Below are positions 1 to 64,000 of a DNA stretch of 64,000 nt, piece after piece. The stretch lies in IMG/VR virus record IMGVR_UViG_3300030333_008334, positions 48,741 to 112,740 of that record; one strand, written 5' to 3'. The first letter of the stretch is position 1. Every line of letters begins with the position of its first letter. The notes under the pieces are model-generated. The model was not told the origin of the DNA. It did not search any database and saw only the letters and a list, made by a program, of their open reading frames with translations. The stretch is from a virus. Made by a program: the position numbers and the translations under genes.

Positions 1-210
1 TTTGATGTCAGACTGGTATGATACAATAAGGTTGTTTCCATCAATTCTGCATTTGAAACCATCAACTGTTCTAGAATCTAACACTGGATGGCCTTCCTCT
101 CTCTTGAGACCAATTTTAATTGGCTCGCCTTTGTCGTCTAATGCGCCATCATATGCATTAGCAGCTGCCTGGGCGATTCCTCTAACAATATCTAAAGTTA
201 CTTGTGACAT
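1..210 (-). CDS. Hypothetical protein, N-terminal 70 aa only (runs off the left edge); not in the ORF track
   Basis: ATG at 210 preceded by AGGAG; frame MSQVTLDIVRGIAQAAANAYDGALDDKGEPIKIGLKREEG... is open to position 1 and overlaps the stop of the upstream gene. Confidence 0.75.
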   Translation of the reverse strand, partial: MSQVTLDIVRGIAQAAANAYDGALDDKGEPIKIGLKREEGHPVLDSRTVDGFKCRIDGNNLIVSYQSDIK

Positions 211-590
211 TTATTTTCTCCTGGTCTCCAGCCGTTAAGCCATCTTTTTTCTCTGCCTTCGATATATTGTATGAAACATTTCTCACAACAATCATATTTT
301 AACATGTAAATATCATCCTGAATTGAAAAAGAATATTTCTCGCAAACTGGACAATTTCTATTTGAATCTCTATTAATTAGTTTTTTAGATACTAAAAAAC
401 CATCAATTTCAACCTTTTGTGTTTCTTCTTCATTTGAGCGTTTGGCTAAGTCAATTTTCTTTAACTGTTCTAGATACTCTTTTTCTTTCTCTTCGTCCCA
501 GTTTGATTTAGGATTTAAAATTGCTTCTTCACCATATTTTTGTTTAATGGCTTTTTCCAACTTAGCGATATATTCTAAGTCTTTCTTCAT
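198..590 (-). CDS. Hypothetical protein with C-terminal Zn-finger-like cysteines
   Basis: Probable start MKKDLEY at 590 (ATGA overlap with upstream stop); CPVC...CCEKC motif. Confidence 0.65.
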   Translation of the reverse strand: MKKDLEYIAKLEKAIKQKYGEEAILNPKSNWDEEKEKEYLEQLKKIDLAKRSNEEETQKVEIDGFLVSKKLINRDSNRNCPVCEKYSFSIQDDIYMLKYDCCEKCFIQYIEGREKRWLNGWRPGENKCHK

Positions 591-1051
591 TTCTGAACCT
601 CTACTGCCGCGTAGAAGACGCCTAAAGACAATAAAACGCCAGAGATTATCCCTAAAGAAACCCATAAAGCAGTATAATCATTTGAGTTTTCTGAAGCTAT
701 TTCTTGCAAGCGTTCAATTTCCTGGCTCTTAAGCATTAATATAGAATCAGTGCTTTCTTTTAAAGAATCATATTTTGCCTGTAATGTCGACAACTCTAAG
801 CTATGTTCTGCGTTAAGCTTCTTGGTTTCATAATCTAGTTTAAGCTGACTTTCCATTAAGGAATATTTTTTGTCTGTATTAATTTTTGCTGCGGCGACTG
901 GATCAAGCAAAATACCAGCATACGGTGCTTTTTGATTAATTGAAAGCGCTGTAATTTTTCCTTCCAAAGCGTCGGCTTCTTGTGCCTTTGCTTTAACCGG
1001 AGCGATTATAATACTAAGACTTATTAAAAGGCTCAATATGCATTTGAACAT
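587..1051 (-). CDS. Membrane protein: signal peptide + coiled coil + C-terminal TM helix (possible spanin-like lysis protein)
   Basis: Start MFKCIL at 1051 after GGAG; hydrophobic N-terminus ending AKA; heptad-rich middle; LWVSLGIISGVLLSLGVFYAAV at the C-terminus. Confidence 0.5.
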   Translation of the reverse strand: MFKCILSLLISLSIIIAPVKAKAQEADALEGKITALSINQKAPYAGILLDPVAAAKINTDKKYSLMESQLKLDYETKKLNAEHSLELSTLQAKYDSLKESTDSILMLKSQEIERLQEIASENSNDYTALWVSLGIISGVLLSLGVFYAAVEVQK

Positions 1052-1052
1052 T

Positions 1053-1430
1053 TTAGACTCCAAATAGTTTTTTCATTTCTTCTGCTATGGCATCCGGATT
1101 TTCATTGTGGTTTTTAACCAAATTTTCAATCTCTCTGCGTTTCTTTTTTGAAAGTTCGCTTACTTTAATGTTATGTTCTTTTTCAAGATTTTTTAAAGTT
1201 TCTTGGTAGATCATTACTATTTCTTCTCTTTTTGCTAACTCTTTTTCATGCGCTAGCTTTACTGTTTCTAATTCTTTTCTGTAACTTTCTTTTGCTATAT
1301 CAAGTACTTTCAAAGCATTCGCATTTGATTTTCGAAACACTAGCCATAGGACAATAGTATAAACCAACACTGCTGGTATATACCAATAGTGCTTTATCCA
1401 AGTCCAAATTTTTTTGATATTAAAAATCAT
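1053..1430 (-). CDS. N-terminal TM + coiled-coil protein (i-spanin-like)
   Basis: WYIPAVLVYTIVLWLVF followed by an E/K-rich coiled coil; adjacent to a holin-like gene. Confidence 0.45.
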   Translation of the reverse strand: MIFNIKKIWTWIKHYWYIPAVLVYTIVLWLVFRKSNANALKVLDIAKESYRKELETVKLAHEKELAKREEIVMIYQETLKNLEKEHNIKVSELSKKKRREIENLVKNHNENPDAIAEEMKKLFGV

Positions 1431-1810
1431 TGTTTAATATAATTGATCCAATTCCACATCTTTCTCGTGTTTAAGTAATCTGATTTTTGATCGTTATCAT
1501 ATGCTTCTTTCTCAAAAGGATTGAGATAATATGCTTTCTTTGCATCGCGATGTTTAATCAACCCAATCAACCAAAATATTCCATACATAAGCCACTGACC
1601 AATAAAAAGCATTTCTAATTGCTGGTGGTAATGTATCGTTTCATGTCTTCGCGTTGTATCATTCAACTTGCCCCTGCAAAATACAAAGCAAGCAAAACTT
1701 AAAGCATAAATTTCTATTGGATTGATCTTCGATAACCAAACAGGAATTTTACTATCTTCAAAAACTATTGGTCTTTTAGAAGAAATACATTTTCTAATTT
1801 TTTCAACCAT
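1427..1810 (-). CDS. Small HExxH zinc-metallopeptidase-like protein
   Basis: RHETIHYHQQ motif and downstream NPFEKEAY (candidate third ligand Glu); hydrophobic helix between them. Confidence 0.55.
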   Translation of the reverse strand: MVEKIRKCISSKRPIVFEDSKIPVWLSKINPIEIYALSFACFVFCRGKLNDTTRRHETIHYHQQLEMLFIGQWLMYGIFWLIGLIKHRDAKKAYYLNPFEKEAYDNDQKSDYLNTRKMWNWINYIKQ

Positions 1811-1985
1811 GCTTCCAAGTCTTAGCTAAATCAACGGCCGCTTGAGAGCCAATGTATACTAAAGTTACAGCTACCCAATCTTCGCTATGCAAAGCACCTT
1901 GTAATGCCAAAGCTGTTGCAGTACCCCAAGCCAGAAGCTTTCTGCTCATTATTTTTCCAAGTAATCCATCAACAAGTTCTTTCAT
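1803..1985 (-). CDS. Holin-like small membrane protein (2 TM)
   Basis: 60 aa, SRKLL followed by two hydrophobic segments and a YIGSQAAVD end; AGGAG RBS. Confidence 0.5.
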   Translation of the reverse strand: MKELVDGLLGKIMSRKLLAWGTATALALQGALHSEDWVAVTLVYIGSQAAVDLAKTWKHG

Positions 1986-2006
1986 GATTTTTCTCCTGTG
2001 TTTTGT

Positions 2007-5000
2007 TTAGTGATTTACGTTTGCAAATCCTTCTTTCTTATCTATAATTATCTGAGTGTCAACAATATCTTTCAAACTATCTAGATGTGAAATAAGTAGT
2101 ACTGTCTTGAACTGATTTTTAATCATATCTAATATTCGAATAAATCCTTCCATATTTTCTTCATCCAAAGCTGTTCCAGGCTCATCTAAGATAAATACGT
2201 CTCCCTTTGGCAAAGTAGAAATATTCAACAAAGCCAAGCGTATAGCCATTGATGCTATCGTCTTCTCTGCGCCTGAACCCATTTCAATGGGCCTAGGATC
2301 ATAACCTGGATGTTTAATTAGGATATCAAGTTTTGTATCTTCATTTAAGAACATAATCTCAAAATCAACAATATTCGTAAGAATTTTTGATACTTCTGAA
2401 TTGATTAAAGGAAGACGTTTTTTGATAATGTCAAACGCAATTCCATTTGCATGCATGCAACGCATAAATAAATCATAAGCAGAATATTGTTCCTGCATAT
2501 CTTTATACTCTTCATGCTCTTGTTCTATTTTATGAAGCTGCTGTTCACACGAGCCGTTGATTTTATACAGATCTAATATGTCTTTTTGACACATCTCATA
2601 TGACTCTTTCTTGAGTGCGATCATTTCTTCTAGCTCTTTCTTTCTTTCAAGAAGGCTTTCTAGATTTTCAATCGCCTCTTTGTTCTCGTCATATTCTTTC
2701 TTTTTACTCTCTAAGTTATTAATAACATTATTGCATTTAAGCATTTTTGTTTTGTTTTTCTCAATGTTTAACTCCAAAGCACTAATTTCATTTTGCGTTG
2801 CTGACTTCTTTTCGACAACTTGTTCATATTTTAAAATATAATCATTTGTCTTGTTCGGTTCCATAGAAGTAATGGAAGTCTGCTTTTCTTTCTTTGAAGC
2901 AGATAGCTTTTCAACAGTCACAAGAGTGCCAGTAATTTTTTCTTTTGCTAAATATGCATCTTTAATAAACTTACAATGTGAATACTCTGATCCACATGGT
3001 ACTTCATTTAAGAGTTGTATTTTCTTCTTTTGTCTTTCTAGTTGTCCTTCGTGCTTGTTTATTTCTTTTTCGATCTTATCGAGTTTGTCATAATTTTCCT
3101 CAATAAGTCTCTGTTTTTCTTCGAGCGAAGACACATCAAAAGTTTCCAAGAAGTTCGCAAGCTTGCTAAGCATTGTTTTGCTTTCGTGCAAATCTTTGTT
3201 TGATGACTCATTTTGTTTTTTAAATGTTGCCAACATCTCCCTTTGATCAATAAGTTCTTTCTTTACCTCGTGAATATTGATTATCTCTGTCGGCAAAGAA
3301 CGAACTTTGGCATCAATGCCAGAAAATTCACTTAACATGTCTTGCGTGTTTTTCTGAATGTTTTGACATTCTCTTTGTTTAATTAATATCGAAGTGTCAT
3401 TTCTGGCAAATTCTGTTCTAGCTTTTTTTATTTCATTTTCAAATTCTCTATCTTCTGACCTTCGTAAAACGCCACGCATATCAGTTGCGTCTTCTTTAGC
3501 TTTGCGAAATTTATTTTCAAATATTTCCAAATCAAGAAACTTTGCAAGAATCTCTTTTCTCTTAGTAGAGCCTTCGTTGATATAGCTTAGAGATCCCAAC
3601 TGAGAGGCCATAGATGTCATCAAGAAATCATCAATAGTGCCAAATATTTTACGAATGTTTTTATCAGTATCTAGCCGACTGAGACCATTCAGTTCTTTCT
3701 CCTCGCCTGTTGCGTTGTCCAAAACTCTAAAATCGACATCTGTCTTGGCTTCTGTAGTTACTTTTCCTTTTAGCTTTTTTTGATATTTCTTACTTGTTCT
3801 TTCAATCATGTAAGTTCTAGTACCCACATCAATTTCTACATAGCCTCTGCAATCTTCTTTGTTCTGATTGATAATGTTGAGATTTTTACGATTATGCTTT
3901 GATGTGGTGTTGTACATTGTATACAGCAAACTGTCAATAATACTAGACTTTCCAGAAAAGTTTTTACCTAAGATGCCAACAATACCGTTCATGTTGGCAA
4001 AATTTATACTATTATTCTCCGCATAGTTAAATAAATTATCCCACTCTAAATGTTTAATTCTCCAATTGACATTGCGACTTACTTCTTCTTGCTCTTCAGC
4101 GATCGCTTTATACTTTCTATTAAGCTCATAAACTTTTTCTAGAGACGCACTGGATGCTTGAAAGTCTTTCAAGTACTCTTCAATTAATTCTTCTTGTATT
4201 CCAAGATCTCTTAAATCTTCCTGAACCAATCCATTTGTTAAATCCTCAACGTTTCCGCGCTCACCAGCAGATCTGTTGACATAAGTAATCGCCTCTGGTT
4301 TAAATCTTACCTTGCTAGCTTCCACAGCTTTTCGCACAACGCCTAAAGGAAGATTGTTTTCAGAAACCAATCGTAACCTTGCGCCTTTTTGCACAGCCGC
4401 GTTTTTTGGAATTCTGCCGGCAGGTGTAAGAACAATTGTCACAAACGGCTTGGGATTTTTAATTGCATAATGCTTGACAGTAAAGTTATCCTTGTCTTTG
4501 ATATCCCAAAGCAAATAACCTTTATCGTTTGTTTCTCCATGATTCTGTTGAATTGTCGAACCAGGATATCGAACCTTTCCTAATTTATCTAGCGCTTGGT
4601 TGGTTTTGTGAATATCACCAAGAAAGCCATAGTCAAAATCATTAAAGATGCTAAGATCATTTTCCCCCCTCTCCATTGTCCAGCCGGCGTCAGTTTGGCA
4701 ATTTGAAATAGATCCATGGTAGAGTGCGATACTTACACAATCTTTGTTGGAGGGCGGCTGCCAATTGTCCTCATCAAATACAGACAGCACATTCAAGGAG
4801 AAATTGTCCCTTAAAGGCACTTCGCCCGAATCACGTAGTAGGTATAGGTTTTCGTGCCCAAGTGCGTTTACGATAGGTGTAAGCGCATCTTGGCGGCTTG
4901 AATTACGCAAGTTGCCATCGTGGTTGCCCAAGATGACATAAGTTGGCGCAATATCTGCCAAATTACGAAAGAAATCAGAACACATTTGCACAAACTCAGG

Positions 5001-5159
5001 ACTAATTTGAGTCTTGGTATGTGCAATGTCTCCGCAATGAATTATATAGTCTGGCTTTTGCTTAGCCAATTTTTTATAGAGCCGCTCAAACACTACTCGA
5101 TACTCTTTATGATATTTGAGATTTCGAATATGCGTATCGGCTAAATGTGCAAATCGCAT
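2007..5159 (-). CDS. Fused Mre11/SbcD nuclease - Rad50/SbcC ATPase (gp47-gp46-like)
   Basis: Metallophosphoesterase motifs ADTH, GDIAH, GNHD, GDIH; Walker A GKNFSGKSS; long coiled coil; signature GSGAEK; Walker B ILDEP; ISH. Confidence 0.93.
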   Translation of the reverse strand: MRFAHLADTHIRNLKYHKEYRVVFERLYKKLAKQKPDYIIHCGDIAHTKTQISPEFVQMCSDFFRNLADIAPTYVILGNHDGNLRNSSRQDALTPIVNALGHENLYLLRDSGEVPLRDNFSLNVLSVFDEDNWQPPSNKDCVSIALYHGSISNCQTDAGWTMERGENDLSIFNDFDYGFLGDIHKTNQALDKLGKVRYPGSTIQQNHGETNDKGYLLWDIKDKDNFTVKHYAIKNPKPFVTIVLTPAGRIPKNAAVQKGARLRLVSENNLPLGVVRKAVEASKVRFKPEAITYVNRSAGERGNVEDLTNGLVQEDLRDLGIQEELIEEYLKDFQASSASLEKVYELNRKYKAIAEEQEEVSRNVNWRIKHLEWDNLFNYAENNSINFANMNGIVGILGKNFSGKSSIIDSLLYTMYNTTSKHNRKNLNIINQNKEDCRGYVEIDVGTRTYMIERTSKKYQKKLKGKVTTEAKTDVDFRVLDNATGEEKELNGLSRLDTDKNIRKIFGTIDDFLMTSMASQLGSLSYINEGSTKRKEILAKFLDLEIFENKFRKAKEDATDMRGVLRRSEDREFENEIKKARTEFARNDTSILIKQRECQNIQKNTQDMLSEFSGIDAKVRSLPTEIINIHEVKKELIDQREMLATFKKQNESSNKDLHESKTMLSKLANFLETFDVSSLEEKQRLIEENYDKLDKIEKEINKHEGQLERQKKKIQLLNEVPCGSEYSHCKFIKDAYLAKEKITGTLVTVEKLSASKKEKQTSITSMEPNKTNDYILKYEQVVEKKSATQNEISALELNIEKNKTKMLKCNNVINNLESKKKEYDENKEAIENLESLLERKKELEEMIALKKESYEMCQKDILDLYKINGSCEQQLHKIEQEHEEYKDMQEQYSAYDLFMRCMHANGIAFDIIKKRLPLINSEVSKILTNIVDFEIMFLNEDTKLDILIKHPGYDPRPIEMGSGAEKTIASMAIRLALLNISTLPKGDVFILDEPGTALDEENMEGFIRILDMIKNQFKTVLLISHLDSLKDIVDTQIIIDKKEGFANVNH

Positions 5160-5181
5160 TTAGATCCTATTGTGTAGTATT

Positions 5182-5209
5182 ATTATAACTTCCGCAACTT
5201 AAAAGTCAA
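5182..5209 (-). promoter_or_regulatory. Sigma70-like promoter for the Mre11-Rad50 gene
   Basis: Minus strand TTGACT-N16-TATAAT in the intergenic gap, 22 nt upstream of the ATG at 5159. Confidence 0.75.
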
Positions 5210-5211
5210 GT

Positions 5212-5727
5212 TTAAAATTTCTTTTGACGCGCTTTTTTAGTTGCTGGGCCATCTTTCTCTTCGTAGTAAACTCTTGTTTTCATTAGTCTATCAACCCAAT
5301 CGGTTGTGACTCCCCAATTAGCGTCTTGAGTTTTTCCCATGTGGTGATCATAGTGCCATCTTAAAAAGATCTTTCCCCATATCGGCTGTAAATGTGCATA
5401 TTTGTGAATTCTGTAATACCTGATTGCGCAAAAAATCAAAGTAAGGAAAAACAAAGGAGCATAGTAAGCTAGCGGAAAATGAGCAGCCACTAATAAAAAT
5501 AAGCCAAGCTTTTCTCTAAGAGGCGGGCCTTGCATTCCATCTAAATAATCGTCATCTCTATTCTTATTTTTTCGGCAGCTTTTGTGGTGGGCATGCCAAT
5601 GAAAAGACCAAAAGCTTCCTTTCTTCTTGCCCAAACCATGCAAAATATATTTATGAATAGCCCACTCTGATATCTGAGAATATATAATCGCTAGAGGTAT
5701 AGACAATATATGAAGCAGGTAGATCAT
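5212..5727 (-). CDS. Fatty acid hydroxylase / sterol desaturase superfamily membrane di-iron enzyme
   Basis: His boxes HKYILH, HWHAHH, HKYAH, HYDHH, terminal NWGVT..WVDRL, and TM segments. Confidence 0.85.
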   Translation of the reverse strand: MIYLLHILSIPLAIIYSQISEWAIHKYILHGLGKKKGSFWSFHWHAHHKSCRKNKNRDDDYLDGMQGPPLREKLGLFLLVAAHFPLAYYAPLFFLTLIFCAIRYYRIHKYAHLQPIWGKIFLRWHYDHHMGKTQDANWGVTTDWVDRLMKTRVYYEEKDGPATKKARQKKF

Positions 5728-6296
5728 TTTAACTCTTCTGGCACCTCTATAGGATCTATGTCGCTAAGTCGATAGCCAACTGACATGCTGCCCCAACGTG
5801 CAGCTGCAACTTCTTGTACAAACTGGGCTAATCTCATGACTTTATCATAAACTTCTGGTGCATATATTTCTGCACTTTCTGGCATTCTATTCAAAATATA
5901 TTTGGCCAAGCTCATAACATCTTCCCACAAACCCTCTGCGTATCGATACTCGACTTCTGTTAATTCTAGTTTAGGATGTTCTTCAATTTTACTAGCCAAG
6001 CTTCTAATCATAGCAAAGAAACCTCTATCTTGCTGATATCTTTTTGAAGAATTATGCAAGGTGCTCAACTCTTCAAAGATGATGTTCAAAGCTTTGTTGA
6101 CCGCTGGCCAATGAGGAATATTGTCACCTTCTGTAGAAGTTTTTGAAGAAGCTATTCCTTTGCCAAAGCGAAGATCTTGAGGTTGCGATAACGCTGTGCT
6201 ATAATCAACAGCCTTTGATAGATAGCCATCAGCTTCTAAAATTGATTGAGCCTCTTCGTGTATGATCTGTCTTAGTTGTAATTCTGTAATTTTCAT
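5724..6296 (-). CDS. Hypothetical protein, possible internal head protein
   Basis: 190 aa ORF; N-terminal MKITELQLRQIIHEE...ILE resembles a cleavable leader with (I/L)xE sites. Confidence 0.5.
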   Translation of the reverse strand: MKITELQLRQIIHEEAQSILEADGYLSKAVDYSTALSQPQDLRFGKGIASSKTSTEGDNIPHWPAVNKALNIIFEELSTLHNSSKRYQQDRGFFAMIRSLASKIEEHPKLELTEVEYRYAEGLWEDVMSLAKYILNRMPESAEIYAPEVYDKVMRLAQFVQEVAAARWGSMSVGYRLSDIDPIEVPEELK

Positions 6297-6310
6297 GTAT
6301 AGACGGAATG

Positions 6311-6334
6311 AAAAACGCCGACCTCGATCGACGC
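6311..6334 (-). terminator. Hairpin followed by U-tract (possible intrinsic terminator after primase)
   Basis: Minus strand GCGTCGAT-CGAG-GTCGGCGT then TTTTCATT; stem contains several G-U pairs. Confidence 0.45.
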
Positions 6335-6375
6335 AAAAAAATCATCACCCCCTTTGTTTTTTATTAGGCAAGAGA

Positions 6376-7314
6376 CTAAATTTTCATAATCTCTTTCAAT
6401 AAATAGTTGTCTTTGTTCATAAATTCTGCTTTCTTTTTTCTTTTCGTATATTCATCTTTAGACATCTCACCAACGTCTTCGAAAGGATATATATCGACTT
6501 TGTAGACTTCTATTCCGTAATCTAATAATTTGTTGATCAAACGCATCGCTTTTTTTTCTGCGTCAGGATCAAGAGCGATATAGACAGGGGTATCGTTGTT
6601 GACAATCTCCTGAAATAATTTAGAGTCCTCTCGAAGGGTTGAGCCTAAGAGAGGGACTGCATTTGGGCCTGCAACAATTGCATCAAAAGTACCTTCTACA
6701 ATTGACAGATCCTCATCAAAATTTAAAAATAGATGATTGAAAATAATATCTCTACTTATAGGAGGGTTAGAATACTTTCTCCAATCATCTGTGTATGTTC
6801 TGGCTGTGAAAAAATTACAATATCCAGCCAAGTTAAAAGAGGGAATTATAATTCTTCCTGCATAAACCCCTGTCTTGCAGTAGCCTATCTTCCATCTTAT
6901 TATATCTTGTTTTGTTATCCCTCTAGACTTTAGGTAATTTCTAGCATAAAGAGAATCGTATGTTAAATTATTATTTGCCAAAGACGCATATTCATTTGGC
7001 AAATCAATTCTTTGCTCTTGTTTGACAAGCTCTCTGAAAAATAAAGCTTCTTCAAATGAAGCTATGTCGACATGCTCAGTTAATTTATCCCAAGAGGATC
7101 TTTGCTTAAAGTCGCCTTTGTTTCTGACGAGTCGCCTTAATGACCTGCCGGTATAATCGCACACCCAGCATTTGAATACATCCTTCTCAATATTAACAGA
7201 AAGCTTTTTTTTATGATGTTCACATTTTGGACAAAAAAACAAATATTCTTGTTTTACCTTATAACAAGAACCTAAAATTTCTTTTAGTATTGAGAGTTTT
7301 TTTGCTTCAGACAT
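6376..7314 (-). CDS. dnaG: DNA primase (Zn-binding + Toprim)
   Basis: CPKC..H...CWVC zinc motif; YLKSRGI; GRIIIP; IVEGTFDAI and ALDPD Toprim motifs. Confidence 0.88.
   Translation of the reverse strand: MSEAKKLSILKEILGSCYKVKQEYLFFCPKCEHHKKKLSVNIEKDVFKCWVCDYTGRSLRRLVRNKGDFKQRSSWDKLTEHVDIASFEEALFFRELVKQEQRIDLPNEYASLANNNLTYDSLYARNYLKSRGITKQDIIRWKIGYCKTGVYAGRIIIPSFNLAGYCNFFTARTYTDDWRKYSNPPISRDIIFNHLFLNFDEDLSIVEGTFDAIVAGPNAVPLLGSTLREDSKLFQEIVNNDTPVYIALDPDAEKKAMRLINKLLDYGIEVYKVDIYPFEDVGEMSKDEYTKRKKKAEFMNKDNYLLKEIMKI
6399..6407 (-). promoter_or_regulatory. Candidate late-promoter motif ACTATTTAT
   Basis: Same 9-mer occurs in the intergenic gap at 11279-11287; here ~100 nt upstream of the 5724-6296 gene. 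Confidence 0.35.
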
Positions 7315-7823
7315 TCACACCCTGCTTTTGCAATAACCCAACTGTCAGCTTTATCATAACATCCGGGTTTTGGATTACCTTGCTTAGTATAATCAATAAG
7401 AACGCCTGGCACATTGTCAATAATATATTTTATAACTACTTGTTTTGCTTTGGTTCCTTTAGGCACAACAATTCCACATTTCTTTCTTGCAGAAGTTGCT
7501 GCGATATATTCTGGTTCTAATTCAAATATTGAATAACATAGCCACGAAACAATACCATTAAAGCGCGAAAGTGTAGAAAGTGTCTTCGCTGATGAGAAAC
7601 CACTTCGAAAACTCTGCAGTGATTGTTCTATAAAAACTGCTTCCAGATGAAACATATCGTCTAATTCTAGTATCTTATCTTTGACGAATTTTGCTTTATC
7701 AAAAATAGAAGGAAACTTATTTTTATTTCTTAAATCCCATGCTTCGTTGTAAATGATATTTTCATGCTTATCTAAAACAGTTGCGCCAGTTATGCTGGTG
7801 CTAATATCTAAACCTAAAATCAT
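7284..7823 (-). CDS. ruvC: RuvC-like Holliday junction resolvase
   Basis: MILGLDIS...TG N-terminal strand, VFIE, and C-terminal DKADS acidic motif of the RNase H-like RuvC fold. Confidence 0.8.
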   Translation of the reverse strand: MILGLDISTSITGATVLDKHENIIYNEAWDLRNKNKFPSIFDKAKFVKDKILELDDMFHLEAVFIEQSLQSFRSGFSSAKTLSTLSRFNGIVSWLCYSIFELEPEYIAATSARKKCGIVVPKGTKAKQVVIKYIIDNVPGVLIDYTKQGNPKPGCYDKADSWVIAKAGCECLKQKNSQY

Positions 7824-7921
7824 AGAGAAATCAAATAAATTCCAACAACCAACAAGACCGGAATGCCTATCGTTATCCCAGCATGTGCCATAAAAAGCAA
7901 TATTTCTTCTTTGCTCTTCAT
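7820..7921 (-). CDS. 33 aa single-TM small protein (below ORF-track cutoff)
   Basis: GGAGG RBS, MKSKEEILLFMAHAGITIGIPVLLVVGIYLISL*, stop overlaps the resolvase start (ATGA). Confidence 0.7.
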   Translation of the reverse strand: MKSKEEILLFMAHAGITIGIPVLLVVGIYLISL

Positions 7922-7944
7922 CTTTAACCTCCAGAAAAACTATA

Positions 7945-9126
7945 TCATATATCTAGCTTAAGTTTAAAGGTAAATTCATCAGCTTCGCGCTTTCTAACAG
8001 GCGTTGCAAGCTTTGCGATCGCGATTAAATTCTTATTATCATCGTATATGCCAATTCTAGAAATGTAGGTTTGCTTTTCAAAACTAGCCGAATGGTTGTC
8101 ATAATTATTCTTTACTGTATTTTTAATCTGCAAGTCTTTGTTTTCGATGTAAGTGTCAGTTGGATCTTCGCCCCATGAATAAGCCAGCGTTGCTGAGCCG
8201 CTATAGCTGTTTTGTATTTGCTGATTGTGTTTAATAAAAGTAGGATTGTTTGAATGATTCAGTTCTCCTTTTCTAGCATGTGTCAGCATTGTGATTGTCG
8301 GAGTATAAGTTGTTCCTTCAAACATCATATCAAAACTAGAAGAAATAAGATGATTGTTTTGTGAGCCAGTTGAAAAATAATGCAACCAACTAGCGGCCAT
8401 GGCCGAGCTGTCGCCTTCATAAAAATCAGTGGATCCGTTTCCTATATCTCCGCTAGATGTTAGAATCATGAAACCCTCATCGTACAAAGCAATACCGGCT
8501 ACTTTTCCTAATTGTGCAGAATTATAAGTTTCTACTAGTTCTCCATTCTTTCTAGAATCTTCAAGTCTCGCTACCAAAGTACCGGTAATATAATAGTTTA
8601 ATTGTATACTTCCTTTGCGTATGCTAGATCCATAAAATATAGAAGGTATGCTTATTAGATTCAACTCAGCGCTAGAGAAATTACGTTTTAACAGCGATGA
8701 AGAAAATGCACAGTGAGGGCTGTATCTTCTGTGAAAATCGATTGTAGACTTAAGAGCTTTGACTCTACGACGAGGTGAGTCGGCAGTTTCATACTTCCTG
8801 TGTATAGAAGCGCTAAGTGGATATGATCCAGACAGCACATCGCCATAATTAAAATCTGTATTAACGCTAGTAGCTGATACTGTTTTAAAGCTAGTGAGAC
8901 TTCCCTCTTTTGTGATGAAAGGATACACCAAGCCATGTGCATTGGCATCACGATTTACGTTCATCTCATAAAGATTTATGTGCCCATTTGGCGTATTAGA
9001 ATTCTGCTTGTTTTGATGAATGTCGTTATAGTATACGTTATGATTAAAAAGGGTAAACTTTACTTTAGGATAAGCCTTAAGCTGGTTGTAGAAAATATCA
9101 TTTTTTCCAAATTTGTAATACGGCAT
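7945..9126 (-). CDS. Virion structural (baseplate/tail-associated) protein, paralog of 9142-10254
   Basis: C-terminal YISRIGIYDDNKNLIAIAKLATP...FKLKLDI shared with the neighbouring gene. Confidence 0.6.
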   Translation of the reverse strand: MPYYKFGKNDIFYNQLKAYPKVKFTLFNHNVYYNDIHQNKQNSNTPNGHINLYEMNVNRDANAHGLVYPFITKEGSLTSFKTVSATSVNTDFNYGDVLSGSYPLSASIHRKYETADSPRRRVKALKSTIDFHRRYSPHCAFSSSLLKRNFSSAELNLISIPSIFYGSSIRKGSIQLNYYITGTLVARLEDSRKNGELVETYNSAQLGKVAGIALYDEGFMILTSSGDIGNGSTDFYEGDSSAMAASWLHYFSTGSQNNHLISSSFDMMFEGTTYTPTITMLTHARKGELNHSNNPTFIKHNQQIQNSYSGSATLAYSWGEDPTDTYIENKDLQIKNTVKNNYDNHSASFEKQTYISRIGIYDDNKNLIAIAKLATPVRKREADEFTFKLKLDI

Positions 9127-9141
9127 GACATTATCTTTTTC

Positions 9142-10254
9142 CTAGTAATCTAAACGTACTCGCAAGGTAAACTCTGTTGTGGGATCTTTTTTGAGTGGCT
9201 CAGATAGTTTTGCAACAGCCAACAATTCATTGTCTGCTGAATATAATCCAACTGTTGTAATATAAGAAACTGGAGTGTCTGTAGAAATATTCTTAACAAC
9301 CAATTTACTATCAGAAATATAACTTGGATTAGAACTATAATTGTATTCGTTATGATGCGCTCTGCAGTAATAAATCGTGGAATTCAACTCAGTAGTATTA
9401 TTAAACTGAATGTTCGATACTCTTCTTCTTACTGAATTGGCAATATTTTGAATAGTAGATCCAGTAACATAACGATATACATATGAGGATTTTGATCCGA
9501 CATTGGTAATGCCGAATGAAGCTGTAGCAAGTCCTGGGCCCGGGCCATCGGCTTGAGAGCCAACAACCCTCTTGTGGCCGAACACAGAAGCTGTTACAAC
9601 TGCGACGCCGGCTTGATAATAGACATGACCCAATGCTGTTTCTGGATGCGCGTTAGCGCCAGTTAAAAGTAGTCCATATTCGCCGGCAGGAGAATTAACA
9701 AAGTAGCTATTTTGTGCGCCATGATCTGATATGCTTAGCACACCGGCAACATCAGATTTTGAAATACCAATTTCACCTACTTCAGATCCAGTAATAAAGG
9801 ACATTGTAAAGGATCCTTTCTTGATTTCGTCTTTAGTTAAAAGTCTAGAGAAGCTAAAAAAGAAAGCTTGATGAAATTTTCTGTTTGCTTGAGCATTACC
9901 ACCTGTTGAAAAATTACCATCTTGATCGAATTTTCTAATTCCGCCAGTTACATCATGACCAACTAAAACCTGCGCCATTTGATTGTAGATATTTGATTTC
10001 TTGGTGTTTTGAGAAAAGCTGCTATTTTGCACCACTGAGGAATGACCAAATGTAATATCAAACAAGTGATTAGCCGAGGAGCTTAAGTAAGGATAATCAT
10101 AAACACTTTGGAACATTCCATGAGAAAAGTCTTTAATATTATGATCATTATAAGTACCTGAAACTAAAGCACCAGTCATCGGAATAGCTTCGTGCAAAAG
10201 TGTTCTTGTCGACGTAACGTCGTTATTCGTTAAAGATTTAAATGATGATGCCAT
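9142..10254 (-). CDS. Virion structural (baseplate/tail-associated) protein
   Basis: C-terminal YITTVGLYSADNELLAVAKLSEP...RVRLDY resembles the second half of P2 gpH-type tail-fibre N-terminal domains. Confidence 0.6.
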   Translation of the reverse strand: MASSFKSLTNNDVTSTRTLLHEAIPMTGALVSGTYNDHNIKDFSHGMFQSVYDYPYLSSSANHLFDITFGHSSVVQNSSFSQNTKKSNIYNQMAQVLVGHDVTGGIRKFDQDGNFSTGGNAQANRKFHQAFFFSFSRLLTKDEIKKGSFTMSFITGSEVGEIGISKSDVAGVLSISDHGAQNSYFVNSPAGEYGLLLTGANAHPETALGHVYYQAGVAVVTASVFGHKRVVGSQADGPGPGLATASFGITNVGSKSSYVYRYVTGSTIQNIANSVRRRVSNIQFNNTTELNSTIYYCRAHHNEYNYSSNPSYISDSKLVVKNISTDTPVSYITTVGLYSADNELLAVAKLSEPLKKDPTTEFTLRVRLDY

Positions 10255-10279
10255 TTGTTATTTCCTGTTTTTTTTTATT

Positions 10280-11257
10280 TTATGATGAAGGCAGTTTAAC
10301 ATATCTAATAGGAATGTCTATTCTATAGCCTGTCGTAACACCTGTAACGCGAACGTTGGTATCAATGTATTTTGTTGTGGCGCCTAGGCCCATGACGTTG
10401 TTTGAATCGATAGCGCCAAACTTTGTAAATAAATGTGTTGATGTTTGCAGCTCTAATTTTGCGCGTAGGCCAAACTGCAAGAAGCTTCCTCTCGGACCTC
10501 TAATAACTTCTGCTGGAGCAGTGCCGCCGGTGTCAGCTGGATTGGCGCCAATGACTCCCGTATTGCTGTTGTTTTTTACAAAATCAGAATTTGCGTCTGA
10601 GACATAATAACTAGCAATGCTGTCGTCATCTAGAAAAGAATATGTCATGACATTGCCACCTTCCATATTTTCTCCGCCTGTTGCCAGCTGTCCAAGTCTA
10701 TCATCCATCTCAACCATATATTGAGTTTCGTAAAGGTCTTGATCAATTTGCATTCCAGGTGAAATTTCTGTGGTGTCTAGCCCTTGATCGATACGAATGT
10801 AACCACCAACATAATTTTCTGTTTGCGTTGTTCCATTCAACACTCCATTTTTTAGAGTACCGCCGGTGTTCTTGGCAGCTTCTAGTGTTGTAGTGTCAAC
10901 TGCAACTAAAAATGTATTAGCCAACTTTCCAAAATCAGCGCGTTTTGTGGAAGCAGTGTTTAATTTTAAAATAGGCAAATATAAAAGGTTTGTCCTAGAG
11001 ATAGTAATTAGCTTTGACTTCATTGTTGAAGTATTGTTTGTAAATGCCTCTAGTACTGGCGTTTGCAAAATGTTTAGATCAAAATAAGCAGATCCGGAAG
11101 TGTGGGTCTTATCATAAAGACCATAGTTAATCTCGTCATCGCCTAAAGCAAACTTAGTAATCTTAAAACTTCCGTCGCCTCGGGCAAGTCTGAATCGGCC
11201 GGTATCTGTCAATACGGCATCTAAAATAATATCTCCAGAGTTGTCTAGAAAAGCCAT
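10280..11257 (-). CDS. Virion structural protein
   Basis: N-terminal VLTDTGRFRLARG...ITKFALGDD resembles the first half of P2 gpH-type tail-fibre N-terminal domains; AGGAG RBS. Confidence 0.6.
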   Translation of the reverse strand: MAFLDNSGDIILDAVLTDTGRFRLARGDGSFKITKFALGDDEINYGLYDKTHTSGSAYFDLNILQTPVLEAFTNNTSTMKSKLITISRTNLLYLPILKLNTASTKRADFGKLANTFLVAVDTTTLEAAKNTGGTLKNGVLNGTTQTENYVGGYIRIDQGLDTTEISPGMQIDQDLYETQYMVEMDDRLGQLATGGENMEGGNVMTYSFLDDDSIASYYVSDANSDFVKNNSNTGVIGANPADTGGTAPAEVIRGPRGSFLQFGLRAKLELQTSTHLFTKFGAIDSNNVMGLGATTKYIDTNVRVTGVTTGYRIDIPIRYVKLPSS

Positions 11258-11278
11258 TTATTTTCTCCTATTTTCTTT

Positions 11279-11287
11279 ATAAATAGT
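11279..11287 (-). promoter_or_regulatory. Candidate late-promoter motif ACTATTTAT(A)
   Basis: In an AT-rich intergenic gap, just upstream of the RBS of a structural gene. Confidence 0.5.
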
Positions 11288-11345
11288 ATTATGCATTATA
11301 ATCTACTTTTTAAAATTATTTAAAATAATTACTCTTTTTTTATTT

Positions 11346-14300
11346 TTAGTATGAAAGAAGAGGTTTTTTGTGTTTATGTTTGAATTCAAAATTAAAATCA
11401 ATTTTTCTTCCTGTTGTCTTGGATGTTAATCTCAACTTGAATTTTTTGCCAGTCATTGCTGAGCCGCTTAAATCTTGACGCGCAAACAAAGACTGTTCTG
11501 TAGCCCCCAGCACGGGATCAATTTTATCCAAATTTAAAGTTGGATTTTCTTCCGAGCCTGGTAGTTTAGATACTTTGTCGTTTATTGTCGATTGCTCACG
11601 GGTTGGTCTTATAAGAATATATTTTCTTACACTGCGTTCAAAATTATCTTTTGTTGGTTTCGGAAAATCATATATCTTAATTTTTGGTAGCACCGCAACA
11701 CGATATGCCTCAGAGCCATCTTCCAAAGTTGTTAGTTCTATTTCATAAACTGGAGATGGATTAGAAATATTACCTCTTGAATCTATACTTCTAAACATGT
11801 AATAATATTTCTTGTTAGGATTGATTTTATCTGTATAACTTGTTTTTGAAGTCGTGAATATCTTTCTACCTTTGAAATCTTGATATGATAAAGGCGGGTT
11901 TACAGTTCTAAAAACTTCAAATGAAACCAAAGGATTATCAGAGTTAAAAGTTATCTCCTCTCCTTCTCCAACAGATTGAGCTAATCTTTGAATATCAAAA
12001 TATTCTTGATCGCCTTCCTCGATTACTGTTGGCAAAACGTTTTCTTTACCAACTGAGCCGTCAAATAAAAACATGATTTTGTCTTTTACAGCCCTAAAAG
12101 GTATTGGCACAATTTGAGGAGGAAGCGGAGGCGCGTCTAACACCATTGAAAAACCGCCAGGGTCTACATTGAAATATGGCAATTCTATCAATTTCAATGT
12201 TGGCTTAACCATCACATTGAACCTCAAAGCCATCTCGGCGTCGGGATAAGGCATTTCTGTTTCCTGATCGTCGAGAGGAGGAGGAAGCATTTCTACGTCA
12301 GATTGCTGCACAACTCCTGTACCACCTTGACCGGTCATTCCTGATCCAACACTAGTGCCTCCATAATCAGTGCCAGTTTGATAAGGAGCAGTACCAACGC
12401 CAACCGGCCCAGGAGTAACAGGAGAGGTGCCATCAGGAGCAGCTACGGCCTGTTCATAGGTATCATCTCCAGAAGGCGATGTTGGTGGACTACATGTATT
12501 TTCTAAGGCACCGAAGCTGCTATACAAAATATTTCCGTTTGAATCGTAACCACTTATAACTATTGAAGAATCATCTTCGCATAATTCTGGTGTTGCAACA
12601 GGGACTTCAACATTTTCTGTTGGAGAATGTATCATAGGCAAATTAGCGCCGCCGGCAAAAACATCCCAGTAGCTGTATTCAGAGCCCACAACTGCGTGAT
12701 AAGCATAAACTCGATATCTATATACAATTCCATATTTAACTTGTGTATCCAAAATATTTGCAATATCAATCTTGTTTGAATTAGGAACATACATGTTTTG
12801 ACAAACTTCATACATTTGTGTTGTTGGATTAAGTTTGCTTTTTTCTATTCGATACAACACAATCTCTGAATCTGCATGTTCTCCTGCCATTATCTCTTCG
12901 TAAGTTCGAGCGCGCTGGCCAATATATTCTTTCATTTTACTTTTGAACACAGCTAGCAAAATTGTCTTAACAATAGAAGAAGAAGGATCTGAAAAGTCTA
13001 ATTCTTTTGTGCTAAAAAATACTGTATGAAGGTCTGATTTTTCATTTATATAATCTTCGCCCATTGTACGATAGCCGTTCATTATTTTTTCTAGATCCCA
13101 CACATTTCTAATTGTCTCTTCGAACTTTTGATTTTTTACCAACTTAGAATCTTGTGCTGGGCTTTCATCAATGGTATATCGATCAGCCATTTCGACAAAT
13201 TGTTTAGACCTTATACCCAGCATTGTATTATCTTTGTCTGAATCTGGCATATTGACATCTGTTATCTCAACAACTTTTTCAATAATTGCTGGCATCAAGA
13301 AAGATTCATTAAGGAGATTTGTCAAATCAACATCTCTGTCAGTTCTAAAAGTGATCTCAGTTGACATAGGAAAAGAAGATTTAAATTCAGAAAATTCACG
13401 CAACATATCCGCAGTCGATTCCGTAAAGACTACATTTTCATATGCAGAAGAATCATCCATAACTGATTGTGCTGCGCCGTCGCCGGCGGCTGCGTTTGCC
13501 AAGACTTTCGACAATACGTATGAGTATATGTTATAATACCTTTCTTTATCCATTGTGTGAAGAGCATCTCTCAAATCAATTTCTGGAAATAGTTTTTCTC
13601 CTTTATGATTTACTGCAATTTGCAACTGATTGGATAAAGTAATATTTGAAGTTATATGTCCTACCTTATTTGTAAACGTTGAAACTTCGTCTTCTTTTTC
13701 AGATAAAATCAAAAATGAATATAGGTTTGGTAAGGTATACTCATTGACCTCGGACGAAGCAATTGTGTCAATATAATTATCAAAATTAAAATTTGGAGAG
13801 TAATAAGTTTTTATATCCGCAGCTGTTGCGCCTGGTCCGGAATTCATTTTTTCCAGCTCTAAATTAGAAAAAGGTGCTACTGCGATAAAAGAATTGCTAT
13901 CAAATACTTTAATGTTACTAACAGTAGATTCATGAATTATAGGAGGATTATCGCCTGTTCCGTAGACATAGCCTCTCCACTCATCGATCGCGCTATAAAT
14001 TTCATCAAATCTTGTATTGCCGACATTTAAAGTAACAGAGACAGAATAAAGTTTTGCCCCTACCTGTTTTGCTAAATTATAAGATTCCGGGTATGCAGCT
14101 GCTTTGCTTTCTGGCACCTCGCCAAGATGCTCAATATTAATTGGCAATTGTCCTTGAATTGCTTTTGCCACTGATATTCCTTTATCTCCGGATTCACCAA
14201 TGACGCCGTTGCCAAAGATATTATATTTTAATCTATGCGCATACCAAAATCTTGTCCACAAACCTATGGGATATCCATAAATTAATTTTCCAGGAGCTTC

Positions 14301-14576
14301 AGGTTTTGCAGGATCAATTGGCACACCGGCAGATTCACCAGGCTTAATTAAATCCCAGTAGTTGCCCATTTCTATTCTAAATCTATCTCTAGAGTTATAT
14401 TCTGGACCCCATATGCGAAAATCAACACCGTAAAAAGAAGATCCGTTAGGCGTTGGATTTTCTGAATTTAAATCACCATATATATCTTTATCGATAACCA
14501 GTGTATTTTTACCTACACCGGAGGCATGATTCTTTGGAATATAAATAGATGAATTTTTCTTATCTTCTTTTGACAT
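11346..14576 (-). CDS. Large structural protein with FN3/Ig-like beta-sandwich motifs
   Basis: 1076 aa; DTQVKYGIVYRYRVYAY and YTDKINPNKKYYYMFRSIDSRGNISNPS are FN3-like; located in the tail module. Confidence 0.55.
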   Translation of the reverse strand: MSKEDKKNSSIYIPKNHASGVGKNTLVIDKDIYGDLNSENPTPNGSSFYGVDFRIWGPEYNSRDRFRIEMGNYWDLIKPGESAGVPIDPAKPEAPGKLIYGYPIGLWTRFWYAHRLKYNIFGNGVIGESGDKGISVAKAIQGQLPINIEHLGEVPESKAAAYPESYNLAKQVGAKLYSVSVTLNVGNTRFDEIYSAIDEWRGYVYGTGDNPPIIHESTVSNIKVFDSNSFIAVAPFSNLELEKMNSGPGATAADIKTYYSPNFNFDNYIDTIASSEVNEYTLPNLYSFLILSEKEDEVSTFTNKVGHITSNITLSNQLQIAVNHKGEKLFPEIDLRDALHTMDKERYYNIYSYVLSKVLANAAAGDGAAQSVMDDSSAYENVVFTESTADMLREFSEFKSSFPMSTEITFRTDRDVDLTNLLNESFLMPAIIEKVVEITDVNMPDSDKDNTMLGIRSKQFVEMADRYTIDESPAQDSKLVKNQKFEETIRNVWDLEKIMNGYRTMGEDYINEKSDLHTVFFSTKELDFSDPSSSIVKTILLAVFKSKMKEYIGQRARTYEEIMAGEHADSEIVLYRIEKSKLNPTTQMYEVCQNMYVPNSNKIDIANILDTQVKYGIVYRYRVYAYHAVVGSEYSYWDVFAGGANLPMIHSPTENVEVPVATPELCEDDSSIVISGYDSNGNILYSSFGALENTCSPPTSPSGDDTYEQAVAAPDGTSPVTPGPVGVGTAPYQTGTDYGGTSVGSGMTGQGGTGVVQQSDVEMLPPPLDDQETEMPYPDAEMALRFNVMVKPTLKLIELPYFNVDPGGFSMVLDAPPLPPQIVPIPFRAVKDKIMFLFDGSVGKENVLPTVIEEGDQEYFDIQRLAQSVGEGEEITFNSDNPLVSFEVFRTVNPPLSYQDFKGRKIFTTSKTSYTDKINPNKKYYYMFRSIDSRGNISNPSPVYEIELTTLEDGSEAYRVAVLPKIKIYDFPKPTKDNFERSVRKYILIRPTREQSTINDKVSKLPGSEENPTLNLDKIDPVLGATEQSLFARQDLSGSAMTGKKFKLRLTSKTTGRKIDFNFEFKHKHKKPLLSY

Positions 14577-14586
14577 AATCTTATCC

Positions 14587-17500
14587 TTAGTAGCCTCCGC
14601 CGCCTCCGCCGTAACCAGAGCCGGCTACTGGTGTTGTTGTTTTCATCGTAGCGTCTGCTAAATTTATAGTGAAATACTGGTTCATAATTGGAACATCAGT
14701 CGTTAATTTTGTTTCACTGACATTAAAGTCGTCGTTATAGTATCTTCTTAGGCGACATACTATTTCGCCTGCGCCGTTGGCTAATAAAGATTCCATTAAT
14801 TGATTTGTCAGCGGCGCCCAGTTTGGTGCGGCCATATGCTTTATTTGCATTTTCTTTTTTTGACCTAGATGATCTACGTATCTTTCGTCTGTCTTGAAGC
14901 CAATTAAAGCCTCGACTGCAACTATGTTCTTATATATCATCCAACTATAAGGAAAACTTGAGCCTTGCAAATCTTCAATTCCGAGCATGCCGCGGCGAAG
15001 AGCAGAATTCGATCCATACTGTGTTGGCTGCTGCTCCAATAGCATTGTCCAAAGCGGCAAAGGAAGATTGTTGACATATTGCTTGCCTTCAGGCTTATCA
15101 ACCAAGATCTTTGTCATCCTTGCCTCTTGTGAGGCTAAATTATAATCTAGTTTATTATCTAGATGATTTGGAAATATATTTGCCATCATGATACCAACAG
15201 ATGACATGATACCCGGTATTTTATCTTCTTTTGTACCCATGATATAATCATATTTTCTGCCAGTAGATGATTTTATATTTGATTGACGTTGTTTGTGAGC
15301 AGCATTGCCTGCCGGTGTTCCTTCTAAGAGTGGGTTTAATATCTCATTACCATCTTCATCGAGAATATAAATTCCCGTCTGAGATTCATATGATACATAC
15401 AAGAAATTATTCTCAGACGGTTTGTCCTGCAAGACATAGTTTCGGTGTTCATCGGTATCTTTAGGTACAATATGGCAATTATATTTTTCTAACACACTTA
15501 AATAAGTGTCTAATTTTCTTTCAACTGCAGTGCCATATAGTATTGATACTCGTTGATTAAAAGTTTTGTTATCAATAAATCTCGTGCTATAAGAACCAGC
15601 AACAACATGTTGCACTAGAGATATAACTGCTTCGGTAGACAGAGCTTTGACGTTAGTCTCTGACTGATAAAATCCAGTATACTGGCCCTCCAGCAGATCT
15701 GCAATCCCGCCAGTAAATCTAACTCCTGTAGGTGTCAAATATCGTGTGGCAATATCATAAGCATTTACAAAGTCACTATAAAAACGTTGTTTTGGAGCAC
15801 CTGCCGTAGAAGGAACAGTAGGGTCGTGATATATAACAGCCATCTCAAGATTATCTTTTGAGGTGTTTTGTGTTACATTCGGCAATATGTACTTTTCTAT
15901 TTCTTTAGACACCCTTACGTCATATTCTGCACGACTCATTTGTTTAATTCCAGGCTTGGTTTGCCACGTATTTAATAAATTTGCCACGCCCTGCATCGAT
16001 GAGCCAAGAAATTCATATCCACTAAAACTATTCATGAAATTAACTTCTAATATGTCTGAAAAAGTATACTCGTGCTCAAATATGCGTCGGCTAGAGGTGC
16101 CTTTGTTTTCCACGCTTACAGTATTTTGATTAAAACCTAAGCCATCTTTATCCAGTGATGGAACGCTTCCTAGTACATCTGTCAACGTTACAATAAATTC
16201 TTCTATTAATCTTATAACAGTATCGATGCCTTTTGGACTACCAGTTCTTGGTGCGCACATGTTTTTTAAATTCTTTCTTGTGCCCTCGACTGAAAATAAA
16301 TCGCCTGAATTATCATAAACCAATTGTGCGCAGTCTAAATAAGCATCGATTGCATTTTCCCAAGTTGATTCTCTGCCAGCCATTGAGCCAATGAATTGTT
16401 TTGTAAATCTTTTGTATATGTTATCCCATGAGCCAGCGCCTTTGTTGTCTGCGCCCTTTGAAGCCATGGCTCTGTAACTTCGAAGCGGCCTTAAATGACT
16501 GCGCAACGTAGAAATCTTATTCATTAAATATGAATGCACACCATTTCTAATTCTTAGTTTAATTGTGTATTGATATGTACCGCCAGATAAATTCGAAACA
16601 CTTCCGTCAGTTAGAGTAAAAAAACGAGCACCATCGCCAGTGCTTTCTAATAAATTAGTATTAGTTATTTCTCGAATACTACCAACAGATACTTCTGAAT
16701 GTTTTTCTAAATTTCCATGCTTTGTGCTGTCTGTACCGTATGAAATTCTTTTTGTCTGCAGTTTTGAAATCAATTTTTTATTGGAAGAATCTGACGTCGA
16801 CACAATCAACTCTGGTGGTATATTTTCGTCAACATCCAAAATGGTTTCTAGCGCTTCTGATTTATTTACTAATTTTTCTCTATAAACTTCAAGCAATAAT
16901 ATTTCACTATAAGAAAGAATGTCTTCTATTCTTTTTCTATCTTTTAGCTTTTGTGGAAAATCTAATAACGATGGGAAAAGAGAATTATTCTTTATCATCT
17001 TTCGATAATCCATGACAAAAAACATGTTGTTTATTGTTCCATTTCGCGTTGATACAGCTGGAGTCATATAAAGTTCTGACATATAAGATAGTTGTTTTCC
17101 AGCGTAAAGGGGTTTCTCAGAGGTCATTTTCAATCGATTATTGAATTGTGACATTAAATTCTCAATCGAAGTAAAATCTAAAACCCTAGGATTAGTAAGT
17201 CTCTCTATTCTTCTAAAATCAGTTATCTTATTGTTTTGTATTCTTTTTTTAGATAAATCTACTGATGTTGCACTCATTTTATGGCCAGTCATATATTTGC
17301 CGGCTTGATCTGTATTCTCCGGAGGATGATAGTGGATCGGGCCGGCCCAGGGCATGCCATCAGGCGTAACAAAATAATCTGTTGTTGATGCGACACCGGT
17401 CGAGGAGAGAACACGCTCTATCAAAGGAGCACTGTAAATAACATCAAAATTTGTTGGATTTATTCCAAACTCATCAACTAAAGGATTGCCTTCGCCACTA

Positions 17501-18141
17501 TTGTTTAAATCGACACTTATAAAAGAAACTAACATTAAATTTGATTGTGTGTCTGGGATTTCAAACGTAACAGTATAAGGCACATAATAAACATTTTTTC
17601 TAGTGTTAGGATCATATTTTGCGTAGGAAGAGCCAGTCGCTCTTCGACGTGGGCCTGTAGACGAATCATTTGCTCCTGACTCTACTTCAACTTCATTTAA
17701 ATTAATTTTAAAGTGTCTTACCTTATTTGTTTCTAGATCGGTGAAGGATTCGCCTCTAATTGTTTTTTCTATGTGCTTGGCTAAAAAATCATCTAGTGTT
17801 TTTGTATCTTTTACAGCGACAATATTAATTGCTAGAAACTTCTTAATCATATCACTATCAATCCACATTGGAAGATCGCTCTTTCCAGTCAATTGATCTT
17901 GCACAAGAACTGTTACTGTTACTTTAGTATTTCCGTCAGTTGAAACAATATTATGTATTTCCGCTTTTGGCTGCGAATTACCCAAAGCATATTTAATAAG
18001 CTTTCCGCTGATCGGGTCGTTTACCACCATATATTGTGTTTCCTCATTTATATGAGGGTTATCTTTCAATTTTTTATTATATCCAGCAGTGCCAGACTCT
18101 AAAACAATCTTATCAACAGACATGGAAGGCAATATATTCAT
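14587..18141 (-). CDS. Large hypothetical structural protein
   Basis: ~1184 aa ORF (start via TAATG overlap at 18141) inside the tail module; Gly-rich C-terminal tail. Confidence 0.55.
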   Translation of the reverse strand: MNILPSMSVDKIVLESGTAGYNKKLKDNPHINEETQYMVVNDPISGKLIKYALGNSQPKAEIHNIVSTDGNTKVTVTVLVQDQLTGKSDLPMWIDSDMIKKFLAINIVAVKDTKTLDDFLAKHIEKTIRGESFTDLETNKVRHFKINLNEVEVESGANDSSTGPRRRATGSSYAKYDPNTRKNVYYVPYTVTFEIPDTQSNLMLVSFISVDLNNSGEGNPLVDEFGINPTNFDVIYSAPLIERVLSSTGVASTTDYFVTPDGMPWAGPIHYHPPENTDQAGKYMTGHKMSATSVDLSKKRIQNNKITDFRRIERLTNPRVLDFTSIENLMSQFNNRLKMTSEKPLYAGKQLSYMSELYMTPAVSTRNGTINNMFFVMDYRKMIKNNSLFPSLLDFPQKLKDRKRIEDILSYSEILLLEVYREKLVNKSEALETILDVDENIPPELIVSTSDSSNKKLISKLQTKRISYGTDSTKHGNLEKHSEVSVGSIREITNTNLLESTGDGARFFTLTDGSVSNLSGGTYQYTIKLRIRNGVHSYLMNKISTLRSHLRPLRSYRAMASKGADNKGAGSWDNIYKRFTKQFIGSMAGRESTWENAIDAYLDCAQLVYDNSGDLFSVEGTRKNLKNMCAPRTGSPKGIDTVIRLIEEFIVTLTDVLGSVPSLDKDGLGFNQNTVSVENKGTSSRRIFEHEYTFSDILEVNFMNSFSGYEFLGSSMQGVANLLNTWQTKPGIKQMSRAEYDVRVSKEIEKYILPNVTQNTSKDNLEMAVIYHDPTVPSTAGAPKQRFYSDFVNAYDIATRYLTPTGVRFTGGIADLLEGQYTGFYQSETNVKALSTEAVISLVQHVVAGSYSTRFIDNKTFNQRVSILYGTAVERKLDTYLSVLEKYNCHIVPKDTDEHRNYVLQDKPSENNFLYVSYESQTGIYILDEDGNEILNPLLEGTPAGNAAHKQRQSNIKSSTGRKYDYIMGTKEDKIPGIMSSVGIMMANIFPNHLDNKLDYNLASQEARMTKILVDKPEGKQYVNNLPLPLWTMLLEQQPTQYGSNSALRRGMLGIEDLQGSSFPYSWMIYKNIVAVEALIGFKTDERYVDHLGQKKKMQIKHMAAPNWAPLTNQLMESLLANGAGEIVCRLRRYYNDDFNVSETKLTTDVPIMNQYFTINLADATMKTTTPVAGSGYGGGGGGY

Positions 18142-19238
18142 TAGCAAATTTCTCCTGAAGCCTCAGCGTCTTCTTTATCGGTTTCATAAATATCTTCTGA
18201 GTATTCATGAGACTGATCTAAATCTGCACAATCAATAAATTCGTCACCAAATATACCCTTTGACCGGTCAGTTATATGCTGACATAAGACTTCTGGTGAG
18301 ATCTCGTCATCTACAAAAATATCAAAATAATATTCTACATCTCGCGGTGTGACATCTGGAGTTAATAATTCTAATTCTTGTTCATCAAGTATGGCGCCAT
18401 TGTCTAGATTAGAAAAATCATTATTTCTATTATCATAACCTTGATTAATTAAAAAATTCAAAGGTATGAGATTTTCATCGCCTGTTTTAATATTGGCTGT
18501 GTTGACAACATCTTTTATCTCTTCTATTTCAAAAAGTTCTATATCAAAATTTTTGAGCAAATATTGAGTATTTTTTTCTTCAATATTGATCAACAAGAAA
18601 TCTTCTTCTACTGTTATTAGTCCTGAGCCGGCTTGGCCAGGTACGTTTAAATCTATATCATCTGGCGTCAACATACCGGCAGCTAAAGCATGTGTGTCTA
18701 TTGTCTCTAAATTAATTGATGTTTCATAGACGGCTTGGCAATCAATTTGTGGATAATTTATTACCCTGTCCATATTAGTTTTGTTGCTGTTGCCGGTGAT
18801 ATGTGTATAATTTTTCGACTGGATTAATTCACCTTTATAAAACTTTACAAACCAAGCAGCTGCTTTATCAATATTTAAATCTGTCGTACCTAAAGGGCTG
18901 ACTAACGCGTGATGCTTATCGTTTGAAGGCTGAATACTTTCTGCACCTAAATCAACCCTTTCAGAAGTTAATTTAGATCTTACCATTTCATTTATTCTCT
19001 TAACTTCTGTTTCTATGCCACTATAGACATATTGTGTTTTTAATCGAGGAGTTTCTGAACGTATTCTGTCTTCTGAAGTGTTTTGCTCTTCTGTAACTCC
19101 AGCGTAGTTAGTATCATATAAGATATCGTCATCATAAAAAGCATAATACGCCGGTTTCATTCTACCTTTTGAAAGTAAATATTTTCCATATTGCGTTAAT
19201 TCTAGGTCGATGACATCTTCTTTTCGATCAAAAAACAT
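18141..19238 (-). CDS. Structural protein; N-terminus paralogous to 10280-11257
   Basis: FFDRKEDVIDLELTQYGKYLLSKG....YYAFYDDDILY aligns with FLDNSGDIILDAVLTDTGRFRLARG....KFALGDDEINY. Confidence 0.6.
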   Translation of the reverse strand: MFFDRKEDVIDLELTQYGKYLLSKGRMKPAYYAFYDDDILYDTNYAGVTEEQNTSEDRIRSETPRLKTQYVYSGIETEVKRINEMVRSKLTSERVDLGAESIQPSNDKHHALVSPLGTTDLNIDKAAAWFVKFYKGELIQSKNYTHITGNSNKTNMDRVINYPQIDCQAVYETSINLETIDTHALAAGMLTPDDIDLNVPGQAGSGLITVEEDFLLINIEEKNTQYLLKNFDIELFEIEEIKDVVNTANIKTGDENLIPLNFLINQGYDNRNNDFSNLDNGAILDEQELELLTPDVTPRDVEYYFDIFVDDEISPEVLCQHITDRSKGIFGDEFIDCADLDQSHEYSEDIYETDKEDAEASGEIC

Positions 19239-19282
19239 TTACTTGTTCCTCTTTGTAATAATTAGAAAACAATATGATTTTA

Positions 19283-22200
19283 TTATAATTCATATTCAAC
19301 GCTTAATTTCGCAGTCTCAACCAAACTAAAGAAATCATAAGGCCAGTTATAATTATAACGCGATTGCAGCCTGACATCTTCGGAGACTGATGAGCCTCCA
19401 GCAAGATTACCAACGTTATCAACTTGAAATAGTGAAGAAACTTCATTTTTATTTTTCAGCTGTCTCATTGACATATTAGCGCGTTTTTTAACTTTAAAGA
19501 TCAACCATTTAACGCCACCGTATTGTTGTGTTGGCCCAAATATTTTTTTAAGCGTTTTGGAATTTTCGTTGATGTTTTCTTGACGATGATTGCCCGACCA
19601 TTGACCTTCGGCTATTTTTGTATTTAAATGGTCTAATCTTCCCCAGAATTCATAATTTGATCTGTCACCACTCATGGCATGGCTTAATACCGAAGCTTCT
19701 TTCTTCGCTCTCATTCCCGCATCAGGCAAAAGATTTTGCCATATATCTCCTAAGTCTTTGTTGTCTAATTGCCTAGAGAATTCATGTATATACATGATAA
19801 ATGGATCAATTCCATCTTCTTGATTATTCATAAATCTTTGACGCGTCAGAAGATATTTTTTGCCCGAAGGTAAATCTTTCGATCCTATTCCTCTATGATA
19901 AAAGTCTAATTCTGGTGGTATAACATATTGATCCATCATGTTTATCATTCTAGAAATACTAGTTTCTCCAATATCTTCGGCCGGGAACGTCAAATCCATT
20001 TTTGAATGCGCGTTTTTCGAACCCAAGACCTGGGAAGCCAAATCAACATGCACGGCCGGCTTTCCACTCGTAAAATTTTCGTATTGAGCGTAATACTCAT
20101 CTGGGTGAATTTTAATAAAGTGAATATTGACTCCATATTTTGTGAAAGGCGAGTATGTAACCCCGGGAAGTTCATTTTCTAAAAATGGAATTGCAACAAT
20201 AGCTTCTGTGACTGTCTTAGAGTTTGCAATTTGTCCAATATATTTAGATAACTCTTGCTCTTCGTCGGCGTTTGGACCATTTCTAAAGCCAGCCACATTT
20301 AACAATGATTCTTCTGGATTATTTGTAGCATCTGAAAGGGTAATTTTAACTCCTCTACGCGGGAATGAAACAACTGTTCCGTCGCTTAAAGTAGTAGTTT
20401 CATTTCCAAATCCATCAACATTATCAGTATTGGAATATCCCATCCAAATTGATCTTCCTGTTCTGTCGCTGAAGTATCCTTTATTAGCATTGTCTTTTTG
20501 CTGTTCGTGTGTTAAATCAGGTCTATGACGACCGGTGCCAACATAACTGCTTTCAGCTAAATTAATCACAGGGCATTCAAATTTAGTACTAATCTCCCAT
20601 ACCTTTTCTTTCTTCGTGCTACCGTCCGGGGCTTGAAAAAGCACTTCTTTAATCTTAAACAAATCTAGAGAAGACGAAACCTTCATTCTATGTTTGTAGG
20701 CAGTATGTCCTCTGGATCCAGTAGATGGACTACTAGAATCTAAAGTAAGAGCCACATCTTTAGCTAATACAGGAGTGCCGTCGTCGCGATAATATACCGG
20801 CCTGTCAAACAAATTATATTCTTCACTTACAGAATTTGTTTGAATATTGGTTATAATTTCTTCCAGTGTTGGAATAGCGGCTTGCATCGGAGCAGCTCCA
20901 AGAGCACCATCTACTTCAGCCACGAGGTTGCCTAATTGGCTACCGGCATCCGGTTGGTGGGTATAAGCCATCTTGTAAACTGCTTTTCCATAATAATACG
21001 GGGGAGTGTAAGGTGCATAACAAGGATCTGTTTCGTGACTTGTTAGATTATATAATTCGCCGCTTGTGCCATATGATGTGCCTTCTACATCTGGTTGAGC
21101 ACTGTCTGTAGCGATCAAAGTTGTAATTGATCCAGTGGCAGTTGGGCCGCCGGTCCAACTCTTGCCGTTAGATGCATCAGCTTTGTCACTCCATTTAAGC
21201 AATGCTGGTCCGAATATTGAGCCGCGGCGGGGCAGAGGTTGATATTGTGTCTGTCTGTCTGTAATTGGCACTAGTGGCTTTCTTGGCCCCTCTGCCATGA
21301 CAAATTCGCTGCCGGCTTGGGGACTTTCTGGGCTTGGACCTCCGGGGCGATATTGATCAAATATTTCGATAGATACATTCATTAAGTATGTGCGGTCTCT
21401 AACCATTGGCTTGATTTGTGAAGATCTTGCTGAAGTGAAGCTGGTTAGGCCAGAATTCTTCAAAAAGAAATTAGGAATTTCAGACAAGAAATTATTTGCG
21501 GCTTTTTCATAAAGTGGGCCGCGTTCGCCAGTCCAAGCAGCATAAAAAGAGCCAGCCATTTCTTTGCCTAACTTCGCATTTCCTTGGTCATCAGTACCGC
21601 ACATGTGCCATGTCGGTTCGGTATAATAAATTTTTGGTACCTCTCCGAGCCCTTCGGGCGGGGCGCTTGGAATATTACTTAAGTCATATAATGTCTCAAA
21701 AGGTAATCTATAATTTGGAGCGTCAATTAATATTGCGCCATCTGTGTGATCTTTAAGTTTTATACCGTCACCAATTTCTGTAACAAAATTTGTAACGGCC
21801 GGCTCTCTCTGATTGATATAGATTGGGTAATCAACTGCAACTCCTGATTTGATTGTGTTAAACATAATACCAGGGGCAAAGGTTGGCTGTAACATAGACT
21901 GCATTTTTCCGGCTTGATGTACGTCAATTAATGCCTGTTTCCATCCCTTGGCGCCTTCGTGTCCAGCAGCAGCTAAATCAAAAAGTCGAGTTGAGAAATG
22001 AACGCCATCTTTGAGGCCGTAGTTTAAACCGCGGTGAGGGTATGATGTTGTGCCTTTGCTACCCATTAGTTCATATGTAGGATGCGCACTAGCAGTAATA
22101 AATTCTGCGCCTCTTTCTACATATGTTCCAGCAGGAGTATAAGCTATGCCACCAGACACTGCGTCGCCGTGTTCCCATACCTCTTTACTATGGTGGTAAC

Positions 22201-25200
22201 CTAGATAAGTTTTCTTATTAACTGAAAGATTGTCTAAACTGCAGCTTAAGAACGGACCGATTGACTGCGAGAATAAAGTTGCTAACTGCATGGTTCTAGT
22301 AACAGGATAGAAACCATAATATGGCATTAATTTCGTAATCGCATCAAATCTTAAAGTGATGGCTCTTGGTCGGGCGCCGCCTCCGAGCGAAATATCTTCA
22401 CCAACTTTGTTATGCATATAGTCCATAGAATCTGATATGCAATAGCGCCTTAAGAATTGTTCTCTCATTACACCAGTATTTTTGTATTGCTCTGTTAAAA
22501 TTGAAGTGCCTGGGGGGAAATACAAGCTAGATGACATAGACCCTTGACCTCTTAAAGTAAACAGGCCCGGGTTTGGCTTTGTATAGTCAAAATTATATTG
22601 GGCGTATTCATCCATATTTTCTGACATATTAAACTCAGCTAAAACTCCATAATCTTTTCCAAACACCCTAACATCTTCTATATAATCTTCGTAAGAATCA
22701 TACCATGGATTTTTATTAGCAATCTTATTTGCACGATAATAAGGAGCGGTCTTGACATAGCCCAAGGCGCCTGAGAAATCTAATGTATTTGCAATATATT
22801 CTCCATTGCCGTTTGTGAAAGTATAGTGTTCGCCTATGATATTTGACTGAGAACTAACAATGGCGTGACCTAGCCTTCCTGCTTTATGAATTGTCTCTGC
22901 ACTGCCACTTTCTTTACCTGCGGGCGCGCCAGAAAAAGAAGAAGAAAGGCCGGCGACATTAAAATTATTGTAAGGATCTCTGAACAAGCACGGAGAAGCA
23001 TAAGGCCTACGATAGCCGCCTCTGAACATTGTATCAAAAGTTGGAGGCGGCATGTTTCTATATCCCTTCTGGCTCCATTCCGAGCCGCTATGAATTGTCA
23101 TATATGCAGTATTGTCACTTATACCGCCCATAGCCGCATAATTATGCCTGGCGCCGAAACTGTTGTTTGTATTTGTTTTCCAATTGTAAGCTCTAGAATT
23201 TATACTCGTTATTCTTCCTACAGTAGCAACACCGGGCTTGATTGTTCCTGTGCCAAAATTATCTACTCCAGCTGCTTTTCCAACATATGGATCCATAAAC
23301 GAAGCAGTGCCGCATGCCCAGTTTGCCGAGGCCCATGAAGTAAGAAAGTTCATCGATGGATCTTCCGCTAATTCTCCTTTCATTCCAAACGTGCCTGACG
23401 TAAAATGATTGCCAAAAGTTGAACCAGAAATAAGATTATAGCTGCCGCGGAAAGTATGAGCTTTGAAGTATTGCCCCGTGGGACTAACGGCGGAGCTGCT
23501 AGTATCGACATGATGTCTCAGCACACCTTCATTGTCTCCTTCTTGCGCAGGGGGCAATCCAGAGCCGGCAGGTCGTGGCAAAACGCTTGATCGATTTAGA
23601 GAATCTAGTTCAGCACTTGAAGAAAATATTACAAGCCAATCCTGTTTATAAGTTGGGCCGTAATAACCTCCCTGTGGGATTAGTGGGGTATCGCCATGAA
23701 AACGATTATTTGTTTCTAATATGCCGCCGTATTTGCCATCATCCAAAGGCCAGGCTGATAAAGGCATGTCCATAAACGTAGATCCAATACTGGGATTACA
23801 GAACGGCAAAACAGTACCGCCAAAATCCATATTTTCACTTGCTGAAACCACATGATTGGTTAGTCGACCTTGAGCGACTGAAACTGCATCACAGAAAGGC
23901 ATTGGCTTGCTTGGGTGGTAATCCATGAAATATGTACCATCAGACATTTTTGGGCCGCCAAAACGGCTAATACGCCAGCCCATTGAATTCGAAGCTGAAC
24001 CTTCAGTTCTTAATCGATCTGGACTGTCTATTGTATGGCGATTTTTCCAGAAAGTATTATGTGAAATTCTATCATAGCCTTTTTTACTGTGGCCTTCTAT
24101 TTCTGAATATTCTGTTCTTACTCTTGTTTTATTTAAATACGTATGTTGTGCGCGGGGCCAAACAGTTTCTGTGTATCGATGTTTAAATACACTAGTATCA
24201 TTTGCCATAACTTCGTATATTTTGTTTTCTGTTGACTCGTGATAATCATCGATTTCATCTAGTTGCAGTCTGGTATTTAATGCTTTATTGTCAAATTTAA
24301 CAAGATTATTAGCATATGAATAGACATATGTAAATCCGGATTTTTCCGCAACCATAGGCTTAAATTTAGAAGAAACTGGAGGTTCCGTATACTTGTGTAT
24401 TTTTAATCCGTCTGATTTAATCTTGCGATGCAAAAGAGATATCTCAGCCGCCAATGAGCCAAACTCTCTAGCTTTGTGCCAATCATAAGGCCTGGTATCG
24501 CCAATAACCCCTTCTTCTGTGGTCAGAGTAATAATATTACTTCTGCGTTGATGTCTAACGATTGGATGTTCCCCAGTTCTAATTTGTTTCCAAGAAGGAT
24601 AATGGTAAGGGCCATTTCTATGGTGAAGCAAGCTATTCAAAATGCTTCCCGGCATTTGACTGCTTACGACCGCATCATTAGATGCTTTCCCTACGTAACC
24701 TAGGTGAAAAGCTGTAGGGTATGGGTTTTTTAGGCTGCCGGCGGAGGTGCGCAAACTCGGGTCGACAAAGTGGCCCAAAGTATTGGCGCTGGAAGTTATT
24801 GGCTCGTGAATGTTAATATTTAAACCTATAAAATCATTAACAAAAAATCTAGCATTCAAAGGAGTCCCATCGGCTGTTACTCCTAGAACAGGATTAGTAA
24901 CATGCGTCGTGACGTATGATCCAATTTCGCTTGCAGATAAAAATGTAAATTGATGAGATGCAGTTGCATGGCCCCATGGAGCAGTTGGCTTGTTGCTGTT
25001 TGCGCTTGAGGCCAGTGCGTATACATGATTATAAGGCTGTTTTTGTTTTTGACTTAGAGATCTCCATATCCAATTATATTGAGTATCGCTTCTTGGAATT
25101 GTATGTTGCACAAGCCAGTTATCATTTTGTGTCTTATAGGAAGTTGCTTCTTGGCCATCATAATTGTACTCATAATCGGCTTGTGGATTATAAGGCCTTA

Positions 25201-28200
25201 AGTAACCACTTCCTGAAGTGTAAAGTCTATAGCCAGGATTTCTATTTATTTTGTGGTAAGAAGCAGTTAAGAAATATCCTGTGTCTCCGTAGCGAGAAAC
25301 TGGATTTTCAGCACCTGGGGCGGTATGAGTTGCGCCATCTCGCAGTCCAAATTTCTCACTGTGACGTACTAGAAGGCTAGCGGAACCATAGTTTGCTAAG
25401 AATCTTCTAGTTGCCCAGTTTCTCCACGGCAAAGCGTTGTATACAGAAAAAGTCTCAGAAGCCCTATCTAGATATCCCCTAGACAAAGTTGCGGGATCGC
25501 CTGGAGCGGAGAATCTTTCAGCAATGACTGTTTTGTTTCTGCTGCCATCTTTTAATTTTCCTCGATCGACTAATTGATAATCTTGGATGCCTAAGACTGC
25601 ATCTAATTTGGATAATTCATCAGTAACACCGCCTTCTCCGTCGACACCTTCACGAATCCATAGGTTGTTGACATTTCTACCTGAAGTTTGTACAACTTGG
25701 TAGTTATGTTCATAATTACCTATAATTGTTGGTAGCTTTTGATGACCTTTTTGTTCCTCAACCACAACCTCGCCATTGTTTTTCGCAACAGCACCCGGCA
25801 ATTCGGTCGCGGCCTGATGCTTGATATTTCTAATATTAACCGGTCGTTTCGCGTATTCATCTCGATACATTGTTGCGCGGGGGCGATCTAAGTTTATAAC
25901 CAGTCCAGAATTAGCATCGTATCTAAGCATTTTTTTATAGTTAATGTCGTATAATGACATTTCTGCGTTTTCAGTTACAAAGGCAGTTAAATTGATATTA
26001 TCAATCGCAACATAGCCCAAATATCCATAAGCAGGATGTCCAAAATTAACAAATCTTATGTGAAAACTGGTACCTATGTAAGAGGTCAAATCAACAGTCG
26101 CTTGACGCCATGCAGAGCCTTGGGCACCTAATAAAGAAGTTGCGCTGACGCCATTCCAACTAGTTGTCAAGGTTGTATAAGTAGATTTATCTGCTGTGTG
26201 CTGTAGTAAGAGTTCACCAGGATTTGGCCCTATCATTAAATAGAAAAATGTCAACTTTGGCCCGGGTGTTTTAGCGGGATCAACATTCGTTAAATCAATC
26301 TTCGGCGTTGTAAACTGAAACTCTCTTACGTTACTATAGTTTGTTGTTTGCTCAATGGTAGTTGCCGGTGGAATAATCGTTGTGCCATGGCCAGCATTGC
26401 CGACAATAACCGCAGTGGTATAATTTTCTGGAGTTACTAGCATTCGATAGCCATTTTGAGACGAATAGCTCGTTCCGCCGTGAATAAAGTTATTTTTTAA
26501 ATTAAAACCAAAGGAAGGAATTCCTGCTCCGGGGCCTCCATAATCTATATACTTTTCAGATGAATTTGTTTTTGGACGATTATCAAAACCGCTGTCAGCG
26601 TTAAATTCAGTCACTGAACTATAGCCATCAAAATCTTCTTTCAAAAGATTGACAAGTGTTGTGTTGTTATATGGCTTTCTAAGATACCAGCCCTCTGGGC
26701 GTGTGGCTTCGGTATCAATACCGCGAATAGAAGAACTGTAATTTATATCAATATGTCGATATTGTAAACCACCGACATATTTTTCAGTAAATGGGCCTTG
26801 CATTGGCGCCTCATTTCCAATAGTATATTTATCTTCATGAATATTCGTTATATCTATCCTAGAGGCAGTAACAAATGAAGCATAGCCTCCTTCTCCCAAA
26901 GAAGAAGAATATACAGCGAATGGAACAATTAAATTAGCTTTTGATTTACCATAAGAATCTTGTGTATTTGTATCTGTAGAAACTCCTTTGCTAAAGACTT
27001 CGGCAGTTCCTTTTATCTTTACCTTATTGTTTAAAGTCTTATCATCTTTACATACTGGATATTGTGATGAATCTTTCTTAATTGTAATAAAGGATGTTCC
27101 GTCTTTAAATTTAATTGCTTGTCGATGATATCCAAAAAGATTATTTGAGTCTTTATTAGACCCACCATCTAAATGCTTAGAAGTGTCAATAGCGAACTTA
27201 TAAGGCTTAGACAATCTTCGAAGAGCATATGTTGACCCTTTATATGTTACGCCGGCGGCGTCTTTTCTGCGAGGACCTGAAGCACTGTTTTCTGTTGTTA
27301 CAACATCTTTTATAGTATTTCGTTGGCTGTCGACTGTTGTGTTGCCAGAAGTTAATGCAGCTGAATCTCTTTCGGCGCGCTCTGAAAACCACAGACAGCC
27401 TTTGTCTTGACCCAAGGAAGAGGTAGCATGACCAAATTTCCAATTATAGGTAAGTTCATTAATACCAAAAATCTTACCCTCGGGTGGGTCTTGGTTCATC
27501 TCTAGAGTTGGAAACTTATTCCAGTATTTGTTTCTTTCCAGAACATGACTTTCGATCATGTTTCTTAAACTATCACTCACGTTAGCAGATGCCGGCAGCA
27601 AATCGTGGATCATGCTTATAATTGCTGAATCAAACCACTTGTAATAATTTAAATATTTCTCTATATCTGGAGTGTTTTGAACTTTTTCAAAGAAAAGCTG
27701 GCGAAGCTTGGCCATCTCTTTGTAGTCTTGTCGGTATCTATTGACAGGATCGCCAATCACATTGTTGAAATACTCTACAGTATCAAAGAAGTTTATCATC
27801 TCTTGAGAGATCGTTTGATACATACTTTTCTCTAGAGCAACATAATATTGAATTGGTCGACTTTCTCTTGTGAATACATCATCATCTTGAGAGACAATGT
27901 TAATCATATCATCAGAATTGATTAATTCCGGCAATTGTTTTTTTGCAGCTGGAATATAAAATTTATCAACAATCTTATTGCTGCTGGTTACAAAGAACTG
28001 TCCTTTGGCGTCATGTTGCTTATCAACAATATTGGCAAACAAAGTTGGATATCTAGATCTATAATTATTTGAACCTGAAGAATAGTCAACCACATGAAAC
28101 GTTCCGTCAGCAGCCGAAGAAGTTACGTTTTCAAAATCCCAATTTAATATTAAAGTCTCTATTGGTCGAATTCTAGATCCAGACATCTGTGTCTGGCTAA

Positions 28201-30937
28201 AAAGAGAATTTCCATAATCGTGAGGACGTCCAAAGTTTGCGGGATCTAGAGCATGCGCCTTCACAGACCCTGTTGTAAGATGGTCTAGCCAGGCACGTAC
28301 ATGGCCTATTTTCACGTCGGAAGAGATTAGGGTACTTCCGGTAAAGTCTAAGCGTTGGGCGCCGGCATACATCCTTTTCGGGGCCGATACGAACTTTCTA
28401 CCAGATTGATAATCCAAGCTCTTTGTAAGGTGGAATTCGTTGATAATATGTCCCAATTCTCTGTTGACGCCATAAAATTCTAATTTATAGCCAGTAGTTG
28501 CGTCAATAGATCCAGAGGAGCCAGATACCAAGTCGATATATTTCTTTTCAGGGCTAACTGAGACTGCAAAATTCCATTTTGAGTTATCGTAGACTTCATT
28601 AAAATAACCAGAGGATAGTGTCACAGATCCACTTAGATCAACAGCGAAACGTGCATCAAAAGGATTAGTCTGACTCTTTACAGAGTAAACTTTAAACTGC
28701 GCGTGATCATTTGCCGAAGTGGCTCCGTCCATCCACTTGATAGTAGTTGCACTATTATTATCGACCTGTCGAGCACCAAAAATAGAACTTGTGCCTAGAA
28801 TTGGCACTTCTCCAAAAATTTTATTATTTGTAACTTTTTTTGGAAAAATAGCTTCGGCTTCCGCAGAGAAAGAAAAACCATGTAAATATTCATCATTGAA
28901 AATATTTGTACCACTAATAAAGTTAACAGAATTAGGATTGGATGCATCAGTGCTTTGGTAAACTGTTGCGTCAAAAGCAGTTTGATTTAATGGTGCTTTA
29001 AAAATAAAGTCATTAAAGTCAACATATTTGTTGTCAACTGAAAGTTCTCTATAATTGTCCTCAAACAGATAAGTTGTATTATCCCCATATAGATTTATTT
29101 TAATCAACTCATCGTCGATCCCAAAACATCTTAAAACATTACGTAAGGATCTTTCTGTTCCTTTTGATTTATAAATTGGCGTTAGATTATTATATATATT
29201 TTGATATATAAAGTTCTTAAGCTCTTCTAGCTTCATTCCGAAAGATGCACTTTCATTACGATCGTAAAACCTTTCCAAGGCTGTTACGTCTGTAAAAATT
29301 TGTGAAGTATCAAAACCGTAGGAATGCAAAAGTTTTTCAGTAAAAGGTTTTGGCTTATCAGTAAAAGTAGCTCCTAGGCTGCTGCTAGGATATCCTAGAT
29401 TTTTTAATTTAGGCACTTCATCGATTTGAAGCTGAACAGTGTCAAAATGACTGGCCAATATTTGTGTTAACTTTTTCAGTACTTCTGAGCCACCTATTGT
29501 AGGATCGGTATCGCCTTCTATAATCCAGGAAGGCAAAGTATTGAAAATAGCAGAATTATTTTCTTGATCCCACTCTTTACCTTCTTGCACTTTTCTTGCA
29601 TAGTAAGAACTAACACTTGGATGACTTGAATATATAATAGGATCTTTATATTCAGAAGTAACATGTCCAGATTCTACCATCGCAGATTCTGTGTGTCGTG
29701 AACCTGCTTGATATCCAACCCAATTTCCGTTTGATATTCTACCAGAATAATCTAATACAACAGAGTCTTTAGTTGAATTTCCAACAACACCTTCATTAAA
29801 TTTAAAGTATACGCCCAGATTCACATTAGAAGTGTCTGTGTTGGTGCCGCCTCCAACTTGAAATTTCCAAAACCGTCTAATTTCTTTTGGAGTCCTGGCT
29901 GTCTTCCAAAAGCGAAATTCATCCAAGGAAGCAGAAAGTGTATTCCATCCTAAATCGCCAATCGCTCCACTAACTGCGGCTTGAGCACCAATCGTAGCAA
30001 AGTTTCCATTGAATTGTCCAAAAGTTTTGCTGCTTTTTATTTCAGACTTTTGTACACCATCAGTAAAAAGTCTAACACGTGTTTGATTACTTTCTTCATC
30101 AAAAACAAAAGCATAATGATGCCAAGTTGAATCTTTGAAATCAGCCAACCCAGAAGCAATTGGTAATTCAAAATTATCATGTGCGGGGCCTGAACCAGAG
30201 TGACACATAATATAGAAATTAGCATCGGCCGACGACAGACTAATTCGCAAACGACCATTATCCCACGCTGGATTTCCGTCAATAGAGCTACTAGTCCATA
30301 AGTCGAATATTGTCTCTTTAAGAACTCCTGGGGATGAAGAATGGTCAGCAGCCCAGCCAGTCTTTTTCATCCAAAATTCAATTGTGTTTCCACGAGTTGC
30401 AAAATCTACTTTTAGATTACTATCACGATTTGATCCAGTGTGCCAAATATTTGCTTTACTTAACTTAATATCATCTTTATAAGTGTAAGCACCTTGAGGA
30501 CCATGAGGGCCGCCTTTAACTAAAATATATTCTGGATTGTTATTTTGCCAGTTTTGCGATGAAATGCTTGATGCATTAATAGAGAAATTTTTACCAATCT
30601 CAACATATCCATTTGTTCTTGGGTATTCTTTTTCAAAAATAAATCTCTGTAAAAAAGACCCAGTGTTGTGCCAAGATATTTTTTCTTTTAATGAGCCGTC
30701 ATATGGAAAAGTTTTATAAATATTGCTAATAGTATCGGCATAGTACATTTCTGCCGAGCCATATCTTGCAAATGCTTGTGGCTTGGTAAAATCTACATTA
30801 GGAAAAAATCTTTCAGTATCTTTTTTATATTCCGCAACAAAGCTGGCAGATTCCATGCCATCATCTAGAAGGTTATCTAGTGTTTTGGAAGAAATGATTT
30901 TTCCACCATTTTTATTAAAATAATCTTTAACGCTCAT
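19283..30937 (-). CDS. Giant (3884 aa) baseplate/adhesin protein with LamG-like, gp7/P2 gpI-like and MAM-like domains
   Basis: TIEFWMK...WHHYAFV...SLDEFRFW (LamG); IYKSKGTERSLRNVLRCFGI (wedge-type KGT motif); LTFFYLMIG...GAQGSAWRQATVDL...VAIDNINL (MAM). Confidence 0.75.
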   Translation of the reverse strand: MSVKDYFNKNGGKIISSKTLDNLLDDGMESASFVAEYKKDTERFFPNVDFTKPQAFARYGSAEMYYADTISNIYKTFPYDGSLKEKISWHNTGSFLQRFIFEKEYPRTNGYVEIGKNFSINASSISSQNWQNNNPEYILVKGGPHGPQGAYTYKDDIKLSKANIWHTGSNRDSNLKVDFATRGNTIEFWMKKTGWAADHSSSPGVLKETIFDLWTSSSIDGNPAWDNGRLRISLSSADANFYIMCHSGSGPAHDNFELPIASGLADFKDSTWHHYAFVFDEESNQTRVRLFTDGVQKSEIKSSKTFGQFNGNFATIGAQAAVSGAIGDLGWNTLSASLDEFRFWKTARTPKEIRRFWKFQVGGGTNTDTSNVNLGVYFKFNEGVVGNSTKDSVVLDYSGRISNGNWVGYQAGSRHTESAMVESGHVTSEYKDPIIYSSHPSVSSYYARKVQEGKEWDQENNSAIFNTLPSWIIEGDTDPTIGGSEVLKKLTQILASHFDTVQLQIDEVPKLKNLGYPSSSLGATFTDKPKPFTEKLLHSYGFDTSQIFTDVTALERFYDRNESASFGMKLEELKNFIYQNIYNNLTPIYKSKGTERSLRNVLRCFGIDDELIKINLYGDNTTYLFEDNYRELSVDNKYVDFNDFIFKAPLNQTAFDATVYQSTDASNPNSVNFISGTNIFNDEYLHGFSFSAEAEAIFPKKVTNNKIFGEVPILGTSSIFGARQVDNNSATTIKWMDGATSANDHAQFKVYSVKSQTNPFDARFAVDLSGSVTLSSGYFNEVYDNSKWNFAVSVSPEKKYIDLVSGSSGSIDATTGYKLEFYGVNRELGHIINEFHLTKSLDYQSGRKFVSAPKRMYAGAQRLDFTGSTLISSDVKIGHVRAWLDHLTTGSVKAHALDPANFGRPHDYGNSLFSQTQMSGSRIRPIETLILNWDFENVTSSAADGTFHVVDYSSGSNNYRSRYPTLFANIVDKQHDAKGQFFVTSSNKIVDKFYIPAAKKQLPELINSDDMINIVSQDDDVFTRESRPIQYYVALEKSMYQTISQEMINFFDTVEYFNNVIGDPVNRYRQDYKEMAKLRQLFFEKVQNTPDIEKYLNYYKWFDSAIISMIHDLLPASANVSDSLRNMIESHVLERNKYWNKFPTLEMNQDPPEGKIFGINELTYNWKFGHATSSLGQDKGCLWFSERAERDSAALTSGNTTVDSQRNTIKDVVTTENSASGPRRKDAAGVTYKGSTYALRRLSKPYKFAIDTSKHLDGGSNKDSNNLFGYHRQAIKFKDGTSFITIKKDSSQYPVCKDDKTLNNKVKIKGTAEVFSKGVSTDTNTQDSYGKSKANLIVPFAVYSSSLGEGGYASFVTASRIDITNIHEDKYTIGNEAPMQGPFTEKYVGGLQYRHIDINYSSSIRGIDTEATRPEGWYLRKPYNNTTLVNLLKEDFDGYSSVTEFNADSGFDNRPKTNSSEKYIDYGGPGAGIPSFGFNLKNNFIHGGTSYSSQNGYRMLVTPENYTTAVIVGNAGHGTTIIPPATTIEQTTNYSNVREFQFTTPKIDLTNVDPAKTPGPKLTFFYLMIGPNPGELLLQHTADKSTYTTLTTSWNGVSATSLLGAQGSAWRQATVDLTSYIGTSFHIRFVNFGHPAYGYLGYVAIDNINLTAFVTENAEMSLYDINYKKMLRYDANSGLVINLDRPRATMYRDEYAKRPVNIRNIKHQAATELPGAVAKNNGEVVVEEQKGHQKLPTIIGNYEHNYQVVQTSGRNVNNLWIREGVDGEGGVTDELSKLDAVLGIQDYQLVDRGKLKDGSRNKTVIAERFSAPGDPATLSRGYLDRASETFSVYNALPWRNWATRRFLANYGSASLLVRHSEKFGLRDGATHTAPGAENPVSRYGDTGYFLTASYHKINRNPGYRLYTSGSGYLRPYNPQADYEYNYDGQEATSYKTQNDNWLVQHTIPRSDTQYNWIWRSLSQKQKQPYNHVYALASSANSNKPTAPWGHATASHQFTFLSASEIGSYVTTHVTNPVLGVTADGTPLNARFFVNDFIGLNINIHEPITSSANTLGHFVDPSLRTSAGSLKNPYPTAFHLGYVGKASNDAVVSSQMPGSILNSLLHHRNGPYHYPSWKQIRTGEHPIVRHQRRSNIITLTTEEGVIGDTRPYDWHKAREFGSLAAEISLLHRKIKSDGLKIHKYTEPPVSSKFKPMVAEKSGFTYVYSYANNLVKFDNKALNTRLQLDEIDDYHESTENKIYEVMANDTSVFKHRYTETVWPRAQHTYLNKTRVRTEYSEIEGHSKKGYDRISHNTFWKNRHTIDSPDRLRTEGSASNSMGWRISRFGGPKMSDGTYFMDYHPSKPMPFCDAVSVAQGRLTNHVVSASENMDFGGTVLPFCNPSIGSTFMDMPLSAWPLDDGKYGGILETNNRFHGDTPLIPQGGYYGPTYKQDWLVIFSSSAELDSLNRSSVLPRPAGSGLPPAQEGDNEGVLRHHVDTSSSAVSPTGQYFKAHTFRGSYNLISGSTFGNHFTSGTFGMKGELAEDPSMNFLTSWASANWACGTASFMDPYVGKAAGVDNFGTGTIKPGVATVGRITSINSRAYNWKTNTNNSFGARHNYAAMGGISDNTAYMTIHSGSEWSQKGYRNMPPPTFDTMFRGGYRRPYASPCLFRDPYNNFNVAGLSSSFSGAPAGKESGSAETIHKAGRLGHAIVSSQSNIIGEHYTFTNGNGEYIANTLDFSGALGYVKTAPYYRANKIANKNPWYDSYEDYIEDVRVFGKDYGVLAEFNMSENMDEYAQYNFDYTKPNPGLFTLRGQGSMSSSLYFPPGTSILTEQYKNTGVMREQFLRRYCISDSMDYMHNKVGEDISLGGGARPRAITLRFDAITKLMPYYGFYPVTRTMQLATLFSQSIGPFLSCSLDNLSVNKKTYLGYHHSKEVWEHGDAVSGGIAYTPAGTYVERGAEFITASAHPTYELMGSKGTTSYPHRGLNYGLKDGVHFSTRLFDLAAAGHEGAKGWKQALIDVHQAGKMQSMLQPTFAPGIMFNTIKSGVAVDYPIYINQREPAVTNFVTEIGDGIKLKDHTDGAILIDAPNYRLPFETLYDLSNIPSAPPEGLGEVPKIYYTEPTWHMCGTDDQGNAKLGKEMAGSFYAAWTGERGPLYEKAANNFLSEIPNFFLKNSGLTSFTSARSSQIKPMVRDRTYLMNVSIEIFDQYRPGGPSPESPQAGSEFVMAEGPRKPLVPITDRQTQYQPLPRRGSIFGPALLKWSDKADASNGKSWTGGPTATGSITTLIATDSAQPDVEGTSYGTSGELYNLTSHETDPCYAPYTPPYYYGKAVYKMAYTHQPDAGSQLGNLVAEVDGALGAAPMQAAIPTLEEIITNIQTNSVSEEYNLFDRPVYYRDDGTPVLAKDVALTLDSSSPSTGSRGHTAYKHRMKVSSSLDLFKIKEVLFQAPDGSTKKEKVWEISTKFECPVINLAESSYVGTGRHRPDLTHEQQKDNANKGYFSDRTGRSIWMGYSNTDNVDGFGNETTTLSDGTVVSFPRRGVKITLSDATNNPEESLLNVAGFRNGPNADEEQELSKYIGQIANSKTVTEAIVAIPFLENELPGVTYSPFTKYGVNIHFIKIHPDEYYAQYENFTSGKPAVHVDLASQVLGSKNAHSKMDLTFPAEDIGETSISRMINMMDQYVIPPELDFYHRGIGSKDLPSGKKYLLTRQRFMNNQEDGIDPFIMYIHEFSRQLDNKDLGDIWQNLLPDAGMRAKKEASVLSHAMSGDRSNYEFWGRLDHLNTKIAEGQWSGNHRQENINENSKTLKKIFGPTQQYGGVKWLIFKVKKRANMSMRQLKNKNEVSSLFQVDNVGNLAGGSSVSEDVRLQSRYNYNWPYDFFSLVETAKLSVEYEL

Positions 30938-32465
30938 CTTTCTCTATTCTAAACCTAAATTTTTCGTTTTGCTCGTGATATTGGCCATTTGAATAATATG
31001 AAAATTTTATTTCATACATATAATCTGATTCTAGCAAGCTCATATCTAAATCAAAATAGTTACCTGAAACATCTATAGAAAGTCTAGTGTTGTACATTTG
31101 ATTAGAGCCTGTACCATACGGAATAACTTCTAAATCATCCGCCACTCTTATAACTTTATAGAAAGCATCTTCAACCGGCTCTGCTGTTGCTTTTGCTGAC
31201 GCTTTAGTATATATTGTCGGACACCAGTTTTTAGCCCTAGTAAATAATCTTAATCTAGGTATTTCATCTCTATTGTAAGCCGGCTTAAGATTTCTAATAT
31301 TTGTCACGTAACTATCTGATGGGTCATTATAACTGTTGGCAGAATAATTTTTAATCTTTAAAGTTCCTGTGAAGTATTGATTACTTCCACTGAACCAGAC
31401 ATCATGCAAAATAGACGCAGTAGTATTGACTGCGATGCTGGCAGAATATATGCCAGTCTTATTGTTGCATATGCCGCCAGTAACAGGTGTAGTTGGCAAT
31501 ATGGTTAGAGGGTCGCCAACAGGAGATCCATTTGAATCAGCATAAAGATTCACATATATGTTTTGTGAATTATTGCCTAGAGGAATATTTTTAAGCTGCC
31601 CTCTGACGTAATTATAAAGATAAATTTTATTTAGATTATCTGCTGGGGATACTAAAGAACTGCTAGCATAAAAATCTGATCTTCTATCTTTTATTGAAGA
31701 ATCCCATTGTGCTTCAATGCATGGTTTTTTATAAAAGAACTGCGTTCCCCTAGCAAAAAACTTTTTAGTGTAGTATGATCTGCGAGGATTGTAACTGGCG
31801 CTTTCATAAGCGCCAGACAGTCTAATCAGCAGACCATCGTATTTCTGGTGGTTAGAACCGCTTGGACAGTTTCGTAACCAGGCCTCGACCCAATTTGTCA
31901 TATCAACATTTAAATCTTCATTGCCTTTTTCAAAGTATGCGCTAGCAGTCAGCACAATTCCAGAAGAATCTAGCCTGTGATAATCTAAATCTCCCGAAGC
32001 GCCCAAGGCATTCCATTGCTGATCAGTTCTAGCATTTTCCCAGTTAGAAGACCCAGAATTCGTATAGCCTTCCATGTCCAAGCCATAACCCTCTGTCCAG
32101 CCTTCATTCTGCTGAGGATCGACGCTTTCCGGCCAGTGCTGTGTATTGATTGGTAAAATATGTAAATAATATTTTTCTGGTAGTGTTTGTGAATGTTTGG
32201 CATTAAACATTTTAAGATAGAACTTAACGTCGCCTAAAGCAGGAATATCTTTTCTATTACGAGAAGCAGAAATTTCTGCAATGGGAAAGCTTATTAAAAT
32301 TCTAGATTGCTCTAAAGATTGACTGCTGGCTTGACCATAAATTGAAAAAACTTCTAGAATATCAGACGCACCCATATTTGCCTGACTACCAGAATCAATT
32401 AAGTTTGATTTATAGGCATTAGTTATTGTATTGTCTTTATCAGCGTAAAACCTTTTGATTCCCAT
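30927..32465 (-). CDS. Tail/baseplate structural protein with N-terminal DNRLRE-like beta-sandwich
   Basis: ADKDNTI...SRILISF...YLKMF...DMTNWVEAW...GLLIR...KPCIEAQW pattern; directly downstream of the gp6-like gene. Confidence 0.55.
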   Translation of the reverse strand: MGIKRFYADKDNTITNAYKSNLIDSGSQANMGASDILEVFSIYGQASSQSLEQSRILISFPIAEISASRNRKDIPALGDVKFYLKMFNAKHSQTLPEKYYLHILPINTQHWPESVDPQQNEGWTEGYGLDMEGYTNSGSSNWENARTDQQWNALGASGDLDYHRLDSSGIVLTASAYFEKGNEDLNVDMTNWVEAWLRNCPSGSNHQKYDGLLIRLSGAYESASYNPRRSYYTKKFFARGTQFFYKKPCIEAQWDSSIKDRRSDFYASSSLVSPADNLNKIYLYNYVRGQLKNIPLGNNSQNIYVNLYADSNGSPVGDPLTILPTTPVTGGICNNKTGIYSASIAVNTTASILHDVWFSGSNQYFTGTLKIKNYSANSYNDPSDSYVTNIRNLKPAYNRDEIPRLRLFTRAKNWCPTIYTKASAKATAEPVEDAFYKVIRVADDLEVIPYGTGSNQMYNTRLSIDVSGNYFDLDMSLLESDYMYEIKFSYYSNGQYHEQNEKFRFRIEKDER

Positions 32466-32466
32466 T

Positions 32467-34260
32467 TTATCTGACCGTCCCTCTTATATCTTTCAAAGGA
32501 AATTTGAGTTCCATAATTGTATCTTCTGGTACATCAATAAATCTTCCATCTGGTGAAATATGATGATCCATGTTAAAAACTACATTAGAGTATGGATTTC
32601 CACTTAAATTTCTTATCTTCACTGTCACTACGTCGACTACGCCTAGTGTATCATTTATTACATCATAAATTCTAGTTATTGCTAGCGGTTCCCCCATGTC
32701 ATAGGGATTCTGCATAAATTCTCTTAAACTACTGATTATATTATTAAATACATCGTACTTGTTAGTACCAGTTTCCGAAACGGCAACAAAATCAATTCCA
32801 AAATTAACAATCTTTCCATCCATTATATCAATGGTGTCGTTAATCATTTTATATTGACCTAGCCAAGTTTTTAAGTTATTTTTAATAGTGGGATTAGCGT
32901 TAGTTAAATTTCCGTCAGTATTTTCTGACAAGATATATAAATTTAAATTTCTCTTAAACGAATCATTATCGTGAGTTATATTGCAGCGCTTAATTGCTCC
33001 AAATCTAGGTGGCATTGCATAAATTAAACTAGTATAATCATTTCTTGTTACAGCTCTATTTTGAGCAGCAAAAAAATCTTTTGCGCGTCGCTTCAATTCT
33101 TCGCTATTAGGAATAGAGACGTCTCCAATTATTGGCAATTCGTTTACAACTTCCAATGACGACCTTACTAGAGATTTTTTTATTCCCGAAGATGCATCTT
33201 GATGAAATCTATAAATTGCCTCAGAGACGCTTGTAACAGTGCCGACTCCTGAATTAACTGTATTAAGTGAGTTTCTTCGTGTCAATACCGTTAAAGAGGT
33301 ATTTGTTGGTACTACTCCAAACTTGTCTGTAGAAAGAATTTTTGAAGGATCTAGATAATTTAATGTTTCGTAGGAGCGACCATGTCTTTTCATAACCAAA
33401 TTGCTAGGATGTACTATTGGATTGCTTCTAATTTCTGAATCTGATCCATACCCAAACCTCATATAAGTTGCGCCGGCTGAGTCTCTCTCAATCACGTATC
33501 TTCTAGGCACGCTCAATGCTTTTAAAATATTTGGAGCTAAGAATCTATCATCTCCAGTTGTAGGAATCGATCGATAAACTATATTTTGCGTCAAGTAATC
33601 AACTTCGTAATATGGATGACCTTCCTCATCAAATACAGAAATAACTTCTGTTACATTATCAATTGGAATTTCAAGTCTTAAGAACTTTTCAAATTCTCCT
33701 ACTTCAAGAACAACCTGCTCTAATTCTCCTGACATTACTTGACCGTAAGTTTTTATTGCATATCTACTAGGCGTTCCATCAACGCTTTCTGCTACAACAA
33801 CTTGATTATCTGGGCTGGCAAAATCTACATCATCGATAAGCACATATGTGGCGCCCGAATCAGAAGTAAATCTTGAGCCGCGGCGCAAAACTGGACAATA
33901 TGTAGCGTCTGGACCGGCGCCATTGCTAGCAGCAGGAGCTAAAATATAAAGAGCAATCTCACCAAAGGCGGCGCCGGGGCCTGGAATTTTATATCCCAGT
34001 TGCTCTGCGTGCTTTATAATATTATTATATTCAATGGCAGTTGTCATGAAAGATTCATTGACATTGTAATCTAAATAAAACGATAATATATCGCCAACGT
34101 ATGAAACAGTGTCTAGCATCAAGGATGCGAAGCCGGCATCAGAAAAATCCTTAACCGTATCCGGATAATATATTTTTGCGTATTCTTCTAGATCTTTTCT
34201 GATCGAAGAAAAGTCTCTACTAGTGTAGTCAATAGGGATTAACTTCTTCTCTTTGGCCAT
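32467..34260 (-). CDS. Baseplate wedge protein (T4 gp6 / baseplate J-like)
   Basis: YTSRDFSSIR..L, YVGDILSFYLD, AEQLGYK, FGYG, AQNRAVTRNDY motifs. Confidence 0.9.
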   Translation of the reverse strand: MAKEKKLIPIDYTSRDFSSIRKDLEEYAKIYYPDTVKDFSDAGFASLMLDTVSYVGDILSFYLDYNVNESFMTTAIEYNNIIKHAEQLGYKIPGPGAAFGEIALYILAPAASNGAGPDATYCPVLRRGSRFTSDSGATYVLIDDVDFASPDNQVVVAESVDGTPSRYAIKTYGQVMSGELEQVVLEVGEFEKFLRLEIPIDNVTEVISVFDEEGHPYYEVDYLTQNIVYRSIPTTGDDRFLAPNILKALSVPRRYVIERDSAGATYMRFGYGSDSEIRSNPIVHPSNLVMKRHGRSYETLNYLDPSKILSTDKFGVVPTNTSLTVLTRRNSLNTVNSGVGTVTSVSEAIYRFHQDASSGIKKSLVRSSLEVVNELPIIGDVSIPNSEELKRRAKDFFAAQNRAVTRNDYTSLIYAMPPRFGAIKRCNITHDNDSFKRNLNLYILSENTDGNLTNANPTIKNNLKTWLGQYKMINDTIDIMDGKIVNFGIDFVAVSETGTNKYDVFNNIISSLREFMQNPYDMGEPLAITRIYDVINDTLGVVDVVTVKIRNLSGNPYSNVVFNMDHHISPDGRFIDVPEDTIMELKFPLKDIRGTVR

Positions 34261-34288
34261 CTTATTTCCTCATATAAATTAAGTAGTT

Positions 34289-34681
34289 CTATCTTTCAAT
34301 TATCATATCCAATACATCAACAGATGAAAGTGGTACAACTTCGTAAATTACTCTCACATTTAAAATTTCTTCTGCATATAATTCTTCAGTTTCTGTACCA
34401 GGATATTCTACGTCAATTAAATTTACGTAAGGTAAATATTGCTCTGTTTGTTGGTGTATTCTGCCTTTTAAAGAAGTTTTAGCATCTTCTCTCATTTCAA
34501 ATAAAAATCTTTTTATGCCTACGCCAAAATCAATATTCATCATTCTCTCACCAGGATTTGTAAGTAAAAGATTTTTAAAGTTTTGCTTTACCGTTTTTTT
34601 GTAAGTTTTTATAGATGCAAATTTCCCATCTCGTGGATTTATTGCTAAAGGTAACAATGGCGTTATTCCATAAATTGGCAT
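34289..34681 (-). CDS. Baseplate protein (T4 gp25 / gpW-like)
   Basis: NLLLTNPGERMMNIDFGVGIKRFLFE motif; adjacent to the gp6-like gene. Confidence 0.92.
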   Translation of the reverse strand: MPIYGITPLLPLAINPRDGKFASIKTYKKTVKQNFKNLLLTNPGERMMNIDFGVGIKRFLFEMREDAKTSLKGRIHQQTEQYLPYVNLIDVEYPGTETEELYAEEILNVRVIYEVVPLSSVDVLDMIIER

Positions 34682-34698
34682 ATTTTTACTCCTTTATT

Positions 34699-37600
34699 TT
34701 AGAATGGTGATACTGTGCAGGCGTCTTGTGGTGAGCCATCCTTATATTCTTCTATTATACTCTGTTTCTTGCCGTCCAGATCATCAATAACTCCTTCAAT
34801 AATAAGTAGTAAACAATAAATAAAACCAAAGCTTGTCATCGGAGGACCAACACCTGGTCCGAATGGAGGTGGCGGGAATAAGAAACCAAATGGAATCATC
34901 GATGGCATCTGTGCGAAAGAGATACCAGGAACTATATATGGAGATAAAGCTTCGACAACACCTTTGATTGTGTTAATAATATCACTCACTTCTTGTTCAA
35001 ATACGTTTAACGTGTCCCTAGCTTCACCAAGAGCATTTTCTGCAGTCGCTATTGTTTCGTTAACAGTATTTACTGCTTTCTCAGCCTCTTCAAAATCTTG
35101 CCTCAATTGATCTATAAACACTTCATCTCTAGGTTGTGCTGCTTCAGCTGTTGCTACAGCTAATTCTGCAATTTCTACTGCAGAGTTGGCTAGTTCTAAT
35201 TCTTGTTTCAGAATGTCTATCTGGCCTTCTAGTTCGCTAATAACAACATTCATGCTAGCAACCGAACCATCACGTACCTGTTCTGCAACTGTAATTGATG
35301 TCTGTACAACTGTCATGACTAAATCATTAATTGCTATCGCTGTACTGACGCACGGATCCGTCAAAGTAACAACCCCCTTCAATATGAGGCGCGGTGCTGT
35401 ATATAGCATCCTCAAAGCTATATCTGTCCACGCAGTATCCGGGGCACTTGTACTAGTACCGCTATGTCCAGCCTTATAGTTAGAAACACTTCCATACTTT
35501 TGCATAGAAAACGGCAATTCTTGCTGATCAATCATAGACATAATAAAATCTAGTATAGTTTCGCGTGTAGCTTTGAACCGATTTTCCATTCGAACATCTT
35601 GGTTGCTTAAGCCTGTATGCATGCAAGTAAGTGACAATAATCTTTCGTATGGGAAAATATGATCAAACAATAGAGTATATTCTGGCGTGCTTCTTAATTT
35701 TTGCAAAAGTATAGGCAATGCGTCATAGTAGCCAGACATTAAAGTGCCGCGGCCTCCGGCTTCTTGTGGCTTAAAAGAAGAAAACTCTAACGGGCCTGCA
35801 GTGCAATATATGTATTCGACATTTACACGCACATCTGCCATTGGAATCGGATGCAGTCGCCAACTTTGTTTTGAATAAGAATCAACATCTAGATTAGTAT
35901 CAGCTTTTTGATTTGGCATGTACTCTGTGATATCAAAAGCTTTTGAAGCTAAATAAGCATTTGACAAATCTTTCAATCCGGTATTTGCCTTTCCTTCTAA
36001 ATTATTCTGTTCTATTCTAGAAATTAAATTATCAAACGCTTCATCGACTTTTGATATAATCTTTGTATTTTCTTCTATATTGGTTGTATCAGGCCACATA
36101 CCATATGGCTTTGATGGAGGAACGTAGAGCAATCGAAGCCCATACTTCATACAATCAAAATAGTCAGCAAAATATTGTAGAGTAATAGCATCTACAGACT
36201 CTTTTGCAGGATAAGTAACTGTTTCATACTGGCCTGTCCAGAAAGTCAACCTTGCACCTCTAGATTGATCAATATCCGGATCTGCCCATAGAGGGTCGCC
36301 GGCTAGCTCTCGTTCTTTACTTACGATAGCATTCCAATTCACAGTGCCGGTCTCATAGCCAGCAGTAGATGTCTCAGTATTTTGCCCGTATTCTAAATAT
36401 AATCTTGGAAACGCTCTTCCCAAGGCCAAGGGGCCTTCTTGTTCATTAACGCCATATAGCCAAGCTCCACCGCCCGTCACTGAATTTCTATATTCATCAT
36501 TAGTGACCATGATCCATTGAGCCCAATCGATAACATCTTGCCAAGTTATAACTTGAGTATTTGAAGTTGGTATTCTTATATCACCTAGAAAAAATGGAGT
36601 AGTTGCTGAAGATGGTCTTATAATAACTTGATCATGGACGCCGCGGTCAGCAAACTCATTGCTTAAATTTGTAGTTTCTGGTGCAGAATCTATAGTTTTT
36701 TGTACCATGAAATCCATACCGAAATCATCTTCTTTTCCTTCAGCCTTTTGTTTTTCTAAAGCTGCTGGATTTTTCTTAATGTTATTGAAAGTAAAGGCCA
36801 GAAAAGCTACGTGATCAAATGCGGCGCCGAGCGCTCGGTGTTCAGCTCTACTAATTTTTTGACTATAACTATCTTTTTGAACCTGGGAGTAGCCGCCAGT
36901 CATTGGGTCAATTGGATTGAACAGTCCCTCGGCGCTGACCAAAGTTTCGTCAGTGGTTATTCCGTCTAATACAAAGCCCGGAGTTATACCGACGTTAACA
37001 GCGCCATAAGTTATTCCTTCTTCTTTGTAAAATTGTATTCTATATGCTTTAAGAGCCCTAAGATATTGTTTATAGATGCTTTGAAAAGTAATTGTTCCAG
37101 TATAGTTTGGATTTTGCACAGGAAAATGACCTAAATCATGCGCCTGCACGTTTCCAGTGCCATCTTCATTTAAATAAATTTCATCAATTGTGCCATCTTC
37201 ATTTAAACCAAGCTCAAAAGCTATATTTGGAGCGCCCATATCTTTAATATACGAATTATATGTTTCATGAGCGTTTTTACCGCTGGGAGAGGCGAAAGGA
37301 AAACTTACGTCGCGCCAGCCGGTTAGATTATCTAATCCGGCAGATTCTAAAGTTTCTTGTGTAGCAAAAGGCAATCCACTAATATCAAATTCCAAATCAT
37401 GTGTGGCAGCATAGTGTCTTGAGCATGGCACACCAACTTTGATAAACGCTTGACACTCTCCTGCATACATCGAAGCACGTGATTCAGATTTCATAATCTC
37501 TTCCAACATTGTAGTGTTGTATGAGTTTGGAGCTGTAGGGTCTACTATTCCACTCCATGTATTTTGATACCACATGTCATGATTTGTTTTTCCGGCATTG

Positions 37601-40600
37601 CTTAATTGGTCTATATTTTCTGTGTTAGTGTCAGAATGATAACTAAAATGTCCTTGACATGGACGCATGCTATCAAACATATATATTGTACTGAACCATC
37701 CATTAATTTTTGGTACAACGTTGTTCCAAAAAGCTGGATTTTCTTTCGGATGTAAGCCCACGTTGTTCCACATCAGTGACGTGTCGAAATTCCAACCTAA
37801 AGGTCTTCTGGTGCCTAAAGGTGTTTCGGCTTTGGCTGTGTATAAATAATCAAAAGACCCTCCAATCAATTGAAGTATATCGTCCCAAAATTTTATACTA
37901 CTAACACCATATTCATTGAGCTTCTCTTTTGGACGTCCTTGATCCTGAAAATACTGTACAAATGGATCTGAATTTACCAGCTGGTCGTAATCAAAGCTAT
38001 AAAAATCACCACTGCTTGGATCAGGTTGTGGATATTCTACGGGAGTTCCGTCTGCCTTAACTCTGTTGAAAGCTACATCATATATTTTTGTATTTTGACC
38101 TGGTTCATGTTTTCTGCCCAACTTGTCTTTATGTTGCACATAAATGTATGGCTGCAAAACAAAACCACCCTCTGAAAACAGTTCTTTTTCACTCTCGAAT
38201 GTATAAAAAGATTTTCCATATATATGAGAGCCGTCAGACATTAGCGCTCCGCCGACTTTACGATCACCTTGATTCAACACGCCACCTTCTGTGTATGTTA
38301 TCAACTTATTATCCGGATCATTCATATTAATAAACAACTGACCAGATTCTTTATCATTGCCGGCTGGGTTGATTTCTTCTCCTTCTTCAAAGTATGAAGG
38401 TTGAAAAGTATCATATAATTGATAGGGATTTAGACCAGTGGTAAATCGCATTGAAGTTAATTTCTCTGCATATTCCTCTTGTGTTTTAATTCTGTAGTTA
38501 GCATAACCTAATTCATCCATCAGATTATTGATCGTTGTAACAATTAGAGTATATTGCCTATCAAAAATTACTTCTAATGCTAGCTCTGGCTCATACCTAC
38601 GATGCTTGCTTTCTAATAAGTGTTTGTGGCTATAATTTTTTTCTAAATCTTCGTTGTACCATGCAGTGTGAACCAGGTAATTCTTGATTCTGTGTCGATG
38701 GGGCCGGCCATATCCTTTCGGATCCGCCCCGGGTTCAATTATTTCTACAGCCCAGCCATCTCCATTTTCATCAATTTCGTATGTATGTTTATGATAAGAT
38801 TTGTCTGGATGATTAGTTATGCCGGATCCGCCTTCTAATTCATCCAATATCACAGCGCTGCAGCGTGATGCTATCAATTCGTAATACTCTTCAGACTCTT
38901 GCATCAGCTGGTTTCTTACTCTTTCAAAAGCTGTTTTTCTAAAAAATTCTCTGGATAGTACAAATGTGGTATCAAATACAGAAGCTGTTGGCATATACTC
39001 AAACATTATTTGCAGCGCGGAGACTCGAAGTCTTAACTGCACTAAGCCGTCTAATACAGCTTCTTCGATTGGTTCCAAGCCCAAAGCCTCGTCTCTACTA
39101 TCTTCAACTAGTTTTTTATAATTTGCTCTTTCTTTAGCTATTTTCTCATCTTCAGTTGAAATCTCAAACGGTTGACGGCATAACACTTCTCTCAATCTTT
39201 CATCAACTTGTTCTCTGAGTGGTCCTATTCCTAATAGTTTTTCAGAAACTGTACCGCCTGTAAATTCACAAATATCGGACCATGAATTCAAAAACAACTT
39301 TTGCAAAAACTTGTCAACAAACTTAAGATCAAAGAATGGAGACAATAAGGTTCTTTCTCTAAATTCATTTAAAATTCTATTTGTTTCTTTGGGGTGAATA
39401 TACCTTGCAAACACTTCTTTTATCTCTTCCTCTGATTCTCTTGGAAAAGTAAAGTCGCGAGGGGAGGTTAGAGATCTTGGAGATGCACCTGGTATCTTAT
39501 TTTTAATTTTGCTTACGACCAGCATACCAAATAGTTCTGCAATTGTTTTTGGATATTCGCCTTCTGGCATTCCAAGAACTTCCAGTAACGACGTGAAGTA
39601 TTCTGGATATGCATTTCTTTCGAGCTGTTTTGCTAATGTTAGACCGCCGTTTTTAACCTTAACCATGCATACATCATCATGTACATGAGTATTTGGCAGT
39701 AATTCCGACTCGATTAATTCGTATTCAATACTAAGTTCAGAATTAGCCAGACGATCCATTATTTTTGTGACAGATTTTTCCTGTTGTTCTGTGTAATCAG
39801 ATGTTGGATCTGGCTTGCCAGTAACTGCCATTGATACGACGCCGCGAAGGGCTTTGGCGGCTTTTGGATCAGCCTGACCAAGAGAATTAAGAACATCGGC
39901 GCCAATTGCATTGTTTTGACGATTATTGTCGCCAGTCTTATCAGGAGAAAAACTGCTATTTCCTAATACATCTAAAGTATGTTGACTGGCTAACTTTTTC
40001 GGTATCTTGAAGATATGCTTAGTAGTCATCTTTTCAGCATTAATTTCATACCTAGGCGGTATCCATTCTCCCGGTTTTTTATATGAACCTTCCACCCATA
40101 CAGGCTCGCTGTTTGGATCCGGCTGCTGCCAATATCCCTCAGTCCAAACTTCTTCCTCGCCATCTATAGGCATATATTTACCAGGTACTAAATTCCTAGT
40201 ATAACTTTCTTGTGTACCTAGATATGATGGATTTGATAGAGTATCTCTCAATCTTTGAAAGGGAAAAATACGCGGACGACTATCCATTAAGCTAGCAAAA
40301 TCTTGCGTCGGCATAGAAAAGACTAAACCATGATCGCGTAAATCTTGTAACGGAATTAGAAGAGAGCTATCCTGAAGGACCATTTTACTATATTTATCAT
40401 GATTCGGCTGGCCATCAGGGTCGACGCCGCCCTGGCCAAAGGGATTTTTACCGTCTTGTTGGTATCTGAAATATTCAATTTCTTGGCCCTCGGTTGCTCT
40501 TCGCGGGTACATTACAATATCATAAACATATTTTTTGAAACTCTGTACAATCCTTTGATGATTGATTGGAAATGTACCGAATCCTTCCGGAAACTCTAGA

Positions 40601-43600
40601 CCAGCAAATGTTTCTTCTTGAAAAGTTTCCCACATTTTATAGTTTTCGCTTCCAAATTGAACGTTAGCCGGCAAAGGATACCAGCCTTTTCCATACTGAA
40701 TGAAAAAATCAAATAAAGCACGTATATTATCTTCATACGCGAAATCAACAATAGCTTTATAATTTTTTGCGACATGTCTATTCTGTCCTACTTCTCCCAA
40801 CCATTCACATTGATTATTTAATATAACGGCAACATTATTATTATATCGATGTCGATTTCCATTTCGACCACGTGGCCAGTTTTGCATCCATCGATTCCAC
40901 CACTCATCTTCGTGTAATAATACTGCTGGTGTTCTTAATTTTAATGTTGGGCCATCATAATAATTTTTATCTGGCTCATTATACATGTCTGCATAGACAC
41001 CTTCTATATCTTTCATATCCGGACCATCTTCGTCAGCATGTTCTTCGATAACCGCATTTTGTCCATTCCATGGAAGACCTTTTAGCACCATACATTTTCC
41101 GTCAGGCTCTGACATGTGTGTGACTAGTCGACCTCGGCCTGGCATGATTGTAGAGCCGTCTTGCTCGCCGGTCGTGTGATCAATTGTTGATCTCAAAGTA
41201 CCATCATATTGACGGGGGTATCTCTCGACGTCATATGCGCTAGCAACATACTCGTCCATTTCTCCCATGATTTCAGCCATTTCTGCTGCAGCTGAAGCTT
41301 CACGAGCGGGGTCAGGACTAATAATTGCCTTGAAAGAACCGGCTTCTTTTTCAAATATCGTTTTAATACCATCAAAGATTGTATCCAAGACAATTTTGTT
41401 GCTTCTGGCAACTGACGGTAAAATACCTCCCGGTACCAAATCTTCACATTTAAAAGAAGGCATTTTATCTTTTAGCATGCTTGAAGGATCTTGTCTCATT
41501 AATGCCATTAAGTCTTTAATTTTATTCAAGTTTTCGTTTAATTCGTTTCGCAATTGTGCTTGAATTTCTTCTTCAGAAAAACCATGTTTTTCAAGCGCTT
41601 TTCTTTTGCCGGCCATTGAGTCAAAATCTTCACACAGATCGTCAACATAAGGAATATATTGTTCAAATTCATCACACACTTTTAAATCGATAAAAGCACC
41701 AACATGAGTAAAGAACATGCGTATATCTGGCAAAGTGCTCAAGGCAGGTAGATATTCTTGAAAATCTTTTTCGATCAAACCTCTAATCAAAATTAAAATA
41801 CTCTGCGGGCTTATTCCGTTGAAAAGATTACACATTTCTCTACCAGTCAGCATCTTAGCAACTGCTTTCATAAATTTAGCAGAATTATCAACCGGCAAAT
41901 TATAATTATCGAAAGCCTGAGTTAAAGCTGGACTTGGGGCAATAGCGTTTGCAAATGCAGGAACTTGATTTTCAAAAGCACCATACTCGCCTTCTCCGAC
42001 ATTTGGACCGGGGCCTTCTTCCGTCAGACATGCATTCATTAATTCTGACATCGCGCCGTCCATCAGTCCAGAAATAATACCAGCAGTCACTTTCCAAAGC
42101 GCATCCTCGTAAACATCCATTAAGTCGCCGTTCTCGCTAGTTACTTTTCCTAATTCCGGAAATACAAACTTAGGAGGAGTTGGCAAATCAGGTACAAAAT
42201 CTTCTAAGAATTCCCAATCAAAACTTCCGTCTGGCGTTGTGAAGTCATGTAGAACAGCTCCGGGGTCATCAAAAAAGTCGCCTGGAAGGTCTAAAACAAA
42301 TTGTGTAATATCAGCACATACTTTTTTAAAATCCAAGAACTGCTTTAGTTCTTCTATAAATGTGTCTATCTCGTTGCTAGCTATAGAAACATCAGACATA
42401 AATTGAGCGACGTCGCCTGTGGCACTAGCAACTTGGCCGGTCTGATCTTTGCTTCCGCCGGCCGCATATTCTTCATATCCTAAATTAGCAATTGCTCCAG
42501 TAGAATCAGCTGCTAATTCATGCTCAGCAAGAGCACCTTGAGCAGCTAGTTTTCCAGCTGCAGCTGCAGAAATATCATCCATTCTTTGCAAGCCCTGTTG
42601 TATAACACTAGGACCAGAAGCGGTTTCTCCTAAGAATATTTCTTCCGGAGTGCCTCCGAAGGCTGATGTTGTAATTCCGTCAACCATACCCATTGCCATG
42701 GCTCCAGAAACACCAAGCATTTTTCTCATCTCGCCGATGCCAATTGCTTTAAGAATTTCTCTAAACAGGTATTCACACAATGCTTCTCCGGTTAAGGGGA
42801 TACCGGCCAAGTTTGACAAGCATTTCATAATCTGCGCCCAGACATTCTTCATGTCAACTTGATTAAGAAGCTTTAGATAGATTTCTTCAAAGTCTCTCCA
42901 CTCTTGAGATTCTAGAAAAGATTTTTCAAAAATAGGATCATCATCTGAATCCATAATTCTCAAGCGCTCTGCTAACAATGCTGCTCGATCACGTATGGCC
43001 CATGGCCTATTGAGAAGTTCTAACTGTCTGTCTCTTTCTTGCCTGGTTAACACACTTTTTTTGTTTAACTCCATCAACTCGGCTTTTTCAGCTTGATCAT
43101 CTGATGGTGCTTCTTTTCCAGAGGGATATATTTTAATAGCGGGATATATTACAGCTGATATAAACTCTTGCCATTTGTCAGTATTCTTACTCCTTGCATC
43201 AAAAGAAATAATGTCCTTATAAAGAAAAGCCAAGTGCATGGTTGTAGGAGATATGTTGTCTCTTAGGCATTCGATTCCGACACTACATATGTTTAACGCA
43301 GCTGTATCTTGTCCAAATGCAATATGCATTAATTGCATATTATCTCCTCTAGCCATCAATTCAAGCATGCTGTTTTCTGTGGATAATCCATCAGGAAATC
43401 CTTCTGGATTATAGCCTTGGCCTGGATATTTTAAGAAGTCGTCTAACTGTCTAGGCAATCTTTCTAACTGCTTAGCTTCATGCTCTAAATCTACATGATC
43501 GATTGATCCGCCAGATGATTTAAAATTATCAACTCTCTTCTTGTATTTTCTTAGTATATTTGCAACTTTTTTCATCGCACTGTCGAACGACATCGCATTT

Positions 43601-45138
43601 AAATCATAAAACGCCTCAAAACAACCGCCATGTTGTTCACATTCGTTTTCATAATCAATTAATTTTGCCTTACTTATATCTCCATCAAAAGGTACACTAT
43701 CTAAAAATTTTCTAGGGCACGCTACTAAAATATAATGTTTTCCGTCGCGGGGCGATCGATAAATACCATAAGGGCCAGGCTTTTGTGATGGCGGCAAAAT
43801 GCCACTAATAAGCTGTACATCAGAATTAGGAATATGAGCAACTATATTTGTAACAGGCGCATATACCTCATTCCCGGGAACACCATCAGGAGAATATGGA
43901 TCTTGCTCTGATATTTTTGCTTCTAATTTTTTTGTGTCTCCTAGATCAACAGCCGATAAATCTTTCTTAAAAAATTTAAATATTTTCTGTATACCTTCTG
44001 TGCGCGCCATTAAATGTCCAGCAGCGCTGCCTACAACCTTGGTACACCAAAATTCTTCTCCCTGAAGACTGGGATCAGGCACTTCTAAATCAGGATCTTG
44101 CGACAAATAATCCCATTGCCAAGTTCTCAGCTGCAGCATTCTTAAGCGCCAGCCACTTAGGCCCCACTGTGGCTTTGTTGGCAACGGCGCGCTCGTTAAT
44201 CCTTCGGGTAGAAGAATATTTGGATTAGCTAATACCTTTTCGTAGCCATGATAATTTAATTGATATTCGCGAGTTTGAATTGCATCTAAGTTTTGTTGAG
44301 GGGTCGGAAGCGCTATTTGATCTAATTTTGGCCCCCAGCGTTCGCCTTTAATATAAGGACCATGCTTGTCTTTTGGCAAGCCAGGATAATATGTAGCGAA
44401 TGTCGGCAATCTAGTTAATATTGGAGTGCATAAATCCATTTCCTTGGCCCAGTTATAGCCACTCATTTTATCTAGAGAATTTGCTATAGGCTGTCCAGAG
44501 GGTAATAAATTCTGTGGCTCTGCACTTGGAACCGGGCGGGGATGCCATGGCGTATTTTGCGTCGGGGTCGGAGCATCTTCAGCTATTTCTTCTGCTTGAA
44601 TAGAAGCTGCTAATAAATTTGAAATTGCATTTCCAAAATTAGTTTGATCTAAAATAATTTCAGCATCATATGTAAAATTGTTACCAGAACCGGCGCCGCT
44701 AATCGCACTAAATGTAGTTCCACTCCAATTTGATTTCCAGCTAACAACAAAATCTGGGCTGCCTGACCATCCAGAATCAAAATTAGGCCAATCTTGTGCG
44801 ACTGTATCATCTAAATTAAGAACAAATAAGTCAGATAATGTCTCTGAATAGTTTATAGCGTCTGGTGCGGAAATATTATGATTTCCATTTGGACCTTCTG
44901 GAATTCCAACCGCTGCTCTTTGTATTTTTCTTTCATCACTAATTTGTGTAAAGAAATCAAAAAACGCGTTTGATATTGCCTGTCTGGCGCCTTTGATAAT
45001 TTCTCCCTTCGCCAGGTCGGACATTTCACTATTCCAGGCGCCGTTAACCTGTTGATATTCTTTCCAAAAAGCGCTGTGGTCTTGAATCTGACCGGCAAAC
45101 ACTGTGGCGGCGGCATTTATTTTTATTGTGTAACCCAT
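34699..45138 (-). CDS. Giant (3479 aa) acidic virion-associated protein of unknown function
   Basis: Uninterrupted 10.4 kb ORF between spike and gp25-like genes; His-rich insert, C-terminal coiled coil and hydrophobic Pro/Gly-rich end. Confidence 0.6.
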   Translation of the reverse strand: MGYTIKINAAATVFAGQIQDHSAFWKEYQQVNGAWNSEMSDLAKGEIIKGARQAISNAFFDFFTQISDERKIQRAAVGIPEGPNGNHNISAPDAINYSETLSDLFVLNLDDTVAQDWPNFDSGWSGSPDFVVSWKSNWSGTTFSAISGAGSGNNFTYDAEIILDQTNFGNAISNLLAASIQAEEIAEDAPTPTQNTPWHPRPVPSAEPQNLLPSGQPIANSLDKMSGYNWAKEMDLCTPILTRLPTFATYYPGLPKDKHGPYIKGERWGPKLDQIALPTPQQNLDAIQTREYQLNYHGYEKVLANPNILLPEGLTSAPLPTKPQWGLSGWRLRMLQLRTWQWDYLSQDPDLEVPDPSLQGEEFWCTKVVGSAAGHLMARTEGIQKIFKFFKKDLSAVDLGDTKKLEAKISEQDPYSPDGVPGNEVYAPVTNIVAHIPNSDVQLISGILPPSQKPGPYGIYRSPRDGKHYILVACPRKFLDSVPFDGDISKAKLIDYENECEQHGGCFEAFYDLNAMSFDSAMKKVANILRKYKKRVDNFKSSGGSIDHVDLEHEAKQLERLPRQLDDFLKYPGQGYNPEGFPDGLSTENSMLELMARGDNMQLMHIAFGQDTAALNICSVGIECLRDNISPTTMHLAFLYKDIISFDARSKNTDKWQEFISAVIYPAIKIYPSGKEAPSDDQAEKAELMELNKKSVLTRQERDRQLELLNRPWAIRDRAALLAERLRIMDSDDDPIFEKSFLESQEWRDFEEIYLKLLNQVDMKNVWAQIMKCLSNLAGIPLTGEALCEYLFREILKAIGIGEMRKMLGVSGAMAMGMVDGITTSAFGGTPEEIFLGETASGPSVIQQGLQRMDDISAAAAGKLAAQGALAEHELAADSTGAIANLGYEEYAAGGSKDQTGQVASATGDVAQFMSDVSIASNEIDTFIEELKQFLDFKKVCADITQFVLDLPGDFFDDPGAVLHDFTTPDGSFDWEFLEDFVPDLPTPPKFVFPELGKVTSENGDLMDVYEDALWKVTAGIISGLMDGAMSELMNACLTEEGPGPNVGEGEYGAFENQVPAFANAIAPSPALTQAFDNYNLPVDNSAKFMKAVAKMLTGREMCNLFNGISPQSILILIRGLIEKDFQEYLPALSTLPDIRMFFTHVGAFIDLKVCDEFEQYIPYVDDLCEDFDSMAGKRKALEKHGFSEEEIQAQLRNELNENLNKIKDLMALMRQDPSSMLKDKMPSFKCEDLVPGGILPSVARSNKIVLDTIFDGIKTIFEKEAGSFKAIISPDPAREASAAAEMAEIMGEMDEYVASAYDVERYPRQYDGTLRSTIDHTTGEQDGSTIMPGRGRLVTHMSEPDGKCMVLKGLPWNGQNAVIEEHADEDGPDMKDIEGVYADMYNEPDKNYYDGPTLKLRTPAVLLHEDEWWNRWMQNWPRGRNGNRHRYNNNVAVILNNQCEWLGEVGQNRHVAKNYKAIVDFAYEDNIRALFDFFIQYGKGWYPLPANVQFGSENYKMWETFQEETFAGLEFPEGFGTFPINHQRIVQSFKKYVYDIVMYPRRATEGQEIEYFRYQQDGKNPFGQGGVDPDGQPNHDKYSKMVLQDSSLLIPLQDLRDHGLVFSMPTQDFASLMDSRPRIFPFQRLRDTLSNPSYLGTQESYTRNLVPGKYMPIDGEEEVWTEGYWQQPDPNSEPVWVEGSYKKPGEWIPPRYEINAEKMTTKHIFKIPKKLASQHTLDVLGNSSFSPDKTGDNNRQNNAIGADVLNSLGQADPKAAKALRGVVSMAVTGKPDPTSDYTEQQEKSVTKIMDRLANSELSIEYELIESELLPNTHVHDDVCMVKVKNGGLTLAKQLERNAYPEYFTSLLEVLGMPEGEYPKTIAELFGMLVVSKIKNKIPGASPRSLTSPRDFTFPRESEEEIKEVFARYIHPKETNRILNEFRERTLLSPFFDLKFVDKFLQKLFLNSWSDICEFTGGTVSEKLLGIGPLREQVDERLREVLCRQPFEISTEDEKIAKERANYKKLVEDSRDEALGLEPIEEAVLDGLVQLRLRVSALQIMFEYMPTASVFDTTFVLSREFFRKTAFERVRNQLMQESEEYYELIASRCSAVILDELEGGSGITNHPDKSYHKHTYEIDENGDGWAVEIIEPGADPKGYGRPHRHRIKNYLVHTAWYNEDLEKNYSHKHLLESKHRRYEPELALEVIFDRQYTLIVTTINNLMDELGYANYRIKTQEEYAEKLTSMRFTTGLNPYQLYDTFQPSYFEEGEEINPAGNDKESGQLFINMNDPDNKLITYTEGGVLNQGDRKVGGALMSDGSHIYGKSFYTFESEKELFSEGGFVLQPYIYVQHKDKLGRKHEPGQNTKIYDVAFNRVKADGTPVEYPQPDPSSGDFYSFDYDQLVNSDPFVQYFQDQGRPKEKLNEYGVSSIKFWDDILQLIGGSFDYLYTAKAETPLGTRRPLGWNFDTSLMWNNVGLHPKENPAFWNNVVPKINGWFSTIYMFDSMRPCQGHFSYHSDTNTENIDQLSNAGKTNHDMWYQNTWSGIVDPTAPNSYNTTMLEEIMKSESRASMYAGECQAFIKVGVPCSRHYAATHDLEFDISGLPFATQETLESAGLDNLTGWRDVSFPFASPSGKNAHETYNSYIKDMGAPNIAFELGLNEDGTIDEIYLNEDGTGNVQAHDLGHFPVQNPNYTGTITFQSIYKQYLRALKAYRIQFYKEEGITYGAVNVGITPGFVLDGITTDETLVSAEGLFNPIDPMTGGYSQVQKDSYSQKISRAEHRALGAAFDHVAFLAFTFNNIKKNPAALEKQKAEGKEDDFGMDFMVQKTIDSAPETTNLSNEFADRGVHDQVIIRPSSATTPFFLGDIRIPTSNTQVITWQDVIDWAQWIMVTNDEYRNSVTGGGAWLYGVNEQEGPLALGRAFPRLYLEYGQNTETSTAGYETGTVNWNAIVSKERELAGDPLWADPDIDQSRGARLTFWTGQYETVTYPAKESVDAITLQYFADYFDCMKYGLRLLYVPPSKPYGMWPDTTNIEENTKIISKVDEAFDNLISRIEQNNLEGKANTGLKDLSNAYLASKAFDITEYMPNQKADTNLDVDSYSKQSWRLHPIPMADVRVNVEYIYCTAGPLEFSSFKPQEAGGRGTLMSGYYDALPILLQKLRSTPEYTLLFDHIFPYERLLSLTCMHTGLSNQDVRMENRFKATRETILDFIMSMIDQQELPFSMQKYGSVSNYKAGHSGTSTSAPDTAWTDIALRMLYTAPRLILKGVVTLTDPCVSTAIAINDLVMTVVQTSITVAEQVRDGSVASMNVVISELEGQIDILKQELELANSAVEIAELAVATAEAAQPRDEVFIDQLRQDFEEAEKAVNTVNETIATAENALGEARDTLNVFEQEVSDIINTIKGVVEALSPYIVPGISFAQMPSMIPFGFLFPPPPFGPGVGPPMTSFGFIYCLLLIIEGVIDDLDGKKQSIIEEYKDGSPQDACTVSPF

Positions 45139-45148
45139 ATTCTACTCT

Positions 45149-46156
45149 TTAATTTGTTAAATTATACCGGCTCAAGTGCGGCCACAGACCTTCATTTAAA
45201 ATTTTGTTATATTCTGATATTGGCAAAGGCTTGCTACCTAAACCCCAGTTTACTTTTAGATTTTTGAGTCTCTGCTGGTATTTGGACAATTCAGCTTTTT
45301 GTTGTTTTACTAATTGTAACTGAAGATTGGGTATTGTTTTAAGCAGTTCTTTAGAAATAGTAGTGTCTGTAAAATAAAACCCATAATGTTCATGTTCAAC
45401 TATATACTTCCACGACTGTATCAACCGGCTTAATGAGGCATCGAGTAATTCTGAAAGTTCTAACATATAATCAATTATCTTTTCCAATAAGACATTTAAG
45501 TTGAAGCCCTTAACTAATGGCTGTACAGCTCCAAGAATATATTTATCTGTTGCTGTTGACGTTTGATTTCCGGCTATTAAGTGAATTCCTCCAACTGATT
45601 TTATTTTTCCATTCTTCGGACCTCTAGAATCATAAGGATCTGTATACGTAACTAGTTTAATTGTACGGCGGCCAACGACTCTAACATCGTCGGCTTTAAT
45701 TCCAATTCCCGAAAGTGCTTTGGAATGAGGACCTTGTTTAATATTCAAATAATCATCTATGTCAGTCTTTTGGCTAATATAAATTCTTGCTGCATCATTT
45801 CGAAAATTAACATTTGTAAACATTTCTTCGCCATTTTTATAAGCTTCTGTTGATCGACCAACTACAATATCAATTGCGCCGCACTGTGTGTCGCCTAGGC
45901 CGCTGTATCCGCTAGCAACAGAACTTCTTCGATCGCGTCCTAAAACCACATAGCAATTGTTGACTTTACTCGATCCCGGCACTGTTTCTTCGCATGCAGC
46001 TTTAATATAAGTAGCAGAATTATCAATAGTTATATCACCTTGTATGCCACTTATTTTAGCAGCTGCAAGATCGATCGGAGACGCATTGTTGTGTACTCTT
46101 TGCTGCTCTGGACTTAAATTTTCATCTCTTTTGATAGCGGGTTTTTTTTCTGACAT
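45149..46156 (-). CDS. Putative baseplate spike protein (gp5/gpV C-terminal-like)
   Basis: Short beta-strand repeats (AIDIVVG, ARIYISQ, IGIKADDVRVVGR, IHLIAG), LVKG..L motif and HEH; directly follows the gp5-like gene. Confidence 0.5.
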   Translation of the reverse strand: MSEKKPAIKRDENLSPEQQRVHNNASPIDLAAAKISGIQGDITIDNSATYIKAACEETVPGSSKVNNCYVVLGRDRRSSVASGYSGLGDTQCGAIDIVVGRSTEAYKNGEEMFTNVNFRNDAARIYISQKTDIDDYLNIKQGPHSKALSGIGIKADDVRVVGRRTIKLVTYTDPYDSRGPKNGKIKSVGGIHLIAGNQTSTATDKYILGAVQPLVKGFNLNVLLEKIIDYMLELSELLDASLSRLIQSWKYIVEHEHYGFYFTDTTISKELLKTIPNLQLQLVKQQKAELSKYQQRLKNLKVNWGLGSKPLPISEYNKILNEGLWPHLSRYNLTN

Positions 46157-46165
46157 TTATATACC

Positions 46166-48631
46166 TTACTTTCTCAGTTCTTTTATCATATCAATAATTG
46201 AAGTATTGACATGATTTCCATTAGATAACATTTGTGCTGCAGAAGGAACTCCATTGAATAGACATAGCCAATCAGCTGCATGAGTGCTTTGTGTTTGTAT
46301 CATGGCTTCAAAATTACCCCAAACTTGCCTGGTCTTCGGATCTTGTCTTCCTGTGCCTAACACCGGAGCAAACGCAACGCCTGCTCGGTTTGCTAATTCC
46401 CAATTAGTTTTCCATTTCTTTGTCTGTGTATTTGCTCCGCCGGTTTCGCCTGACGAATATTGCATTGGAGAAAAAATATCAAACATTTTATTAATTTGTG
46501 TTTGCACTGGCTTTAATGCCGGCTGGGCTCGATATGTCATACAACAGTTAGCCAATGGTATACCCGGAGCCACAGCTCTAAAGGCTTTAAGAAACTCAGC
46601 TAAACGACCAGCGGGATCTTCATAGAAGGGCTGACCTTCAACTCCACACCAGTGTTTTTCTGCATTAACCCAGTGACATTTAGATCCGAGCGCTTTGGCT
46701 GCTTTTCCTGCCACAGTACCTTCAACCTTTGCTCTCTCATAATCAGTCGCATAAACCCATGACCATGTATGAAAAGAAATACCAGCTGACTCGCACAGGC
46801 GTTTTTGTTGCTTCGATTGTTCTAAGAATTTAGAACTATTTCTTCCGTCAGCGCATTTAGCCGCCATAAACGACAAATGCTTTAGATTTTCTATTTCCAA
46901 TACCGGGCCTTTAAGCCCGCTGACTGTGTTCATAAGCCCAACTGCAGGGCCGTTTTCTTTTCTTTCTACGGCTGCGGCTACTTTTCCAGCTAATGGTCTG
47001 TGGCTGTAAACTCGACATGGACGACATTCTGGGGGCTTTGGCCACTTTTCAAGTTTGTTTTGCAAATCTTCTATTAGCTTTTCTGTTGCAGCTAATTCAT
47101 CTTTTAGGCTTTGCGGAACATCTGTGCCGGCAGCTTTTATTTTGTCCTGTATTTCTTTTCTCTGTTTTTGTAATCGGTTTAAATCATTGACAACAGCGCT
47201 TCTAGAGGAGCTGTTGATTTTCTGACCCATTTTTTTGTACGCTTCTTTCATTCCGTCAATTAAGCTTTTCTTTTTCTCATCTTTCTCTTTGGCTGTAGCG
47301 TCAGAGCCCTCTTCTTTAACTTCTTTAGCAGATTCTTTTCCTTCGGCGCCGGGGGCTGGCTTCGCTGCTCTTGCAGTTGCGCCAAATTTTACTGCAATGC
47401 TTGAAACATATTCTTTTGCACCTTCGGGATCCATATGAACACCATCGCCCGTTGTTTTTCTAGCCATATAATTCGGAACAAACTTTTCCCAATTTTTAAT
47501 TGGATCAATAAAGTGAAGTTTGGATCCAAAACCCCACATTTTTGCCAGTTCCTTTCTCATATTAGAATTTACAGTAGACCGGTAAGTAAATGATCCGGGA
47601 TTATTAATTTGATGTGATTCTCCACTTACTCGGCCGCCGGGTACAACCGGGGGGCAAGCTGCAACAATAATAACTCCAGATGTAGTTCCACTAGTCCAGC
47701 CACATTCTTGTCGTATTCTTTTTACCAAAGTAGCAATATCTGTGCCAGCTTTCGCGGTGTCGTCACCTCTGTTATTGCCGCCCAAGCTAATAAAAATTAA
47801 ACCAGGCTTGTTTTTTTTAAAATAATCTTTTGCACAGCCCCATAATTTAAAAGCAGTCTTATTACATCTTTCTCCTGCTAGCCAGGCTGAAACTTTTGCT
47901 CCGGAGCGGCCGATGCGTTCTGTTTTCCATCCAGTGCTTTTCATATACGCCTGCATTGTTTTGCCTAATTCTAATTTTATCTGACTATCGCCAATTATTA
48001 AACACTTATCGTTGCCTTTTTTTGGCACCAAAGAACCTTTTGCAATTGGAAAAGTACTAGTATCTATTGTGCTAGACTTAGATTTGGCTGGCTGCAGGCA
48101 TCCATCAACGCAAACCTCGCCAGCGATGCGTGCTGACGTAGTAGTTGCCGGCTGGCCGATGAGTGAACCCAGCGGAGGCTGCTCGATCGGACCTAAAAGT
48201 ATTGCGCCCTTCCAAGTTTGTTTGTTTTGAAAATCAACCCAGACTAAATCACCAACTTTTGGTTCAAAAACATTATTGTCAGTGGCCGTAAAAGTATGGT
48301 GCATATCAATCACATGGTGATCTTCAGAATTTTTAGGTTCAGGTATCGGAGCGTGAACCTCTGGAATTCTTACTTTTACCTGTGTTCTTACAGAAGCCTC
48401 GGCCTGTTTAAATCCTGAATCAGTCGGATCCCAACCATGAGTTTCGATACGTAAAACATATCCTAAATATGGACCTGTATTATGAAAAACATCCGATTCG
48501 TAATGTTTTTCCGAAATCCGCAACATGGCTCTGACCCAATTGTTATCAGTGCTGTCTTTTCTTTCAGCAGAGCCAGGCTTCAAGATTGGATTTAGTTGGC
48601 CCCATGCGTATTTTGGAAAGGGAATACTCAT
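46166..48631 (-). CDS. gp5-like baseplate hub protein with SGNH hydrolase and GH25-like glycosidase domains
   Basis: VKVRIPEVH...PKVGDLVWVDF (OB-fold); GDSQ / GRSG / LGGNN / DGVH (SGNH blocks); AKCADG...HTWSWVY...VNAE...SPMQY (TIM-barrel muramidase-like). Confidence 0.7.
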   Translation of the reverse strand: MSIPFPKYAWGQLNPILKPGSAERKDSTDNNWVRAMLRISEKHYESDVFHNTGPYLGYVLRIETHGWDPTDSGFKQAEASVRTQVKVRIPEVHAPIPEPKNSEDHHVIDMHHTFTATDNNVFEPKVGDLVWVDFQNKQTWKGAILLGPIEQPPLGSLIGQPATTTSARIAGEVCVDGCLQPAKSKSSTIDTSTFPIAKGSLVPKKGNDKCLIIGDSQIKLELGKTMQAYMKSTGWKTERIGRSGAKVSAWLAGERCNKTAFKLWGCAKDYFKKNKPGLIFISLGGNNRGDDTAKAGTDIATLVKRIRQECGWTSGTTSGVIIVAACPPVVPGGRVSGESHQINNPGSFTYRSTVNSNMRKELAKMWGFGSKLHFIDPIKNWEKFVPNYMARKTTGDGVHMDPEGAKEYVSSIAVKFGATARAAKPAPGAEGKESAKEVKEEGSDATAKEKDEKKKSLIDGMKEAYKKMGQKINSSSRSAVVNDLNRLQKQRKEIQDKIKAAGTDVPQSLKDELAATEKLIEDLQNKLEKWPKPPECRPCRVYSHRPLAGKVAAAVERKENGPAVGLMNTVSGLKGPVLEIENLKHLSFMAAKCADGRNSSKFLEQSKQQKRLCESAGISFHTWSWVYATDYERAKVEGTVAGKAAKALGSKCHWVNAEKHWCGVEGQPFYEDPAGRLAEFLKAFRAVAPGIPLANCCMTYRAQPALKPVQTQINKMFDIFSPMQYSSGETGGANTQTKKWKTNWELANRAGVAFAPVLGTGRQDPKTRQVWGNFEAMIQTQSTHAADWLCLFNGVPSAAQMLSNGNHVNTSIIDMIKELRK

Positions 48632-48636
48632 TTAAT

Positions 48637-48933
48637 CTATTCCTGATTGATTAAATCAAATAATTCTTCTTTATCTTTATTTGTTAGGCCAGCTTCAGCG
48701 TTATTTTTCTTATGCATAAGACCGGTTATTTTCACCAACTGTTCGTTCGATCTCTGCAATGTTTCTAGATATTTGGCCGCTACAGGGCCAAAATATTGGT
48801 GCTTAGAATCATCAGTTTTAATATGATTCATAAGATCAGTTAGCAATTTCATTGCCACTGCACGGTCATGCTTTATATTCTGTATTGCATCGACAATACA
48901 TTCTTCAGCATCTATATTTCGCCCCTTTCCCAT
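48637..48933 (-). CDS. Hypothetical helical protein
   Basis: 98 aa ORF in the gene chain, overlapping the sigma factor stop. Confidence 0.6.
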   Translation of the reverse strand: MGKGRNIDAEECIVDAIQNIKHDRAVAMKLLTDLMNHIKTDDSKHQYFGPVAAKYLETLQRSNEQLVKITGLMHKKNNAEAGLTNKDKEELFDLINQE

Positions 48934-49613
48934 TTTTTTCGAAAAACCCTATATTTGATTCTCATTTTGTTTAAGTTGTTTACAACTTGTTTGGTATTAA
49001 GGCCAGTAATTTCCCTAATATATAGATAAATAGCTTTTTTATTAAAAATTTCAATTTGATCGGAAGTTTCGAAAAGAATTTTAATTGCTTCTAGCACTTT
49101 GCGCTCATTATCTTTGAGCTTCATTTTTTCCCAACTTTGAATTTCAACCCAAAAATTGTTCCAAAATTCATATTGTTCGCGGGCGTGGGCATATGCGTTG
49201 TCTATAGACAAATATTCACACTCTAGATCATTTGTCAAATCATCCATATGGACTTCTCTTTTAATACTTCTAGCGTTTTTCTTAGTCTTGTGAATAAACC
49301 AATTTTTAGTTATAACGCTGAAATATGAAAAAGCTTTTGATCCTTTCTTGGGATCATATTTGTCCAATATAGTAGTAAGCCATATCTTACATTCTTCCTT
49401 TAAGACATCAATATTCGGAAGATTGGTGAACTTATATGTGTATACTATCTTGTCAACCATTTCATTAAAGGCCGGCTGGATCCACTTTATGTAAAGCTCT
49501 GTTCTTATTTTATTATCGTTTGTAGAAGCATATCTTACAATTGCCTCTTCGTGAATTTTTGTAAAGTAATCGTTTTTAGTTCTGCGGCGACGGCGTTTTT
49601 TCTTCTGTATCAT
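48912..49613 (-). CDS. Phage RNA polymerase sigma factor (T4 gp55-like, late)
   Basis: YF..., KYDPKKGSKAFSYFSVITKNWF region-2-like motif; C-terminal HTH-like REITGLNTKQV; immediately upstream of the structural module. Confidence 0.72.
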   Translation of the reverse strand: MIQKKKRRRRRTKNDYFTKIHEEAIVRYASTNDNKIRTELYIKWIQPAFNEMVDKIVYTYKFTNLPNIDVLKEECKIWLTTILDKYDPKKGSKAFSYFSVITKNWFIHKTKKNARSIKREVHMDDLTNDLECEYLSIDNAYAHAREQYEFWNNFWVEIQSWEKMKLKDNERKVLEAIKILFETSDQIEIFNKKAIYLYIREITGLNTKQVVNNLNKMRIKYRVFRKKWERGEI

Positions 49614-49962
49614 CTGTTTCTTCCTGTTCATCTTCTAAAAAGAAATATTTTTCCCTATAGAAAGAAATTTCATCGATTACTACGCCCATATGTTGAATTA
49701 AAGCTTCTAAAGTTGGGTCACCGTAAAACATTTCCATTTCGTATATCTCTTGCAGATGATTCTCAAAGCCCGACATGCCGCTCAGCATTTTATAAAAATC
49801 ATCATCTATTTCATTATAGTGAGCCATAGTTTTTCTTATGTACCACACTAAGCCACAAACTATTAATATTGTTATAAAAAGCAGTAATTCTACGTATCCT
49901 ATAACATATCCTATTAAAACGGCGTTAATAAGCAATGATATTCCTATTAATATTTGTGTCAT
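49576..49962 (-). CDS. Hypothetical membrane protein (two N-terminal TM helices)
   Basis: Hydrophobic first ~40 aa then acidic helical region. Confidence 0.6.
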   Translation of the reverse strand: MTQILIGISLLINAVLIGYVIGYVELLLFITILIVCGLVWYIRKTMAHYNEIDDDFYKMLSGMSGFENHLQEIYEMEMFYGDPTLEALIQHMGVVIDEISFYREKYFFLEDEQEETDDTEEKTPSPQN

Positions 49963-50213
49963 TTATATTCTCTTTCCTTGAGCGCTTGCTTTTCTTCTCT
50001 TACTTCTTGCTTAAATTCTTCTATCTTGCTTTTGACAACACTTCCTACTTTTTGAGTAGAGCTATCTTTCTTCTCGGTCATTAAAAAAGAAGGGACTCTA
50101 AAAAGAGCCCCCTCAGTATCACATTTCTTACAATCTTCTAAGCGATCAGAAATAGAATGAAAAGTCTCAAATTCATCATTGCAACTATTGCAGCGATAAA
50201 TATACCTAGGCAT
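49959..50213 (-). CDS. FmdB-family zinc-ribbon protein
   Basis: MPRYIYRCNSCNDEFE...CKKC. Confidence 0.8.
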   Translation of the reverse strand: MPRYIYRCNSCNDEFETFHSISDRLEDCKKCDTEGALFRVPSFLMTEKKDSSTQKVGSVVKSKIEEFKQEVREEKQALKEREYK

Positions 50214-50391
50214 TGTTATCTTCTTCGTCACTAAATTTAAGCAATGGCGGATTCATGACAAAAAGCTCTTTATTCTCACTCACCTTGAAGTCAAAGCCTT
50301 TTAAGACAGGGACAATATCTGTCTGCTCTAATAATGATTTTTGAAGAGCCATCATTACTGCTCCCAAAGCTTCGTCAGATAGTTTTAACAT
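50206..50391 (-). CDS. Hypothetical protein
   Basis: 61 aa ORF with AGGAG RBS, abutting both neighbours. Confidence 0.65.
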   Translation of the reverse strand: MLKLSDEALGAVMMALQKSLLEQTDIVPVLKGFDFKVSENKELFVMNPPLLKFSDEEDNNA

Positions 50392-50694
50392 TTATTTCTC
50401 CTTAAAAAATACTTCTGAATTTATGTTTTTATCATCTATAAAAAGATCATAGACCGGCTTTCCCAATCTTAGTTCGTGACATTTTACACCCCACTCACTA
50501 AATTGTTTTTCAGTAACTTCTCTCCAGTCAATACCAGAGCCAGTGCCACGAGCGGTCCAATAAATAATTGTATCTCCATTATCGTACAATTCATTAATTT
50601 TGTTAATATTTTTTTGTATTGGTTTTGCTAGTGAATAATCTCTGCTAGGCGGAGATATACAAATTGTCTCATCTATGTCTACATATATAATCAT
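50392..50694 (-). CDS. Minimal capless HAD-superfamily phosphatase
   Basis: DIDET (motif I), TARG (II), KP (III), IDDK (IV). Confidence 0.82.
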   Translation of the reverse strand: MIIYVDIDETICISPPSRDYSLAKPIQKNINKINELYDNGDTIIYWTARGTGSGIDWREVTEKQFSEWGVKCHELRLGKPVYDLFIDDKNINSEVFFKEK

Positions 50695-50697
50695 TTT

Positions 50698-50883
50698 TTA
50701 ATCCTCCAGCTTTGTAAGTTTTTTTCCTTGAGCGTCGGTTACCCAAGCAGTTAAATCAGTTAATTGCAGATCTCTAGATATCTTTTGAGCTTCTTCCATG
50801 GTCATCAACGGAGATATAGTATAAACCTTGCCGTCGCGCGTCAATACTTTTACCATATATCCTTTTTTATCGATAGACATCAT
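50698..50883 (-). CDS. Hypothetical protein
   Basis: 61 aa ORF filling the gap in the operon. Confidence 0.5.
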   Translation of the reverse strand: MMSIDKKGYMVKVLTRDGKVYTISPLMTMEEAQKISRDLQLTDLTAWVTDAQGKKLTKLED

Positions 50884-51715
50884 ATAACCAACGGCCGCAC
50901 CCGGGACTGTTCAACTGTTTCGTCGGATCATTTAAATATAGTATTTCAATATTATTTTCTCGTAAATGCTTGTCAAGCTGATATTCTACATTATCACCCC
51001 AATCTTTTTGATATTGTTTATATTTTTCTATAGGGGGATAGGCTTTTTCTTTTTCGTAAAGTGAGCAATAAACATCCATTGAAGATGGAGCGCCCATAGA
51101 AAAACCATCAAATAGAAAATTATCCATAAAACGATTGCCCTCGGGGCATTTCCAGCCACCAAAAACAAATATCTTATTTTCCAAGTCTCCCACTAAAGCT
51201 GCAGTCTTTTCTATATCTATAAACGTTTTGAAAGTTGAGTCAAATCGACTGCGTATTACCAAATCATATTCTATATTATTTTCTTTTTCATATTCACGCA
51301 TCAAATTATTACATGCATGCATTTTATACAATTGTCTTTTCTTTAGCCATTCCCACTTTGTTATTTTTTCTATTTCGTTATTGTCTTCGTTGATATCTTC
51401 ACTTTCTATCACAAGTTTTTTCAGCTGTTCGCCATAAACTTTATTTATCTTCTTTTCTAGTTTGTCTATCTCTACATTGTATATTTTGCCATATGTGCCA
51501 AGCATTTTTCGCCAGCCTACATGGCCAGGAAGATAATCAATTACAATTTCGTCTCTTGGTGGTATATGAGGCTTTAAATTTCTTTTTTGAGATACTGCAT
51601 CAGAAGTATGGATGAATATATCTACCTGATTATTTTTTATAAAAGCTTGCTTGTGATTTTCATAAACATCCCAAAAGCGACCTACATGACCTGAATAACA
51701 TAACGCTACTTTCAA
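50867..51715 (-). CDS. Putative glycosyltransferase-like protein
   Basis: KVALCYSG..R, DIFIHT, YDLVIRSRFD pattern of a Rossmann-like sugar-handling family; glycosylation-cluster context. Confidence 0.5.
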   Translation of the reverse strand: MKVALCYSGHVGRFWDVYENHKQAFIKNNQVDIFIHTSDAVSQKRNLKPHIPPRDEIVIDYLPGHVGWRKMLGTYGKIYNVEIDKLEKKINKVYGEQLKKLVIESEDINEDNNEIEKITKWEWLKKRQLYKMHACNNLMREYEKENNIEYDLVIRSRFDSTFKTFIDIEKTAALVGDLENKIFVFGGWKCPEGNRFMDNFLFDGFSMGAPSSMDVYCSLYEKEKAYPPIEKYKQYQKDWGDNVEYQLDKHLRENNIEILYLNDPTKQLNSPGCGRWLYDVYR

Positions 51716-52401
51716 TTTTTTTTCCTATTTGCCAAATATAATTTTTCAGCTACTTCAAATTGCCAGTCATAATCAATATCAAAACATTCGCGCTCAGGCA
51801 TCGAGAATAGCTCAATATCGCCATCTTTGCGAAAGTCACCCATCCATATGCCTTTGCCAATTAAATCCATTCTACCGGCATATAAGCAGTGTGCTGCCTC
51901 ATATGTAACATCAACCACTTTTGTATTCATTACAGCACCTTTGAGAGTTGTCAAACTCTGGCCCTTATCATTCCAAAAGTAGTTTTTCTTTTCCATAACT
52001 CCAAACATTCCAACAGAATCTGAATTCAAATATGCCTCGATAAAGCCATCGATTGTTTCAGGCTGCAAAAAAGGAGCGCATGCATTGATTAAAACACAAT
52101 ATTTATAAGGTAATTTATCCCACCAATCGTACATTTCAGTCATTGGAGTTCCTTCTGAATTAGCAGACGCTTCTGATCGATCAAATATATTCAAGCCGTG
52201 TTTTAGTGCAATATCTTTTAGCTCTGTTTCATATGCAGATAAAAAGAAGTTTTCTTGCTTAAGAACTTTACATTCTTTAATCTTTGCCATGGCAATATCT
52301 GTTAATGTAGTTCCGGCAAATGGCTTTGTCATCTTCCGCGGAACTCTTTGAGATCCCATCCTTGCTTGAATTATAAAACATACGTCATTAATATCTTTCA
52401 T
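51712..52401 (-). CDS. neuA: Acylneuraminate (CMP-nonulosonic acid) cytidylyltransferase
   Basis: IIQARMGSQRVPRKM.KPFAG, CAPF, DIDY motifs; same cluster as neuB. Confidence 0.88.
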   Translation of the reverse strand: MKDINDVCFIIQARMGSQRVPRKMTKPFAGTTLTDIAMAKIKECKVLKQENFFLSAYETELKDIALKHGLNIFDRSEASANSEGTPMTEMYDWWDKLPYKYCVLINACAPFLQPETIDGFIEAYLNSDSVGMFGVMEKKNYFWNDKGQSLTTLKGAVMNTKVVDVTYEAAHCLYAGRMDLIGKGIWMGDFRKDGDIELFSMPERECFDIDYDWQFEVAEKLYLANRKKN

Positions 52402-52410
52402 TATTTTCCT

Positions 52411-52899
52411 TTATTGTGTCTTGTTTTCCCATAAATATTTAAAATGCTTTAGGAAAATTGAACTAAATTGTCTACTTCTTATTAACATATAACTTTCGTC
52501 ATGACGGTTTATGGAAGCGTTAAAAAAATTACAAGTCCCTGTTAAAGCTTTCTCTTTATCAATTATAATCATCTTATGATGTAAGAGTTCGCCATTGTAC
52601 ATTTTAATTTTATTTTTATCTATCCCATTGGCTATTAAATATTTTGGTATGTTTGTTTCTCTTTTTTGGTCTACATCTTTTATTTTATCTTCAAATGATC
52701 TCTTATCTAAGATAATTTTAACATCTACGCCACGGTGAGCGGCTCTTAAAAGAGCATTTGCAATCGGAATCCAAGTAAACCAAAATACCATAATATGTAT
52801 TTTTTTTTCAGCTTTATCTATTTCCTGAATTACGAAATGCTCAATGTCTTGCTCAGGCCCAAGTAAAAGATCTTCTATATTAACTAAGAAATTCTTCAA
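52411..52899 (-). CDS. Single-domain phospholipase D family (HKD) protein
   Basis: HHKMIIID...TGTCNF; IDKAEKKIHI; AAHRGVDVKIILD. Confidence 0.88.
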   Translation of the reverse strand: MKNFLVNIEDLLLGPEQDIEHFVIQEIDKAEKKIHIMVFWFTWIPIANALLRAAHRGVDVKIILDKRSFEDKIKDVDQKRETNIPKYLIANGIDKNKIKMYNGELLHHKMIIIDKEKALTGTCNFFNASINRHDESYMLIRSRQFSSIFLKHFKYLWENKTQ

Positions 52900-53272
52900 T
52901 TAAATTAACGTCTCCCAAATCTTTTTCTTTGTTCGAACTTCTTTTTCTTTCTAAAAGCAAATTCAAATTAACATATTTATAGTCACCATTTTTTAAATGA
53001 TTTTCTCTATTATCTAATATAAGATCATCTGTAAGATTGTCATCTATAAAAAACCAATTTTCACCAACTATCTCGATATTTTTACTTATTTTGCATGACT
53101 TATGTGACAAAGATAAATCTTTTCTTACAGATTTTCTAACAATAATGTCAACATCATTATTTTCTCTTATTTCGTGTAAAGCTAAAATAGCCGAGCCAAC
53201 AATACAGACGTCATTTTTATCTATTTGATACTGGTTCAAAATCGTTTCCAATTCTTTTAAATATTTAACCAT
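52880..53272 (-). CDS. Small Pol-beta-superfamily nucleotidyltransferase
   Basis: IVGSAIL...NDVDII motif and C-terminal KDLGD. Confidence 0.7.
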   Translation of the reverse strand: MVKYLKELETILNQYQIDKNDVCIVGSAILALHEIRENNDVDIIVRKSVRKDLSLSHKSCKISKNIEIVGENWFFIDDNLTDDLILDNRENHLKNGDYKYVNLNLLLERKRSSNKEKDLGDVNLIEEFLS

Positions 53273-54236
53273 TTATAAACTCGCCGTGTGAAACAAGAGT
53301 CTTCTTGATATGATCTGTATGTTCATAGTTGTCTCCGGCATGAATAATAATATCGTAAAAATAATCTTCAATTTGAGATCTATATCTGTTCCTTATCTCG
53401 CTCTTTAGTGCTTCTATATCTTTAGATATAAATTTACCTTTTGCCTTTGTTTTTTCTCTATATTCAGTAGAAAATAAATCTAAATATAAAATACGAATAT
53501 TGCGACAGCCTACCATGTGCGATAATTTTTTATTTATTTTCCACTGCTCTATATCATCAACCTGGTATACATCATTGACAAAATTTATATAACGATTATG
53601 GTCTTGAAATTGACAGGTAAAAGCTTCTAGTATATCATAATTTTTTTCTATATCTTTTTCAATTTTATCATACAAATCTTGTGCTGGTCCCCACAACATC
53701 ACAACATAATGTAAGTTTGTTTTTAGAAATATTTCTTTTCTCTTTTGCTCTATTAGATTCAGCTCACTAGGTAAGAATCCGTTTTTTTCAAACCATTCTT
53801 TTCCATAGTGAAAATATGTTTTTTCAACAGGCTTCTTACACTCTAAATGCTGCTTCCAATCTTCCACTACCTCATATGGAATCTTCTCTATATCGAAAAA
53901 TAGACTGCAAGCAGCTCGGTGAGAAGAATTAATTAAATGCCTTTCAGGGTTCACCACTAAGGGATAACTCTTATCATACCCGCGTGTTCGAAAGCTTTTA
54001 AGTAAATCGATAAAACTAGCATCATAAGTAATGTTATCTCTATGTAAAGTATCACCAGTTCTCTGTTTCTGCATTTTGAGATAAAGGTCTTTGCAATCTT
54101 CAAAAGATTTCGGCATTTTATTGAGATTATGATATGTTTCTAAAAACATATATCGTACAACCAAATCTAAACGACTAAATTTATTTTCATACTTTTGAGA
54201 TAAAAGTAAATCTCTTTGAGATATAAGTTTAGTCAT
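53265..54236 (-). CDS. ParB/sulfiredoxin-like N-terminal domain protein with a C-terminal IIHAGDN domain
   Basis: LLKSFRTRGYD..YPLVV...LINSSHRAAC resembles the ParB-N GxHR motif; terminal IHAGD recalls the NDP-kinase phospho-His motif. Confidence 0.5.
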   Translation of the reverse strand: MTKLISQRDLLLSQKYENKFSRLDLVVRYMFLETYHNLNKMPKSFEDCKDLYLKMQKQRTGDTLHRDNITYDASFIDLLKSFRTRGYDKSYPLVVNPERHLINSSHRAACSLFFDIEKIPYEVVEDWKQHLECKKPVEKTYFHYGKEWFEKNGFLPSELNLIEQKRKEIFLKTNLHYVVMLWGPAQDLYDKIEKDIEKNYDILEAFTCQFQDHNRYINFVNDVYQVDDIEQWKINKKLSHMVGCRNIRILYLDLFSTEYREKTKAKGKFISKDIEALKSEIRNRYRSQIEDYFYDIIIHAGDNYEHTDHIKKTLVSHGEFING

Positions 54237-54237
54237 T

Positions 54238-55278
54238 TTATTTTTCCAACGGAAAAGCTTGACGAGAGATATCTGTCGTCATATTGAAAGGATGGCCTTC
54301 TCCTAAATTTTGAAATTTAATCTTTTTATGTGCTTGCAAGTCGTTTAAAATATAATCCCAAAAAGCTACATATTGACGTCGAAACATATTATAATCCAGC
54401 GATTTCTGGCTATATCTCTTGTCTTTCTGAAAAGCATGATTATGCAAATCTCCTCTTTTTGTACTCTTGGACATACCGTCAAAGCCTATAAAATGTATTT
54501 CTCTTGGTTGTAGGTCGACAGCCAAAGCAATCAAACGCGGAGCAGATCCAATCTTTCCTCTATATCTAGTATGCAAAAACATTGCTCTAGTTGGATATCT
54601 TTCTGTTAAAATTTTAAAATCTTCTTTCTTTTCTTGCAAAATATTATTGTGTTGGTCGTCGATACAAACTAAAGTATCGTTATTATCTAAATATTTGAAT
54701 ATTTCATCATCTTTATTTTTTTTACGAAAATCAATCTCGCCGGCAAAAGTTGATAATGTAACATTATGTTCTTTAAGTTTCTTATTTAAATAAAAATGAT
54801 TACAAGAAAAGACATGATCATATTCTTTCGGATCCCAATCATATTCGCTAGCAGTTGGGCCGGCAGCGACGATCAACAATTTTGTTCCTCTTACTTCTTT
54901 TAGTTTTTCCTTATTTGAATAAAACATCTCATTGTTACAGACAATATTATTATCAAAATAATTAAAAAAATGTCTTTTAACAAATCCTATATCTAATCCA
55001 TTTCCAATAATCCACTTTTCCCTAGGTGTTAGAAAATATGCGCTCTTTGAATCATATGATTCTCTAGTAGCATCAGTAGAAAAAACATTCTTAGTATCTA
55101 AATCAAGCCACAATGATTCATATTCTTCTTTTTCTGAATATAGATTAACAAACTTTCTTATGGCGTCTTCTATGGCCGCAGGTGGAATGCTGCAATGTTT
55201 AATCAGTGCTTGCCTTAGACTATTTATGTTATTTATCTTATAACAGTTATTCCAAACAACATTATCTAGATTTTGCAT
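54238..55278 (-). CDS. CstII (GT42)/Maf-like putative sialyltransferase
   Basis: IVAAGPT.SEYD......VFSCNHFY and EIHFIGFD match the CstII-type pattern IAGNGPS.KEID......VFRCNQFY / EIYLSGID. Confidence 0.68.
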   Translation of the reverse strand: MQNLDNVVWNNCYKINNINSLRQALIKHCSIPPAAIEDAIRKFVNLYSEKEEYESLWLDLDTKNVFSTDATRESYDSKSAYFLTPREKWIIGNGLDIGFVKRHFFNYFDNNIVCNNEMFYSNKEKLKEVRGTKLLIVAAGPTASEYDWDPKEYDHVFSCNHFYLNKKLKEHNVTLSTFAGEIDFRKKNKDDEIFKYLDNNDTLVCIDDQHNNILQEKKEDFKILTERYPTRAMFLHTRYRGKIGSAPRLIALAVDLQPREIHFIGFDGMSKSTKRGDLHNHAFQKDKRYSQKSLDYNMFRRQYVAFWDYILNDLQAHKKIKFQNLGEGHPFNMTTDISRQAFPLEK

Positions 55279-56164
55279 TTTGCCTCATCCCTTGTGAAAC
55301 ATTGTGATCGCTTGTTTCTGCTAAATTTTCATATTCAACCTCTGGCAATAAATTTTGAATATAATGCCAAAATACAAACGTTTGCTGATCAAACCGATAT
55401 TTATCAAAATAAGGCGGCGGTGCTTTTTTCGGCTCAAATGCATGCGCCTTCATATTAGCATCTTTAAAACCATCAAAACCTACGTAGCCAATTTTGTTAG
55501 CTCCGAGTAGCGATGCAATTGCAATTACTCTTGGAATATATCCCAGGCGTGAAAAATATCTTGTCAAAAACAAGAATACATTTGCACCTCTGCTTTTAAA
55601 ATCATTCAGAGGATCAATTGACCTGTGATCTGAATGTTCAAATCCTATTAGAGGATTATATTTTTCTACACATTCGACTAATTTTGGATCGTGCAAATTT
55701 ACCTGATGTCCTAAGAGCATTAAATCAGGTCTAATATCCTTAAATCTAGGAGTCTTGTAGAAATAATTACATGTGAAAACATAATCATATTCACATATTT
55801 TTTCCAAATCAAATTCTTTTGAGGAAGGACCTCCGCCTACTACTAACACACTAGAATTATTAAACTTTTGAAAACTCGGGTTTCCAGTAATAATAATTTC
55901 TGGAGATAGAATCAAGTTTTCATAATCATCATACTTGTGTCGAGGGCCAAAATAACGATTGAAAAACTCTATTGCATAAGAATCTAGCCAAGTTTTTGCG
56001 TCAGTATTAAAATTAAACCAGCCGCCTGGATATGCTTCGTTTCTGTTGTTGTACCCAAATATCTGATCGCTTTCAGTGTCTAGCCATTCATTATTATTTT
56101 CTGTTGCAACAAAACGTTTATTCCATTTATCTTGTAGCGTAAGTGATAATTCTTGATCCGCCAT
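55262..56164 (-). CDS. CstII (GT42)/Maf-like putative sialyltransferase
   Basis: VVGGGPSSKEFD......VFTCNYFY and KIGYVGFD; paralog of 54238-55278. Confidence 0.7.
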   Translation of the reverse strand: MADQELSLTLQDKWNKRFVATENNNEWLDTESDQIFGYNNRNEAYPGGWFNFNTDAKTWLDSYAIEFFNRYFGPRHKYDDYENLILSPEIIITGNPSFQKFNNSSVLVVGGGPSSKEFDLEKICEYDYVFTCNYFYKTPRFKDIRPDLMLLGHQVNLHDPKLVECVEKYNPLIGFEHSDHRSIDPLNDFKSRGANVFLFLTRYFSRLGYIPRVIAIASLLGANKIGYVGFDGFKDANMKAHAFEPKKAPPPYFDKYRFDQQTFVFWHYIQNLLPEVEYENLAETSDHNVSQGMRQNAKSR

Positions 56165-56879
56165 ATATCCTCTTGCTCTTAAATTTAGTAAATCCTTTAG
56201 TTGCTAAGTATTGCTCTAGAAGTTGTATATTACAAGACCAATAGGTAGTAAAATCACCATCAACTTCGTCACCTGGATAATATATCATAATCGGCTCAGA
56301 AGAACCGTCCTGCCTTGCCGGCAATGGCCACTGTCGACGCCATGCGTGATACTCAGCATTAATTGTCTCTACAACCACCGTTTCTTTAGCCACAGAGATA
56401 ACTTTGTCTAAAATAGCTAGTGGGTTAGGGAGATGATAGAAAACGCCTAAAAACAGTGCTATATCATGCTCTCCGACAGTTTCTGGAGATAGTTGGTCCA
56501 AAGGCACAACACTATCCTCAACTTTAGATTCTAAAATCTCTCTAGCTAAAAGAAAACCTTTTTGTTGGCTCCAAATCTCTCCTTGACTTTTTTCGTCTAA
56601 TTCTTGAGATCCCCAACGATACGGGTCAACAGCCAAAACACTTGTTGCGCCAGATTTCTCTGCGAAGAATGAAAAACAGCCATCGCATGCACCAATATCA
56701 ATTACGCTCTTTCCTTCAAAAAGATCAGGCGTCATTTCCCACTCTCTTAAATCCACAGCGGTGTCTTTTTTACCTGGAGTGATCTGTCCATTTCCCAAAT
56801 CAATTTGCTGGCGCCATTTGATTTCTGCAACCCTAGGGTCATGATTTGGATCTGTATACTTAAAATTAAATCCTGACAT
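56127..56879 (-). CDS. Class I SAM-dependent methyltransferase (CmoB/DUF1698-like)
   Basis: VIDIGACDG, VLAVD, DIALFLGVFYHL motifs. Confidence 0.85.
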   Translation of the reverse strand: MSGFNFKYTDPNHDPRVAEIKWRQQIDLGNGQITPGKKDTAVDLREWEMTPDLFEGKSVIDIGACDGCFSFFAEKSGATSVLAVDPYRWGSQELDEKSQGEIWSQQKGFLLAREILESKVEDSVVPLDQLSPETVGEHDIALFLGVFYHLPNPLAILDKVISVAKETVVVETINAEYHAWRRQWPLPARQDGSSEPIMIYYPGDEVDGDFTTYWSCNIQLLEQYLATKGFTKFKSKRIYGGSRIITYATR

Positions 56880-56880
56880 T

Positions 56881-57708
56881 TTAATTACCTCTTAGTTTCT
56901 TACGTATTGGCTTTTCGCCTTCAGTTACTTTCTTTACGCCGTCGCCAAAAGCCATTTCTAGCTCTCGCACGCCTTTTACCAGTTTAATTAAGCCCTGCGG
57001 CTCAACTGAGGACATGTGATCAGAACCCCACATTGTACGGTCTAGAGTAATGTGCCTTTCTAGAATTGTCGCACCAAGATAAACTGATGCAACTGTAGTA
57101 CCTAATCTAAATTCATGACCACTATATCCAACTTCACAATTGTAACGGTCTTTTAGCATTTGTATACAGCTAAGATTTAACTCGTCGAGTGGTGCTGGAT
57201 ATGTAGAATTGCAATGCAACAAAGCAAAATCAGTACCTTTTAGAATCTCGACAGCTGCATCAATCTCATCTAAAGTGCTCATACCGGTAGATATAATGAT
57301 TCTCTTGCCGGTATCAACAGCTGCTTGTAAAAGCTCATGGTTTGTCAGCATTGCTGATGGCATCTTTATGTACGGTACACCATATGAAACTAAAAAGTCT
57401 AGACTATCTAGATCCCAAGGAGAAGCAGTCCATTGAATTTTCTTTTCCTTACAATAAGCATCAATTTGATCATATTCATGTCGACCAAATTCTACTTTAT
57501 ATTTGTATTCCAAATATGTCATAGGGCCCCATGGGGTATCCCTCATAACTGACTTTTGATGTTCTGGAACACAAACATCCGGGTTTCTCTTTTGAAACTT
57601 GACTGAATCACAACCTGCTACAGCTGCAATATCAATAAGTCTTTTGGCTATTTCTAAACTTCCGTTATGGTTAATACCAATCTCTGCTATAATGTGTGTC
57701 TTCTTCAT
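56881..57708 (-). CDS. neuB: N-acetylneuraminate (nonulosonic acid) synthase family, without C-terminal SAF domain
   Basis: IIAEIGINHNG, VKFQKR, STGMST, HCNSTYP, GYSGHE, ERHITLDR, GSDH. Confidence 0.95.
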   Translation of the reverse strand: MKKTHIIAEIGINHNGSLEIAKRLIDIAAVAGCDSVKFQKRNPDVCVPEHQKSVMRDTPWGPMTYLEYKYKVEFGRHEYDQIDAYCKEKKIQWTASPWDLDSLDFLVSYGVPYIKMPSAMLTNHELLQAAVDTGKRIIISTGMSTLDEIDAAVEILKGTDFALLHCNSTYPAPLDELNLSCIQMLKDRYNCEVGYSGHEFRLGTTVASVYLGATILERHITLDRTMWGSDHMSSVEPQGLIKLVKGVRELEMAFGDGVKKVTEGEKPIRKKLRGN

Positions 57709-59768
57709 TTTTTCTCCAACAATTTTCTTGGCACATCTTCATGAACGTGTGAGCCTTTTGTGCATATATGTACATTAACATTCTTGCTTTTTAGCCAATT
57801 TGAAAAATCTCTACTTAATTCTATATTCTTTTCAATTTCATTTGGTCTCATAGGATCTGACTTTCTGATTAGATCAGGCTTATCTTTATCTCCATCGTAG
57901 AAACGAATCGATTCTGTCTGGCCGATCTTTTCATGATCCCAACCAATTGCATATAAATCTGATACTCCCAAATGCTCAGCTAAAAACAATGCTACTTCAT
58001 AAATTATTCCAGGCCCCCAAGGACGCTCAACGCTCTTATCTAGTGTATAGTTATCAAATTCTTTAGTGTTTGCCAAAGCTTTGCTAAAATCTTGATTTGA
58101 ATTTACTATAGGCATGAATATATCATACTCTTGTGCGTTTGTCCAGACATTTCTTGAAATAATTTCTTCCGGCTCGCCAGCTGTTGTTAAAACAATCGGA
58201 TTATTATTAGTGTATTCATATAGCTTAAAATTATTACAGTTAAACAAATGAAAATCTACTATTTCTGGAACGTAATCATAGCCTTGCTTAATAGCAATTA
58301 CTAACTTATCCTTCAGCTTTTCTTTTAAAAATTCAGGTGTATATTCTTTAAGCGAAGGTCCACATGTAACAAGATAACATTCTTGCCCTTTAAAAGAATC
58401 TTTCAATAAGTCTAACTTTTCTCTTGTTGTCTTTACATTACTGATTCTTCTTTTTAAGAAAGAAACCTTTGGATTATTTTTCTCGACGCGAATGTCGGCC
58501 ATTTGCTTTTCTGAATCTTTGTCAATCTTGTATTCGCTTTTAACAATATCAACAAACTTTCTACCAATAGTTTGTAAATCCATATTTAAACTATTGACAT
58601 GCTCATAACCAATAGCGCCTTTTTCTTTCAACGAATCGTGCTTCCACATTTCATAAGCTCTTCTTAATTCTTTTCTAGCACTTAATATGTGAGGTTCAAA
58701 CCAGTTCATATCACAATGATATTCTGGCCTTGCAAGATATGGACTCCAGTGGCCGTCGACAAAAAACGCTGCGTTTTGATGAGTAAAATCCATATATCCA
58801 GTTGCTCTAGGTACTAAAACAGGAGTTTTATGCAAAAGTGATTCAGCAATAGTCAAGCCAAAACCTTCGCCGCGTGTTAATAAGGCAAAAATATCTGATT
58901 TCTCATAAAGCCAAGAAATTTGTTCAAACGGTAAAGCATCTGCTAATAATAGAATATTTGCTTTTGAAGGTTGTCCGTCATGCATATAGACAGAAGATTT
59001 TAAATCTTTAATCTCTGACGCTATCATATCTCTCTGTTTTTCTAGAGGTACTTGCTTAAGGTAATCCTCCATTAAATTTAGATAAGTTTTTATGACTAAT
59101 ATAGCATCGTCTTGGCCAGAGAACTCCATTGAAAAAGATTGAACTAGTTTGTCGAATCCTTTACGGTTATTCCACTGAGACATTGAAAACACAACAAATT
59201 TGTCTTTCAGCACTTTTCCTAAATGAGGCATCTCAACAGGATTTACGATACTGTCATCCATCACATGAGGTAATAAATGACATGGGCGATCGCCTATCCT
59301 TGGAGAAAACACTTCTTGATTCCAACTACAAGGAACTATAAGCGCATCAGTCTTTAATTGATCGTATGTAGAAACCCATGGTTGAGGGATATCATCAGCT
59401 TCCCAAACCGTTAGATTAATATTTCGATTAGCGTTTGTGATTAATTTTAAACCTGCGCGCCACAGAGGATCCAAACTACGTCGATGGATCAAATAAATCA
59501 TTGGCGCCGGCATATGCCACACAACTAGATAATCTTTTTTACAATACTGATCGACTTCTTCTTCTGAATCAAACTCATATTTTGATATGAGAGCTTCTTC
59601 TTCTGCTGTCAATCGATTATTAGAGTTTTCTACTGGGACTGTATGTACTTTGAAATCAAATTCACCAGGATTATCTTTCAAATAAGTGTCAATAGATTTC
59701 AGGTACCCTCTAGCTGCGACAGCATACCCACTGCAGTCTCTAAACTGACTTACATATACTATATTCAT
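57705..59768 (-). CDS. Bifunctional GT4 glycosyltransferase + C-terminal CstII/Maf-like domain
   Basis: SGYAVAAR, RKGFDKL, RGEGFGLTIAES (GT4); CYLVTCGPSLKEY...DLYAIGWD (GT42/Maf-like). Confidence 0.82.
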   Translation of the reverse strand: MNIVYVSQFRDCSGYAVAARGYLKSIDTYLKDNPGEFDFKVHTVPVENSNNRLTAEEEALISKYEFDSEEEVDQYCKKDYLVVWHMPAPMIYLIHRRSLDPLWRAGLKLITNANRNINLTVWEADDIPQPWVSTYDQLKTDALIVPCSWNQEVFSPRIGDRPCHLLPHVMDDSIVNPVEMPHLGKVLKDKFVVFSMSQWNNRKGFDKLVQSFSMEFSGQDDAILVIKTYLNLMEDYLKQVPLEKQRDMIASEIKDLKSSVYMHDGQPSKANILLLADALPFEQISWLYEKSDIFALLTRGEGFGLTIAESLLHKTPVLVPRATGYMDFTHQNAAFFVDGHWSPYLARPEYHCDMNWFEPHILSARKELRRAYEMWKHDSLKEKGAIGYEHVNSLNMDLQTIGRKFVDIVKSEYKIDKDSEKQMADIRVEKNNPKVSFLKRRISNVKTTREKLDLLKDSFKGQECYLVTCGPSLKEYTPEFLKEKLKDKLVIAIKQGYDYVPEIVDFHLFNCNNFKLYEYTNNNPIVLTTAGEPEEIISRNVWTNAQEYDIFMPIVNSNQDFSKALANTKEFDNYTLDKSVERPWGPGIIYEVALFLAEHLGVSDLYAIGWDHEKIGQTESIRFYDGDKDKPDLIRKSDPMRPNEIEKNIELSRDFSNWLKSKNVNVHICTKGSHVHEDVPRKLLEKK

Positions 59769-59772
59769 TTTT

Positions 59773-64000: not shown

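What the first reader, a model, noticed from the sequence alone, without database searches (positions are those of the whole stretch)
50392..57708. Pathway logic points to a KDN-type 9-phosphate route rather than Neu5Ac/Pse/Leg
Seen: NeuB is only 275 aa and ends at ...PIRKKLRGN with no SAF/antifreeze domain; a 100 aa capless HAD phosphatase lies in the cluster; no NeuC epimerase or Pse/Leg dehydratase, aminotransferase or acetyltransferase is present in the window. Established: the Bacteroides KDN pathway uses a KDN-9-P synthase (mannose-6-P + PEP), a HAD phosphatase and a CMP-KDN synthetase. Inference: the phage could make CMP-KDN or a similar sugar from central metabolites with only three enzymes, independent of host sialic acid pathways.
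Basis: inference. Interest (0 to 1): 0.72.

Follow-up and report, generated by a model that had tools for sequence, protein, structure and literature searches.

The report
Phage Kdn-type sugar pathway via phosphate
A marine phage carries a short sialic-acid-type synthase, a tiny phosphatase and an activating enzyme, and comparison with hundreds of relatives suggests they make an activated Kdn-like acidic sugar from ordinary sugar phosphates, a route not found in the phage papers searched.

Summary
The gene at 56881-57708(-) encodes a 275-aa protein that is a NeuB domain only, with no SAF domain. The gene at 50392-50694(-) encodes a 100-aa HAD phosphatase with all four catalytic motifs and no room for a cap. 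A CTP_transf_3 cytidylyltransferase lies at 51712-52401(-). The 112.7-kb contig (CheckV 62% complete) holds no NeuC, NanE, PseB/LegB or credible DegT gene.

- The synthase falls in a deep SAF-less clade (SH-aLRT 97).
- In 77 of 80 nearest cellular loci, that clade's synthase sits directly after a YrbI/KdsC-type sugar-acid-phosphate phosphatase. In 75 a CMP-synthetase is also present. Many are fused: CMP-synthetase+HAD in 61, all three in 13.
- One metagenomic protein fuses the phage-type capless HAD to a SAF-less NeuB.
- In other phages the HAD directly abuts the short NeuB.
- In relatives, aminotransferase genes always come with a second, SAF-bearing NeuB that this contig lacks.
- Many of those cellular loci are Streptomyces, whose cell-wall polymer contains Kdn.

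So a synthase → phosphatase → CMP-activation route is well supported. Kdn as the product is inferred, not shown. The phosphatase is not the Bacteroides type. I rate it a new variant of a known kind, of moderate interest. An earlier pass of this scan had already flagged this cluster as a nonulosonic-acid system.

The parts
56881..57708 (-). SAF-less NeuB-family synthase (275 aa). Proposed to condense PEP with a hexose-6-phosphate (Kdn-9-P-type synthase).
   Evidence: PF03102, 253.5 bits, no SAF. Catalytic and metal residues align to N. meningitidis NeuB E25, K53, Q55, K129, S132, S154, Y186, S213, H215, E234, H236 and D247; E134 is replaced by Met. Sits in the SAF-less clade, SH-aLRT 97. Best PDB match is the SAF-less 6ncs.
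50392..50694 (-). Capless (C0) HAD phosphatase, 100 aa. Proposed nonulosonate-9-phosphate phosphatase.
   Evidence: Motifs I-IV invariant in 78 homologues. PDB 9iqw E 1.5e-10; phrog_1238 3e-27. 42% identical to the N-terminal domain of the HAD-NeuB fusion P0128. Directly upstream of the short NeuB in L034-L040, L045 and L048, and 2-21 bp from a NeuB in 12 further loci.
51712..52401 (-). CMP-sugar synthetase (229 aa, CTP_transf_3)
   Evidence: PF02348 E 8.8e-14. Weak matches to PseF and KdsB, far below cut-offs. PDB NeuA/CMAS-type hits. Found with the short NeuB in 34 of 43 viral loci. 26% identical to the CMP-synthetase domain fused to NeuB in P0122.
56127..56879 (-). SAM-dependent methyltransferase (250 aa) directly after NeuB. 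Possible sugar O-methylation.
   Evidence: PF13489 E 1.7e-9. Shared only with the closest relative L043 (83% identical). A methyltransferase-NeuB fusion exists elsewhere (P0238).
54238..56164 (-). Two MptE-like/Maf-like proteins (346 and 300 aa). Candidate transferases for the CMP-sugar.
   Evidence: PF01973 matches below cut-off, E 2.5e-4 and 8.6e-3. Homologues lie next to the short NeuB in 35 viral loci. A NeuB-MptE fusion exists (P0198).
57705..62339 (-). Three GT4 glycosyltransferases (687, 443, 418 aa). The first carries a C-terminal MptE-like part.
   Evidence: PF00534, PF13692 and PF01973. Conserved with a PD-(D/E)XK nuclease upstream of the short NeuB in most relatives.
50698..54236 (-). 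Variable cassette between NeuB and HAD, excluding the CMP-synthetase gene at 51712-52401 listed separately: 61-aa ORF, 282-aa DUF7796-like, 162-aa PLD-like, 130-aa nucleotidyltransferase-like and 323-aa unknown. Roles unassigned.
   Evidence: Pfam and PHROGs. Atlas: the 282-aa protein groups with viral DUF7796 / 'capsular polysaccharide biosynthesis' clusters; the 323-aa protein has only hypothetical neighbours. The PLD/NT/323 trio is shared only with L017, L018 and L046.

Best explanation
The cluster encodes a three-step route to an activated nonulosonic acid that runs through a phosphorylated intermediate.
1. The SAF-less NeuB condenses phosphoenolpyruvate with a hexose-6-phosphate, most likely mannose-6-phosphate, to give a nonulosonate-9-phosphate (Kdn-9-P).
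2. The 100-aa capless HAD removes the 9-phosphate.
3. The CTP_transf_3 enzyme makes the CMP-sugar.
4. The Maf-like and GT4 transferases then attach it to an acceptor, possibly after methylation.

What is shown: the gene content, intact catalytic motifs, clade membership, and the recurrent operon or fusion coupling of this NeuB clade with phosphatases and cytidylyltransferases. What is inferred: the identity of the sugar phosphate, and so of the product; that this HAD is the pathway phosphatase in this phage; and the acceptor.

The phosphatase is a non-orthologous replacement of the YrbI/KdsC-type enzyme used by cellular organisms.
For: - **Clade.** The nearest 150 representatives (40-58% identical) are mostly 270-300 aa, that is SAF-less. 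An IQ-TREE LG+C20 tree gives a 40-row SAF-less clade (SH-aLRT 97) holding the window. All SAF-bearing phage paralogues fall in a separate clade (98) (FastTree on 188 rows agrees).
- **Fusions.** Nonomuraea P0123 is CMP-synthetase + YrbI-type HAD + NeuB. Mucilaginibacter P0132 is a HAD + NeuB, and its HAD matches BT1713 (PDB 3e81) at E 1.6e-33. P0122 is NeuB + CMP-synthetase. P0128 is a capless HAD (42% identical to the window's, E 9e-23) + NeuB.
- **Cellular loci.** 77 of 80 nearest loci, spread over more than ten phyla, have a YrbI-type HAD directly upstream of the NeuB, and 75 have a CMP-synthetase. The three without a HAD sit at contig ends. Only 3 loci have DegT or PseB. CMP-synthetase and HAD share one frame in 61 loci and all three genes in 13. 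No NeuB ORF extends more than 22 aa past the match.
- **Bacteroidia.** 21 of 401 sampled genomes carry this NeuB type with the HAD adjacent or fused.
- **Phages.** HAD-NeuB-Maf-CMPs lie back to back in L034-L040, L045 and L048 without DegT or a long NeuB. A second lineage (L187) has MptE-like, CTP_transf_3, a 272-aa NeuB and a 106-aa HAD contiguous. The HAD is found in 26 of 36 related records, including both that are at least 94% complete.
- **Pse/Leg module elsewhere.** DegT in relatives comes with a long SAF-bearing NeuB in 10 of 10 loci.
- **No precursor genes.** No NeuC, NanE, PseB or second NeuB in the contig. No NeuC or NanE in near-complete relatives.
- **Kdn link.** Streptomyces make up about half of the nearest cellular loci. 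Their walls carry a Kdn-containing teichulosonic acid (PMC11481543). In S. coelicolor the cluster SCO4873-4882 includes NeuA SCO4880 and NeuB SCO4881 (PMC3479208, PMC13011467).
- **Characterised enzymes.** The Kdn-9-P synthases of B. thetaiotaomicron and P. parvum use Man-6-P, and the P. parvum enzyme accepts nothing else tested (PMC6200933).
Against: - No biochemical data exist for any member of this phage clade.
- The characterised enzymes BT1714 and the P. parvum synthetase could not be placed in the tree, so membership of 'the' Kdn-9-P synthase group is untested.
- In the window the HAD lies 6.2 kb and nine genes away from NeuB.
- The HAD was not found in 10 of 36 related records, three of them 54-78% complete.
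- The HAD family also occurs in other sugar contexts. Cyanophage Bellamy gp212 sits in a heptose-like cluster with a kinase, a nucleotidyltransferase and two epimerases, and 26 of 80 HAD loci have no NeuB within 10 kb.
- The S. coelicolor cluster includes a putative ManNAc-6-P 2-epimerase (PMC3479208), which keeps a Neu5Ac-9-P reading alive.
- The Glu134 equivalent is Met in the window.
- The contig is only 62% complete.
Confidence: 0.6

Rival explanations
1. The short NeuB is an ordinary non-phosphorylated NulO synthase (Neu5Ac, Pse or Leg type). It uses a precursor supplied by the host or by genes on the missing part of the genome, and the HAD belongs to another process.
For: Its best NCBIfam models are NeuB_NnaB and PseI. 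Many relatives carry PseB-like and DegT genes within a few kb of the short NeuB. The HAD is 6 kb away here, was not found in 10 of 36 related records, and its family occurs in a heptose-like cluster in cyanophage Bellamy. The genome is 62% complete.
Against: Both NCBIfam scores fall far below the equivalog cut-offs. DegT always comes with a second, SAF-bearing NeuB (10 of 10 loci), and that NeuB type falls in a different clade. Loci with only the short NeuB have the HAD directly beside it and no DegT. 77 of 80 cellular relatives are coupled to a phosphatase and only 3 have DegT or PseB. HAD-NeuB fusions exist.
Confidence: 0.14
2. The same three-enzyme phosphorylated logic applies, but the substrate is ManNAc-6-phosphate and the product is CMP-Neu5Ac, an animal-like route.
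For: The gene logic is identical to the animal NANS/NANP/CMAS route (described in PMC8208679). The S. coelicolor teichulosonic-acid cluster contains a putative ManNAc-6-P 2-epimerase, SCO4873 (PMC3479208). B. thetaiotaomicron and human enzymes accept more than one 6-phosphate (PMC6200933, Table 2).
Against: No NanE, NeuC or GNE-type gene in the contig or in relatives up to 100% complete. From general knowledge, ManNAc-6-P is not a general central metabolite. The Streptomyces polymer contains Kdn, not Neu5Ac (PMC11481543).
Confidence: 0.12
3. The clade makes a different phosphorylated ulosonic acid: an epimer of Kdn, an 8-carbon Kdo-like acid from a pentose-5-phosphate, or a product from a modified hexose-6-phosphate. 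The neighbouring methyltransferase and unknown genes may then tailor it.
For: Nothing in the sequence fixes the sugar. The clade has its own conserved loop (T-P-W-G, P59 in 87% of SAF-less rows against 4% of SAF rows) and has lost Glu134. The cytidylyltransferase scores about equally poorly against PseF and KdsB models. The YrbI-type partner phosphatases match KdsC as well as they match BT1713.
Against: No NeuB-family enzyme is known to make Kdo-8-P. The P. parvum enzyme was inactive on Ara-5-P (PMC6200933). Kdn is the only deaminated NulO documented in organisms that carry this operon (PMC11481543).
Confidence: 0.12

Closest known systems
Bacteroides thetaiotaomicron Kdn pathway: BT1714 Kdn-9-P synthase, BT1713 Kdn-9-P phosphatase, BT1715 CMP-Kdn synthetase (Wang et al. 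2008, as cited in PMC6200933; UniProt Q8A711, Q8A712, Q8A710)
   Same: The same three enzyme classes sit in one cluster: a NeuB-family synthase, a C0-type HAD phosphatase and a CTP_transf_3 cytidylyltransferase. No NeuC, Pse or Leg precursor enzymes are present.
   Different: The phage phosphatase is a 100-aa capless HAD of the phrog_1238 / TIGR01689-like family, not a YrbI/KdsC-type enzyme like BT1713. Kinship of the phage synthase to BT1714 itself was not tested. The host here is a virus, and Maf-like transferases are attached.
Actinobacterial teichulosonic-acid (Kdn polymer) locus, S. coelicolor SCO4879-SCO4881 (PMC3479208, PMC13011467, PMC11481543)
   Same: Streptomyces NeuB homologues are 55-58% identical to the phage enzyme and SAF-less. 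They lie directly after a CMP-synthetase/HAD gene. The polymer's Kdn is often methylated, and the phage has a methyltransferase next to NeuB.
   Different: The cellular loci fuse the CMP-synthetase to a YrbI-type HAD, while the phage keeps separate, unrelated genes. The product there is a cell-wall polymer, while here the target is probably a protein or another acceptor.
Prymnesium parvum Kdn-9-P synthetase / CMP-Kdn synthetase (PMC6200933)
   Same: Synthase plus CMP-synthetase using Man-6-P. No homologue of the Bacteroides Kdn-9-P phosphatase was found there either, which shows the phosphatase step can be filled by different enzymes.
   Different: A eukaryotic alga. The sequence relation to the phage enzyme was not tested.
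Campylobacter/Helicobacter Pse and Leg flagellin glycosylation (PseB/C/H/G/I/F, Maf transferases)
   Same: A NeuB-family synthase, a CMP-synthetase and MptE-like (Maf) transferases lie in one island. Related phages do carry PseB/DegT with a SAF-bearing NeuB.
   Different: This contig has no dehydratase, aminotransferase, acetyltransferase or NeuC-type hydrolase. Its only synthase is SAF-less and scores below the PseI cut-off.

Membership tests
NeuB / nonulosonic acid synthase family (PF03102) | NeuB TIM-barrel domain above the Pfam gathering score | tested here: met
   253.5 bits against a cut-off of 22.1, covering profile positions 1-241
NeuB / nonulosonic acid synthase family (PF03102) | Metal ligands and PEP-binding or catalytic residues of N. 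meningitidis NeuB | tested here: met
   E9, K37, Q39, K115, S118, S140, Y170, S196, H198, E217, H219 and D230 align to E25, K53, Q55, K129, S132, S154, Y186, S213, H215, E234, H236 and D247. E134 is Met120.
Canonical bacterial Neu5Ac synthase (TIGR03569) / PseI (TIGR03586) | Score above the NCBIfam equivalog cut-off, and a C-terminal SAF domain carrying the Arg314 equivalent | tested here: not met
   261.4 against 399.65 and 192.9 against 340.25. The match ends at model position 274 of 329 and there is no PF08666 (SAF) hit.
Kdn-9-P pathway (BT1713-1715 type) | Synthase genetically coupled to a sugar-acid-phosphate phosphatase | tested here: met
   Same cluster in the window. Adjacent in 9 + 12 viral loci and in L187. 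Fusion P0128. 77 of 80 cellular relatives.
Kdn-9-P pathway (BT1713-1715 type) | Phosphatase of the YrbI/KdsC (BT1713) HAD subfamily | tested here: not met
   The window HAD has no YrbI/KdsC-type hit in the PDB search. Its matches are 9iqw, TIGR01689/BT0820-like families and phrog_1238.
Kdn-9-P pathway (BT1713-1715 type) | CMP-sugar synthetase in the cluster | tested here: met
   PF02348 at 51712-52401
Kdn-9-P pathway (BT1713-1715 type) | Synthase groups with characterised Kdn-9-P synthases (BT1714, P. parvum) in a phylogeny | not tested
   The reference sequences could not be obtained through the tools.
Kdn-9-P pathway (BT1713-1715 type) | Man-6-P + PEP gives Kdn-9-P | not testable with these tools
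   Needs an enzyme assay
Pse/Leg biosynthesis | UDP/GDP-GlcNAc 4,6-dehydratase (PF02719), DegT aminotransferase and a NeuC/PseG-type hydrolase | tested here: not met
   None in the 112.7-kb contig. The contig is 62% complete.
HAD superfamily phosphatase, capless (C0) | Motifs I-IV (DxDxT, S/T, K, DD) and no cap insert | tested here: met
   D6, D8, T10, T47, K79, D83 and D88 are conserved at 97% or more in 78 distinct homologues. Total length is 100 aa.

The most novel reading that the evidence does not exclude
The whole SAF-less NeuB clade, with thousands of sequences in bacteria, archaea and abundant marine phages, consists of phosphate-dependent (Kdn-9-P-type) synthases. Marine T4-like phages have rebuilt the pathway with an unrelated mini-HAD and use it, through Maf-like transferases, to decorate their own virions with Kdn made from the host's mannose-6-phosphate pool.
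Probability: 0.4. Interest if true: 0.72.

Novelty: new variant of a known kind. Interest (0 to 1): 0.55.

Why it matters
**A function for an unassigned clade.** SAF-less NeuB proteins have so far been noted only as 'environmental' NeuBs of unknown role (PMC8208679). This reading gives them a testable function.

**A viral pathway from central metabolites.** It would mean that a widespread group of marine phages makes an activated sialic-acid-family sugar from PEP, a hexose-6-phosphate and CTP, without needing a host sialic acid pathway. The group is large: homologues at 77-80% identity fill the top 120 hits in marine metagenomes.

**A swapped enzyme.** It is also an example of non-orthologous displacement of the pathway phosphatase.

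**Wider effects.** If the sugar ends up on virions, it bears on phage surface chemistry, on host recognition, and on how 'sialic acid synthase' genes in viromes are annotated.

Tried and rejected
Gene contexts were rebuilt instead from the search for related loci and the genome search.
- **Anchoring on BT1714 failed.** Wang et al. 2008 and Hao et al. 2006 are not held. A text search for 'BT1714' gave only PMC6200933. That paper and its supplements give neither the sequence nor the length. A sample of 401 Bacteroidia genomes carries no names, and the one adjacent HAD I checked scored only 108 bits against BT1713, so it is not B. thetaiotaomicron.
- **A 40-sequence alignment** was too diverse for the genome scan. 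An 8-sequence alignment worked.
- **A search for PDB entry 9iqw** in papers found nothing relevant.
- **Clade-specific basic residues** that might bind phosphate: at 85% conservation only P59 (in the TPWG loop) and Y79 stand out. This is not decisive.
- **The sub-threshold DegT match** in the contig (17 bits, three stops) is treated as chance.
- **The second sugar cluster of the complete relative G023** (radical SAM, short DegT-like, two epimerases) has no tblastn match in this contig.
- **Promoter and terminator scans** were near chance level and show no strong terminator between NeuB and HAD.
- **Atlas and PHROGs searches** did not assign the 282-aa and 323-aa proteins.

Full report
**Where the window lies.** The window is bases 48741-112740 of a 112,740-bp linear IMG/VR viral contig that CheckV rates 62% complete. 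All long ORFs are on the minus strand. The part outside the window encodes T4-like portal, major capsid and prohead protease proteins, plus a family-A DNA polymerase, RecA, gp32, RNR and Thy1. This is a large tailed phage from aquatic metagenomes.

**Observation.**
- The ORF at 56881-57708(-) gives a 275-aa protein ending ...PIRKKLRGN.
  - Pfam finds only the NeuB domain (253.5 bits) and no SAF.
  - NCBIfam aligns it to positions 2-274 of the 329-position NeuB_NnaB model, below both equivalog cut-offs.
- The ORF at 50392-50694(-) gives a 100-aa protein with HAD motifs I-IV.
  - These motifs are invariant or nearly so in 78 distinct homologues: D6, D8, T10, T47, K79, D83, D88.
  - Its best matches are PDB 9iqw 'capsule biosynthesis protein' (E 1.5e-10) and phrog_1238 (3e-27), with weak hits to the EcbF-BcbF and BT0820 HAD families.
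- A CTP_transf_3 cytidylyltransferase lies at 51712-52401(-).
- The cluster runs from 62339 to 50392 on the minus strand. In that order it holds:
  - three GT4 glycosyltransferases, the first with an MptE-like tail;
  - NeuB;
  - a methyltransferase;
  - two MptE-like/Maf-like proteins;
  - a 323-aa unknown;
  - a nucleotidyltransferase-like protein;
  - a PLD-like protein;
  - the cytidylyltransferase;
  - a DUF7796-like protein;
  - a 61-aa ORF;
  - the HAD.
- A PD-(D/E)XK nuclease bounds the cluster upstream.
- Six-frame family searches of the whole contig find no Epimerase_2, Polysacc_synt_2 or NanE and only one NeuB. The single DegT match is sub-threshold and interrupted by stops.

**What the synthase is.** Residues that bind metal and PEP in N. 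meningitidis NeuB are conserved; the Glu134 equivalent is Met.
- The best solved relative is 6ncs, itself a SAF-less 290-aa protein.
- In the 50%-identity representative library, the nearest 150 clusters (40-58% identical) are mostly 270-300 aa.
- A FastTree of 188 sequences groups the SAF-less sequences together. An IQ-TREE LG+C20 tree of 69 gives that clade SH-aLRT 97.
- The window sits in a phage subclade (99). That subclade is nested in a 19-row group (97) with NeuBs of a Bacteriovoracaceae, a Methanoregula and an Omnitrophica genome.
- SAF-less NeuBs have been noted before as 'environmental' enzymes without an assigned role (PMC8208679).

**Fusions.** Several close representatives are fusion proteins.
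- P0123, from Nonomuraea maritima, is cytidylyltransferase + YrbI/KdsC-type HAD + SAF-less NeuB.
- P0132, from several Mucilaginibacter species, is YrbI-type HAD + NeuB. Its HAD matches the Bacteroides Kdn-9-P phosphatase BT1713 (PDB 3e81) at E 1.6e-33.
- P0122 is NeuB + cytidylyltransferase.
- P0198 is NeuB + MptE-like.
- P0128, a single metagenomic contig, joins a NeuB 55% identical to the window's to an N-terminal domain 42% identical to the window's capless HAD (E 9e-23).

**Cellular gene context.** A scan of one genome per prokaryotic species returned the 80 best loci, 53-60% identical. They come from Streptomyces and other Actinomycetota, Chloroflexota, Chlorobiota, Planctomycetota, Acidobacteriota, Myxococcota, Bdellovibrionota, Bacteroidota, Pseudomonadota and archaea.
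- In 77 loci a YrbI-type HAD lies directly upstream of the NeuB, and 75 have a cytidylyltransferase.
- The three loci without a HAD are cut by contig ends.
- Only three loci have DegT-like or PseB-like genes.
- The cytidylyltransferase and HAD share one open frame in 61 loci, and all three genes in 13.
- No NeuB frame runs more than 22 aa past the match, so none has a SAF domain.
- In a sample of 401 Bacteroidia genomes, 21 have this NeuB type with the HAD adjacent or fused. The others carry 32-38%-identical NeuBs of 340-360 aa.

This three-gene set contains the same three enzyme types as the characterised Bacteroides Kdn pathway: Q8A712 phosphatase, Q8A711 synthase, Q8A710 CMP-Kdn synthetase (PMC6200933).

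**Link to Kdn.**
- Streptomycete walls carry teichulosonic acid, a polymer of galactose and Kdn that is often methylated (PMC11481543).
- The S. coelicolor cluster for this polymer is SCO4873-SCO4882 (PMC13011467, citing Ostash 2014).
- That cluster contains the operon SCO4879-4881, with NeuA (SCO4880) and NeuB (SCO4881) (PMC3479208).
- About half of the 80 nearest cellular loci are Streptomyces.
- The step from 'this operon' to 'Kdn' is my inference. The same cluster also holds a putative ManNAc-6-P 2-epimerase (PMC3479208), which is a caveat.

**Phage relatives.** Forty-three viral contigs carry a short NeuB 54-88% identical to the window's. Gene-order comparison shows three things.
- The short NeuB, a Maf-like gene, the cytidylyltransferase and the GT4 pair recur.
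- In nine loci the order is HAD, short NeuB, Maf-like, cytidylyltransferase, with no DegT and no second NeuB. These loci include the 100%- and 94%-complete genomes G023 and G036.
- In ten other loci a PseB-like dehydratase and a DegT aminotransferase are present. Every one of these also has a second NeuB of 323-341 aa that spans the full model including the SAF part and falls in a different clade.

The Pse/Leg-type module therefore pairs with the long paralogue, not with the short one. The window has only the short one.

Further points on the phage HAD:
- It occurs in 26 of 36 searchable related records.
- In 80 loci centred on HAD homologues, 54 have a NeuB within 10 kb, and in 12 the gap is 2-21 bp.
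- One of these, L187, belongs to a second lineage. It has an MptE-like gene, CTP_transf_3, a 272-aa NeuB and a 106-aa HAD back to back.
- The closest relative (NeuB 88%, HAD 89% identical) has a different cassette between the two genes. This suggests a variable island flanked by NeuB and HAD, which would explain the 6.2-kb separation in the window.
- Near-complete relatives have no NeuC or NanE. They do have a separate sugar cluster about 80 kb away that has no match in this contig.

**Evidence that cuts the other way.**
- The HAD family is not specific to this pathway.
  - In cyanophage Bellamy the homologue (gp212, labelled 'phosphoheptose isomerase') lies among a kinase, a nucleotidyltransferase and two epimerases.
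  - Twenty-six HAD loci show no NeuB nearby.
- Ten related records, three of them 54-78% complete, show no HAD.
- The cytidylyltransferase is too divergent to type.
- From my own knowledge, human NANS uses 6-phosphates yet keeps the AFP/SAF domain. The clade-level coupling to phosphatases carries the argument.
- The characterised enzyme BT1714 could not be placed in the tree.

**Mechanism proposed.**
1. PEP and a hexose-6-phosphate, most likely Man-6-P, are condensed by the short NeuB into a nonulosonate-9-phosphate.
2. The capless HAD removes the phosphate.
3. The cytidylyltransferase makes the CMP-sugar.
4. The Maf-like and GT4 enzymes transfer it, with methylation possible.

Steps 1-3 as a phosphorylated route rest on comparative genomics, and I put them at about 0.75. 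Kdn as the specific sugar I put at about 0.5.

The acceptor is unknown.

**Novelty.** The Kdn-9-P route is known in Bacteroides and in a haptophyte (PMC6200933). Full-text searches found no description of it in phages. Here the phosphatase is a different HAD family from BT1713. I class it as a new variant of a known kind. An earlier pass of this scan had already flagged the cluster as a nonulosonic-acid system. This report adds the evidence for the phosphorylated route.

Noticed in passing
L043 (IMGVR_UViG_3300025066_002466), L017/L018/L046, and L006-L030 generally: Related phages carry two or even three NeuB paralogues in one island: a short SAF-less one plus a 323-361-aa SAF-bearing one, and in some loci fused forms of 489-613 aa. 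The DNA between the short NeuB and the HAD looks like a swappable cassette.
   Followed up: partly
L049 = G023:C1:55000-70000: A complete relative has a second sugar cluster about 80 kb from the NeuB island. It holds a radical SAM protein, a truncated 200-aa DegT-like protein, an ADI-like protein and two NAD-dependent epimerase/dehydratases. There is no tblastn match in this contig.
   Followed up: partly
L131 (Synechococcus phage Bellamy, NC_047838.1, gp212) and phrog_1238: The 'phosphoheptose isomerase' label on this ~100-aa protein family looks mis-transferred. The family has HAD phosphatase motifs and in Bellamy it sits in a heptose-like sugar cluster.
   Followed up: partly
G000:C1:10568-11260 (outside the window; L001): A 230-aa short-chain dehydrogenase (adh_short_C2, E 1e-27) lies between the gp32-like and RecA-like genes, away from the sugar cluster. 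Its role is unknown.
   Followed up: no
window 50089-50114 (-): A strong terminator-like hairpin (11 pairs followed by a T-run) lies about 280 bp downstream of the HAD gene, inside the predicted 90-aa ORF. It may mark the end of the glyco operon, or it may mean that ORF's start is miscalled.
   Followed up: no
L026 / G016:C1:66682-66942: In one relative the HAD homologue lies inside a 409-aa open frame, which may be a fusion with another domain.
   Followed up: no
L187:10290-14624: In a second phage lineage the NeuB-HAD module is followed by a DegT aminotransferase, a C-methyltransferase, an epimerase and a GDP-mannose 4,6-dehydratase. This looks like a GDP-mannose-derived amino or branched sugar pathway next to the Kdn-type module.
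   Followed up: partly
window 990-1247: A sub-threshold DegT-like six-frame match (17.4 bits) interrupted by three stop codons. It is probably chance, though it could be a gene remnant.
   Followed up: no
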